From: a virus
Taxonomy: Duplodnaviria; Heunggongvirae; Uroviricota; Caudoviricetes
Reading direction: 5' to 3' (one strand)
Length of the DNA stretch: 64,000 bases
Virus record (IMG/VR): IMGVR_UViG_3300014598_000002
Part shown: positions 1 to 64,000 of the stretch, piece after piece
How the letters are laid out: each line of letters opens with the position of its first letter
How positions within the stretch are numbered: position 1 is the first letter of the stretch
The notes under the pieces: generated by a model
The model's input: the letters and a program-made list of their open reading frames with translations, nothing else
The model's database searches: none
Told to the model about the DNA's origin: nothing
Program-made: the position numbers and the translations under genes

Positions 1-8788: not shown

Positions 8789-11161
8789 ATGTCCAAAGCC
8801 ATGACCAGATCTGTGCTGAAAGAGGTACAGGACTTTCGCGACTGCGTAAAACGAGTTGTAGCGATGCTATCAGGCAAACAGATACCTGTTGCAGAGCGAG
8901 GCAATGAAGCATATGTCCGCTACAACCGGCGCGGCGAACCAGTGCTGGTAAACATCCCATCTATACCGGACGACGCGTCACCAACCCTCATGAACGCAGT
9001 ACGTGGTTTTCTCGACCATGAGGTAGCCCATATCCTCTTTACTGATCCGAAAGTCGCAATGAAGATGCGCGAGAAAGGAAAGGCTCCGTCTACCGGGCTT
9101 TGGAACGCGCTGGAAGACGTTTTTATTGAACGCAGAATGGGACAGGTATTCAACGGAACTCGTCGCAATTTGCTGGCCACACAGAACCTGGTGATCGACA
9201 AATACTTCATGGGCAAAGTTTCAGAGGCGGTTTCAATCTGCCACGGCAACCAGCGTGAATTGTTCCTGAAATTCTTCCTTTGCCCGGTCGTTCGCGCCTG
9301 GGATGGCCAAAGCCCTTTCATCGACTTTATGGAAGAACACTGGCACCTCATCGAGAAGCCTGTGGCCTTGCTCAAAGAGCATGGTATCGACGTGGCCGTT
9401 CGCAATATGTCGAACACAGAAGACTGCGTGAAGGTAGCAGCTGCTATCGCCCAAATCATGCAGGATATGAAAGACAAGCCAGAGGGCAAATTACCAGAGC
9501 TTAAATCGTCTGCTAGGAAGCCGTCGAAGAGTGAGGATGAGTCAGAGGAAACCCCAGAAGCCGGTGACGAACCGACTCATAGTGAATCAGCACCAAAGCG
9601 TACCAAAGGCGAAGACGACGACAAGGAAGAGCAAGAAGATGATGCCTCAGAAGAGGAAGAGTCTGGGGATTCTGATTTGCCTGAATCAGTAGATAAGGAC
9701 TTACCTACAGAAAATAAAGAAATTAGTGATACAGAAAGTAAATATACAGAAGCAGGCGAAGAGGAATCAGGAGACACCCCAGAATCCGATGATGCCGGCA
9801 TGGAATCAGGTGATTCTGATGACGAAGGTGGTAGTGATGACACTGGCTCTCCAACGCCTGGTGATGGCATTCGCGAAGACGCCGATGACTCCGATGGTTA
9901 TGGCTCTGGCGCCGCTGGCGATGGGGATAGTGATAGTGATGACGGCGAAGACTCCGATGCCGGTCACGGGGAGTCGGAAGGAGAAGGCGAAGAGGAAGAT
10001 GATGCCGCCGATCAAACAGACGGCGAAGGTAAAGAAAATGAGGATGCTGCGGAAGCGCCTGAAGACAGTGAGTCAGGCTTTGTTCCTGCTCCGGATGAAA
10101 TGACTCTGGAGGACGCACTCAAGGCGCTCGACGAGATGGAAGACGGAACAGGCGAAATGACCGAAGACGCACTGTCGGCCACCATCAGCAAAGAGCTTAT
10201 GAGCACCTCACTTTCTGAGTATCGCCCATACGATCGTTCATACGACTTTATCGGGTTGATTGATGAGGCTGAAGAGCATGTAAAGCGCACCAGAAAGACG
10301 TTCGGCGCAATCCCGATGCACTCACCGGTCGATCGCTACCGCATGGTTCCGGAAGGCAGAAGGCTCTTTGAACTGAAAATCGAAAAACATCTGTCAGCAG
10401 GCGTTTCTTCGACTCTGGCCAAAGACCTGGAGCGAGCTATCGCCAGCCGCAATCGAGTTCAGTTTATCCCAGGCCAGAGACGTGGGCGGATACATGGCGC
10501 GAACCTGTATCGTCTGGCAATGAACGACGACCGCGTGTTCCGCAAGAAAGAAGACCACAGAGCGGTGAACGCGTGCGTCCAGCAAGTGATCGACTTGTCC
10601 GGCTCAATGGGCGGCAGGAAGATTCAACTGGCACTCGCCAGCGCCTACACCATTGCGGATGCTCTGGATCGTATCAATGTGCCTAACATCATCACCGGCT
10701 TTACCACGTTTGGTAGCCCAGATTATGAAACCATGTCGAAGCGCGGGTTTACTCGTTTCGAGGCGCTAATGCTGCCCATTATCAAAAACTGGAATGAGAA
10801 AGCTAACTCTCCAGAGATCCGCGCCCGCATGGGCTGCGTGTGTGAGACGTTCCCCCTGCTCAATAACGTCGATGGTGAGAGCGTCGCGCAGCTGGCGACT
10901 CTGTTTGCAGGGCGAATGGAGGACAAGAAGATCATGCTGGTTATGAGCGACGGGGCGCCATGTGCTGCAGGCGATGGGTTCCATCAGCATTTGCGAACCG
11001 TCACCAAAGAAATTGAGACGTTGAGTGACATCGATTTGATGGCTATCGGCGTTCTGACCGACGCACCACGGCGTTACTACAAAAATTACGCACTGGTAAA
11101 CAGCGTAGAAGAGTTAGGGCCGTCAGTCGTCACAGAGCTATCTCGTATCATTCTTGGGTAA
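8789..11161 (+). CDS. cobT: CobT-like vWA-domain protein with long acidic D/E/S/G-rich insert
   Basis: C-terminal MIDAS motif DLSGSMGG (DxSxS). Internal low-complexity acidic region of about 200 aa. Start at the internal ATG with an AAGGA RBS. Confidence 0.75.
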   Translation: MSKAMTRSVLKEVQDFRDCVKRVVAMLSGKQIPVAERGNEAYVRYNRRGEPVLVNIPSIPDDASPTLMNAVRGFLDHEVAHILFTDPKVAMKMREKGKAPSTGLWNALEDVFIERRMGQVFNGTRRNLLATQNLVIDKYFMGKVSEAVSICHGNQRELFLKFFLCPVVRAWDGQSPFIDFMEEHWHLIEKPVALLKEHGIDVAVRNMSNTEDCVKVAAAIAQIMQDMKDKPEGKLPELKSSARKPSKSEDESEETPEAGDEPTHSESAPKRTKGEDDDKEEQEDDASEEEESGDSDLPESVDKDLPTENKEISDTESKYTEAGEEESGDTPESDDAGMESGDSDDEGGSDDTGSPTPGDGIREDADDSDGYGSGAAGDGDSDSDDGEDSDAGHGESEGEGEEEDDAADQTDGEGKENEDAAEAPEDSESGFVPAPDEMTLEDALKALDEMEDGTGEMTEDALSATISKELMSTSLSEYRPYDRSYDFIGLIDEAEEHVKRTRKTFGAIPMHSPVDRYRMVPEGRRLFELKIEKHLSAGVSSTLAKDLERAIASRNRVQFIPGQRRGRIHGANLYRLAMNDDRVFRKKEDHRAVNACVQQVIDLSGSMGGRKIQLALASAYTIADALDRINVPNIITGFTTFGSPDYETMSKRGFTRFEALMLPIIKNWNEKANSPEIRARMGCVCETFPLLNNVDGESVAQLATLFAGRMEDKKIMLVMSDGAPCAAGDGFHQHLRTVTKEIETLSDIDLMAIGVLTDAPRRYYKNYALVNSVEELGPSVVTELSRIILG

Positions 11162-11257
11162 TTGCTTTACCCGTAAAAATAAGTAATCACTTACTATAAA
11201 GCCTATTATATTTATATAAGATATACCCCACGAACGACAAACAGTAAGGAAAAACAC

Positions 11258-12493
11258 ATGACCGCTACTGCACTACAGCAAGAAGAACATTTGCCGGAAG
11301 CCATCGTCTGCAAGTGGTGTGGCAAATCCTTTCATTACCTGAAATCCCATATCTCTATGGGCCGCTGCGAGAACATTCCTGAGTCCGCGAAAGGTCTGGA
11401 CGTGGACGAGGTGGTGAAAATGTACACCACTGCGTTTCCGGATGAACCAACGATCTCTCGCACGGCACTGGCCAAACTCAATGAGAAGCGTGCCGAAAAG
11501 CATTCAGGCGAAGGAAAAGTAGCGGAGATTAGCGCACACCCGGGCTACGCAGGAACGGTCGAATACAAGACCGAACTGGTGGCCGCGCACGAGCTGCTTG
11601 GCGTAACGATCAAAGAGCTGGGAACGCCACGCGGAAAACCACTACAGGTGACAGTCAATGTCAACACGCCATATCCGGAGTTCGTACCGGAAGCGAAGAA
11701 GAACTATGTGTATGGCGACTTCGACCTGATTAAAGACATCTTCATGATGCTGGAAATCGGAATCCCAGGCTATCTCTGGGGTCATGCAGGAACCGGTAAA
11801 TCTTCTCTTCCTACGCAGCTATGCGCCCTGCTGAATCGACCACTGATCCGCGCCCAGCATACGGCGTCTATGGAAGAAGCACACGTTACAGGCCAGATCC
11901 TCGCTCGCGATGGCTCCACCTACTTCGAGCCGGGTTTGCTGGCGCTGGCGATGAAAAATGGCTGGGTGTACCTCGCTGATGAATATGACTTCGCGTTCCC
12001 GCAGATTCTGGGTGTGTACCAGCCAGTTCTTGAAGGAGAACCGCTGATCATCAAAGAGGCAACTCCGGACTGGCGCCGTATCACTCCGCATAAACGCTTT
12101 GCCTTCATTGGCACTGGAAACACTAACGGCTCTGGCGACGAAACGGGTCTCTATCAAGGAACGAACATCCAGAACGCGGCGAACTTCTCGCGCTTCGGCA
12201 TTGTTTCGAACGTGAAGTACATGAGCACTAAGGCTGAAGTCAACATGCTGGCTGAGGCTGGCGTCATCCGCGAATACGCCGAGAAGATGGTGAAATTCGC
12301 GAACCTTGTCCGTGAAGGTTATGAACAGCATCTGATCAGCCAGCCAATCGGCCCTCGCGAGCTGCTGCTGTCCGCAAAAATCGGAATGATGCGCGGTGAT
12401 TTCTCTGCCGGCATCGAAAAGTCGTTTATCAATAAACTTCCATCCACGTCTGCACAGGCAGCGCGTGAAGTGGTTCAGAAGATCTTCGGTTAA
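11258..12493 (+). CDS. cobS: CobS-like / MoxR-type AAA+ ATPase
   Basis: Walker A GHAGTGKSS, Walker B VYLADEYDF. Paired with the vWA protein as in CobS/CobT modules. Confidence 0.8.
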   Translation: MTATALQQEEHLPEAIVCKWCGKSFHYLKSHISMGRCENIPESAKGLDVDEVVKMYTTAFPDEPTISRTALAKLNEKRAEKHSGEGKVAEISAHPGYAGTVEYKTELVAAHELLGVTIKELGTPRGKPLQVTVNVNTPYPEFVPEAKKNYVYGDFDLIKDIFMMLEIGIPGYLWGHAGTGKSSLPTQLCALLNRPLIRAQHTASMEEAHVTGQILARDGSTYFEPGLLALAMKNGWVYLADEYDFAFPQILGVYQPVLEGEPLIIKEATPDWRRITPHKRFAFIGTGNTNGSGDETGLYQGTNIQNAANFSRFGIVSNVKYMSTKAEVNMLAEAGVIREYAEKMVKFANLVREGYEQHLISQPIGPRELLLSAKIGMMRGDFSAGIEKSFINKLPSTSAQAAREVVQKIFG

Positions 12494-12673
12494 TCGTGCG
12501 TAAAGGGTGTTTCGGCTCTCTTATCGCAGCGTCTGAAACTGGCCGGGCTTGTCTGGCGTGTCCGGATAGGCCCGAGTGCCACCAGTCAGCCAAAGAGGTT
12601 GCGATTTCGATGTATGGGAAGTTCGTTGGCTTCCCCAATGACAAAATCAAGAAAACCAGAAAGGTAAAAACAC

Positions 12674-15600
12674 ATGAAGGCTCTGATGGTCAGAACTGAC
12701 TTCTCCCTGGGAGAGTCGGCTCTAAAAGCAGAAAACGCGGTGAAAATCGCGAGAGACGCTGGCTACACCGCTGTCATTTCCGCTGACAGCATGAACATTG
12801 CCAGTGTGATCCCCTTGCAACGTGCCGCTGGCGACGACATGGCGGTTATTTGTGGTGTTAAGCTGAATGTTGTCGACGATCCGACATACGAGCACCGCGC
12901 CCGCCTTGCGAAAGAGTCAGGGGGATGTATGGAATCATTGGTACGTGATCGCAGCTACTGCTTCACGGCACTGATAAAGAACGAGCAAGGTTATCGCGAC
13001 GTGTGCGAACTGATGACCTTAGCCAACAAGCGCGAGCAATTCTACTTTGTCCCGCGTCTGGCGCTTGACCAGCTGGCGGCCGCATATGCCAAAGGCAACA
13101 TCATCCTGCTGACGTCTGACATTGGCAGTGTATTCCAGCGCCGGGACTTCGCAAAGATTATCGGGACGCTGGTGACAGCTGGAGGACGCGATAACTTCTA
13201 CAGCGTGGTTTATCCGCACCCTACCCCATTCTACGACCAGATTAACGTCCGGGCGATGAAAGTGGCGAGCGCACTGAAAATAGAGCCAGTGGCGTTCTAT
13301 CCTGCTTATTACGAAGCGGTCGACGACGCTGACATTAAAGACATTGCGCACATGGTTACGAACAACATCAAAATCGACCAGCCGCATCGTCTGCGTATTC
13401 CCCACCAGCGAGATAACGCCGTTAATGGTCGCCGCCATCTCCTTGAAGCGCTGAAAGCCTTCTCCGTTCGAATGGATGTGCCGGTAACATCTGCAATGGC
13501 CTCAACAACGCAGGACACCATTATTGAAGCCTGCACATGGCGCTGGCATGAATTGTCACCAGCACTGCCCAAGATGGCAGACGACGAGCCTGCAACGCTG
13601 ATGAAGCTGGCTGTCGCGGGGCTGCGCAAGCGTCTTACTACCAAAGAGTTTGGCTACACACCACCGGCTTCTGAGCACCGTGTGTATGTTGATCGCCTGA
13701 AGTACGAAATGGACACTCTGACCCGCCTGGGCTTCTGTGGTTACTTCCTGATGGTGCGCGACCTGATGAATCACAGCCGTGAAACTGGCATTCCTGTCGG
13801 GCCAGGTCGTGGTTCCTCTGCCGGTTCTCTGGTAGCGTGGTGCATCGGCATAACCAACGTCGATCCTATCCGTCACGGTCTTCTGTTTGAGCGTTTCATT
13901 AACCCTGAACGTCTCGACTTGCCGGATGCGGATCTGGACTTCAGCCAGGCACGTCGACATGAGGTGATCGAGTATCTGAATGAACGCTATGGCGAAGATT
14001 ACGTTGCAGGTATTCCGAACTTCACCTATCTGGGCGCGGCTTCGGCGCTGCGTGACACTGCACGTATTTACGGTGTCGACGCTGCGGATATGGCGGTATC
14101 CAAAGAGTTCAAGAATCTGGAAGACGATAGCCTGTCACTGGAAGAGCTGCGCGAGCAACTGGCCAGCCTGGACAAATACGCCACGAAAAACCCGCAAGCG
14201 TTCAAAGCGGCGTGTAAGCTGCAAAACCTAATGCGTGGTTTTGGCCGTCATGCAGCGGGGATGATCGTCGCTGGCGTTCCATTGGTAGAGCGCACGCCCG
14301 TCGAGCTGCGTGGCAACGCTCGCTGTATTGCGTTCGATAAACGTTACTGCGAGGCGATGGGGCTGATTAAGCTGGACGTTCTCGGTCTGGCAACGCTCGA
14401 TCTGCTGGATAGCGCTAAACGCTACATCAAAGAGAGTACCGGGGAAGACATCAATCTCGATGCCATCCCACTGGACGATCGCAAGGTTCTGGATGGGTTC
14501 GCTGCAGGGTACACGCAGGGCGTATTCCAGCTGGAGTCCGGCCCCATGCGCAAGCTGCTTAAAGATCTGGGCGGTGGCATTGAACCAATGAGCTTCAAAA
14601 CCGTTGTCGCCACTACCGCACTCTTCCGACCAGGCCCGATTCAATCCGGCATGTTGGACGACTATGTCTCCGTGGCCAAAGGCTTCATGGCTCCACAGTC
14701 GTTGCACCCGGTACTGGACGAACTTACCGCGGAAACCAACGGCGTGATTCTGTATCAGGAACAGACGATGAACGCGACACGATTGCTGGCCGGCTTCACG
14801 ATGGCCGAAGCTGATGGTGTGCGTAAAGCGATCGGTAAAAAGGATATGGAAAAGATGAAGAGCATGGGCGAGAAGTTCGTCGTTCAGGCTCAAGCTGGTT
14901 GGATCGACGTTGAGATGGAAGACGGCACAACGCAGCGTATTCACCGCGCGGAACACTTTAAATGTGAGGACGGCGCACTGCGGACGGTCGAAGAAGCGCT
15001 GGAGGCTGGTGTGAAATTGCCTATGGCTGCTGTACGCGTTACAGGGTCACAACCGGGCTTGTCTGAAACGAAAGCGAGGGAGATCTGGGCTGCCTTCGAG
15101 AAGAACGGTGCGTATCAGTTCAACAAATCACACTCCGTTGCCTACTCGCTGATCAGCTATCAGTCTATGTGGTTAAAGACACATTACCCTGCTGAGTTCT
15201 TCGCTGCTGCGCTCACCATTCTGGGAGAGGATAAGCACCAGGGGCTGGTTAAGGATGCGCTGACCTATGGCATTCGCGTATTACCACCAGACGTTAACGT
15301 GTCATCTAACCGAATTGAGATCCGCACGCTGGAAGACGGCAGCCAGGTACTGTATGCGCCATTCTCTGCTGTGAAAGGCTGCTCTGAGAACGGATGCCAG
15401 GCCATCATGAGAGCGCGTGAGAAAGTTGGCGGCAAATTCGAGTCACTTGAGCAATTTGAGGAAGCGGTCGAGAAGCGTGCGTGTAACAGCCGGGTACGCG
15501 AGTCACTGCAAAAAGTAGGTGCGTTCGCATCGATTGAGCCTGGCAGTCTGCCAGCGACAGATCCGGAACGACTGCGCGACCAGGCAGAGTTGATGGGCAA

Positions 15601-16192
15601 TCTGGTGATCGACGCTGTAAAAGCCTCTCGACCGTTCGAGATGAACCCTAAGCGCTCTGCTGAAGTGAATGTACTGATGACTCGCATGGCGGCAGAAATG
15701 GGTCTGGGAGACGACCTGATCCGCCCAAGCATTGGCATTAAGCCGAAAATCATGATCATTCTGGACAACGCGAACGGCAATGATGGGCGTACCGGCTACT
15801 TCATGGAGAACGGCTACGACGACTTTAAGGCGAAGTTGCTTACTGCAGGCGATCTGCGCATGGGCGATCTCTACGTCACCGGCGTGTGCAAAAAGGTAAA
15901 GGACAAAGAGAAGGATTACACCAAAGACGAGATCGGCCAGTTCACCGACTTTATGCGTGAAGAGATCAATCTGGTGCGTCCGACCTATGTGCTGACGTGT
16001 GGCAGCCGGGCGACGTCGCTCTTCAACAACAAGAGCAAACCATCCGACCTGGTTGGACGCAAAGAGTATCTGCCAGAGCTGGATGTGACCGTTTTCTACG
16101 GATTTAACCCGAACATTTTGTACTTTCGCCCAGAGGAAGGCGAAAAGCTGGAAGCAATTCTGGCAGAGGTAGCGGAGACTATTAGCAAATGA
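12674..16192 (+). CDS. dnaE: DNA polymerase III alpha-like (DnaE/PHP-domain) replicative polymerase
   Basis: 1172 aa. Hallmark DnaE core GFCGYFLMVRDLMNHSRETGIPVGPGRGSSAGSLVAWCIGITNVDP. Confidence 0.9.
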   Translation: MKALMVRTDFSLGESALKAENAVKIARDAGYTAVISADSMNIASVIPLQRAAGDDMAVICGVKLNVVDDPTYEHRARLAKESGGCMESLVRDRSYCFTALIKNEQGYRDVCELMTLANKREQFYFVPRLALDQLAAAYAKGNIILLTSDIGSVFQRRDFAKIIGTLVTAGGRDNFYSVVYPHPTPFYDQINVRAMKVASALKIEPVAFYPAYYEAVDDADIKDIAHMVTNNIKIDQPHRLRIPHQRDNAVNGRRHLLEALKAFSVRMDVPVTSAMASTTQDTIIEACTWRWHELSPALPKMADDEPATLMKLAVAGLRKRLTTKEFGYTPPASEHRVYVDRLKYEMDTLTRLGFCGYFLMVRDLMNHSRETGIPVGPGRGSSAGSLVAWCIGITNVDPIRHGLLFERFINPERLDLPDADLDFSQARRHEVIEYLNERYGEDYVAGIPNFTYLGAASALRDTARIYGVDAADMAVSKEFKNLEDDSLSLEELREQLASLDKYATKNPQAFKAACKLQNLMRGFGRHAAGMIVAGVPLVERTPVELRGNARCIAFDKRYCEAMGLIKLDVLGLATLDLLDSAKRYIKESTGEDINLDAIPLDDRKVLDGFAAGYTQGVFQLESGPMRKLLKDLGGGIEPMSFKTVVATTALFRPGPIQSGMLDDYVSVAKGFMAPQSLHPVLDELTAETNGVILYQEQTMNATRLLAGFTMAEADGVRKAIGKKDMEKMKSMGEKFVVQAQAGWIDVEMEDGTTQRIHRAEHFKCEDGALRTVEEALEAGVKLPMAAVRVTGSQPGLSETKAREIWAAFEKNGAYQFNKSHSVAYSLISYQSMWLKTHYPAEFFAAALTILGEDKHQGLVKDALTYGIRVLPPDVNVSSNRIEIRTLEDGSQVLYAPFSAVKGCSENGCQAIMRAREKVGGKFESLEQFEEAVEKRACNSRVRESLQKVGAFASIEPGSLPATDPERLRDQAELMGNLVIDAVKASRPFEMNPKRSAEVNVLMTRMAAEMGLGDDLIRPSIGIKPKIMIILDNANGNDGRTGYFMENGYDDFKAKLLTAGDLRMGDLYVTGVCKKVKDKEKDYTKDEIGQFTDFMREEINLVRPTYVLTCGSRATSLFNNKSKPSDLVGRKEYLPELDVTVFYGFNPNILYFRPEEGEKLEAILAEVAETISK

Positions 16193-16632
16193 ACAAAGAG
16201 AACACCATGAACGAGGCTCAGAAGATTGCACAAGCGCTGGCGGCTATCCCAGCAGATTTTCGGGATAAGGCAGTTGCAGCCACCATGCGGTCGCAGTTCT
16301 GGGAAATCATCGACTGCCCGGTCACGTTAGATCTGGCGCTGGCGTTCGCCGGGCTGGATGGCGCCGATAAAGTCAGTCGTCTGCGTAAATGTGCCAGAGC
16401 GCTGGCGCTCAAAACGCAAGATCCGAAGGCGTGCCAGTATCTGCTGGAGATCTACGAATCGGATAACCCAGAGGAACAGCTGGAGGCGTTCAAAGTGTTC
16501 CGCAATCGGCTGGTACTGAAGGTGGCCAAAGAGTTTATGGAAGTGAACAAGATTGGCGATGTGAGACAGTACAGGCTGAAGCGCCAGACCAGAGTCACGC
16601 TATCCAATATTTTTGGTAAGAAAGTCGCTTAA
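16189..16632 (+). CDS. hypothetical protein
   Basis: 147 aa. ATGA overlap with dnaE. Confidence 0.5.
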   Translation: MNKENTMNEAQKIAQALAAIPADFRDKAVAATMRSQFWEIIDCPVTLDLALAFAGLDGADKVSRLRKCARALALKTQDPKACQYLLEIYESDNPEEQLEAFKVFRNRLVLKVAKEFMEVNKIGDVRQYRLKRQTRVTLSNIFGKKVA

Positions 16633-16636
16633 TGAA

Positions 16637-16664
16637 ATGGCCCGATTCTTTCGGGCATTTTCAT
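16637..16664. terminator. intergenic hairpin terminator (GCCCGA-ttctt-TCGGGC + T-run), probably bidirectional
   Basis: Stem-loop followed by ATTTTC. Lies between convergent genes. Confidence 0.5.
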
Positions 16665-17587
16665 TAATAGTTATATATGTTATTTCTTATGATCTCTTGA
16701 ATTTGCACATTGACGGGGAAACAGCTTTCCATTTCATCTTTAAAAATAGAACTCTCACCTCTAAAGTGATATGCCAAATTTGAGAAGTAATCTAGCAGTC
16801 GGTCTAAATGAAGATCGCATAGTTCCATATATTCCTGAACTACAGGGTATTGCATGACAAGTAGTTTATTATCAGTTTTAAGTCTTAAAAATTCATCATA
16901 GTCATTAAGCAATCTATTCAAGGAATGAGGATAGGTCTCCCAGGCAACAGGGAATTTAAAATCCTCTTCCGGCAAACCTGATTCTTCAATTTCTTCATTT
17001 ACTTCGTTAATGACTTTCATAAGTTCATGTTTTGAACTCGTTGCCATCTCAACAACTTCCTTGTCAAGCTCGGTCATCCATAGCTTCGACCAATCCTGCT
17101 TGTGCATTGGACGAAGACGATGCTTGTGCGATTCAAAGATAATATTAGTTTTTGAATCCTTATTTTTTCGTGCCTTCTCAGAATAGTTATCAAGGCTTTC
17201 ACTATCTAAATGACGCCAGTATATTTCAGGCTCATCTTTAATATTCATTTCATTAAGACTTACAAGCACAATTACTACCGGCTCATGTTGAGAACTCCAA
17301 TAGCCAAGGTTATCAAGACCAACTCTAACACTTAAACTTTCTTCCATCTGTCTTGAGGTAGTTTTAACCTGAACAGAAATAAAAGCCCCTGTTGATTTGG
17401 TGTCATCTGCAAACATTTCAACCTGAGCATCAATTCCCATGTCAACACTCAATAGTCGACAAGGCCAGCCAAAGTATCGTGATATCCAGTAGGCGAATAA
17501 ATACTCCCCGGCATGTCCGTAGGCACTGGATTTTGGGTAAATCATCGCCTCTTTTGGTGACTGGTTGTTTGTCTTTGGTGATTTCAT
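16664..17587 (-). CDS. DUF4365-like protein (N-terminal PD-(D/E)xK-like nuclease fold) with acidic helical C-terminal domain
   Basis: AT-rich gene. N-terminus SAYGHAGEYLFAYWISRYFGWPCRLLSVDMGIDAQVE...ISVQVKTT resembles the DUF4365 core. Start set at the internal ATG (RBS AAGGA). The longer track ORF runs antisense into a good + gene. An alternative ATG at 17650 has a GGAGGG RBS. Confidence 0.5.
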   Translation of the reverse strand: MKSPKTNNQSPKEAMIYPKSSAYGHAGEYLFAYWISRYFGWPCRLLSVDMGIDAQVEMFADDTKSTGAFISVQVKTTSRQMEESLSVRVGLDNLGYWSSQHEPVVIVLVSLNEMNIKDEPEIYWRHLDSESLDNYSEKARKNKDSKTNIIFESHKHRLRPMHKQDWSKLWMTELDKEVVEMATSSKHELMKVINEVNEEIEESGLPEEDFKFPVAWETYPHSLNRLLNDYDEFLRLKTDNKLLVMQYPVVQEYMELCDLHLDRLLDYFSNLAYHFRGESSIFKDEMESCFPVNVQIQEIIRNNIYNY

Positions 17588-17713
17588 TTTTAATTCCTTG
17601 TTAAAACTCAATCTTCCCCTTTCGCCCCAAAAATGTCTACCGCCAATCATGGCAGTAACCCTCCATTTGTTTGATATAATCAGATACATAAAAGTAAGCT
17701 GGAACCTATCAAT

Positions 17714-18145
17714 ATGAACACCGATATCTACGAAAAAATCATGTCCGACCTGGAGTTCGACCGCGACAATCTGGAGGAAGTCTGGCGTCAGCAACCGCGC
17801 CTGTTGATGGAGTACGGCTCTAAGCTGGCGCGGGCAGAACGCGAAGTCGCAGATGCAAAACTCTCCCTCGATGCGATTGAGGCGAAAATCTACGACAATG
17901 AGCGTAAGAACCTGAGTATGAACGGCATTAAGTTCAATGAATCCGTACTGGAGGCGAAGGTTAGAACCAACCCGCAATACCTCGCGAAGCGCCAGAAACT
18001 CGACGATGCCCGGCACATTGCAGATCTGTACAAGCACGCTGTAGCCGCCTTCTCCCACCGCCGCGACATGATTGTCCAGGCGTCCAAAATGGCTATCGTG
18101 GAGATTGAACGTTTGGGCGCCGAACGTTTCCACTCCCCCCGTTAA
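17714..18145 (+). CDS. hypothetical protein (coiled-coil)
   Basis: 143 aa with backbone-like composition. Confidence 0.5.
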   Translation: MNTDIYEKIMSDLEFDRDNLEEVWRQQPRLLMEYGSKLARAEREVADAKLSLDAIEAKIYDNERKNLSMNGIKFNESVLEAKVRTNPQYLAKRQKLDDARHIADLYKHAVAAFSHRRDMIVQASKMAIVEIERLGAERFHSPR

Positions 18146-18264
18146 TTTATGCTAGATCGTAAGTAAGTACTGATCTATCATTCTTCTCGCTCGAAAGAGC
18201 CACGAATAAACGAACGCCCAACGCGCATAGCGCCAATGGCCACAATCACAACAAGGAGAAATAC

Positions 18265-27901: not shown

Positions 27902-28396
27902 ATGAGTGAATTTTATTCTAGGGCAGCAACTGTGGCAGACATGCCATTTATCATGAGTGAGTTCGAAGACGGCGCACGCAAGGGTCACTTCTACGAAGAG
28001 ATCCTCACATCAAAGGGGGGTAAAACCTTTGAGAAGCAGACCAGGCTGGCCATCCAGACGAACGAGCAGGGCCAATACTCCGGGCATTATATCTACATCC
28101 TGCTGCGCCGTTCTGATGACAAAAAAGCAGGGCTAATCTGGTTCTGTTCCGCACTCGATCCAACCGGTGCGCCACGACTTGAACTCCGTGCCGTCAGTAT
28201 CGTCAAAGAGCTGCGCGGGAAAGGCTATGGGTCAATGCTGGTGTCCGACATGATCGATTCAAACCCGAGCCAGCCGATGATGGCGAAGTGCTACGTCAAA
28301 TCCTCGCAAATGGCCGACATGCTAAAACGCAGAGGTTTTCACCTTTTCGACACGTCACCCAAAGGCACGCAGATGCTGTTTCGCGATCCAAAGTAA
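27902..28396 (+). CDS. GNAT-family N-acetyltransferase
   Basis: Motif A-like LRGKGYGSMLV (R/Q-x-x-G-x-G/A acetyl-CoA binding). Confidence 0.6.
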   Translation: MSEFYSRAATVADMPFIMSEFEDGARKGHFYEEILTSKGGKTFEKQTRLAIQTNEQGQYSGHYIYILLRRSDDKKAGLIWFCSALDPTGAPRLELRAVSIVKELRGKGYGSMLVSDMIDSNPSQPMMAKCYVKSSQMADMLKRRGFHLFDTSPKGTQMLFRDPK

Positions 28397-28427
28397 AAAG
28401 CACCCCATATGAGGTGCTTCTGAAGAA

Positions 28428-28931
28428 TTAATCGCAAGTTGTTTTGCCAGTGCCGTCTGGGTATACGATGGATTCGCACGACTTGCCGTTCAAGAAGCTG
28501 TAGCTGCGAATAGTGCCGTCAGGATCGCGTTCTGTGTAGGACTCCAGCTTCTTCGGATCAGCGTTCTTACGGCGCACTTCTTTCAGCTCATATTGGGCCT
28601 TGTACATCTCCTTGTAGGCTTCCTCTATGCGCTTCATCTTGATCTCCTTTGCCTCTTTGCTACCGAGATAAGCGGCCATTTCAAGATCACAGTTGAAACG
28701 GATTTTTGGGAATGAAGGCGCGTATTTACCCATGACTTTGGTTAAATCATTGTCGTTGGAGACATAATAGGCATGTCTTCCACACAATTTGTCGGCTCTG
28801 TCTTGGGCAATAGCTACGCTTGAAGTGGAATAAATATCAACGTACCCGCCAGCTAACTTTTCATCTTGAGGCGGCTTTGGCACGCATCCGATCAGAGCAA
28901 TGGCCATCGTCCCTATAATTACGCGTTTCAC
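28428..28931 (-). CDS. lipoprotein (AT-rich, signal LIGC)
   Basis: MKRVIIGTMAIALIGC lipobox. Confidence 0.5.
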   Translation of the reverse strand: MKRVIIGTMAIALIGCVPKPPQDEKLAGGYVDIYSTSSVAIAQDRADKLCGRHAYYVSNDNDLTKVMGKYAPSFPKIRFNCDLEMAAYLGSKEAKEIKMKRIEEAYKEMYKAQYELKEVRRKNADPKKLESYTERDPDGTIRSYSFLNGKSCESIVYPDGTGKTTCD

Positions 28932-29159
28932 CGTCCGTTCTCCTTTTTCGTTTAGTTGTCATCAATGAGTGACTGCGATTATAGAGTGGCTTGTAACATT
29001 TAGAAATCTATGCCGCTTCATAAAATAGGTATTCACTTACTTATATATTTTGTCATAATCGTGTCCCTGTAGATTTTCTTCTGTGCCGTGTTGTCTGGGT
29101 TTATCGCCTCTCAAGCACGCTTAACATCTGTATCAAAATAACCACAAAGGAAAAGACAC

Positions 29160-30245
29160 ATGACATTGCCATACGGGGTGATATCAGATCCCCATTATCA
29201 TCGTTGGGATGCTTTTGCGACAACAAACGCTGACGGGCTGAACTCTCGACTGGAGATCCAACTGGATGCCACGAAAGAAGCAGCCAAAGCCATGAAAGCT
29301 GCGGGCTGTAAGTACATGCTGGTGGCTGGTGATACTTTCCATGTTCGTGGTGCTATATCACCTTCCGTCCTGCATTTCGTGACCGAAACTTACGAGTGGA
29401 TCATCAAAGAGTTGGGCCTCGAAGTGGTTATGCTGGCCGGCAACCACGACCTCGAAACCAACGATTCCGTATACAGCGCCAATGCAGCGGCCTCTCTGCG
29501 CTCAATCGGTGTGGAAATCGTCTGCGGCAAACGTCCTCACTCCATCAAAATGGGCGACGTTACCGTCCATCTGATTAGCTGGCGCAATAACCACGCAGAG
29601 CTTATCAGCGACCTCAAAACACTGCGTTCCGGGCTGGATGGCGACAACCACGATGTCGTTGTGCATACCTCAATCAACAAAGCGATCCCCACCATGCCTG
29701 ATGTCGGCATCGACGCACAGGAACTGAAAGATATCGGCTTCCGTTTGTTGCTGTCCGGACACTACCACAACCACAAAGAAGTGCTGCCTGGAGTGGTTAG
29801 CATCGGGGCGCTGACGCACCAGAATTGGGGCGATGTTGGCTCGCTGGCTGGCTTCATGATCGTCAACCCTGACGGCACATTCACCCACCACGAAACCTCC
29901 GCACCCAAGTTCGTCAACCTTGAGGACGATGTGGAAGACGACCAAATTCGCGGTAACTACGTGCGCTTCCGTGCCTTTGTGGAGAGCGATGAAGAGGGCA
30001 TCAAAATCCAGAACGTCCTGAAAACAATGGGCGCGAAGGGTGTCGTCTGCAACTTCATCCGCAAGGCATCGATGATGGAAGGCACTGCCAGTACTGCGGA
30101 GACCAGCAAAATAGACAGCCTGGGAGAGTCCGTCGCGGCGTACTGCAAGATCGTTCACGACACTGACGGCGGTTTCGACCTGAGCAAGCTGGACATGCTG
30201 TGTCAGGAGATCCTGACCGAAGCGGAGAGTGCGGAGGCAATGTGA
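29160..30245 (+). CDS. sbcD: SbcD/Mre11-like metallophosphoesterase nuclease
   Basis: Calcineurin-like motifs DPHYH, GDTFH, GNHD in order. Confidence 0.8.
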   Translation: MTLPYGVISDPHYHRWDAFATTNADGLNSRLEIQLDATKEAAKAMKAAGCKYMLVAGDTFHVRGAISPSVLHFVTETYEWIIKELGLEVVMLAGNHDLETNDSVYSANAAASLRSIGVEIVCGKRPHSIKMGDVTVHLISWRNNHAELISDLKTLRSGLDGDNHDVVVHTSINKAIPTMPDVGIDAQELKDIGFRLLLSGHYHNHKEVLPGVVSIGALTHQNWGDVGSLAGFMIVNPDGTFTHHETSAPKFVNLEDDVEDDQIRGNYVRFRAFVESDEEGIKIQNVLKTMGAKGVVCNFIRKASMMEGTASTAETSKIDSLGESVAAYCKIVHDTDGGFDLSKLDMLCQEILTEAESAEAM

Positions 30246-30478
30246 GTACGAGCCATTCTGGGAGCTTTCGGGACTTCATCTCCACGATGAAAAGACTTGA
30301 ACGAGGCCAGACGGTGATGTTCCACAAGCCCTACCCACCCAACGGAAACCCTGTGGCGTTTTATCTGGGAAGACTGAGCAAACAAGGCGTACTGAAACGC
30401 CGATCTTTCCCAGCCCACACGGAGTTTCAACTGCGAAAAGGCCAGCATTCGAATCAAAAAGTTAGAGGCATTGTATGA
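30242..30478 (+). CDS. small hypothetical protein between sbcD and sbcC
   Basis: GTG overlapping the sbcD stop with a GGAGG RBS. Alternative ATG at 30287. Confidence 0.3.
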   Translation: MSTSHSGSFRDFISTMKRLERGQTVMFHKPYPPNGNPVAFYLGRLSKQGVLKRRSFPAHTEFQLRKGQHSNQKVRGIV

Positions 30479-32391
30479 AATTTCTAAAGCTCCAGGTTGA
30501 GAACTTCATGGCGTTAGCCAGCGCCGAAGTTGAGTTAGACCAACGCGGTCTGGTGCTCATTCAGGGTGTTAACAGTGGCGACTCTTCCGCTGCCAGCAAT
30601 GGCGCGGGCAAATCGACTTTGATGAACAGCCTGATGTGGTGTCTGTATGGCGAAACTGCGCATGGCGTCAAAGGTGACGACGTGCTCTCTACAGGCCACG
30701 AGAAAAACTGTCGCGTGATGGTGACTGTTGAGGATGAAGGAAAGCGTTACGCCATCATTCGCCACCGCAAACACAAAGAGTTCAAGAACCGGCTGATCGT
30801 CCGTGGCGAAGACGGTGATATGACCAAAGGCAAAGACACACTGACGCAGGAGTTCGTTGAACGCCTGATTGGTGCATCGAAAGAGGTGTTCATGGCGTCC
30901 ATCTACGCCAGTCAGGAAGCAATGCCAGATCTGCCTGGTATGTCCGATAAGAACCTCAAAACCATCGTTGAAGAAGCCGCTGGCGTCGACCGGTTAACGC
31001 GAGCCTATGCCATTGCTCGCGAGCGTGCTAATGCAGCTGCCGCACGCATGGATGTTACCAAATCCAAAATGGACGCCTGTCTCACGCTTATCGAGACCGC
31101 GCAGTCAGAGATTGAGGCGGCCAAAGCGTCCTCTGATAGTTGGGAACGCGATCGCGGCGAACGTCTGGACAAGGCCCGCGTCGATTTGGCTGGCGCGGAG
31201 GTAACGCTGTCTGAAGTCGTGATGGAAATTCGCTCGCTGCCGGAACAGATCCGGGATACGGAAAACGCGATTGCTGGCGAACGCAGCAAGCTGGCCTCCA
31301 AAGAAGAGCATGACGCCAAACTGCTGAAGGTGCGCGGTGCGATTACGGAGATCCGCTCAAGCATCCGCACTTCAGAAGCGGCACAGAACGAGTCGATGAA
31401 CCGTGCTCGCTCGTTTAAAACCAAAGCAGAAGAGGTCAGCACAAAGGTCGGAGCACCTTGTGTTACGTGCGGAAAGCCCTACTGCGAAGAAGATTTGTCC
31501 ACCGTGAAGGAGAGTTTCATTGAACAAGCGCGTAATGAGATCGGCCAGGCGCAGGCATCAGCAGCGGCAGTGGCTCAACACAAAGCTCGTCTTGAGAAAG
31601 CGCTCGGCATCGAGTCTGCACTGGTCGCAGCCACACCCGACGTCTCAGAAATCATCGCCAGAATCGAACGTCTGACCAATGAGTTAAGTGCATTACGCCA
31701 TCGCGAACGTGAGGTCGCGGCCGTCGAAGCGATGGTGGCGCGGGCGCGTACTGACGTGAATCGCATCATGGCAGAGGTAAACCCATTTCTGGCTGTCATT
31801 AAGCGCCATGAAGACAACCTGGCTGCCAATAAATCTAATCATGCAGTACTTAAAAAAGAGTTAAAAAGCATTCAGGAACAGGCTCTGTTGCTGGAGAAAG
31901 CTCGCCAGGTTTACTCCCCAGCTGGCGTGCGTTCACACATCCTGACTTCTGTTACGCCTTTCCTGAACATCAGGACTGCGGAGTATCTCAACACGCTGTC
32001 GGACGGCAATATCGTTGCCGAATGGTCGACAATGGAGACAACGAAGAAAGGCGAGTATCGCGACAAATTCAATATCAGCGTGACCAAAACAGGTTCCAGC
32101 AAATCCTTCCAGACGTTGTCTGGTGGTGAGAAGCGTAAGGTACGCATTGCGTGCTCTCTTGCCTTGCAGGATCTGGTTGCCAGTCGTGCCAGTAAGAATA
32201 TCGAGCTGTTTATCGGGGATGAAATTGACGACGCGCTCGACACTGCCGGTCTGGAGCGTCTCATGGGGATTCTGGAAGCCAAAGCGCGTGAACGCGGCAC
32301 AGTGATGATCATTTCCCACAAAGAGATGAAATCGTGGTTCCGGGAAACCATCACAGTCGAAGTCAAAGAGGGTCGCAGCTATGTCGTTTAA
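30475..32391 (+). CDS. sbcC: SbcC/Rad50-like SMC ATPase
   Basis: Walker A NGAGKSTLMNSL, long coiled-coil with central CxxC hook (CVTCGKPYC), C-terminal signature and D-loop. Confidence 0.8.
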   Translation: MKFLKLQVENFMALASAEVELDQRGLVLIQGVNSGDSSAASNGAGKSTLMNSLMWCLYGETAHGVKGDDVLSTGHEKNCRVMVTVEDEGKRYAIIRHRKHKEFKNRLIVRGEDGDMTKGKDTLTQEFVERLIGASKEVFMASIYASQEAMPDLPGMSDKNLKTIVEEAAGVDRLTRAYAIARERANAAAARMDVTKSKMDACLTLIETAQSEIEAAKASSDSWERDRGERLDKARVDLAGAEVTLSEVVMEIRSLPEQIRDTENAIAGERSKLASKEEHDAKLLKVRGAITEIRSSIRTSEAAQNESMNRARSFKTKAEEVSTKVGAPCVTCGKPYCEEDLSTVKESFIEQARNEIGQAQASAAAVAQHKARLEKALGIESALVAATPDVSEIIARIERLTNELSALRHREREVAAVEAMVARARTDVNRIMAEVNPFLAVIKRHEDNLAANKSNHAVLKKELKSIQEQALLLEKARQVYSPAGVRSHILTSVTPFLNIRTAEYLNTLSDGNIVAEWSTMETTKKGEYRDKFNISVTKTGSSKSFQTLSGGEKRKVRIACSLALQDLVASRASKNIELFIGDEIDDALDTAGLERLMGILEAKARERGTVMIISHKEMKSWFRETITVEVKEGRSYVV

Positions 32392-33127
32392 CTTGAGCCG
32401 AACGCAGTTTTTGCAGATGTTTTCCGTGATGCAGTCTATAAAGCTGATAAACCACCATACGGCAAAAGCAGCTGCGCCTGCACTTTTGTGGAAAAACGAA
32501 AACATCAATGACGACCAGTTCTCGGTATTAACCAGTCTGTTGTCATCGACTCCGTTGATGCCGAGTTTGTCTATGCTGCCGTCAGGAAGCACTGCGCCGA
32601 TCCTTATTAATCCATTTACGGAAGGTGGATATCTCCCACATTCTGGGCCGGGGTTCGTTGTGATTCCTGAAACCGGAACGCTGAACATCCAAGAAAATGC
32701 GCTCTTCAATGCGATGGAGATGCACATCAGCACCGCATTCACTAATCTGATTCGACACGCTAACGCACGCGCAGATCACGTTGCAATGCCGGGTGCTGCC
32801 TTCGCCAGCTTCTCTGTTGACTATGATCGGCACGCGCCAATCTCAAAGCGGGCGAAACTTTGCTTTTACGAGGAGGGATGTGAAGTAGCGGTTATTGAAG
32901 TTCTTCTCCCCCATGTATTCAGCGCGAATGAAACGGCTGCACGCCATCTGATCGACATCATGCGACATTTCATCGGTCAGAGCATGATTGATGCAGACAT
33001 TGCGGCAGGCGTTCTAACCAACGATAGCATTCATGTTGTTAGCGACATTCCGAAGCCGCCAACTCGCGAGCCGGAGAAGACACTTGAACAGAAACTAATG
33101 GAATGCCCAACCTGGGCTACGTGGTAA
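32381..33127 (+). CDS. hypothetical protein
   Basis: 248-aa ORF overlapping the sbcC stop. Confidence 0.5.
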   Translation: MSFNLSRTQFLQMFSVMQSIKLINHHTAKAAAPALLWKNENINDDQFSVLTSLLSSTPLMPSLSMLPSGSTAPILINPFTEGGYLPHSGPGFVVIPETGTLNIQENALFNAMEMHISTAFTNLIRHANARADHVAMPGAAFASFSVDYDRHAPISKRAKLCFYEEGCEVAVIEVLLPHVFSANETAARHLIDIMRHFIGQSMIDADIAAGVLTNDSIHVVSDIPKPPTREPEKTLEQKLMECPTWATW

Positions 33128-33138
33128 GGAGACGAAAA

Positions 33139-33708
33139 ATGAGTAAAACCATTCGTGTGGTCGGCGTCGACCCTTCAATGAGCAACTTTGGCCTGGCGAT
33201 TGGCACGCTGGATCTGGAAACGGATAAGCTGGACATTCATGGCCTGACATTGGTGGAAACCAAAGCAGGCGGCAACAAGAAGACCGTTCGCGTAAACAGC
33301 GACGATCTGCGCCGCGCCAACGAAATCTGGCGTACAGCCAAGCCCATAATCGAACAGGCCCATATGGTGTTTTGTGAACTTCCGGTTGGTAGCCAGTCCA
33401 GTCGCGCACAAACCTCATACGGCATCTGCATTGGCGTACTGGCGTGCGTGGATAAGCCACTGATACAGGTCACGCCAAACGAGATTAAGCACTATGTCGG
33501 GAATAAGCTGACCACGTCGAAGGAAGAGATCATTCAGTGGGCTACGCAGAAGCAGCCAAACGCCCCGTGGTTGCGCCGGAAGCAATCTGGCAAGGAAGTG
33601 CTGGTGAATAAAAACGAGCACCTTGCGGACGCTGTCGCGTCGATTTACACCGGTATGCAAACTGATCAATTCCGTCAGGTTCGCGATGTTCTTGCAGGAA
33701 TTTTATAA
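33139..33708 (+). CDS. RuvC-like Holliday-junction resolvase
   Basis: N-terminal IRVVGVDPSMSNFGLAI resembles the RuvC/RNase-H-fold catalytic start (GIDPG). Start at the internal ATG with an AAGGAG RBS. Confidence 0.55.
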   Translation: MSKTIRVVGVDPSMSNFGLAIGTLDLETDKLDIHGLTLVETKAGGNKKTVRVNSDDLRRANEIWRTAKPIIEQAHMVFCELPVGSQSSRAQTSYGICIGVLACVDKPLIQVTPNEIKHYVGNKLTTSKEEIIQWATQKQPNAPWLRRKQSGKEVLVNKNEHLADAVASIYTGMQTDQFRQVRDVLAGIL

Positions 33709-33785
33709 GTCGGTAATTGATAGGTAAGTGCTTATCTATTAACATGAGGCCACTATATTTAGTGGTCTTTTTTATTGGGTGATAC

Positions 33786-36101
33786 ATGATAAGCATCGTA
33801 AAACGTAACGGTTCCACAGAGCCGTTGTCAGAGGAAAAATACAACCGCGTTGTGATGTGGGGAGTCGAAAACATTCGCAACGTTAGCGCGTCTGCTGTCG
33901 CTATGGGCGCCGCTGCCAGCATTTTCGACGGAATGACCACCTGCCAGCTGCATGAAGCGCTGGTGAAGTCCGCTGCCGATCTGATCTCTCCGGAAACCCC
34001 GAACTACTCGCAGGTTGCCGCGCGACTGAGCCTGTTCAAGATCCGCAAGGACGCCTTCGGGCAGTATGACTACCCGAATTTCTACAATCACATCGTCAGC
34101 AACGTCAACCGTGGCGTTTACGATGAAGACCTTCTCAAGTACTACTCTCAGGAAGAAATTGCCGAGCTGGGCGTGTACATCAAGCCTAAGCGCGACGAAT
34201 ACTTCGGCTATGCCGCCACCGTGCAGCTGGCGAGCAAGTATCTCGTTCAAAACCGTGTAACTGGCGCTATCTACGAAGGGCCACAGCAACTCTATATGCT
34301 GGTCGGCATGTGCCTGTTCCAGAATTGGGAAGATGGCTGCGTTGGTAAGACGCGTCTGGAGATGGTTAAAGGCTTCTACGATGTGACCAGTACATTCAAG
34401 CTGTCTCTGCCAACGCCAATTATGGCCGGCGTGCGCACCCCTACTCGTCAGTTCTCCAGCTGCGTGCTGATTGAAGCTGCTGATAGTCTGAAAGGGATTA
34501 GCGCTGCGTCTTCCGCAATCATTGACTACGTGTCACGTCGCGCGGGCATTGGTATTGGCTTTGGGCGTCTGCGTGCGCTGGGAAGTGAGATCCGCAATGG
34601 CGAGGCCACCCACACTGGCGTTATTCCATTCCTGAAACACTTCCAGACGGCGGTGAAATCCTGCTCTCAGGGCGGTGTTCGCGGCGGCGCTGCTACAGCG
34701 TTCTATCCGATCTGGCACTTGGAAGTAGAAAGCCTGCTGGTGCTGAAAAACAACCGTGGCATTGAAGAGAACCGCGTTCGTCATCTCGACTATGGAGTGA
34801 TGATTAACCGTCTGATGTATCGCCGCCTGGTGCGCAACGAAAACATTACGCTGTTCAGCCCACACGATGTGCCGGGCCTGTACGACGCGTTCTTTGTTGA
34901 TCAGGACAAGTTCGAAGAGCTGTACCTGAAGTACGAAGCCGACGAGAGCATCCGTAAGAAATCTATCCCGGCCGTCGATCTGTTCTCTACGCTGATGCAG
35001 GAGCGTGCCTCTACTGGTCGTGTTTACATTGCCAACGTCGACCACATGAACGATCACGGCGCATTCGTTCCGGAAATTGCACCGGTACACCAGTCCAATC
35101 TCTGCATGGAGATCACGCTACCGACCAAGCCACTGGCGTTCACTGACGATCCGAACGGGGAAATCGCGCTTTGCACTCTGTCTGCGTTTAACCTGGGCGC
35201 GATCCGCACGTTGGACTCACTGAAAGACGTGGCGTTCTACGCTGTGGCGGCACTGGACTCTCTGCTCGACTATCAGGACTACCCGATGGCTGCTGCAGAA
35301 ATCCCGGCTAAAGCACGTCGTAGCCTGGGCATTGGCGTGACCAACTTTGCCTACTATCTGGCGAAGAACGGCTTTAACTACTCTGACGCTGCGGGCAACC
35401 AGCTGGTGCATGAGACCTTCGAAGCCATTCAGTACTACCTGCTCGATGCGAGCTGCCGACTGGCCGAAGCGAAAGGTGCATGTGACTGGTTCTCCCACAC
35501 CAAATATGCACAGGGCCAGCTGCCAGTCGACCACTATCGCAAAACGCTGGATACCAACCCGGAGACCTCTTTCGAGCTGAAAATGCCGTGGGAAGAGCTG
35601 CGTGGACGTATCCGTGAGCATGGTCTGCGTAACTCCACTCTGACCGCTCAAATGCCGTGCGAGACGTCCAGTCAGATCACCAACTCCACCAATGGTATTG
35701 AGCCGCCCCGCGGCCCGGTGTCAGTGAAGTCTTCCAAAGACGGCATCGTGAAGATGGTCGTTCCGGACTTCGCGCAACTGAAAGACCAGTACGAGTACCT
35801 GTGGGATATGCCTGATAACCGCGGCTATCTGACTAAGGTGGCCATCATTCAGAAGTTCTTCGATCAGGCCATCTCTGCGAACACCAACTACGACCCGACT
35901 CGCTTCCCTGGCGACAAGGTTCCAATGATGAAGCTGCTGGAAGATCTGCTGTTTGCGTATCAGCAAGGTGTGAAGACGCTTTATTACCACAACACGCGTG
36001 ATGGCGCTGGTAAGCGTGATGACGACGATCAGGTGTCAGAACCTTCCGCTGCGGAGGTTGTTGAGCCAGAAGATGAGTGCGATGGCGCGTGCAAAATCTG
36101 A
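33786..36101 (+). CDS. nrdA: ribonucleoside-diphosphate reductase alpha subunit
   Basis: N-terminal ATP-cone (VKRNGSTEPLSEEK) and class I RNR catalytic core. 771 aa. Confidence 0.9.
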   Translation: MISIVKRNGSTEPLSEEKYNRVVMWGVENIRNVSASAVAMGAAASIFDGMTTCQLHEALVKSAADLISPETPNYSQVAARLSLFKIRKDAFGQYDYPNFYNHIVSNVNRGVYDEDLLKYYSQEEIAELGVYIKPKRDEYFGYAATVQLASKYLVQNRVTGAIYEGPQQLYMLVGMCLFQNWEDGCVGKTRLEMVKGFYDVTSTFKLSLPTPIMAGVRTPTRQFSSCVLIEAADSLKGISAASSAIIDYVSRRAGIGIGFGRLRALGSEIRNGEATHTGVIPFLKHFQTAVKSCSQGGVRGGAATAFYPIWHLEVESLLVLKNNRGIEENRVRHLDYGVMINRLMYRRLVRNENITLFSPHDVPGLYDAFFVDQDKFEELYLKYEADESIRKKSIPAVDLFSTLMQERASTGRVYIANVDHMNDHGAFVPEIAPVHQSNLCMEITLPTKPLAFTDDPNGEIALCTLSAFNLGAIRTLDSLKDVAFYAVAALDSLLDYQDYPMAAAEIPAKARRSLGIGVTNFAYYLAKNGFNYSDAAGNQLVHETFEAIQYYLLDASCRLAEAKGACDWFSHTKYAQGQLPVDHYRKTLDTNPETSFELKMPWEELRGRIREHGLRNSTLTAQMPCETSSQITNSTNGIEPPRGPVSVKSSKDGIVKMVVPDFAQLKDQYEYLWDMPDNRGYLTKVAIIQKFFDQAISANTNYDPTRFPGDKVPMMKLLEDLLFAYQQGVKTLYYHNTRDGAGKRDDDDQVSEPSAAEVVEPEDECDGACKI

Positions 36102-36208
36102 TGAGCGTGGGGAGAAATCCCCACCTTTTCATTGAGTTGAGTACCTTGTTTAAACCAATAAGATAACAATTTGTTTAAAGCCACTCGATAACATTCAGAG
36201 GGAAACAC

Positions 36209-37351
36209 ATGACTTATTCTACTTTCCGTTTGGGCGCTAACGACGCAACGAAGGAACCTATGTTCCTCGGCCAGTCTGTCAACGTAGCACGCTACGATCA
36301 GCAAAAGTACCGTGACTTCGAAAAGCTGATTGAGAAACAACTCTCGTTCTTCTGGCGCCCTGAAGAAGTCGACATTACCACTGACCGCATCGACTTCAAT
36401 ACCAAGCTGCAAGAGCACGAACGCCATATTTTTCTGAGCAACCTGCGTTACCAGACGCTGTTGGATTCCGTTCAGGGTCGCAGTCCAAACGCAACACTAC
36501 TGCCGCTGATCTCCATTCCTGAGCTGGAGACATGGGTTGAGACCTGGTCGTTCTCTGAGACGATTCACAGCCGCAGCTATACCCACATTATCCGCGGTAT
36601 GGTGGATGACCCGAGCATCGTTTTCGACGGCATCGTCACGGACGAAGAGATCATCAGCCGGGCTGTAAGCATCTCAAGCGAATATGACAGACTGTACGAA
36701 ATGACCTGCGCACGCCAGCATCTTGGCGAAGACGAATTTGAACGGCTGTATGTCAGCGAGTTTGATGGCAAGCCCTACCCTCTCCAGCGCCAGCTGTTCC
36801 GAACACTGGTGTCGGTGAATGCACTGGAGGCGATTCGCTTCTACGTGAGCTTTGCGTGTACGTTCGCCTTTGGTGAGCGGAAGCTGCTGGAGGGCAACAC
36901 AAAGATCATGCGCTTCATCGCGCGCGACGAGGCTCTGCATTGCGAAGGTACTGAACGCATGATCCGCTTTATGCGTACCGGTCGTGAAGGTCTGATGTGG
37001 AAGATGATTGCCGCAGAAGAAGAGAGCTTCATCTATCAGACCATGATGGACGTGGCCGGGCAGGAAATGCGCTGGGCTGACTATCTGTTTAAAGACGGCT
37101 CAATGATTGGCTTGAATGCCGACATCCTCAAAAGCTATGTGAAATACCGCACCAACCTGGCAATGCGTCGTCTTGGGCTGCGACCGCTGTTCCCGGAAAT
37201 CAAAGACGATCCACTGGTATGGATGAACAAATGGCTGCTGTCAGACACCCTGCAGATCGCTCCGCAGGAAGCTGAACAAAGCAACTACCTCGTCGGCCAG
37301 ATTGACTCCGCCGTCGATCGCACCGGCCTGAGCCAGTTCGCAGACCTTTAA
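36209..37351 (+). CDS. nrdB: ribonucleoside-diphosphate reductase beta subunit
   Basis: Di-iron ferritin-like motifs and the [10 protein letters not shown]-terminal region typical of NrdB. Confidence 0.9.
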
Positions 37352-37433
37352 GCCGAGTTTAACCACTTTGTGACCTGGCGCTGCTGGGTCACAATTGACG
37401 CATCAAATGAAGTCCAAAGGAAAGAAAGAAGAC

Positions 37434-38303
37434 ATGAAATTTACGAAACTGACCGATCATCTGAAACTTGCCGCAGACAAACTCGTGGGATTTAAGCCAG
37501 AGCCTTACGAGTTGAATCCTGGTTTTGGCAAGGCAACGGAAAGCATCTACTTGATGGTTGACCAGTTCCACACACTGTTTCAGCACCCACGCCGTGCCAT
37601 TCCAGATCCGGCATTACTGCGTCTGCGTGCCAAGCTGATCCACGAAGAAGCTGTTACCGAGGGCATCCCGGCAGCCAAAAATGGGGATATGACGGCGCTG
37701 CTGGACGCGATGGCGGACTTCCTTTACGTGGGCGTCGGCACAATGGTGGCCATCAAAGGCGGCATCTCTACGGGCATGAGTTACTACACCCAAGAGCAGA
37801 GTGTTGATCGCTTCATCCACACCATCATGGTTCCGGGCAACACGGTCTTTGACGATATGGCCATCCCGTTTGAAGAAGCAAAAGAAGCTGCATTAATGCT
37901 GAATGCGCTGGCTGACAAACTCGAAGCGAAGCCGATAAGCGATTCCGAATTGGTGCAGGAGCTGCGCCGCGTGATGAACAAAATCTACGTTGCCTGCATG
38001 ATGACCTACCGCCTGGCTGATTTTCTCGGTATCGATATTGTTGAGCTGGTGGCAGAAATCCACCGTTCCAACATGACCAAGCTGTGGCCGGCTGACGCCG
38101 AAGAGCGTCGTGTGGCGGTAGAGAATTGCAAATACGACAAGGAAGACCTGGGCTTCCGCCATGCTGAAGGGACTGACATGATGATTGGCTTCAGAATTTC
38201 TGATGGCAAGATCCTCAAATCCCCAACCTACAGCGATGTGGATCTGACTCGCTTTGTTGAGAAGGCAAAATCCTCATCTCTTTACGAGATGGTAAAAAAA
38301 TAA
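37434..38303 (+). CDS. hypothetical protein, possibly MazG-like NTP pyrophosphohydrolase
   Basis: EEAVTEG...LLDAMADFLYV loosely resembles the MazG ExxE/DxxD helices. Assignment is weak. Confidence 0.35.
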   Translation: MKFTKLTDHLKLAADKLVGFKPEPYELNPGFGKATESIYLMVDQFHTLFQHPRRAIPDPALLRLRAKLIHEEAVTEGIPAAKNGDMTALLDAMADFLYVGVGTMVAIKGGISTGMSYYTQEQSVDRFIHTIMVPGNTVFDDMAIPFEEAKEAALMLNALADKLEAKPISDSELVQELRRVMNKIYVACMMTYRLADFLGIDIVELVAEIHRSNMTKLWPADAEERRVAVENCKYDKEDLGFRHAEGTDMMIGFRISDGKILKSPTYSDVDLTRFVEKAKSSSLYEMVKK

Positions 38304-38480
38304 TTGTAAGTATATACTTATCATTATATATTGCCTTGGCGTGTTTTATTGTCCAAGTTCTTAATTGCTCATTGCAATGGTGGCCTAAGAGCCACCATTT
38401 TTTTTACTCCCCTCCTAGCCTTACACACTTCTGACAGATAAACTTGTATAAAATAATATGTATGTACTTACTTATCTTGT

Positions 38481-39596
38481 GTGAGGTTGATTTTGTCTAT
38501 CCTACTGAATCGAGACTTTACGAACGGTCAGTTTGCCAGTGGTTCGTATGCCAAAGTGGTTGAAACGGTGCTCAACACTGGCGTTCACGCGGGTGATCGC
38601 ACCGGAACCGGCACAAAAAGCGTTTCATATGTCCCTTCCTACTACATGCTGACGGGCGGCTCTGTTCCACTTATCTCCGGAAAAGCCGTCAATCTGAAGC
38701 CGTTACTGGTTGAGCTGGAGTGGTATCTCAAAGGAACGGGCAACATCCAGTTCCTGAAAGACAATGGCGTCAAAATCTGGGATGCCTGGGCTGATGAAAA
38801 TGGCGATTTAGGCCCGGTCTATGGCAAGCAATGGCGTCGGTGGGAAGACACCCGCATCGTGAACCATAACGAGTATTTGAGCAAAATCGACACGTTCCGT
38901 GAGCGCGGATACAAGGTCGAGGGGTATCTGGGCGTAAGTGAAGATCGCGTTGTGTTGTCCCGTGAAATCGACCAGCTACAGCGTATCGTTCAAACGCTTC
39001 GCACCAACCCGACAGATCGTCGCAACCTGCTGAATGCCTGGAATGTTGGCGAACTGGAAGACATGAAGCTGCCGCCATGCCATTTCGTGTTTTCACTGTG
39101 GAGTCGCGAGCTGGACTTTGAGACCCGACTGACGATGGCCACCGACATTGGCATTCAGCACAACCGCCACGGCCACGAGTCCATTTACACCCAGATGCTG
39201 TGTCTTCTGGAAAGAGATGGCGGCATTACTGAGAACATGCTGGACGAGCTGGGCATCCCGAAACGCATTCTGAACTCATGCCTGGTGCAGCGCAGCGTCG
39301 ATACCTTTGTTGGTATGCCGTTCAACATCGCCGGTTACGGCATTCTCACCCACTTCCTCGCGAAGATCACCGGCCACATGGCTGGCGCATTCGTGCATTT
39401 TGGCTTTGACGTTCATCTCTACGACAACCACATGGAAGGCGTTGAGGAACTGATGAAGCGCGAGCCGCCCAAAGAGTCCGACCCGGTTGTCATCTTCCCG
39501 CATGAATGGGCCGAACTGGACGACTTCAAATGGGAAGGTGTGCAGGTGTGCGGCTACAGCCCTCTTCCGTGGATCAAGGTTCCAGTGGCGGTGTGA
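38481..39596 (+). CDS. thyA: thymidylate synthase (ThyA) with insertions
   Basis: DRTGTGT ... KIWDAWADENGDLGPVYGKQWRRW closely mirrors the E. coli ThyA N-terminal region. GTG start is uncertain. Confidence 0.85.
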   Translation: MRLILSILLNRDFTNGQFASGSYAKVVETVLNTGVHAGDRTGTGTKSVSYVPSYYMLTGGSVPLISGKAVNLKPLLVELEWYLKGTGNIQFLKDNGVKIWDAWADENGDLGPVYGKQWRRWEDTRIVNHNEYLSKIDTFRERGYKVEGYLGVSEDRVVLSREIDQLQRIVQTLRTNPTDRRNLLNAWNVGELEDMKLPPCHFVFSLWSRELDFETRLTMATDIGIQHNRHGHESIYTQMLCLLERDGGITENMLDELGIPKRILNSCLVQRSVDTFVGMPFNIAGYGILTHFLAKITGHMAGAFVHFGFDVHLYDNHMEGVEELMKREPPKESDPVVIFPHEWAELDDFKWEGVQVCGYSPLPWIKVPVAV

Positions 39597-39597
39597 T

Positions 39598-40011
39598 ATG
39601 GCCAGAGGGATGTATGTGTTGTGTGAAATTGAAGGTGTGCTGGCGAGAGCCAGCCATCGCAAAGCAGTGCCTGATGCGGATGCAGGCGCTCTCATTGCCG
39701 GTGATGAACTCATCTTTCCCACCAGCCGCATGTTGCGTGGTTTTGCTCGCTCCGGTGCTGAAGTGGTGCTTATCAGTAGTCGTCCGGAAGCGCTCGAAGG
39801 CCCAACCAAACGCTGGCTGAAGGACTTCGGCATTGATTATGACTGGCTCCACCTGGTTCCGCGCGGTGTCAGTTTTGAAACCCATATCAAGCGCACGCTG
39901 GCAGAGCACAAAGGCGACTTACTTATCGCCGCACTGGTTCATGATCCGCGTCTGCGTTCTGCGCTGGCAGACTCTCACCAGCGACCAACCATCTATGAGG
40001 TAAGCCAATGA
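39598..40011 (+). CDS. hypothetical protein
   Basis: ATG right after the thyA stop. Track start is further upstream inside thyA. Confidence 0.4.
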   Translation: MARGMYVLCEIEGVLARASHRKAVPDADAGALIAGDELIFPTSRMLRGFARSGAEVVLISSRPEALEGPTKRWLKDFGIDYDWLHLVPRGVSFETHIKRTLAEHKGDLLIAALVHDPRLRSALADSHQRPTIYEVSQ

Positions 40012-40484
40012 AGATGATTGCAGCTGTTGGCCGCAACTATGAAATCGGCATTGGCAACGAACTTCCCTGGCGTTGCCCGACCGATCTGAAACTGTTCAAA
40101 CAACTCACCAAAAACGCCACTGTCGTGATGGGACGCAAGACGATGGAAAGTCTCAAGCGCCCGCTGCCAGAGCGCCATAACCTCGTTTTGACGCGCTCTC
40201 GTGGTTATATCCCCAATGGGTTCTACCCCGCTGGCATCGATGACGTTTTGAGACTACCAGATCCGGTATGGGTGATTGGTGGCGGGCAGATTTACTCGCT
40301 CTTTATGCCACACGTAGAAGAGATCTGGCTGTCGCATATTGGCGTGGATGTGCCGGGCGCGGATGCGTTCTTCCCGGCGCCAATGATGCGTTCTTTAGGG
40401 TTCGTACCAGTCGAAACGGCTTATACCCAACGTGCAAATGAGGATGAGCCTGGCTTTTTGCAGATCGTATACAGAAGGTCGTAA
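40008..40484 (+). CDS. folA: dihydrofolate reductase
   Basis: MIAAVGRNYEIGIGNELPW...VVMGRKT matches the DHFR N-terminal signature. Confidence 0.85.
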   Translation: MKMIAAVGRNYEIGIGNELPWRCPTDLKLFKQLTKNATVVMGRKTMESLKRPLPERHNLVLTRSRGYIPNGFYPAGIDDVLRLPDPVWVIGGGQIYSLFMPHVEEIWLSHIGVDVPGADAFFPAPMMRSLGFVPVETAYTQRANEDEPGFLQIVYRRS

Positions 40485-41128
40485 TGGATTACCGGATTGG
40501 AATCACTGGGGCACAGGGCAGTGGAAAAACAACCCTGGCAAGGTACATCGATGCGCATTATGGCATTCCGTATGTGGACGCCGGCGTTGGCAAGCTGATG
40601 AGCGGTCTGGGGGTGAAGGTTGGCGAGCGTTTGCCCCTTTACGAACGTCTTCAGGTTCAGATGGAGATTGCCAGACACATCGAGATGATCACCCGCGGCG
40701 TTGAAGGTTTTGTTATCGACCGCACGCCAGCCGATGTCATGGCTTATACGCTAGACCTGGTCGGTCAGACAAACGAAGACCGCTGCATCGAGCTGGCTCT
40801 CGACATTGAGCAGTTTTGCCACAAAGCGGCTATTTCCAACTTCAATGCTATCGCGGGTCTTCGCCCGGGCGTTGAGCTTTCCAGCAAAGATCTCGCGCGT
40901 CCCCAGCGAGGATCGCTTGACCGTCTCTATGTTGCTCGAATCGATGCACTTATGTGCGGTGAGCTGACGAAAATCAACACCCTTCCCCAAACCGGCGATC
41001 TGCAGGTGTTCGTTATCTCTGAAAAGTGTCGCACGGTTGAAGCGCGAGCCAGATCGGTATTGCGAGTGCTGGACAGAGCCGCTGAAAACATTGAGCGCCG
41101 TATAACAGGACGAGTGACCTTCCACTGA
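40484..41128 (+). CDS. P-loop NTPase / putative (deoxy)nucleotide kinase
   Basis: Walker A ITGAQGSGKTTLA at the N-terminus. 214 aa. Confidence 0.5.
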   Translation: MDYRIGITGAQGSGKTTLARYIDAHYGIPYVDAGVGKLMSGLGVKVGERLPLYERLQVQMEIARHIEMITRGVEGFVIDRTPADVMAYTLDLVGQTNEDRCIELALDIEQFCHKAAISNFNAIAGLRPGVELSSKDLARPQRGSLDRLYVARIDALMCGELTKINTLPQTGDLQVFVISEKCRTVEARARSVLRVLDRAAENIERRITGRVTFH

Positions 41129-41191
41129 ATATTGCTCCCCTGTTGGGCAGTGTGACAATAAGACACGCGAAATGAATCGAGGAAAAACAGA

Positions 41192-41611
41192 ATGATAGAC
41201 GAACTTCCCCTCTCGGATGAATTAGATCGTAAAGCGATTGAAGCATTGATCCGCATTGCTGACGAACAATCCCGCTCTTTGATGAGTGAACGTGAAGCAG
41301 GTCTGGCTATCCGCGCAGTGTTTGAGTCCGTTCAAGGGCTTGTTGGGGAAGAGGTTGGCGAAGCCATCAATGTGGCGATGTCGCAGTTCAATGGCGGCAC
41401 CAAGCGCCCTCTGTTTCCTATGCACCTCAAACTCTCAGGCGGTACGGTTCTGTACGTGTCCGTCTGTCTGGAGACCAACCAAATCCAGATCCTCAACACA
41501 TCAACGGGCGAATGGCGCGAGCCGGTCGTCTGCGAAAGTGGCGAGGACGCACTGAAAAAGGCTGCTCAGTTTGTGCGTGGCGCACTGCTGAAAGGCGCGA
41601 AGAAGCTGTAA
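41192..41611 (+). CDS. hypothetical protein
   Basis: 139 aa with an AGGAAAAACAG RBS region. Confidence 0.5.
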   Translation: MIDELPLSDELDRKAIEALIRIADEQSRSLMSEREAGLAIRAVFESVQGLVGEEVGEAINVAMSQFNGGTKRPLFPMHLKLSGGTVLYVSVCLETNQIQILNTSTGEWREPVVCESGEDALKKAAQFVRGALLKGAKKL

Positions 41612-41620
41612 GGAGTACCA

Positions 41621-42163
41621 ATGACCACGATTGTCGGTGGCGTCGATATTGAGTCCACAGGGCTGGACTTCACATCCGGCCACAAAATTATCGAAATCGC
41701 GATAACCCGTTATGAACTGGAAACCCAGAAGCACATCGACAGCCTTGAGATGCGCTTCAACCCGCGTCGCAGTATCGATCCGAAGGCGCAGGCAGTACAT
41801 GGTATTTCGCTGGAAGATCTGGCAGCAGAACCGCTACTGGCTGATCACGCAGGCAAGATTGCTGCATATATGGGTGCATGTAGCGCGTTAGTTGCCCATA
41901 ACGGAGAGGCTTTTGACCTTCCGTTCATTCGCCACGAGTTCGGCAGCTATGGGGTGAAATTGCCGGATATCCCTCTGGTTGACACTATGCTAGATGGGCT
42001 GTGGGCTACCGAAGATGGGAAGCGTCCACGCCTAGAAGAGCTGGCGTTCTCACTTGGCTTCACTTACGACCGTGAGAAGGCCCACAGTGCCCTCTACGAT
42101 ACTGAGCTGATGATGCAATGTTTTTTCAAAGCTCGGGAAAAATATGGTTTTTTCGATTTTTAA
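41621..42163 (+). CDS. DnaQ-like (DEDDh) 3'-5' exonuclease
   Basis: Exo motifs VDIESTGL (I), AHNGEAFDLPF (II), HSALYDTE (III). Confidence 0.75.
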   Translation: MTTIVGGVDIESTGLDFTSGHKIIEIAITRYELETQKHIDSLEMRFNPRRSIDPKAQAVHGISLEDLAAEPLLADHAGKIAAYMGACSALVAHNGEAFDLPFIRHEFGSYGVKLPDIPLVDTMLDGLWATEDGKRPRLEELAFSLGFTYDREKAHSALYDTELMMQCFFKAREKYGFFDF

Positions 42164-42168
42164 TTTAA

Positions 42169-42205
42169 TAAGCGGTGCAATAAATTGCACCGCTTAACTT
42201 TTTAA
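42169..42205. terminator. bidirectional hairpin terminator AAGCGGTGCAA-taaa-TTGCACCGCTT
   Basis: Perfect 11-bp stem between convergent genes, with T/A runs on both sides. Confidence 0.6.
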
Positions 42206-43317
42206 AATGAAACTTTTGCCTTCAGTAACTTGGCTGCCATTTCAAAATCAATTTCTCCGGTTTTAGACTCTGTTGCGAGCTTGTACAGAACCAGAACGTA
42301 TGTATCACCCAGGACTTTTGTGATTGCACTTGCCGTTGTTGCAGAAATCGCCCCTCCAACGAGGCTTCCTACACCAGGTATCATCTTTAATAGCCCTGTG
42401 ACAATTGTTCGTCCTAAAAAAACTGCACCACCAGCACCTATTAAAGACGTTACCATTGTTGTTAATGCCGCTTTAGATACATCCATTCCAAAGGTATAAC
42501 TGATTTTTGCAATCATTGTGACTTGAATTGGCACTAAGGTAAATGCATCTGAAAATGGAACTGGGGTTGCTGCGGCCGCACCTGCGAGGACTGTTGCGGC
42601 AATAACCTCTTTACTAGCTTGCTCTTTTTTTATATCCAATGCTTTTTTGTTCTTAATTGAAAGAGCATTGGAAAATGCCTTTTTTTGTGCTTCTGGAATA
42701 ACCTCATACGATGTTTGGATTAAATCATCTATGCCTCTAACCTTTCTTTTTCCTATGATTTCATCTGGTTCATCTTCATCATAAATCGTTTCTTCAATCG
42801 CACGAGTTAGACAGACTGCATGGCTATAGTTTTTAAATGCAATCTCAACTTCTTTCGCAAATTCATTGTTTTTGAAGCTGTTTGTTTTTGTTAGTACTAC
42901 TATAACCGGTATTCCTTTACTTATCAAAAACTTGGCTATGTTTAGTTCAGCTTTTTCATAACGTTGACCGGTGTCATTAATACATAGCCAAGCGAGATGG
43001 ACGTAATTCTCTGATTCTTCACTATTGTTATGTTCGTTTATGTAATTTTCAATGTTTAATCTGGTTTTATCGTAATCCGCGACTTCCAGTCCCTGAGTAT
43101 CAATGATTTGTAATGGGACGCCTTCTTTCTTAATTACTTTTATATTTTCTGTTACAGGGCGGCCTACCCCAGTTCTCGCAAAGTCTCCACGAAATACACT
43201 ATTAATGAGAGAACTTTTTCCTACACCAGTCTTTCCTATCACGATGATGTTAGCTATCGGCATATCTTTTACTGCATCGTTCAAAATGGCATTTACATCA
43301 ATGTTCACATTAATCAC
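42202..43317 (-). CDS. small GTPase (Era/EngA-like G domain) with C-terminal membrane-associated, DUF697-like hydrophobic region
   Basis: Very AT-rich. G1 GKTGVGKSS, G3 DTQG, G4-like LTKTN. C-terminal about 130 aa rich in A/G/T/V amphipathic or TM segments. The precise start is uncertain: GTG at 43317, GTG at 43308 with an AAGGAG RBS, or ATG at 43263. Confidence 0.6.
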   Translation of the reverse strand: MINVNIDVNAILNDAVKDMPIANIIVIGKTGVGKSSLINSVFRGDFARTGVGRPVTENIKVIKKEGVPLQIIDTQGLEVADYDKTRLNIENYINEHNNSEESENYVHLAWLCINDTGQRYEKAELNIAKFLISKGIPVIVVLTKTNSFKNNEFAKEVEIAFKNYSHAVCLTRAIEETIYDEDEPDEIIGKRKVRGIDDLIQTSYEVIPEAQKKAFSNALSIKNKKALDIKKEQASKEVIAATVLAGAAAATPVPFSDAFTLVPIQVTMIAKISYTFGMDVSKAALTTMVTSLIGAGGAVFLGRTIVTGLLKMIPGVGSLVGGAISATTASAITKVLGDTYVLVLYKLATESKTGEIDFEMAAKLLKAKVSF

Positions 43318-43518
43318 TCCTTTAGCAGAAGCCTCTCATCATAGCGGCTGATTTTACATTTGGAAATCATATGAGGTTTGGATGAAAAAAAATCTTCAAA
43401 AGCGTGAGGTAATTTATTGTAATTACCTGAATTTATTCGTTTTCTACCTGATAGGTTTTGCCAGAATACGCTCAACCAAAACGCGGAAACGCACCAACGA
43501 AAACATAAGGAGTTAAAA

Positions 43519-44361
43519 ATGAGCGCAGTTACAAACACTGTTAAAAACGATGACCTGGACGAACTGACTGCAATGTTGCAATCTCTCGACGAACCAGTGC
43601 AGAAAGCTGCGAAAATGAGCGGTGTCGACGAGATCGACGATCTTCTCTCTGGTCTGGATGATGCAATCGCAAAACCAGTCGAGGCGGTGGCGGATGAAGT
43701 CATGAATGCCAGCTCTACCGGCGATCTGAGTAGCGTTCTGGAAGAGCTTGAGATTGAGCACGAATCGGTGAAGGTCGAGGAACCAGAGCGTGACCTTGTT
43801 GCGGAGATAGTGAACGAGCCAGCGCCTGAACTTGACGCTCGAAGTACTGAGACTACCGGTACAGATCCAACCCCTTTACCTTCAGTGGCGTCAGAGCCTA
43901 AACCTGAAGAAGAGCAGCCAAAACGCCAGAAGGCAAAATCAGAGCGTACCCCGGCCAAACCTCGCTTCACGCTGGAAGGTAAGGACGAATCGTTCTATGC
44001 GACAGCCGGTCTGGAAAGTGAGAGCTTTACTGCCGCATTCGAAGGGGCGCCAGTCAAAGCGAAAGACAAGATCTTAAACCTTTTGAACTGGTTTAGTGGT
44101 GGGCCGCAAATCAGCGTCTACACGGTAATCGCAATGCGCCATATCCTTGACGCGAACACGGCGACCAGCAATAGCATTAAACTGGCGCTAATGAGCAACC
44201 CGGAGAAACCATATCCGCTCAACACCGCTTCGACTCAGGCTGGCCAGATGATGGCTGTGTTTCCAGCTACTGGCATTGCCACCAGGGAAGGTGGAAATCT
44301 AACCCTTAATAAAGAGTCGCCGATCGTCAAAAAATTCATAGCGGAGTATTCCATTGGATGA
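43519..44361 (+). CDS. hypothetical acidic protein
   Basis: 280 aa with an AAGGAG RBS. Acidic N-terminal half. Confidence 0.5.
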   Translation: MSAVTNTVKNDDLDELTAMLQSLDEPVQKAAKMSGVDEIDDLLSGLDDAIAKPVEAVADEVMNASSTGDLSSVLEELEIEHESVKVEEPERDLVAEIVNEPAPELDARSTETTGTDPTPLPSVASEPKPEEEQPKRQKAKSERTPAKPRFTLEGKDESFYATAGLESESFTAAFEGAPVKAKDKILNLLNWFSGGPQISVYTVIAMRHILDANTATSNSIKLALMSNPEKPYPLNTASTQAGQMMAVFPATGIATREGGNLTLNKESPIVKKFIAEYSIG

Positions 44362-44546
44362 TGTTCCCCTACCCGATCTAAAGCCCCCTGACAGCTTTAG
44401 GACGCTGGGTAAGCTCATTGCATACCCAGCATCGATAAAACGCGCCAGAGAGCTTCCCGTTTGCGAATCTGGCGCGTTCTTCTTTGTTTGCTATCCGTTT
44501 GATTAAATGAAAAAATAGGTAAGTATTTACCTATCAGGGCAAGATA

Positions 44547-45140
44547 ATGATCGCAGCCGAAAAAATCAAAAAGCGAGAGCGTGATGCCTCTCTTCGCGAC
44601 CTTTGGCGCACACCGCAGTGGTTGTTTGTCGCCATCCAACGTTACATAGGCGTAAAGTTCGATGTGGACGTCGCCTGCAACAAAGATAACGCTCTCCTGC
44701 CGAACTTTATCGGTGTTGAGCGTGATGCGCTCAAGTGCAGCTGGGGAGAACCTGGCACTGTGGCGTTCCTTAACCCGCCCTACTCCAAAATCACCCCCTG
44801 TATAGACGCAGCCATCCGCGAGCAGGCGCGTGGAGTGACGACGGTCATGTTGATACCACAATCCCTCGATACGCAGTGGTACGAGCGTGCGGCTGAATGC
44901 GCCAACGAAACCGTCATCTTGTCTGGCGGCCGCGTGGCGTTCGTTGAGCCAGATGTTGAACTTGGGCTGGTGGAGGTGAACATCAACCCTGGTGGCAGCA
45001 TGTTGCTTATCTTCCGTGGCTACTGTCAGGAAGCTGGGCACACCATCAGCAAGATACCGCTGGCGGTGATGAAAAAGCTGGGTGGTTATGATCCTGCCAA
45101 TGTTGTCAGGAAGAAGAGACCACGTAAAAAGGCAGCGTAA
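44547..45140 (+). CDS. dam: phage Dam-type DNA N6-adenine methyltransferase
   Basis: Catalytic NPPYS motif and the LWRTPQWLF N-terminal region typical of T1/phage Dam MTases. Confidence 0.7.
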   Translation: MIAAEKIKKRERDASLRDLWRTPQWLFVAIQRYIGVKFDVDVACNKDNALLPNFIGVERDALKCSWGEPGTVAFLNPPYSKITPCIDAAIREQARGVTTVMLIPQSLDTQWYERAAECANETVILSGGRVAFVEPDVELGLVEVNINPGGSMLLIFRGYCQEAGHTISKIPLAVMKKLGGYDPANVVRKKRPRKKAA

Positions 45141-45342
45141 ACACCAGTCTGGGAGTTAGTTTGAGAACCTGCTTCCGTATATATAAATAACTAAGTACTA
45201 ATTATTAATATATACAGACGCAGGCTTTTTAAGACGTGATTTCCAAACAACTCCCAGACCGTTTTACACCTCCAGAACCCACTGGAACCCCTCTTCAGAC
45301 GCTCTAGAATCGATTTTATGAACCACAGTAAGGAAAACTATC

Positions 45343-45579
45343 ATGGTATACCCGACGAACGTCGTAGCGCTCGTTGAGAGCGATTTTCTGGCCAAAGTGC
45401 GCGACATGATGAAAGATCGCGATAAGGCTTTCAGTCTCTACGAATGGTCGCTCAAATGTCTTCATTCAGGCGAGCACAAAGAGCTGGTGGAGCAGCTGTT
45501 AGGGGAACTCATCAATGAGGTGTTTGCCCTGAACGTCCAGCTTCATGGTCGAGAAAATAATCAATCGAATAATCGGTAA
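45343..45579 (+). CDS. hypothetical protein
   Basis: 78 aa with a GTAAGGAAAA RBS. Stop is embedded in a perfect GGTAAGTACTTACC palindrome. Confidence 0.4.
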   Translation: MVYPTNVVALVESDFLAKVRDMMKDRDKAFSLYEWSLKCLHSGEHKELVEQLLGELINEVFALNVQLHGRENNQSNNR

Positions 45580-46165
45580 GTACTTACCATTTAAAACGCA
45601 GATCGCCAGTGATAAAATCTACCCGCTTTCCGGATTGATTCCGGCAGCTCGACCTGATGGGTGGGGGATAGCGTCACTGGCGTCAGGTTTAAAAAAGCTC
45701 ACTACCAGCGTAGAACCGGCACCGTTTAGGGGTTGGGGAAGGGGGAACCAAAGTGAGCAGAGAGAAGGGTCACTTTATGATTGTCGAGTCTGGAGTGTTT
45801 CGAGAGGTTGAATCCAGTACTCCCCTTCATAAAGGGTGGGAAGATCTCGGTTCTGGGGTGCTGTCATCCATAACTTCCCAAGCCTAAGCTGGCAGTAGAC
45901 TTAGGTCATAACTTTTCAGGTTATGTAACGACCAGGTTGGTGAGGAAATTTTGTACTCACCTCCCTGGGAAAGTATTACCTGAAAAGACAACCTCTCACT
46001 TCGTTCGAGGTGAACTTCACTCACTTCGTTCGTTCAGTTCAGGTTTTATTAAAACCTGTTCTGGGAAGTAAGTTTTTCTTTTCTAAAAATTTTTAATATT
46101 TACACGCACGCGTGCGCACACGCGCGAGGAAAAAAATCGTCTTGGCGCGCGATTCTGGAGCCAAA

Positions 46166-46762
46166 ATGACGACCAAGACCCCAGCCCGGCAACATACTGG
46201 CTGCCGCACGAAGTCCAAAGCCAGATACCAAACCCACCAGCAATCCCGTACCAACTTCAAAACCCCCGTAGTCGAGTTCAATCCCCAGCTCAAAACCGTA
46301 AAAGTATTCAGTGATGGCTCTTGCCTCAAAAATCCGGGCGGGCCGGGCGGTTACGGCATCGTTCTCCAGTATCGAGGCGAAGAGCGCGAGCTTTCTGAGG
46401 GCTTCCACAGCACGACCAACAATCGGATGGAGATGATGGGCGCCCTGATTGCGCTGGAGCGTCTGAAGTACCCCTGCAACGTGATCCTGCATTCCGACAG
46501 CCAGTATTTAAAAAACGGCATGACGCTCTGGATGAAAGGCTGGAAGCGTAACGGATGGATCACGTCTGAGAAGAAGCCAGTCAAAAACGTCGATCTCTGG
46601 AAACGTCTCGATTCGGCCGCCAGCCGTCACAATGTCCGCTGGAAGTGGGTTAAAGGTCATGCCGGTCATCGCGAGAACGAAATGTGTGACCGCCTGGCGA
46701 AGATCGCCGCCTACTCCGCAGCTGATATGCCTCACAAGCGTGACATTGGATTTTTGTCATAA
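46166..46762 (+). CDS. rnhA: RNase HI with basic N-terminal extension
   Basis: [20 protein letters not shown] ... [11 protein letters not shown] closely matches the E. coli RNase HI core. Preceded by about 45 K/R/T/Q-rich residues. GGAG RBS. Confidence 0.8.
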
Positions 46763-46915
46763 AATGATAAGTAAGTATTTACCTATTATTTTAAATCAGG
46801 TATCTTACCGTTCGTCAGGATGACGAAGTATCGGTAGGTACTGTTCCAGGATGGAACGCCAAAAGGCGGCTGGCTTGGCCAGCCGCAACTCTTTCTGACA
46901 CTGAATGGAATCCAA

Positions 46916-47410
46916 ATGGCACGTCAAACGCCTTTCACTTCTTTCAATAAACGTCCCCGTTCAATTCGCCTGGTTCTGGCCGAGCTGTTTAGCGGTCGTG
47001 TTTCTGCACGCCTTGCGGAACTGGAAGAACGAGTGTTTGAGCTGGAGAAGCGCATTGATGCGCAAGCTACCGCCATAGCAAATCTGGGTGCGACAGTAGG
47101 CATGGGGAAGGTGCGTGATTCCGTCGCCTCTCGTGTGTTGCGTGAATCCCAAGCACACAAGGACAGTTCTCATGGAAAATTTTCAACGAAATCGACTGAA
47201 GCCAATGGCCTACGGAGTAATTTTAGCAACCCTGGCAGCGGTAGCCGTGCCAGCCGGTCAGAGTCTGTTGATACCGGACACAACTACTTCCACCACAACC
47301 TTGCAGACGACACCCCTGCCAGAACGACCTCCTGTCTCTCTGGATGGGATGCTGCTGGACACGATTCTAGCTCGACCTGCAACTCCGGATCTTCCTTCTG
47401 CTGTGACTGA
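46916..47410 (+). CDS. hypothetical protein (coiled-coil N-terminus). Overlaps a second frame (47172-47423) encoding a signal-peptide/Thr-rich peptide.
   Basis: Two long overlapping frames. Neither is convincingly better. Confidence 0.3.
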   Translation: MARQTPFTSFNKRPRSIRLVLAELFSGRVSARLAELEERVFELEKRIDAQATAIANLGATVGMGKVRDSVASRVLRESQAHKDSSHGKFSTKSTEANGLRSNFSNPGSGSRASRSESVDTGHNYFHHNLADDTPARTTSCLSGWDAAGHDSSSTCNSGSSFCCD

Positions 47411-47532
47411 GGCTATTGCATGAAATGGAGCTTCCTCAATACCCTAATAATATGGATTGAATATTGTATTTTACTTATGACGGCTGGACTTTGTAATTTG
47501 TTTTTTATTGAGTTTTCATCTTCGTAAAACTT

Positions 47533-47572
47533 TCGATAAAAACGCAGGCTATAATATCTTATTAGCCTGCGT
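47533..47572 (-). terminator. rho-independent terminator for the minus-strand NTPase gene (ACGCAGGCTA...TAGCCTGCGT + T-run on minus)
   Basis: 10-bp stem. The minus-strand reading is followed by TTTTTATCG. Confidence 0.6.
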
Positions 47573-47578
47573 TGTGAT

Positions 47579-49648
47579 TTACTTACACTTGTTATTTAAA
47601 TAGCTTCTAATATATAGATCAAGCAACTTGCTTAGCTGTTTGTTAACTTCATCATGTTTTTGAGGGCTACGCATTTTAGAAAGATGTCGCTCAAGAAATT
47701 TTGAAGGCAACTTTATAACCAATTTGTTATGGTTGTCATAAAGTTCTTTTACCCAGATTAGCTCTTTATGTTTTTCTAAGTTTTCAGAGTGATCCCTATT
47801 TATAATGAAAGCTAGCCTACCATAATCTTTAAATAAATATGAATTTACTTGTCTATATTCATCAGCACCTAACGTTTTGTAGTTTTTGATTTCGAATACA
47901 ACTTGTCGAGATTGGTAATCAGTCAATATCCTTTTCCAGACAGGTGTGTCGGCAAGGTTTGTTGCAATAATGTCTCGCTGCTGTAGACCATTTTTGTTTG
48001 AATGGAGTTCAATATTGGTCAAATTCGTCGCAAACAATATTTTAATAGCTTTCAAAGCCCATGCTTCAAAATCAACAGCCCCTTCCTTACCTTCTGGGAT
48101 ATTATTTAATTCTTGAAGAAGAGCACCGATCCGTTGTTTTCGTTGTTCTTCTGATACGGAGCTAACTTCGATATCGTATTCATCGTGGATATCGTCAGCT
48201 GTTTCAGGAGTAATGTCTGACTCATGAACACTTAATGCAAGCCAATAGCAAGGATGTAGCAGAAGCTTGGAGCCTGGTGTAAACTCTTTTTCTGGTTCTT
48301 TTCCATCATGACAAAACACATATGATGAGGACTGCTGATTGTATAATCCAAAAAAACCAACACTATACAAACGTTGGATCACCTGAACAGGACCTTCAAA
48401 CAAAAGGATGTCCTGTAATTTCATTTTGTCATTAACTTCTTTTATATCAAATGCTTGGCTTATTATTTCAGAGGCTTCCGCGATGGTAAAATCTGGTCTT
48501 TTATTGCCAAAAAGCGATGTAAATATATCTAGTGCAGGGAATACATTTTCATATTCTTTTAGTAAGTCGTTAAGCCTGTTTTGAGATATTGTGTTTGCAG
48601 TGGCTTTTATGTCATCAATTATTATTTTTGTGCGATCGTGAGTTGCGGCCCTCAGGAAAGCATCATTTAATAATACCAAAATATCTCTCGGTCTATATAA
48701 TGTAAGCTTAAGTGCTTCTTTAAAACCCGTATTTGACTGTAATTCATTAGCGGTGTACGCATTCCAAACTCGCGTGTTATTTTCTATGGTTGAGTTAAAT
48801 GCAACTCTCATTCTGTTACAAACCAAATTGAAGAGATTGTATTCGTCCCAATGTAATCTTAATACCTGTCCTTCAATGTTTCTGGTAAAATCAGGGTCCA
48901 TTTTAGATATGGCTCTATGGATATTGTCTCTAACGAAAGCAAATGCGATAACTTTTTCTTGCAAATTTTGTTTTATATCAATAACAGACTGAATGAAACC
49001 GTCAACGATAGCAACCCCTAAATCATCTGGAGTGTATCCTTCATCTAGCCTGTCAGCAAAAATAACGAATTGATGGTTTGATTTTGAAATAGCTTCGAAT
49101 AAAACCTCTTCTAGTAAATCTAATTCAAAATTATCTGATAAATCTGATATTCTTGTAGCCGGTTTAACATCTTTTCCAGTATCAAGGATAGATATTAATT
49201 TTTTCCTTATTTTACCACTTATGTTTTGTCTTTTAGCTCCCCAAGATAATAAGTGTTTCTCTACACTTTTATAGTCTAGATCATTTTTCATCCTATAGTG
49301 GCTTGCTATTTCGGAAAGTAATTCCATATAAATCGCATAGCGCCAAGCTAGTTTGCTTCCGGCTTTAATATGCAAATAATTTTCACCGAAAAGTGAGACA
49401 ACATCTCTTAGACCAATAATTTGTTCTTCAATAGGGCTAATGGTCATCACATGCGTTTTAGGTTTTGCGTGCCAATGTTTTGACAGCATATGCACTAATG
49501 CACTTTTGCCAGTGCCTCTGCGACCTACAACTATGCATCGATCATACGACTCTAAAAGAGCTTTATAATCAGTTGTTTGCCAGAATGAGGCTTCAAGCAT
49601 TTTGGCATCGTGTTCTGCTCTGATATCCCCTAGAACGTTACCTTTCAT
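47579..49648 (-). CDS. P-loop NTPase (Walker A GRRGTGKS, Walker B VIFADRLDE) with C-terminal Mrr-like PD-(D/E)xK nuclease module
   Basis: 689 aa, strongly AT-rich. The C-terminus FEAWALKAIKILFATN...RDIIATN...RQVVFEIKNY fits the Mrr_cat-like D...ExK pattern. Has its own terminator. Confidence 0.6.
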   Translation of the reverse strand: MKGNVLGDIRAEHDAKMLEASFWQTTDYKALLESYDRCIVVGRRGTGKSALVHMLSKHWHAKPKTHVMTISPIEEQIIGLRDVVSLFGENYLHIKAGSKLAWRYAIYMELLSEIASHYRMKNDLDYKSVEKHLLSWGAKRQNISGKIRKKLISILDTGKDVKPATRISDLSDNFELDLLEEVLFEAISKSNHQFVIFADRLDEGYTPDDLGVAIVDGFIQSVIDIKQNLQEKVIAFAFVRDNIHRAISKMDPDFTRNIEGQVLRLHWDEYNLFNLVCNRMRVAFNSTIENNTRVWNAYTANELQSNTGFKEALKLTLYRPRDILVLLNDAFLRAATHDRTKIIIDDIKATANTISQNRLNDLLKEYENVFPALDIFTSLFGNKRPDFTIAEASEIISQAFDIKEVNDKMKLQDILLFEGPVQVIQRLYSVGFFGLYNQQSSSYVFCHDGKEPEKEFTPGSKLLLHPCYWLALSVHESDITPETADDIHDEYDIEVSSVSEEQRKQRIGALLQELNNIPEGKEGAVDFEAWALKAIKILFATNLTNIELHSNKNGLQQRDIIATNLADTPVWKRILTDYQSRQVVFEIKNYKTLGADEYRQVNSYLFKDYGRLAFIINRDHSENLEKHKELIWVKELYDNHNKLVIKLPSKFLERHLSKMRSPQKHDEVNKQLSKLLDLYIRSYLNNKCK

Positions 49649-50037
49649 GTATTACCCTTTTAGCGTTAAAAGGAGGGGGCAATGGCCTTTGTAGACTTGA
49701 GTTCCATTTGCCTGATGCCATCCTCATCAAACTTCTTCCGTTTTCCCGAAGAGGGGGGAGATTAATGTATCATTTTTAACGGGTTACACAAGAATATGAC
49801 TTCTTAATCTAGGAGCTGAGCGTTCTTCAGGAAAAAAATAAGCATGAATGACAGCGGTTGTAGCCTTAGATTTTAAGGTGGTTACGTTCTTAATTTATTG
49901 AATTACCAATTAACTTTGAACACTATCAATTTAGCGTCTCTAAGCGTCTCTACAACCCCTGTGAATACTGCTTTTACGCCTTTTCAACTTTGGGAAAATA
50001 ACACCAATAAGAAAACAATTTGTTTAATAGTGTGATC

Positions 50038-51723
50038 ATGAATACAGCCCTTTCCATCATTGACGCTATCACCCCAAACACTGATATCGACTACCGGCAG
50101 GAAATGAACGTCATCCACGAAATTGTGGCCGAGTGCGAGAAAGAGATCGCATTCATGCATCAGGTTCACGACTTCGTTTATGGCGACGAACGCCACAACA
50201 TGATTAACCGCCTGCTGCGACTCAACCACCGGCCGGATGACGAGCGCACACGCTTTAACAGAGCCTGGCTGGACAAGGTCGACCTTGAATGGGTGAAACA
50301 GAATATCTGGGCCGAGTACTGGAAGAAGGTCACGGATATGACAAACGTTCTGCTGATCATGCCAGCTTCCCGCCGCGACGAGTGGCGTGAGCAGTTTATC
50401 GAGGGCAAGCAGGAGACCATCAGGACTGACAGAACCGGCTACCAGATGAAGGTTAAGGAGTTCGTTGGTGTGCCGGAGTTCAAAGCAGAAACGGTCATCC
50501 CAACGATGCTCAATCTGCTGAATGACAGGCACAAATATCTCTCTGAGCGCGTGTATGGCTTGTTTAAAGCGCTGAGTCCTGCCCACAAGACCAATAAGAC
50601 GAACGGCTTTAGCGAGCGTCTGATCATCGCCAACTGCATTTCCGAGTTCTGGCGGGACAGCGTCAGCGTGAACTACCGGAAAGAGGACTACATCGACGAC
50701 CTGCGCGTCATGCTTCATTTCTTAGCACACAAAGAGTTCATCACCATCAACCGCACAACTGAGATGCTTTCAGCTGCGTACCGGGCAAACGACTGCCAGA
50801 CCGGTGACTGGATGAATGTCGACGGAAACCTGATGCGCGTGAAGATGTTCAAGAACGGCAACGTTCACTTTGAAATACATCCTGACGTGGCCTGGAAGCT
50901 GAATGAGGTGCTGGCTTACAGTATGCCTGCAGCAATCCCGGCGCCATGCCGTACTGCACCCAAAACACGGGCACCAAAAGAGTTCGGGTTAATCCAGAAG
51001 ACGATCTCCGAGCCGGTTCGTACTGCGCTGCGCGACGGGCGATTCAGCAAAGACAAAGGCGTCTGGTACTTCTCTGATTCCAACCTACAGAAGTCACAGG
51101 TGGAAGAGCTTGAGCGCACACTGAACTTCATTGGCGGCGTGCAGGAGAAAAAGCACTGGCAGTTCCCGTATGAGATCGGCCATACGCTCAATACGATTGT
51201 GGCCACCGGCTTAATACCGGATACAAAATCACACCAGTTCTACCCTACCCCACGTTTGATAGCGGAGTACGTTGCCAGAGCCATCGAGCTGAAGCCAGGT
51301 GAGAAGCTGCTGGAGCCTGAAGCCGGGCGCGGAGATCTGCTGGCCTGCATCGACGCCAATCCGGAAGACGTTACCTGCATAGAAGTCGCACCTCTCTTCG
51401 CTGATATCCTGCTTGGCAAGGGGTACACAAATACGGTCTGCTGCGACTTCATGAAGTGGTCTGAGGACAACGCAGGTTATCAGTTCGACAAAATCGTCAT
51501 GAACCCGCCCTACTCTCTTGGCCGTCACAGAGAGCATACGCTGGCCGCGCTGGAGCATCTTAAAGTCGGCGGGCGACTGGTGGCTGTACTGCCGGGTGAT
51601 GCGCCAGTTCTGAACTGGGTGTCGCTGGATAATTACGTTTATGCCAAAGGGAAGTCGTTTACTGACGAGTTTGAAGACACCGGAATCACTGTCAGCGTAT
51701 ACGTTTTCAAACGTGTAAAATGA
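50038..51723 (+). CDS. orphan DNA N6-adenine methyltransferase with large N-terminal domain (motif I EPEAGRGDL, motif IV NPPYS near C-terminus)
   Basis: About 400-aa N-terminal region of unknown function, then FxGxG-like and NPPY motifs 60 aa from the C-terminus. Motif B immediately upstream. Start at ATG 50038; the track uses TTG 50020. Confidence 0.6.
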   Translation: MNTALSIIDAITPNTDIDYRQEMNVIHEIVAECEKEIAFMHQVHDFVYGDERHNMINRLLRLNHRPDDERTRFNRAWLDKVDLEWVKQNIWAEYWKKVTDMTNVLLIMPASRRDEWREQFIEGKQETIRTDRTGYQMKVKEFVGVPEFKAETVIPTMLNLLNDRHKYLSERVYGLFKALSPAHKTNKTNGFSERLIIANCISEFWRDSVSVNYRKEDYIDDLRVMLHFLAHKEFITINRTTEMLSAAYRANDCQTGDWMNVDGNLMRVKMFKNGNVHFEIHPDVAWKLNEVLAYSMPAAIPAPCRTAPKTRAPKEFGLIQKTISEPVRTALRDGRFSKDKGVWYFSDSNLQKSQVEELERTLNFIGGVQEKKHWQFPYEIGHTLNTIVATGLIPDTKSHQFYPTPRLIAEYVARAIELKPGEKLLEPEAGRGDLLACIDANPEDVTCIEVAPLFADILLGKGYTNTVCCDFMKWSEDNAGYQFDKIVMNPPYSLGRHREHTLAALEHLKVGGRLVAVLPGDAPVLNWVSLDNYVYAKGKSFTDEFEDTGITVSVYVFKRVK

Positions 51724-51781
51724 TAGGTAAATGCTTACCTAATTTATGTAGGAATAGAGCCACTTTATCAGAGGTAAACAC

Positions 51782-52471
51782 ATGAGCGAAAAATCGAGAA
51801 TTACATTCGCCAGCGTTGATCAGGCGAAGCTGCCATTTAATTTAGTGCTACAGGGGAACGCAGGAAAGCCTGCCGGAACCATCAAAATCGACAAGGAGCT
51901 TGTGACGTTCGAAGGTAACTTTGATGAATCGGCGCAGGTTTTTATCGAATATCTGGCACGCCGTTGGAGCCAGCAGTGGAGAGACCTAGAGAAACGCGCC
52001 AATGAGTTTGACCGGTTCATGGGCGCAATGGACACAGCAAAAGAGGCTCTGGCTGCCGGCACTCCGTTAGATCTGGAGTCGCTTTTCAAAGGAGAGATGG
52101 CCTCTGCGATGTTCGCCACCATGTTCGCAGGTGAGTTCGTCCGCAGCGGCGCCAGAAATTACCTTGAGCTGGGGTACAACGTTCCTGAAATGGGCGAGTT
52201 TACCGTCACCATCCAGCGCAAAGAAGGTAAGACGCCAGGCGAACGTATCGCTGAACTTGAGGCCGTTGTGGATCAGCGTAACGGCGAGTGCGTCCGTTTG
52301 ATCAACGAACGTGATGCGCTGCGCGAAGAGCAGCTAAACAAAGGCTCGAACACACGCGCGGCCGCAGACATCTACTTCCAGTTGGTTGAGGAATGCCAGA
52401 TCCCGCCAGGCGGCTCTTTGGTTGAGTACGTTCGCGAATTGCAGGATAAAGCAGAGAGGTGCGCGGCATGA
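51782..52471 (+). CDS. hypothetical protein
   Basis: 229-aa ORF with an AGAGGTAAACAC RBS. Confidence 0.5.
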   Translation: MSEKSRITFASVDQAKLPFNLVLQGNAGKPAGTIKIDKELVTFEGNFDESAQVFIEYLARRWSQQWRDLEKRANEFDRFMGAMDTAKEALAAGTPLDLESLFKGEMASAMFATMFAGEFVRSGARNYLELGYNVPEMGEFTVTIQRKEGKTPGERIAELEAVVDQRNGECVRLINERDALREEQLNKGSNTRAAADIYFQLVEECQIPPGGSLVEYVRELQDKAERCAA

Positions 52472-52749
52472 ATGACCTGCTTGTCGAGCGAGTCTCCGCT
52501 TTTGTTAAGTCCCCGCTGGACAATCCTCTCACCCGCGGTAAGCAGATGGAGCTGGCAAGGTGGTTTCTGCATATCCATGAGCAGATGGAAGTTTTTAAAC
52601 AGTTGCCGGATCTGCCCATTACAGACGGCCATGTTCAGCAGGTGATTAACAGTCATGAAAAAGGCTGGGCGATGATTGTGCCGTGCAAAATTACCTACGA
52701 GCTGGCTAAGGAAGTGCAGGCTAACAGAGCAAGGAGTAAGGAAGAGTAA
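52459..52749 (+). CDS. hypothetical protein
   Basis: 96 aa overlapping the upstream stop. Confidence 0.4.
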   Translation: MRGMNDLLVERVSAFVKSPLDNPLTRGKQMELARWFLHIHEQMEVFKQLPDLPITDGHVQQVINSHEKGWAMIVPCKITYELAKEVQANRARSKEE

Positions 52750-52757
52750 CTATAAAG

Positions 52758-53123
52758 TTGGGTAATGCCGTTTCGCTGTTTTTTACAGCATTACTGGAAG
52801 GTTTCAATTATCGCTTTTGTCCGGTCTGGGATAATGCGCTGGATACGCTTATTGAGGAAGGAACGCTGCTTGAGGTGCGAAATGGGATCGCGCTGTTTGA
52901 GCGTGGCGCCCAGCTATATGAAGTGTTCGTCGGGGCTGGCTTCAACCACTTTGGGCATCTTATTAGCTTGAATACCAAAGCCATCGACGAGAGCGTCATG
53001 CGCCGTCCGTCGTTCCGTGTAATGGATAAGCTGCAACGTCATGTAAATGCCGAATTACTCCGCGTAGCCAAAGAAAAAGAACGAGAGCTACAGGCGATGA
53101 TTGGATCGCTTATCGCTGAGTAA
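52758..53123 (+). CDS. hypothetical protein
   Basis: 121-aa ORF. Confidence 0.45.
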   Translation: MGNAVSLFFTALLEGFNYRFCPVWDNALDTLIEEGTLLEVRNGIALFERGAQLYEVFVGAGFNHFGHLISLNTKAIDESVMRRPSFRVMDKLQRHVNAELLRVAKEKERELQAMIGSLIAE

Positions 53124-53214
53124 ATGAAGGCCGCTATTGTGGCCTTTAACAATTTGTTTTCTACCTTTTCTTATCTGTGAAAATAACTACATCCAGAAAA
53201 CAACGGAGTTAAGA

Positions 53215-53856
53215 ATGTCCCGTATTTCCAAAGCCCATATGTTTGCCGCTGGCGCTCATGGCGGCGTTGGCCAGAAAAGAAAATATACCGGTGAAGACTA
53301 CATCAACCACCCGGTTGCTGTCCGCGAGATTGTTGCCTGGCATGGTGGAACCGTAGAGATGCAGATCGCGGCGCTTCTGCATGATGTGGTTGAAGACACC
53401 CATGTCACCATAGAGATGGTTCGTGAGCACTTCGGTGAGCGCGTAGCCGAAATGGTTCTGGCTCTTACCAACATTGCCAGACCAGAAGACGGCAATCGAA
53501 TACAGCGTTTCATCATCAACGTCCGGGAGCTGCAGCAAAGCCTCGACATGCAGACGCGCATGATCAAGCTGGCTGACCTGCTGGACAATACCTCTTCTAT
53601 TGTGAGTCGCGACCCTGAGTTTTCAGCCATCTACCTCGCAGAGAAAGAGCTGATGCTGGCCGTACTCTTTGACGGCAAGGAGATTGGTGCCGATGCCGGT
53701 GTTGTCGAGTACCTGGAGAAAAAAGGCATAGAGCATTCGTTGCTGATAAACGCCCGGGCGATGGTGACGAAAGGCATTGCCAGTCTGCAACCGGTACACA
53801 CCAAACGTTATGAAAAACACAAAGCGCTGATCTGGGGCGCGTGGGAGGCTGCATGA
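53215..53856 (+). CDS. HD-domain small alarmone hydrolase (RelA/SpoT-homolog hydrolase domain, (p)ppGpp hydrolase-like)
   Basis: HGGVGQKRKYTGEDYINHPVAVREIVAW...AALLHDVVEDT closely follows the SpoT/Mesh1 HD motif HxxQxRKSGEPYIxHPLxVA...AALLHDVIEDT. Internal ATG start with a GGAG RBS. Confidence 0.7.
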   Translation: MSRISKAHMFAAGAHGGVGQKRKYTGEDYINHPVAVREIVAWHGGTVEMQIAALLHDVVEDTHVTIEMVREHFGERVAEMVLALTNIARPEDGNRIQRFIINVRELQQSLDMQTRMIKLADLLDNTSSIVSRDPEFSAIYLAEKELMLAVLFDGKEIGADAGVVEYLEKKGIEHSLLINARAMVTKGIASLQPVHTKRYEKHKALIWGAWEAA

Positions 53857-54404
53857 AGGTCGAAAAAATAGATGTTCTTTCCTTTGTGCTGACGGATTTG
53901 GAGCGTCTCGACCCGGTACGCGTAATGATTGAAAACTACGAGCCTGGCAAGGGAAGAGTCACCATCACCTGCTATGGGAAAGCGTGGACTGCTGCCTGGT
54001 TCGCGATGGGCGGTGACGATGTGCAGACGTTTATTAACAGAGTGAGCAAAGATTATTTGATTGGTTGCCTCGACCCTCAACTGCTGAGTACGGTCGACGA
54101 TGACAACGACGCAAACGTGCTTTTCGTCAAATCCGAAATCATAAAGTTGCGCAGGGAGAGAGAAATCGACGCAGAACAGGCCCGCAATATGTGGGACGAG
54201 GCAGAAAACGCTGATGACGTAAAAGAAAGCTGCTGCTGTTTCGGTGTCGGCAACGAACTGCTGAGTCTGTTTGGTGACGATCCGTGGTATGCCGGTTGGC
54301 CAACGGTGCCAAACCCCAGATACCAATACCTGGAACGTATCGTGAACGCGGTACGTGATGGGCTGAAAGAGCTTCACGATCAGGCGAGAGAAGCACTCGG
54401 TTAA
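53853..54404 (+). CDS. hypothetical protein
   Basis: ATG with a GGGAGG RBS overlapping the upstream stop. Confidence 0.5.
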   Translation: MKVEKIDVLSFVLTDLERLDPVRVMIENYEPGKGRVTITCYGKAWTAAWFAMGGDDVQTFINRVSKDYLIGCLDPQLLSTVDDDNDANVLFVKSEIIKLRREREIDAEQARNMWDEAENADDVKESCCCFGVGNELLSLFGDDPWYAGWPTVPNPRYQYLERIVNAVRDGLKELHDQAREALG

Positions 54405-54442
54405 GTGCTATAGTCAGGTGCTTTTATATTTATGGAGTAAAT

Positions 54443-55141
54443 ATGAAAAATATCCTACTGGCATCATTGTTGGTAGCATCGCCGGCTGCTTATGCAGCCA
54501 GCTTTGACTGCCAAAAGGCTTCGACAGAAATCGAACACAAAATCTGCGATAACGAACGCCTGTCAAAATTAGACGAACAACTTAGCGCTACCTATTCCAA
54601 CGCACTCAAAGCAAACCCGGGGGACGCAGACACCTTAAAGACGGTTCAGCGTCAGTGGGTAAGTATGCGTGGAAAACTCACTGGTGATAAGGCTCTGGAG
54701 CTGGCTTACCTAATCCAAATTAATGGCCTCAAGAGTTTGGATGGTTCGGCCAGCACAGCGGTGGTCAATGAGACACCGAAGCCGGTGCAGAAGCAGCCTG
54801 AAGTTCAGGAAAAGACAAGCAAGGCAGACGCAAAGCAGGCTAAGAGCGGTGATGAGCTAACTCTGGAGTCATTCCGAGCTAAGTATATTGAAGTTGACGG
54901 TGAATACTACAGCACGACATCCCTTCCCAGAGGGAGTTCGTTCTTATTCACCTGCGCCAGTCGCATTGCCGATGACCAAGTTAATGTCTGGAAGAAGTAC
55001 GCAGCAAAAGAGGGCAAGATCGACCTTTTCTTTGAGCTTGAGAGTCGAATACACACCGCGATGCTGAATGCCAATTTTCAGAAGCTGAATAGTGATTTAA
55101 CTAAAACAGGCATTTGCGATCTGATTACCGCTGTTCCGTAA
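54443..55141 (+). CDS. periplasmic DUF1311/LprI-like protein (signal peptide)
   Basis: Signal MKNILLASLLVASPAAYA, then FDCQKASTEIEHKICDNERLSKLDEQLSATY resembling the DUF1311 Cys motif. Confidence 0.5.
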   Translation: MKNILLASLLVASPAAYAASFDCQKASTEIEHKICDNERLSKLDEQLSATYSNALKANPGDADTLKTVQRQWVSMRGKLTGDKALELAYLIQINGLKSLDGSASTAVVNETPKPVQKQPEVQEKTSKADAKQAKSGDELTLESFRAKYIEVDGEYYSTTSLPRGSSFLFTCASRIADDQVNVWKKYAAKEGKIDLFFELESRIHTAMLNANFQKLNSDLTKTGICDLITAVP

Positions 55142-55196
55142 GCCAGATAAGGCCACTATTTGTGGCCTTAAACAATTTGTTTAATTAGTGGTGTAA

Positions 55197-55400
55197 TTAT
55201 TGGAATCCCAGGCGAACTAAATCCATTGGGCAGAACAGACCTTCCACACCTTCGATAGACACGCAGTCAGAACGGCGTAATTGTTCTTCTGATTTGCCCT
55301 CACCGCAAATTTCCTTGATGACTCCCGTTGCACCACTCGTTGCCACCATCACACGGCTGCCGGTAGTGATAGCGTTACGGTTGCGATCATAGGTTTTCAT
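55197..55400 (-). CDS. hypothetical small protein
   Basis: 67 aa. Motif B in minus orientation lies about 85 nt upstream. Confidence 0.35.
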   Translation of the reverse strand: MKTYDRNRNAITTGSRVMVATSGATGVIKEICGEGKSEEQLRRSDCVSIEGVEGLFCPMDLVRLGFQ

Positions 55401-55589
55401 CGTTTCCTCCTTTCACTTGGGTCAAATCATGTGTCAAAAAATGCCGTTTTCCATGTATGTGCGATTTGCAAAATCTCAAGTGCCGAAACAAATTGTTTTC
55501 ACCACCTTGTTATTCCCTTAACCCGCAAAGTTGACCGGTACTGCAATAAGCACTACTGTTTATGTATACAGTATTGTGGGGCGGGAAAA

Positions 55590-55856
55590 ATGGGCAGCAA
55601 GAATTCCAAATATGATATCGTCTATATAGGCGAAGCACTCAAACACCTGATACCAGGACAGTTCGTTTTCTTCCAACGTGAAAAAGAATACGGTGGGGGA
55701 TTCTGGCTTGGCAAAACGCATGATGATGGGTTCGAATTTGTGCTGGAGCAACCCACTTCACTTAGTTACGGGCTTGCGTATCTGATCAGATTGTCGAGTG
55801 TCGAAGCCAGGTATATGGAGTTTGTTGATGACATAGACGACTTCAAACTGACCTAA
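55590..55856 (+). CDS. hypothetical protein
   Basis: Internal ATG. The upstream part of the track ORF overlaps promoter-like motifs. Confidence 0.35.
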   Translation: MGSKNSKYDIVYIGEALKHLIPGQFVFFQREKEYGGGFWLGKTHDDGFEFVLEQPTSLSYGLAYLIRLSSVEARYMEFVDDIDDFKLT

Positions 55857-55941
55857 TCATCCCTTAAACATCTTGTTTTCTGCCTTTTGTTATTTGAGAT
55901 AATAACACCAATAAGAAAACAAATTGTTTAAGGAGTTGATC

Positions 55942-56178
55942 ATGTTCGGAACCGCAAAAGACATCATCGAAAAGCTGGAGAACTACCCAGAAGACGAGCC
56001 GCTGCTGATGGTGATGTGGCACAAGGAAGATGTAGGTGAAGTGCGACCAGACCTGACTGACGAACAGTGCGTTCAGGTTTTGCGAAAAATCAAAGAGTGC
56101 CATGACGCCAGCGTCGGCGTGAATTGGGATGTCATCTCTGACACGGCCGACACTCTGTTTCCAAAGGAGAAGGCATGA
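55942..56178 (+). CDS. hypothetical protein
   Basis: Motif B plus an AAGGAG RBS immediately upstream. Confidence 0.45.
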   Translation: MFGTAKDIIEKLENYPEDEPLLMVMWHKEDVGEVRPDLTDEQCVQVLRKIKECHDASVGVNWDVISDTADTLFPKEKA

Positions 56179-56495
56179 TGCTGAAAATCACCGAATCGTA
56201 TAAGACGGCGGTGATCAGCACCGCCCACGTTACACAGCATGACTCTGAGTGTCTGCCTAATATCTGTTTCGACCCACTAACAGATCGTGGACTGAATTGG
56301 GTACACGGCACGGAGTACGGATGGATTGTCCGCGCAGGTATGCGCGGCAACGACTGGAAAGAAGAGCTGCGTGATTACGGCGTCACATGGCAAACTATCG
56401 AGAATATCCAGAAGGTAATGGATGCCGGCTTTGACGCGGTACATTTCGACTGTGACGCTGATATAGTCGATGGTCTGGAAAGTTGGACATGGTGA
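56175..56495 (+). CDS. hypothetical protein
   Basis: ATGA overlap with the previous gene. Confidence 0.45.
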   Translation: MMLKITESYKTAVISTAHVTQHDSECLPNICFDPLTDRGLNWVHGTEYGWIVRAGMRGNDWKEELRDYGVTWQTIENIQKVMDAGFDAVHFDCDADIVDGLESWTW

Positions 56496-56507
56496 GGTAA
56501 GGGATAA

Positions 56508-56906
56508 ATGAAATATGCACCAGTGGCACTGATATTTTGGGCGGTTTCTGCTAATGCCGTATCAGTTGAGGAGCCTAACACTGTCGTGTACCCACGATGC
56601 ACGAAAATAGATCCGGAAACATACCAACGGCTACCAGGCTATAACGTTGTTATGGATATAGGTAACAAATTCAAAATTGTTTCTCCTAACGGGAATGCTG
56701 TTATTTCCTTACCGCTTGGCCAAAGCGAAAAGGATAAGAACATGTACGACGCCTCAGTCGGTGGAGTCTACTTCTCTCGTTACCACGTTCAACCGGATGG
56801 TAATTTTCTCTACTCAGCCTGGAGCGAGAAAGCGAAAGTTACAGTGCTATGCAATGGCAAAAGCGGCGAGCGCCACTTCGTTGACCCTGTTCATTTCGAG
56901 AACTGA
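56508..56906 (+). CDS. secreted protein (signal peptide)
   Basis: MKYAPVALIFWAVSANA signal peptide. Confidence 0.5.
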   Translation: MKYAPVALIFWAVSANAVSVEEPNTVVYPRCTKIDPETYQRLPGYNVVMDIGNKFKIVSPNGNAVISLPLGQSEKDKNMYDASVGGVYFSRYHVQPDGNFLYSAWSEKAKVTVLCNGKSGERHFVDPVHFEN

Positions 56907-57239
56907 CAACGACAAGTAGACAAATCAACTCGTTGACATTGGCGGTCACAAATTGAGGATTTCTATAAGAGTCCGTTGATCGCCACTTTCCCCACCCCTA
57001 CAACCTACCCCAGCCCAGGCGTGACAAGGCATTTAAGCCAATTACACCCATAAGAAAACAAATAAATAACACATCAACGTAAAGTCAACGCTTTCCCCTG
57101 ATTTGGTCTAAAAAGTTGACGTTTTCGCACGCCATCTCTTATACCCAAAATCCTGCGCACCAGAATCCATCTCTCTGCGACTAAAACGCCAAAAACGACT
57201 CGTGATACCACCCCAAAACAGACACACTCAGAAGCGCTC

Positions 57240-64000: not shown

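Follow-up and report, generated by a model that had tools for sequence, protein, structure and literature searches.

A predicted P-loop NTPase with a DUF697 C-terminus in an accessory cassette of an SSU5-like phage-plasmid is a candidate single-gene, membrane-directed defence factor

The stretch of viral DNA analysed here (IMG/VR record IMGVR_UViG_3300014598_000002, 64,000 nucleotides, hereafter the window) harbours an AT-rich gene on the minus strand behind a gene for a dnaQ-like 3'-5' exonuclease. The region shows 100% identity to the non-mobilisable IncFIB plasmid p34399-121.660kb (p34399) of Enterobacter hormaechei, which is related to Salmonella phage SSU5, and the window is, judged by sequence, an SSU5-like phage-plasmid of Enterobacter. 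The gene has a GC content of 0.382 and a GC3 of 0.295, compared to 0.51-0.55 and 0.53-0.67 in the neighbouring genes, and is convergent with the exonuclease gene. The strong AT-richness and the convergence with the backbone that had been claimed in the original prediction, which was made from the letters of the window, are thus confirmed.

The open reading frame was first listed as 42202..43317 on the minus strand. An AGGAG Shine-Dalgarno sequence is located at 43321-43317; the GTG codon at 43317 overlaps this sequence, and the GTG at 43308 sits 8 nt downstream of it. Translation likely starts at GTG 43308 and not at 43317, and the predicted product therefore comprises 368 aa (coding sequence 42202..43308, minus strand, stop codon at 42202-42204), in agreement with the coordinates of RefSeq entry WP_004109984.1, which is annotated as 'GTPase'. 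In the Pfam search, MMR_HSR1 matched at aa 24-144 (E 2.2e-11, 44.3 bits, gathering cutoff 21.9) and DUF697 (PF05128) at aa 225-348 (E 2.2e-8, 34.5 bits, cutoff 27.7, profile positions 13-139 of 162), which bears out the proposed fusion of a G domain to a DUF697-like region. AIG1 also scored above its cutoff (E 1e-7, 32 bits, cutoff 27), while Septin (23.5, cutoff 26.2) and IIGP (13, cutoff 24) stayed below theirs. The AlphaFold2 model, built with 71 sequences (pLDDT 84, pTM 0.83), places a G domain up to residue ~190, followed by seven helices.

The G domain, of the TRAFAC type of P-loop NTPases, spans 42739..43308 (minus strand; aa 1-190 in the 368-aa numbering) and is nearest to septin, AIG1, IRG and EngB domains. 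Its G1 motif or P-loop, GKTGVGKS, is found at 43213..43236 (minus strand, aa 25-32), with G, G, V, G, K and S invariant in the alignment. The G3 motif of switch II, DTQG, lies at 43090..43101 (minus strand, aa 70-73) and is followed by a conserved L and an invariant E, so that D70, G73 and E75 are all invariant. Across 111 family members, G1, the switch-I Thr of G2 (PVT) and G3 (DTxGLE; DTQGLE in the window protein) are invariant or nearly so. In the degenerate G4 motif TKTN at 42880..42891 (minus strand, aa 140-143), T and K are conserved and the specificity Asp is absent: the Asp of the canonical [N/T]KxD is Asn in the window protein and is not conserved in the family either, where the fourth position of the motif (146 in the 371-aa numbering of the alignment) is occupied by R in 49 sequences, N in 11, M in 10, K in 9 and S in 8. 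G1 and G3 as originally read from the sequence are thereby borne out in the 111 sequences, whereas LTKTN, which had been taken for G4, is non-canonical and without the Asp. The protein possesses the G1, G2 and G3 motifs and the Pfam score of a TRAFAC-class P-loop GTPase, and its G4 deviates from [N/T]KxD. Because the Asp that reads guanine is missing from G4, guanine specificity does not seem assured, and the label 'GTPase' is best read as an assumption about specificity. The degenerate G4 could also allow the sensing of a nucleotide other than GTP.

The search with the family profile against PDB sequences returned septins as the best matches (septin-3, 4.4e-10), followed by EngA, Irgb6 (7.9e-8), Irgb10, Toc and GIMAP4. 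The match to Irgb10 extends to residue ~250, and the conserved HxAWxCI strand aligns with the VHCCLYFI region of septins in the HMMER alignment. By these profile matches, the G domain appears nearer to septin, AIG1, IRG and EngB than to Era and EngA, and the earlier description as Era/EngA-like was imprecise. None of the NCBIfam equivalog models came near its cutoff: Der reached 37.3 (cutoff 306.7), YsxC 36.4 (cutoff 124.5) and Era 29.1 (cutoff 237). Membership in the Era, EngA (Der) or EngB families was rejected on these scores and on the architecture of the protein, which has a single G domain, no KH domain and DUF697 as its C-terminus.

The C-terminal region, which includes DUF697, is all-helical and covers 42205..42738 (minus strand, aa 191-368), with long helices rich in A, G, T, V and S. 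Its motifs PxPFSD...LVPIQ and GR..V..LLK.iPG.G are invariant. Three uncharged stretches of 19-22 residues each have Kyte-Doolittle values of 1.23-1.61, borderline for transmembrane helices. In the AlphaFold2 model (pTM 0.83) the hydrophobic helices of the tail are packed into a compact body, and the lowest confidence falls on the segment GAGGAVFLGRTIVTGLLKMIPGVGSLVGG. The fold of this region weakly resembles dynamin stalks. The tail had been proposed to consist of amphipathic or transmembrane segments rich in A, G, T and V; helices of this composition are indeed present, and their transmembrane status is borderline (Kyte-Doolittle 1.2-1.6). The modelled tail fits a hairpin that inserts conditionally into a membrane, which is not proof of a transmembrane protein. 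When the DUF697 part was used by itself as the query, nothing but fragments of this family was retrieved. In the homologue from small plasmids described below, DUF697 was detected at 29 bits, over the cutoff.

The gene resides in an inserted AT-rich cassette of ~1.26 kb at 42155..43413 (GC 0.377), delimited by alignment to an empty site and to SSU5. The empty site is found in pECL-90-1, with a backbone 97.8% identical, where a spacer of 128 nt separates the exonuclease gene from the gene that follows. Homology to this site stops near 42154 and returns near 43414, and the cassette takes the place of ~47 nt of the empty-site spacer. The left breakpoint falls within the last codons of the 3'-5' exonuclease gene, and the C-terminus of the exonuclease is rewritten. 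The right edge is fuzzy, with weak similarity from 43414 and solid identity from ~43447. Similarly, SSU5 has no gene between its 3'-5' exonuclease gene (SSU5_086) and SSU5_087. The empty-site comparison, together with the GC contrast, supports the initial view of a single foreign gene inserted after the dnaQ-like gene. Neither target-site duplications nor transposon ends were detected at the cassette edges, where we found only short repeats at chance level and one palindrome. This palindrome, AGGTAATT-N6-AATTACCT, was read from the sequence at 43407..43428, at the right cassette boundary, and is possibly an operator or a recombination scar.

The cassette also contains putative signals of its own. 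A terminator-like hairpin with a 12-bp stem and a 4-nt loop is located at 42169..42196 (plus strand), between the convergent exonuclease and GTPase genes; it is part of the cassette, and a different hairpin is present at the empty site. A clear T-run follows on the plus strand only, and the tail on the minus strand, TTATTAAATT, is moderately T-rich. The hairpin proposed as a bidirectional terminator is thus present, and its function in both directions is plausible from the sequence and not more than that, given the T-run on one strand. Upstream of the gene and inside the cassette, a sigma-70-like promoter candidate, TTTCCA-17-TATGAT, was found at 43338..43366 (minus strand). It agrees with the consensus at 9 of 12 positions and is weak evidence, as the number of such sites in the consensus scan was no higher than in shuffled sequences.

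The backbone around the gene (40000-46000) was matched by 689 plasmid records, and the protein is encoded at an identity of at least 80% in ~44 of them. It is missing from all 12 related phage records, among them that of SSU5. The gene is accessory and not core: with these counts it is clearly not a housekeeping gene shared by all relatives, the finding that had been named in advance as speaking against the original prediction. Among 5426 complete E. coli genomes, five matched the gene, always on plasmids, and one of these matches was a 338-nt fragment. Presence does not follow backbone similarity: the gene is absent from backbones with 97-98% identity and present in Klebsiella backbones with 92-93%. 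Wherever the gene is present the insertion site is constant, including in a Cronobacter element whose protein has 86% amino-acid identity. Both domains have a pN/pS of ~0.1 when compared with the copies from Klebsiella and Cronobacter; the gene is under purifying selection and to all appearances functional. The pS value against the Klebsiella copy is 0.23 for the GTPase gene and a similar 0.29 for the flanking exonuclease gene. A pS near that of the exonuclease gene, together with a pN/pS of ~0.1, suggests that the gene has been resident for a long time and was repeatedly lost or replaced by recombination. In some Klebsiella lineages (P0013, P0014, CP064822), copies with truncations or frameshifts are frequent.

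Other AT-rich open reading frames lie antisense to the backbone elsewhere in the window, with a composition like that of the GTPase gene. They include a full-length DUF4238-Pers defence gene (Rst_DUF4238) at 2049..2963 (E 9.5e-107), an AT-rich DUF4365/REase-like open reading frame at 16664..18133, and a 689-aa P-loop open reading frame at 47579..49648 with a match to PDC-M36A (1e-13), all three on the strand opposite to the backbone. With several AT-rich, opposite-strand inserts in the same window, among them the DUF4238 gene, the GTPase cassette looks like one more defence-type insert on this phage-plasmid.

In a set of 1.84 billion representatives, the family to which the protein belongs comprises ~1000 clusters (50% identity, E <= 1e-30); its members come from Proteobacteria, Cyanobacteria, Firmicutes, Actinobacteria, Bacteroidota and other groups. 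When the neighbours in 53 genome loci were clustered all-against-all, no conserved partner gene was found, and the gene therefore appears to be a stand-alone module. The recurrent neighbours in these loci were tandem paralogues, in four, and a downstream gene of 633 aa restricted to actinobacteria. Large co-directional genes upstream were unrelated housekeeping genes, with the exception of WYL regulators: a WYL-WCX regulator lies directly upstream, in the same direction, of four different homologues, including one from Bacteroidota. The N-terminal extensions of longer homologues contained no recognisable domains, except for a second G domain in one. Downstream open reading frames of 69-77 aa were seen in Pseudomonas and Burkholderia loci and have no counterpart in the window.

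Homologues with 45-50% identity were found in several types of mobile or conflict-related loci; this neighbourhood evidence comes from ~11 close homologues and is anecdotal rather than a statistical enrichment. One resides in the accessory region of a lambda-like prophage, another in an integrase island with EcoRII-C and IS21, and a third in an island with Fic, IS21 and an AbiJ-like gene. Others were located in a CP4-57-like island, adjoining YfjT and DUF932, and behind a WYL gene, adjoining PDC-S36/PD-T4-1-like genes and a McrA-like nuclease. Eleos-like dynamin clusters adjoin two of the close homologues; one homologue shares an island bounded by an integrase gene with BrxR and a LeoA-like (4e-37) dynamin cluster, and one is placed behind a WYL-WCX gene and before patatin-dynamin LeoBC-like genes. 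The list further includes a homologue adjoining an ars island and one in a nondescript Burkholderia locus. A 37%-identical homologue is carried by ColE1-type mobilisable plasmids of ~5 kb, where it is the only listed gene beyond mobilisation and replication (according to the PLSDB gene table, which is incomplete), and homologues are also present on small Acinetobacter plasmids. Distant homologues (25-40% identity) adjoin FeoB, photolyase, NlpC/P60 and PanB, and the association with conflict loci is therefore not universal across the family.

Assignment to a known or candidate defence system of PADLOC v2.0.0 was rejected, as none of its models matched beyond the P-loop (LeoBC, 1.5e-5 over 72 aa; PDC-S29, 1.2e-3), and the matches in PHROG were only to families of unknown function. 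Membership in LeoA/LeoBC or Dynamin_N was also discarded, as neither a full-length match nor the large G domain with neck, trunk and paddle was found. Our literature search with the terms DUF697, YcjF family, WP_004109984, YfjP/YeeP/YkfA and GIMAP anti-phage found nothing on this family.

Taken together, the domain architecture, the accessory and mobile status, the purifying selection and the recurring defence-island and WYL contexts lead us to favour, with a probability of roughly 0.45, a nucleotide-gated, membrane-acting accessory protein that would protect the lysogen and its element against phages or other mobile DNA. The gene would then be a lysogenic-conversion 'moron', a self-contained cassette with a putative promoter and terminator of its own that only a minority of the SSU5-like phage-plasmids have acquired or kept. 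The septin/AIG1/IRG-like G domain at the N-terminus would act as the switch, probably by dimerising or oligomerising in a nucleotide-dependent manner by analogy with its structural relatives, and the helical hairpins of DUF697, built of small and hydrophobic residues, would bind to or insert into the inner membrane. Two routes to protection are conceivable: the membrane could be permeabilised upon infection (abortive infection), or it could be sealed or remodelled, so that lysis is delayed or entry is blocked, as in dynamin-like defence proteins. The original prediction had favoured abortive infection or exclusion. We found no evidence favouring abortive infection over membrane protection, entry exclusion or a non-defence role at the membrane. 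The broader proposal of an exclusion or defence factor agrees with the recurrence on mobile elements and in defence islands, and is weakened by the lack of a matching PADLOC model and by the ordinary chromosomal contexts of the distant homologues. A defence or exclusion role of this single gene is credible from the sequence data, as is the view that a known domain architecture is used here as a new variant of GTPase-based, membrane-directed defence. The farther-reaching idea that the whole family is a previously unrecognised single-polypeptide bacterial immune GTPase, a 'mini-dynamin/IRG' whose switch drives the DUF697 hairpin into or along the inner membrane upon infection and which acts as a stand-alone defence, is rather doubtful.

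The same architecture may also be read without defence, as a membrane-stress or envelope-maintenance factor analogous to a fused YcjX-YcjF, which would allow the host, or the element while it is induced and lyses the cell, to withstand damage to the inner membrane, for instance by adjusting the timing of lysis or by enduring envelope stress. The fusion of a G domain to DUF697 mirrors the YcjX-YcjF pair, and the chromosomal surroundings of the distant homologues fit such a role. Links of the ycjXF genes to psp operons and to the sigma-32 regulon have been described (PMC3041696). However, the G domain is unrelated to YcjX, which belongs to DUF463, the profile comparison with YcjF was not significant, and the window protein lacks the transmembrane helices with which YcjF begins. 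The sporadic distribution on mobile elements and the WYL control suit an accessory conflict gene better, and we consider this explanation unlikely. An ordinary GTPase of ribosome assembly or translation, of the Era/EngA/EngB type, that boosts translation would agree with database labels such as '50S ribosome-binding GTPase' and 'GTP-binding protein Der'. It is very improbable, as all equivalog scores are far under their cutoffs, the protein combines a degenerate G4 and a DUF697 C-terminus with the lack of a KH domain or a second G domain, and the gene is accessory and sporadic.

The occurrence of homologues as the only listed cargo of ~5-kb ColE1-type plasmids, and on small Acinetobacter plasmids, would fit an alternative role in plasmid competition or maintenance, either by entry or superinfection exclusion of related plasmids and phage-plasmids or by retention of the carrier. 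The phage-plasmid studied here competes with many co-circulating relatives (689 records), and a related SSU5-like plasmid is reported to protect Klebsiella from transferable DNA (PMC8969562). Nevertheless, many homologues are chromosomal and reside in islands or prophages rather than on plasmids, and none of the 53 loci revealed a conserved partner or antitoxin gene. Known entry-exclusion proteins lack NTPase domains and are small lipoproteins or membrane proteins. This role is accordingly rated as quite improbable, and a nucleotide-gated protein that protects the lysogen and its element at the membrane is the reading that we retain.

If the gene is defensive, it would represent a new one-gene system that is spread by phage-plasmids, prophages and small plasmids, with carriers among clinical Enterobacter, Klebsiella, Citrobacter and E. 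coli, and it would have a bearing on phage therapy and on the competition among SSU5-like elements. It would also provide a first function for DUF697 and, by extension, for the widely conserved YcjXF pair, and the eukaryotic immune GTPases of the IRG, GIMAP and septin groups would gain a compact relative in bacteria. Such a protein could serve as a compact model of how the nucleotide state is translated into membrane action in septin-, IRG- and dynamin-type GTPases. If it is not defensive, the locus is a clean case of purifying selection on an accessory cassette that occupies a defined site in SSU5-like phage-plasmids.

Among known systems, the YcjX-YcjF pair shares DUF697 with the window protein and, likewise, joins it to a P-loop NTPase, by fusion in the window protein and by translational coupling of ycjF to ycjX, the gene of a P-loop protein, in E. 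coli. A role at the inner membrane is suspected for both. DUF697 covers aa 183-341 of E. coli YcjF (1.2e-55), and the hhalign comparison of the family with this protein gave an E value of 0.13. In contrast to the septin/AIG1-like TRAFAC domain of the window protein, the NTPase of the pair is a DUF463 protein. YcjF begins with two transmembrane helices that are missing here, and ycjXF is a conserved chromosomal operon, whereas the window gene is sporadic and mobile. A YcjF-type organisation was rejected, as the N-terminus is a G domain instead of transmembrane helices and an adjacent ycjX partner is lacking; no DUF463 gene was found near the GTPase gene in the window or near its homologues in their loci.

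The clade of septins, AIG1 (GIMAP), Toc and IRG proteins gave the best PDB profile matches, and AIG1 exceeded its Pfam cutoff, but Septin and IIGP did not, and the G4 Asp is missing from the window protein. Neither a septin unique element nor IRG helical domains were identified in it. Many members of this clade are membrane-anchored, and IRG and GIMAP proteins are immune effectors. Bacterial dynamin-like proteins, such as DynA and IniA, and the Eleos (LeoA/LeoBC) defence system also count among the closest known systems. The dynamin DynA confers defence by membrane stabilisation and delayed lysis (PMC8844932), and Eleos has been described as related to GIMAP GTPases (PMC13276650). Rst_DUF4238, in the same window, has no sequence relationship to the GTPase, whose defence role is that of a candidate only; what the two genes share is the style of insertion, as both are AT-rich, lie on the strand opposite to the backbone, carry their own signals and vary in presence among related elements.

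The GTPase cassette, the AT-rich insert that carries the GTPase-DUF697 gene, has a perfect 8-bp palindrome, AGGTAATT-N6-AATTACCT, exactly at its right boundary (43407..43428). The palindrome lies upstream of the promoter-like site of the cassette and could represent an operator or a recombination scar. At the other edge (42140..42163), the insertion of the cassette replaced the final codons of the 3′-5′ exonuclease gene. The exonuclease encoded in the window has 180 aa and ends in ...KYGFFDF, whereas in the Salmonella phage SSU5 and in the relatives with an empty site it has 185 aa and a different tail. Within the 6-kb neighbourhood corresponding to window positions 40000-46000, some Klebsiella and Raoultella relatives (plasmids H25-H29 and H19-H20) also harbour the IS5-family elements ISKpn26 and ISEc68, as well as an adhP gene.

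The window possesses other AT-rich genes, including a 689-aa ORF at 47579..49648 (-), with a GC content of only 0.354. This ORF encodes an AAA_16/ORC-Cdc6-like P-loop at its N-terminus, and its C-terminal ~140 aa match the PADLOC candidate model PDC-M36A (1e-13). SSU5 holds small ORFs and an anti-repressor gene at the same site, and, considering this position, the 689-aa ORF is likely another defence-type insert. Directly downstream, at 50020..51723 (+), a 567-aa DUF4942 protein is encoded, the C-terminal part of which resembles DNA methyltransferases (PADLOC mad2, 2.9e-15; type II MTase, 7e-10).

Four further ORFs run opposite to their neighbours or to the backbone. The 304-aa ORF at 2049..2963 (-), AT-rich with a GC content of 0.395, matches DUF4238 over its full length (Pfam, 1.2e-40; PADLOC DUF4238-Pers, 9.5e-107); the phage-plasmid has on board a member of this family, which is known as a single-gene anti-phage family. 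In the 489-aa ORF at 16664..18133 (-), with a GC content of 0.42, aa 221-346 correspond to the restriction-endonuclease-like domain DUF4365 (6e-15); the ORF also matches the PADLOC model of Argonaute-associated REase (3e-13). For the AT-rich ORFs at 62146..62796 (-) (216 aa, GC 0.387) and 3041..3598 (-) (185 aa, GC 0.455), no match was found in Pfam or PADLOC.

Among the loci around GTPase-DUF697 homologues, genes encoding WYL-WCX transcription factors were found directly upstream of the homologue and co-directional with it at L006 (6901-7953), L085 (5951-6970), L065 (8864-9874) and L025 (8442-9425), comprising Pseudomonas, Ectopseudomonas, the locus of homologue P0031 and a Bacteroidota genome. 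This arrangement at four loci suggests a recurrent regulator-effector pair. The window itself lacks a regulator of this type.

In two Pseudomonas islands, the homologue adjoins a multi-gene dynamin-like cluster. The cluster of L016 (2726-7644) includes a LeoA-like gene (4e-37), and that of L006 (9515-17107) encodes a 1236-aa patatin-dynamin fusion matching LeoBC. Genes for BrxR, an ADP-ribosylglycohydrolase and an integrase also lie on island L016. Four genomes (L027, L038, L052 and L065) possess two adjoining paralogous copies of GTPase-DUF697, and some homologues are themselves fusions with two G domains, 577-764 aa in length. These adjoining paralogues and two-G-domain fusions recall bacterial dynamins, which are organised in pairs or are two-headed.

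Follow-up and report, generated by a model that had tools for sequence, protein, structure and literature searches.

A stand-alone alarmone hydrolase of an Enterobacter SSU5-type phage-plasmid, orthologous to PaSpo(SSU5) and with a probable role in counter-defence

The closest described relative of the protein analysed here is SSU5_099 (YP_006906731.1) of Salmonella phage SSU5, which is the PaSpo(SSU5) of the Hauryliuk and Atkinson laboratories and was placed in the PaSpo subfamily of small alarmone hydrolases (SAHs) by Jimmy et al. (2020, PNAS, PMC7229694), where it is described as a 'stand-alone phage-encoded SAH'. In E. coli co-expression assays this enzyme neutralises all five validated toxSAS, namely CapRel, PhRel, PhRel2, FaRel2 and FaRel (PMC7229694, Table 1), abolishing the toxicity both of FaRel, which produces (pp)pApp, and of CapRel, PhRel, PhRel2 and FaRel2, which pyrophosphorylate the tRNA 3'-CCA. 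Against FaRel2 even leaky expression of PaSpo(SSU5) is sufficient, an effect that its authors attribute to removal of the tRNA modification, and the protein serves as the standard helper for the over-expression of PhRel2 and CapRel-SJ46. On the biological side, Jimmy et al. proposed that phage-encoded alarmone hydrolases let incoming phages bypass alarmone-mediated abortive infection (PMC7229694).

Comparable activities have been described for other SAHs. That of PVP-SE1 likewise neutralises five of five toxSAS (PMC7229694), and so does, universally, ATfaRel of Cellulomonas marina, a protein of the same fold family as the SAH described below, whose neutralising effect needs the aspartate of the HD motif and is abolished by a D54A substitution (PMC7229694). 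Later work showed that four of the five toxSAS pyrophosphorylate the tRNA 3'-CCA end instead of making alarmones. ATfaRel restores, in vitro, the aminoacylation of tRNA so modified, and MESH1 likewise neutralises toxSAS and strips the pyrophosphate from tRNA; hydrolysis of tRNA-PP in vitro is described explicitly for these two enzymes, but not for PaSpo(SSU5).

The stretch of 64,000 nt that was analysed, hereafter the window, belongs to an SSU5-type phage-plasmid. It is colinear with phage SSU5, with 96.6% identity across 65% of its first 25 kb when these served as the query. The 4 kb surrounding the SAH gene, at 52000-56000, were 100% identical to CP027605 and NZ_CP010386, two circular, non-mobilizable IncFIB plasmids of 118-122 kb from the Enterobacter cloacae complex and E. 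hormaechei. Phage genes (major capsid, portal, terminase, tape-measure, tail and tail-fibre) coexist in the identical plasmid of 121.7 kb with plasmid and replication genes (repA, parB, DNA polymerase III alpha, primase and helicase), as anticipated by the label of phage-plasmid given in a sequence-only reading of this DNA. The same plasmid carries genes of nucleotide metabolism, encoding NrdAB, thymidylate synthase, DHFR, a MazG-like pyrophosphohydrolase and PhoH.

The SAH gene itself was found uninterrupted, with 213 codons before its TGA stop, and the following features were located in it and at its 5' side:

53215..53856 (+), coding sequence of the SAH (213 aa, PaSpo-type), orthologue of SSU5_099 / PaSpo(SSU5), with the ATG at 53215 and the TGA at 53854-53856
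53205..53208 (+), Shine-Dalgarno sequence GGAG, 6 nt 5' of the SAH ATG, by direct reading of the sequence
53125..53148 (+), terminator-like hairpin with 10 pairs in its stem and then a T-rich stretch, in the interval that separates the SAH gene from the ORF before it; a match to consensus only, the count of such sites in the region being at chance level

The sequence-only reading had proposed at this place a stand-alone protein of about 213 aa with the (p)ppGpp hydrolase motif of RelA/SpoT homologues (RSH), and both of the motifs that it quoted were present in the ORF, RKYTGEDYINHPVAVREI as residues 22-39 and AALLHDVVEDT as residues 52-62. A longer version of the protein starting at a TTG at 53137, which appeared in the ORF-finder listing, was rejected because the annotated orthologues begin at the ATG. 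No convincing sigma-70 promoter was detected ahead of the gene in a consensus scan of the region, where promoters and terminators were both counted at or below shuffle expectation. The encoded protein is identical to WP_040110263.1 and AVO85442.1, both of which are labelled 'HD domain-containing protein'.

When compared with SSU5_099, 210 of the 213 residues of the protein were identical (98.6%), and the three substitutions from the window to SSU5 (R76H, Q107E and G208N) do not fall at any conserved column. At the nucleotide level the two genes share 98.1% identity, with eight synonymous and three non-synonymous codon differences, none of them at catalytic codons. The likeness extends to the locus, as both proteins are stand-alone, have the same length and are encoded at the same position of an SSU5-type phage-plasmid between the same neighbours, with a DUF4942 methyltransferase gene at the 5' side and an ATGA-coupled ORF of 183 aa, an LprI-family gene and a YdfZ gene at the 3' side. 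On the other hand, PaSpo(SSU5) belongs to a Salmonella background and the element of the window to Enterobacter, and an ORF of 689 aa with a P-loop stands 5' of the DUF4942 methyltransferase gene in the window, whereas SSU5 has Ant and a hypothetical gene there. Carrying over the assignment of the SSU5 protein, a transfer that is safe at this level of identity, the window SAH would belong to the PaSpo subfamily.

It was also observed that identity to SSU5 is unevenly distributed in this part of the element, as the value for the SAH gene exceeds both that of the coupled downstream gene (88.2%) and that of the 4-kb region (92.5%). The SAH gene is thus more similar to SSU5 than its surroundings are, and would therefore be either under unusually strong constraint or part of a recent recombination patch.

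Searches with domain profiles and structures assigned the protein to the RSH hydrolases. The Pfam HD_4 profile matched with E=4.2e-19 and 69 bits, compared to a gathering cut-off of 27 bits, and the HD profile with E=2.6e-6; no other Pfam domain passed its curated cut-off, and a sub-threshold match to FliS (E 0.079) was dismissed as due to chance. TIGR00691 (spoT_relA) matched with E=7e-25 at profile positions 1-123 only, and PRK11092, the SpoT equivalog, was covered in its N-terminal part, in such a way that in both cases the coverage was confined to the first 130-150 profile positions or so. PHROG 990, annotated as 'metal-dependent phosphohydrolase', was also matched (E=1.8e-52). When all the chain sequences of the PDB were searched with phmmer, every match with E<1e-7 was to the hydrolase domain of a long RSH, to MESH1 or to a bacterial SAH, and a profile built from 26 sequences returned the same exclusive set, with E values down to 4e-24. 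The motif assignment thus held, far above chance level, in these searches, among them the HD_4/RelA_SpoT hydrolase search proposed together with it.

Among the solved structures the top matches (E 1e-13 to 1e-24) were long RSHs, which include E. coli SpoT, the Rel proteins of M. tuberculosis, S. equisimilis and T. thermophilus, and SpoT of A. baumannii (7qpr). The HD and ED motifs of these enzymes are identical to those of the window SAH, although they carry in addition synthetase, TGS and ACT domains, whereas the window protein is confined to the hydrolase domain and, with its 213 aa, lies within the range of about 170-220 aa of the SAH class, without synthetase, TGS or ACT domain. Human and Drosophila MESH1 (3nr1, 5vxa and 3nqw) are, like the window SAH, single-domain RSH hydrolases in which all the active-site residues align, but they are eukaryotic proteins of 179 aa, with about 30% identity over some 130 residues, and their reported physiological role is that of NADPH phosphatase.

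The residues of the active site were located by two alignments. In the HMMER alignment with human MESH1 (3nr1), R22-K23 corresponded to R24-K25, H32 to H35, H56-D57 to H61-D62, E60-D61 to E65-D66, D121 to D122 and N125 to N126, in the residue numbering of the MESH1 sequence, the PDB chain being without Met1. In a pairwise alignment with E. coli SpoT (NC_000913.3), residues H32, H56, D57, E60, D61, D121 and N125 corresponded to H48, H72, D73, E76, D77, D139 and N143, respectively. The corresponding codons are:

53278..53283 (+), codons of R22-K23, aligned with the substrate-phosphate-binding R24-K25 of MESH1 in 3nr1 and invariant in 26 homologues
53308..53310 (+), codon of H32, predicted first metal ligand (H35 of MESH1, H48 of SpoT) from the alignments
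53380..53397 (+), H56-D57-V-V-E60-D61, predicted HD metal ligands and ED catalytic pair, from the MESH1 and SpoT alignments
53575..53589 (+), D121 to N125 (in LADLLDN), predicted last metal ligand and conserved Asn, from the MESH1 and SpoT alignments

All nine residues (R22, K23, H32, H56, D57, E60, D61, D121 and N125) were invariant across 26 diverse homologues from phages and phage-plasmids, recovered from IMG/VR and GenBank; the His/Asp metal ligands, on whose presence the sequence-only reading had made its case depend, are among them. By these comparisons the protein is a single-domain RSH hydrolase with a complete predicted active site. A single-sequence AlphaFold2 model was too poor for interpretation (mean pLDDT 44, pTM 0.33).

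The SAHs of other phages are also stand-alone RSH hydrolases with the same catalytic residues as the window SAH, but they either belong to another SAH subfamily or are just 28-50% identical to it, and with 166-189 aa they are shorter, as they do not have two segments that are proper to the phage-plasmid clade:

53674..53724 (+), insertion, roughly 17 residues long (G154-K170), present only in SSU5-like and Klebsiella-type phage-plasmid SAHs and missing from the shorter SAHs of other phages
53788..53853 (+), the last 22 or so residues (192-213), a C-terminal tail restricted to the phage-plasmid clade and lying outside Pfam HD_4 and every match to a solved structure

Such more distant SAHs were found in 268 phage records, including phiKZ-like phages, Erwinia/Dickeya jumbo phages and coliphage Bas82. 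Close relatives, with at least 80% protein identity, are encoded by about 170 plasmids of PLSDB; the sampled records, all of 107-115 kb, belong to Enterobacter, Salmonella, Citrobacter, Escherichia and Klebsiella.

The stop codon of the SAH gene overlaps the start codon of the next one:

53853..54404 (+), ORF of 183 aa, PHROG 3451 (function not assigned), its ATG overlapping the SAH stop (ATGA, 53853-53856) and with its own GGGAGG at 53843-53848

Given this arrangement both proteins are probably co-translated. The 183-aa ORF gave no match in Pfam or PADLOC. The pair was kept in all the relatives with an SAH at least 86% identical (loci L001-L019 and L032-L034), whereas the 183-aa gene was not adjacent to SAHs of 53-69% identity; in Klebsiella-type phage-plasmids, whose SAHs are 53-60% identical, the SAH gene is directly 5' of the DUF4942 methyltransferase gene. 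Therefore, the coupling apparently reflects the synteny of close relatives and not an obligate partnership, and a role of the 183-aa protein as an obligate functional partner or toxin was rejected on account of this distribution and of the missing domain matches. With respect to its family, it was observed that PHROG 3451 (287 positions) is split over two proteins of the window, as residues 1-103 of an ORF of 229 aa (51782-52471, +) match positions 1-103 of the profile and the 183-aa ORF matches positions 105-285, so that a single protein would be expected in some phages.

Regarding the 5' side, the DUF4942 protein (567 aa, 50020-51723, +) has a C-terminal DNA-methyltransferase domain, according to matches to PADLOC mad2, MTase_II and PHROG 6263, and its neighbourhood with the SAH gene is conserved even in the Klebsiella-type elements with 53-60% identical SAHs, in the reverse order. 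The ORF of 689 aa (47579-49648, -) shows a P-loop/STAND-like N-terminus, with weak matches to AAA_16, ORC-CDC6-like and nSTAND3 profiles, and a C-terminal region matching the candidate-defence model PDC-M36A of PADLOC (E 1e-13), as well as PHROG 13260; the identical plasmids list it as 'HypX' or as a hypothetical protein, and the Ant found in its place in SSU5 is an anti-repressor. This ORF looks like swapped candidate defence cargo beside the methyltransferase/SAH block. The block also encodes a phage N6-adenine methyltransferase and DUF1380 and DUF5983 proteins in addition to the DUF4942 methyltransferase, and is likely rich in anti-restriction and accessory functions.

Taken as a whole, the data are best explained if the protein is a stand-alone SAH of the RelA/SpoT superfamily, the orthologue of PaSpo(SSU5) in an Enterobacter phage-plasmid, which would act in trans in counter-defence, and we consider this reading very probable. 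No result spoke against the enzymatic assignment. The identity of this SAH and its proposed toxSAS-neutralising function are, through the SSU5 protein, already published and not new: the action against toxSAS-based defences suggested by the sequence-only reading agrees with the neutralisation of five toxSAS by the 98.6%-identical protein, and its idea of a bypass of abortive responses had been put forward before by Jimmy et al. (PMC7229694).

From the biochemistry of the family, a divalent metal (Mn2+ in the characterised SAHs) would be held by H32, H56, D57 and D121 and would, together with the E60-D61 pair, hydrolyse 3'-pyrophosphate esters, the 3'-pyrophosphate being presumably cleaved from (p)ppGpp, (pp)pApp and tRNA-PP. 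As four of the toxSAS modify the 3' end of tRNA, tRNA-PP is probably as relevant a substrate as (p)ppGpp or (pp)pApp. In the phage-plasmid the enzyme would constitute a broad counter-defence that acts in trans by repairing the target, reversing the damage caused by toxSAS/CapRel-type abortive infection systems encoded by the host or by prophages through the stripping of the pyrophosphate from tRNA and the degradation of (pp)pApp and (p)ppGpp. A lowering of the (p)ppGpp of the host by the enzyme may come in addition. Such a use in counter-defence is plausible because CapRel defence systems, which have been found in Salmonella phage SJ46, Enterobacter chengduensis and Klebsiella pneumoniae, share the host range of these elements, and because the block around the SAH gene appears rich in anti-restriction and accessory functions. 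In our search of the literature no paper was found that linked deletion of the SAH in SSU5 or a relative to altered plating on hosts bearing toxSAS or CapRel, nor one that demonstrated counter-defence by a phage SAH in a real infection.

The finding is of value chiefly for annotation: the public records say only 'HD domain-containing protein' or 'metal-dependent phosphohydrolase', yet a protein with 98.6% identity is a characterised toxSAS-neutralising SAH. Moreover, the SAH is conserved at 80% identity or above in the enterobacterial plasmids mentioned, those sampled being SSU5-like in size, and therefore SSU5-like elements are probably equipped at all times with a broad-spectrum antidote against abortive infection of the CapRel/toxSAS type. 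This bears on the spread of such elements, some of which have resistance cargo, and on the prediction of host range in phage therapy.

A different use of the same activity would be the manipulation of the host stringent response, in which the SAH would keep (p)ppGpp low and so allow translation, rRNA synthesis and DNA replication to go on during lytic growth or low-copy plasmid maintenance. This is compatible with counter-defence, and several observations fit it: SAHs of the superfamily hydrolyse (p)ppGpp and an active site of the MESH1/RelSeq type is intact in the window SAH, Jimmy et al. (PMC7229694) mention a link between infection by phages and a build-up of alarmones, and the many genes of nucleotide metabolism in the element would suit a reprogrammed nucleotide physiology of the host. 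However, the host SpoT itself degrades (p)ppGpp, the sole functional data on PaSpo(SSU5) are those on toxSAS neutralisation, and our literature search turned up no (p)ppGpp values from lysogens of SSU5-like elements or from infections by them. We consider it rather unlikely, although it deserves some weight beside the counter-defence reading.

More speculative are the roles that could be imagined for the clade-specific segments and for expression outside the lytic cycle. The insertion at 154-170 and the tail might fit the SAH for a macromolecule, pyrophosphorylated tRNA, as its substrate or for contact with a partner protein, and the enzyme might also be made in the plasmid state, giving the host resistance to T6SS effectors that produce (p)ppApp (Tas1-like) or an altered stringent-response-dependent tolerance, as a benefit of lysogenic conversion instead of, or besides, counter-defence. 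To this set of ideas we give little credence.

The protein could also be a metabolic phosphatase that tunes the redox or cofactor pools of the host, as an NADPH phosphatase like human MESH1, with which it shares the type of active site; MESH1 is reported as such an enzyme, and promiscuity can occur in orphan SAHs of bacteria. Against this, the phenotype shown in vivo for PaSpo(SSU5) is toxSAS neutralisation, and the activity, conceivable as a side reaction, is very improbable as the function of the protein.

As for genes that could form a toxin-antitoxin module with the SAH, the 559 ORFs of 50 aa or longer in the six frames of the window were searched with phmmer at maximum sensitivity, using full-length RelA and SpoT of E. 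coli and their synthetase domains, and the SAH alone was found (SpoT, E=1e-16), no RSH synthetase domain being significant among these ORFs (best E 0.16). A RelA/SpoT synthetase was also missing from the annotation of the identical 121.7-kb plasmid, as given in a PLSDB gene table that is incomplete. Since no RSH synthetase appeared in either, the SAH seems to be stand-alone and not an antitoxin, and a cis toxSAS-antitoxSAS module of type IV was rejected, the neighbouring genes included. Therefore, that the SAH guards the cell against a toxSAS of the same element is hardly tenable, despite the TA-like overlap of its stop with the next start and the precedent of ATfaRel, a PbcSpo-subfamily SAH that is the antitoxin in an operon with its toxSAS FaRel (PMC7229694), whereas the window SAH has no toxSAS in cis, neither Pfam nor PADLOC relates the 183-aa product or the proteins encoded upstream to an RSH synthetase, the SAHs of the Klebsiella-type relatives do not have the 183-aa gene beside them, and the SSU5 enzyme was itself called stand-alone by Jimmy et al. 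(PMC7229694).

Some additional observations were made on related genes and elements. A paralogue of 235 aa, 68-69% identical to the window SAH, was detected at L020:3989-4696 and L021:141-848 (IMG/VR contigs UViG_2713896899_000007 and UViG_3300045988_137643, respectively), in which the HD motif is replaced by HG (AALLHGVIEDT), with loss of the metal-binding and catalytic Asp while the other active-site residues are kept. The copy in L020 is located just 3' of a methionyl-tRNA-synthetase-like ORF, and the same 71-kb contig has an intact SAH of 87% identity (L010). Judging from its motif, the HG paralogue may be an inactive, substrate-binding pseudo-enzyme.

In NZ_CP010386.1 cargo was located at 26974-27843, 59458-60389, 66854-78031 and 87482-88279, comprising a MazG-like 'phosphoribosyl-ATP pyrophosphohydrolase', a YafO-family toxin, a DUF1778/GNAT toxin-antitoxin pair and a Tn-like insertion (TniB/TniQ, the chromate efflux gene chrA and IS4321). 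The window also contains a tRNA-Asn (GTT) gene at 847-921 (+), which could bear on defences that target tRNA.
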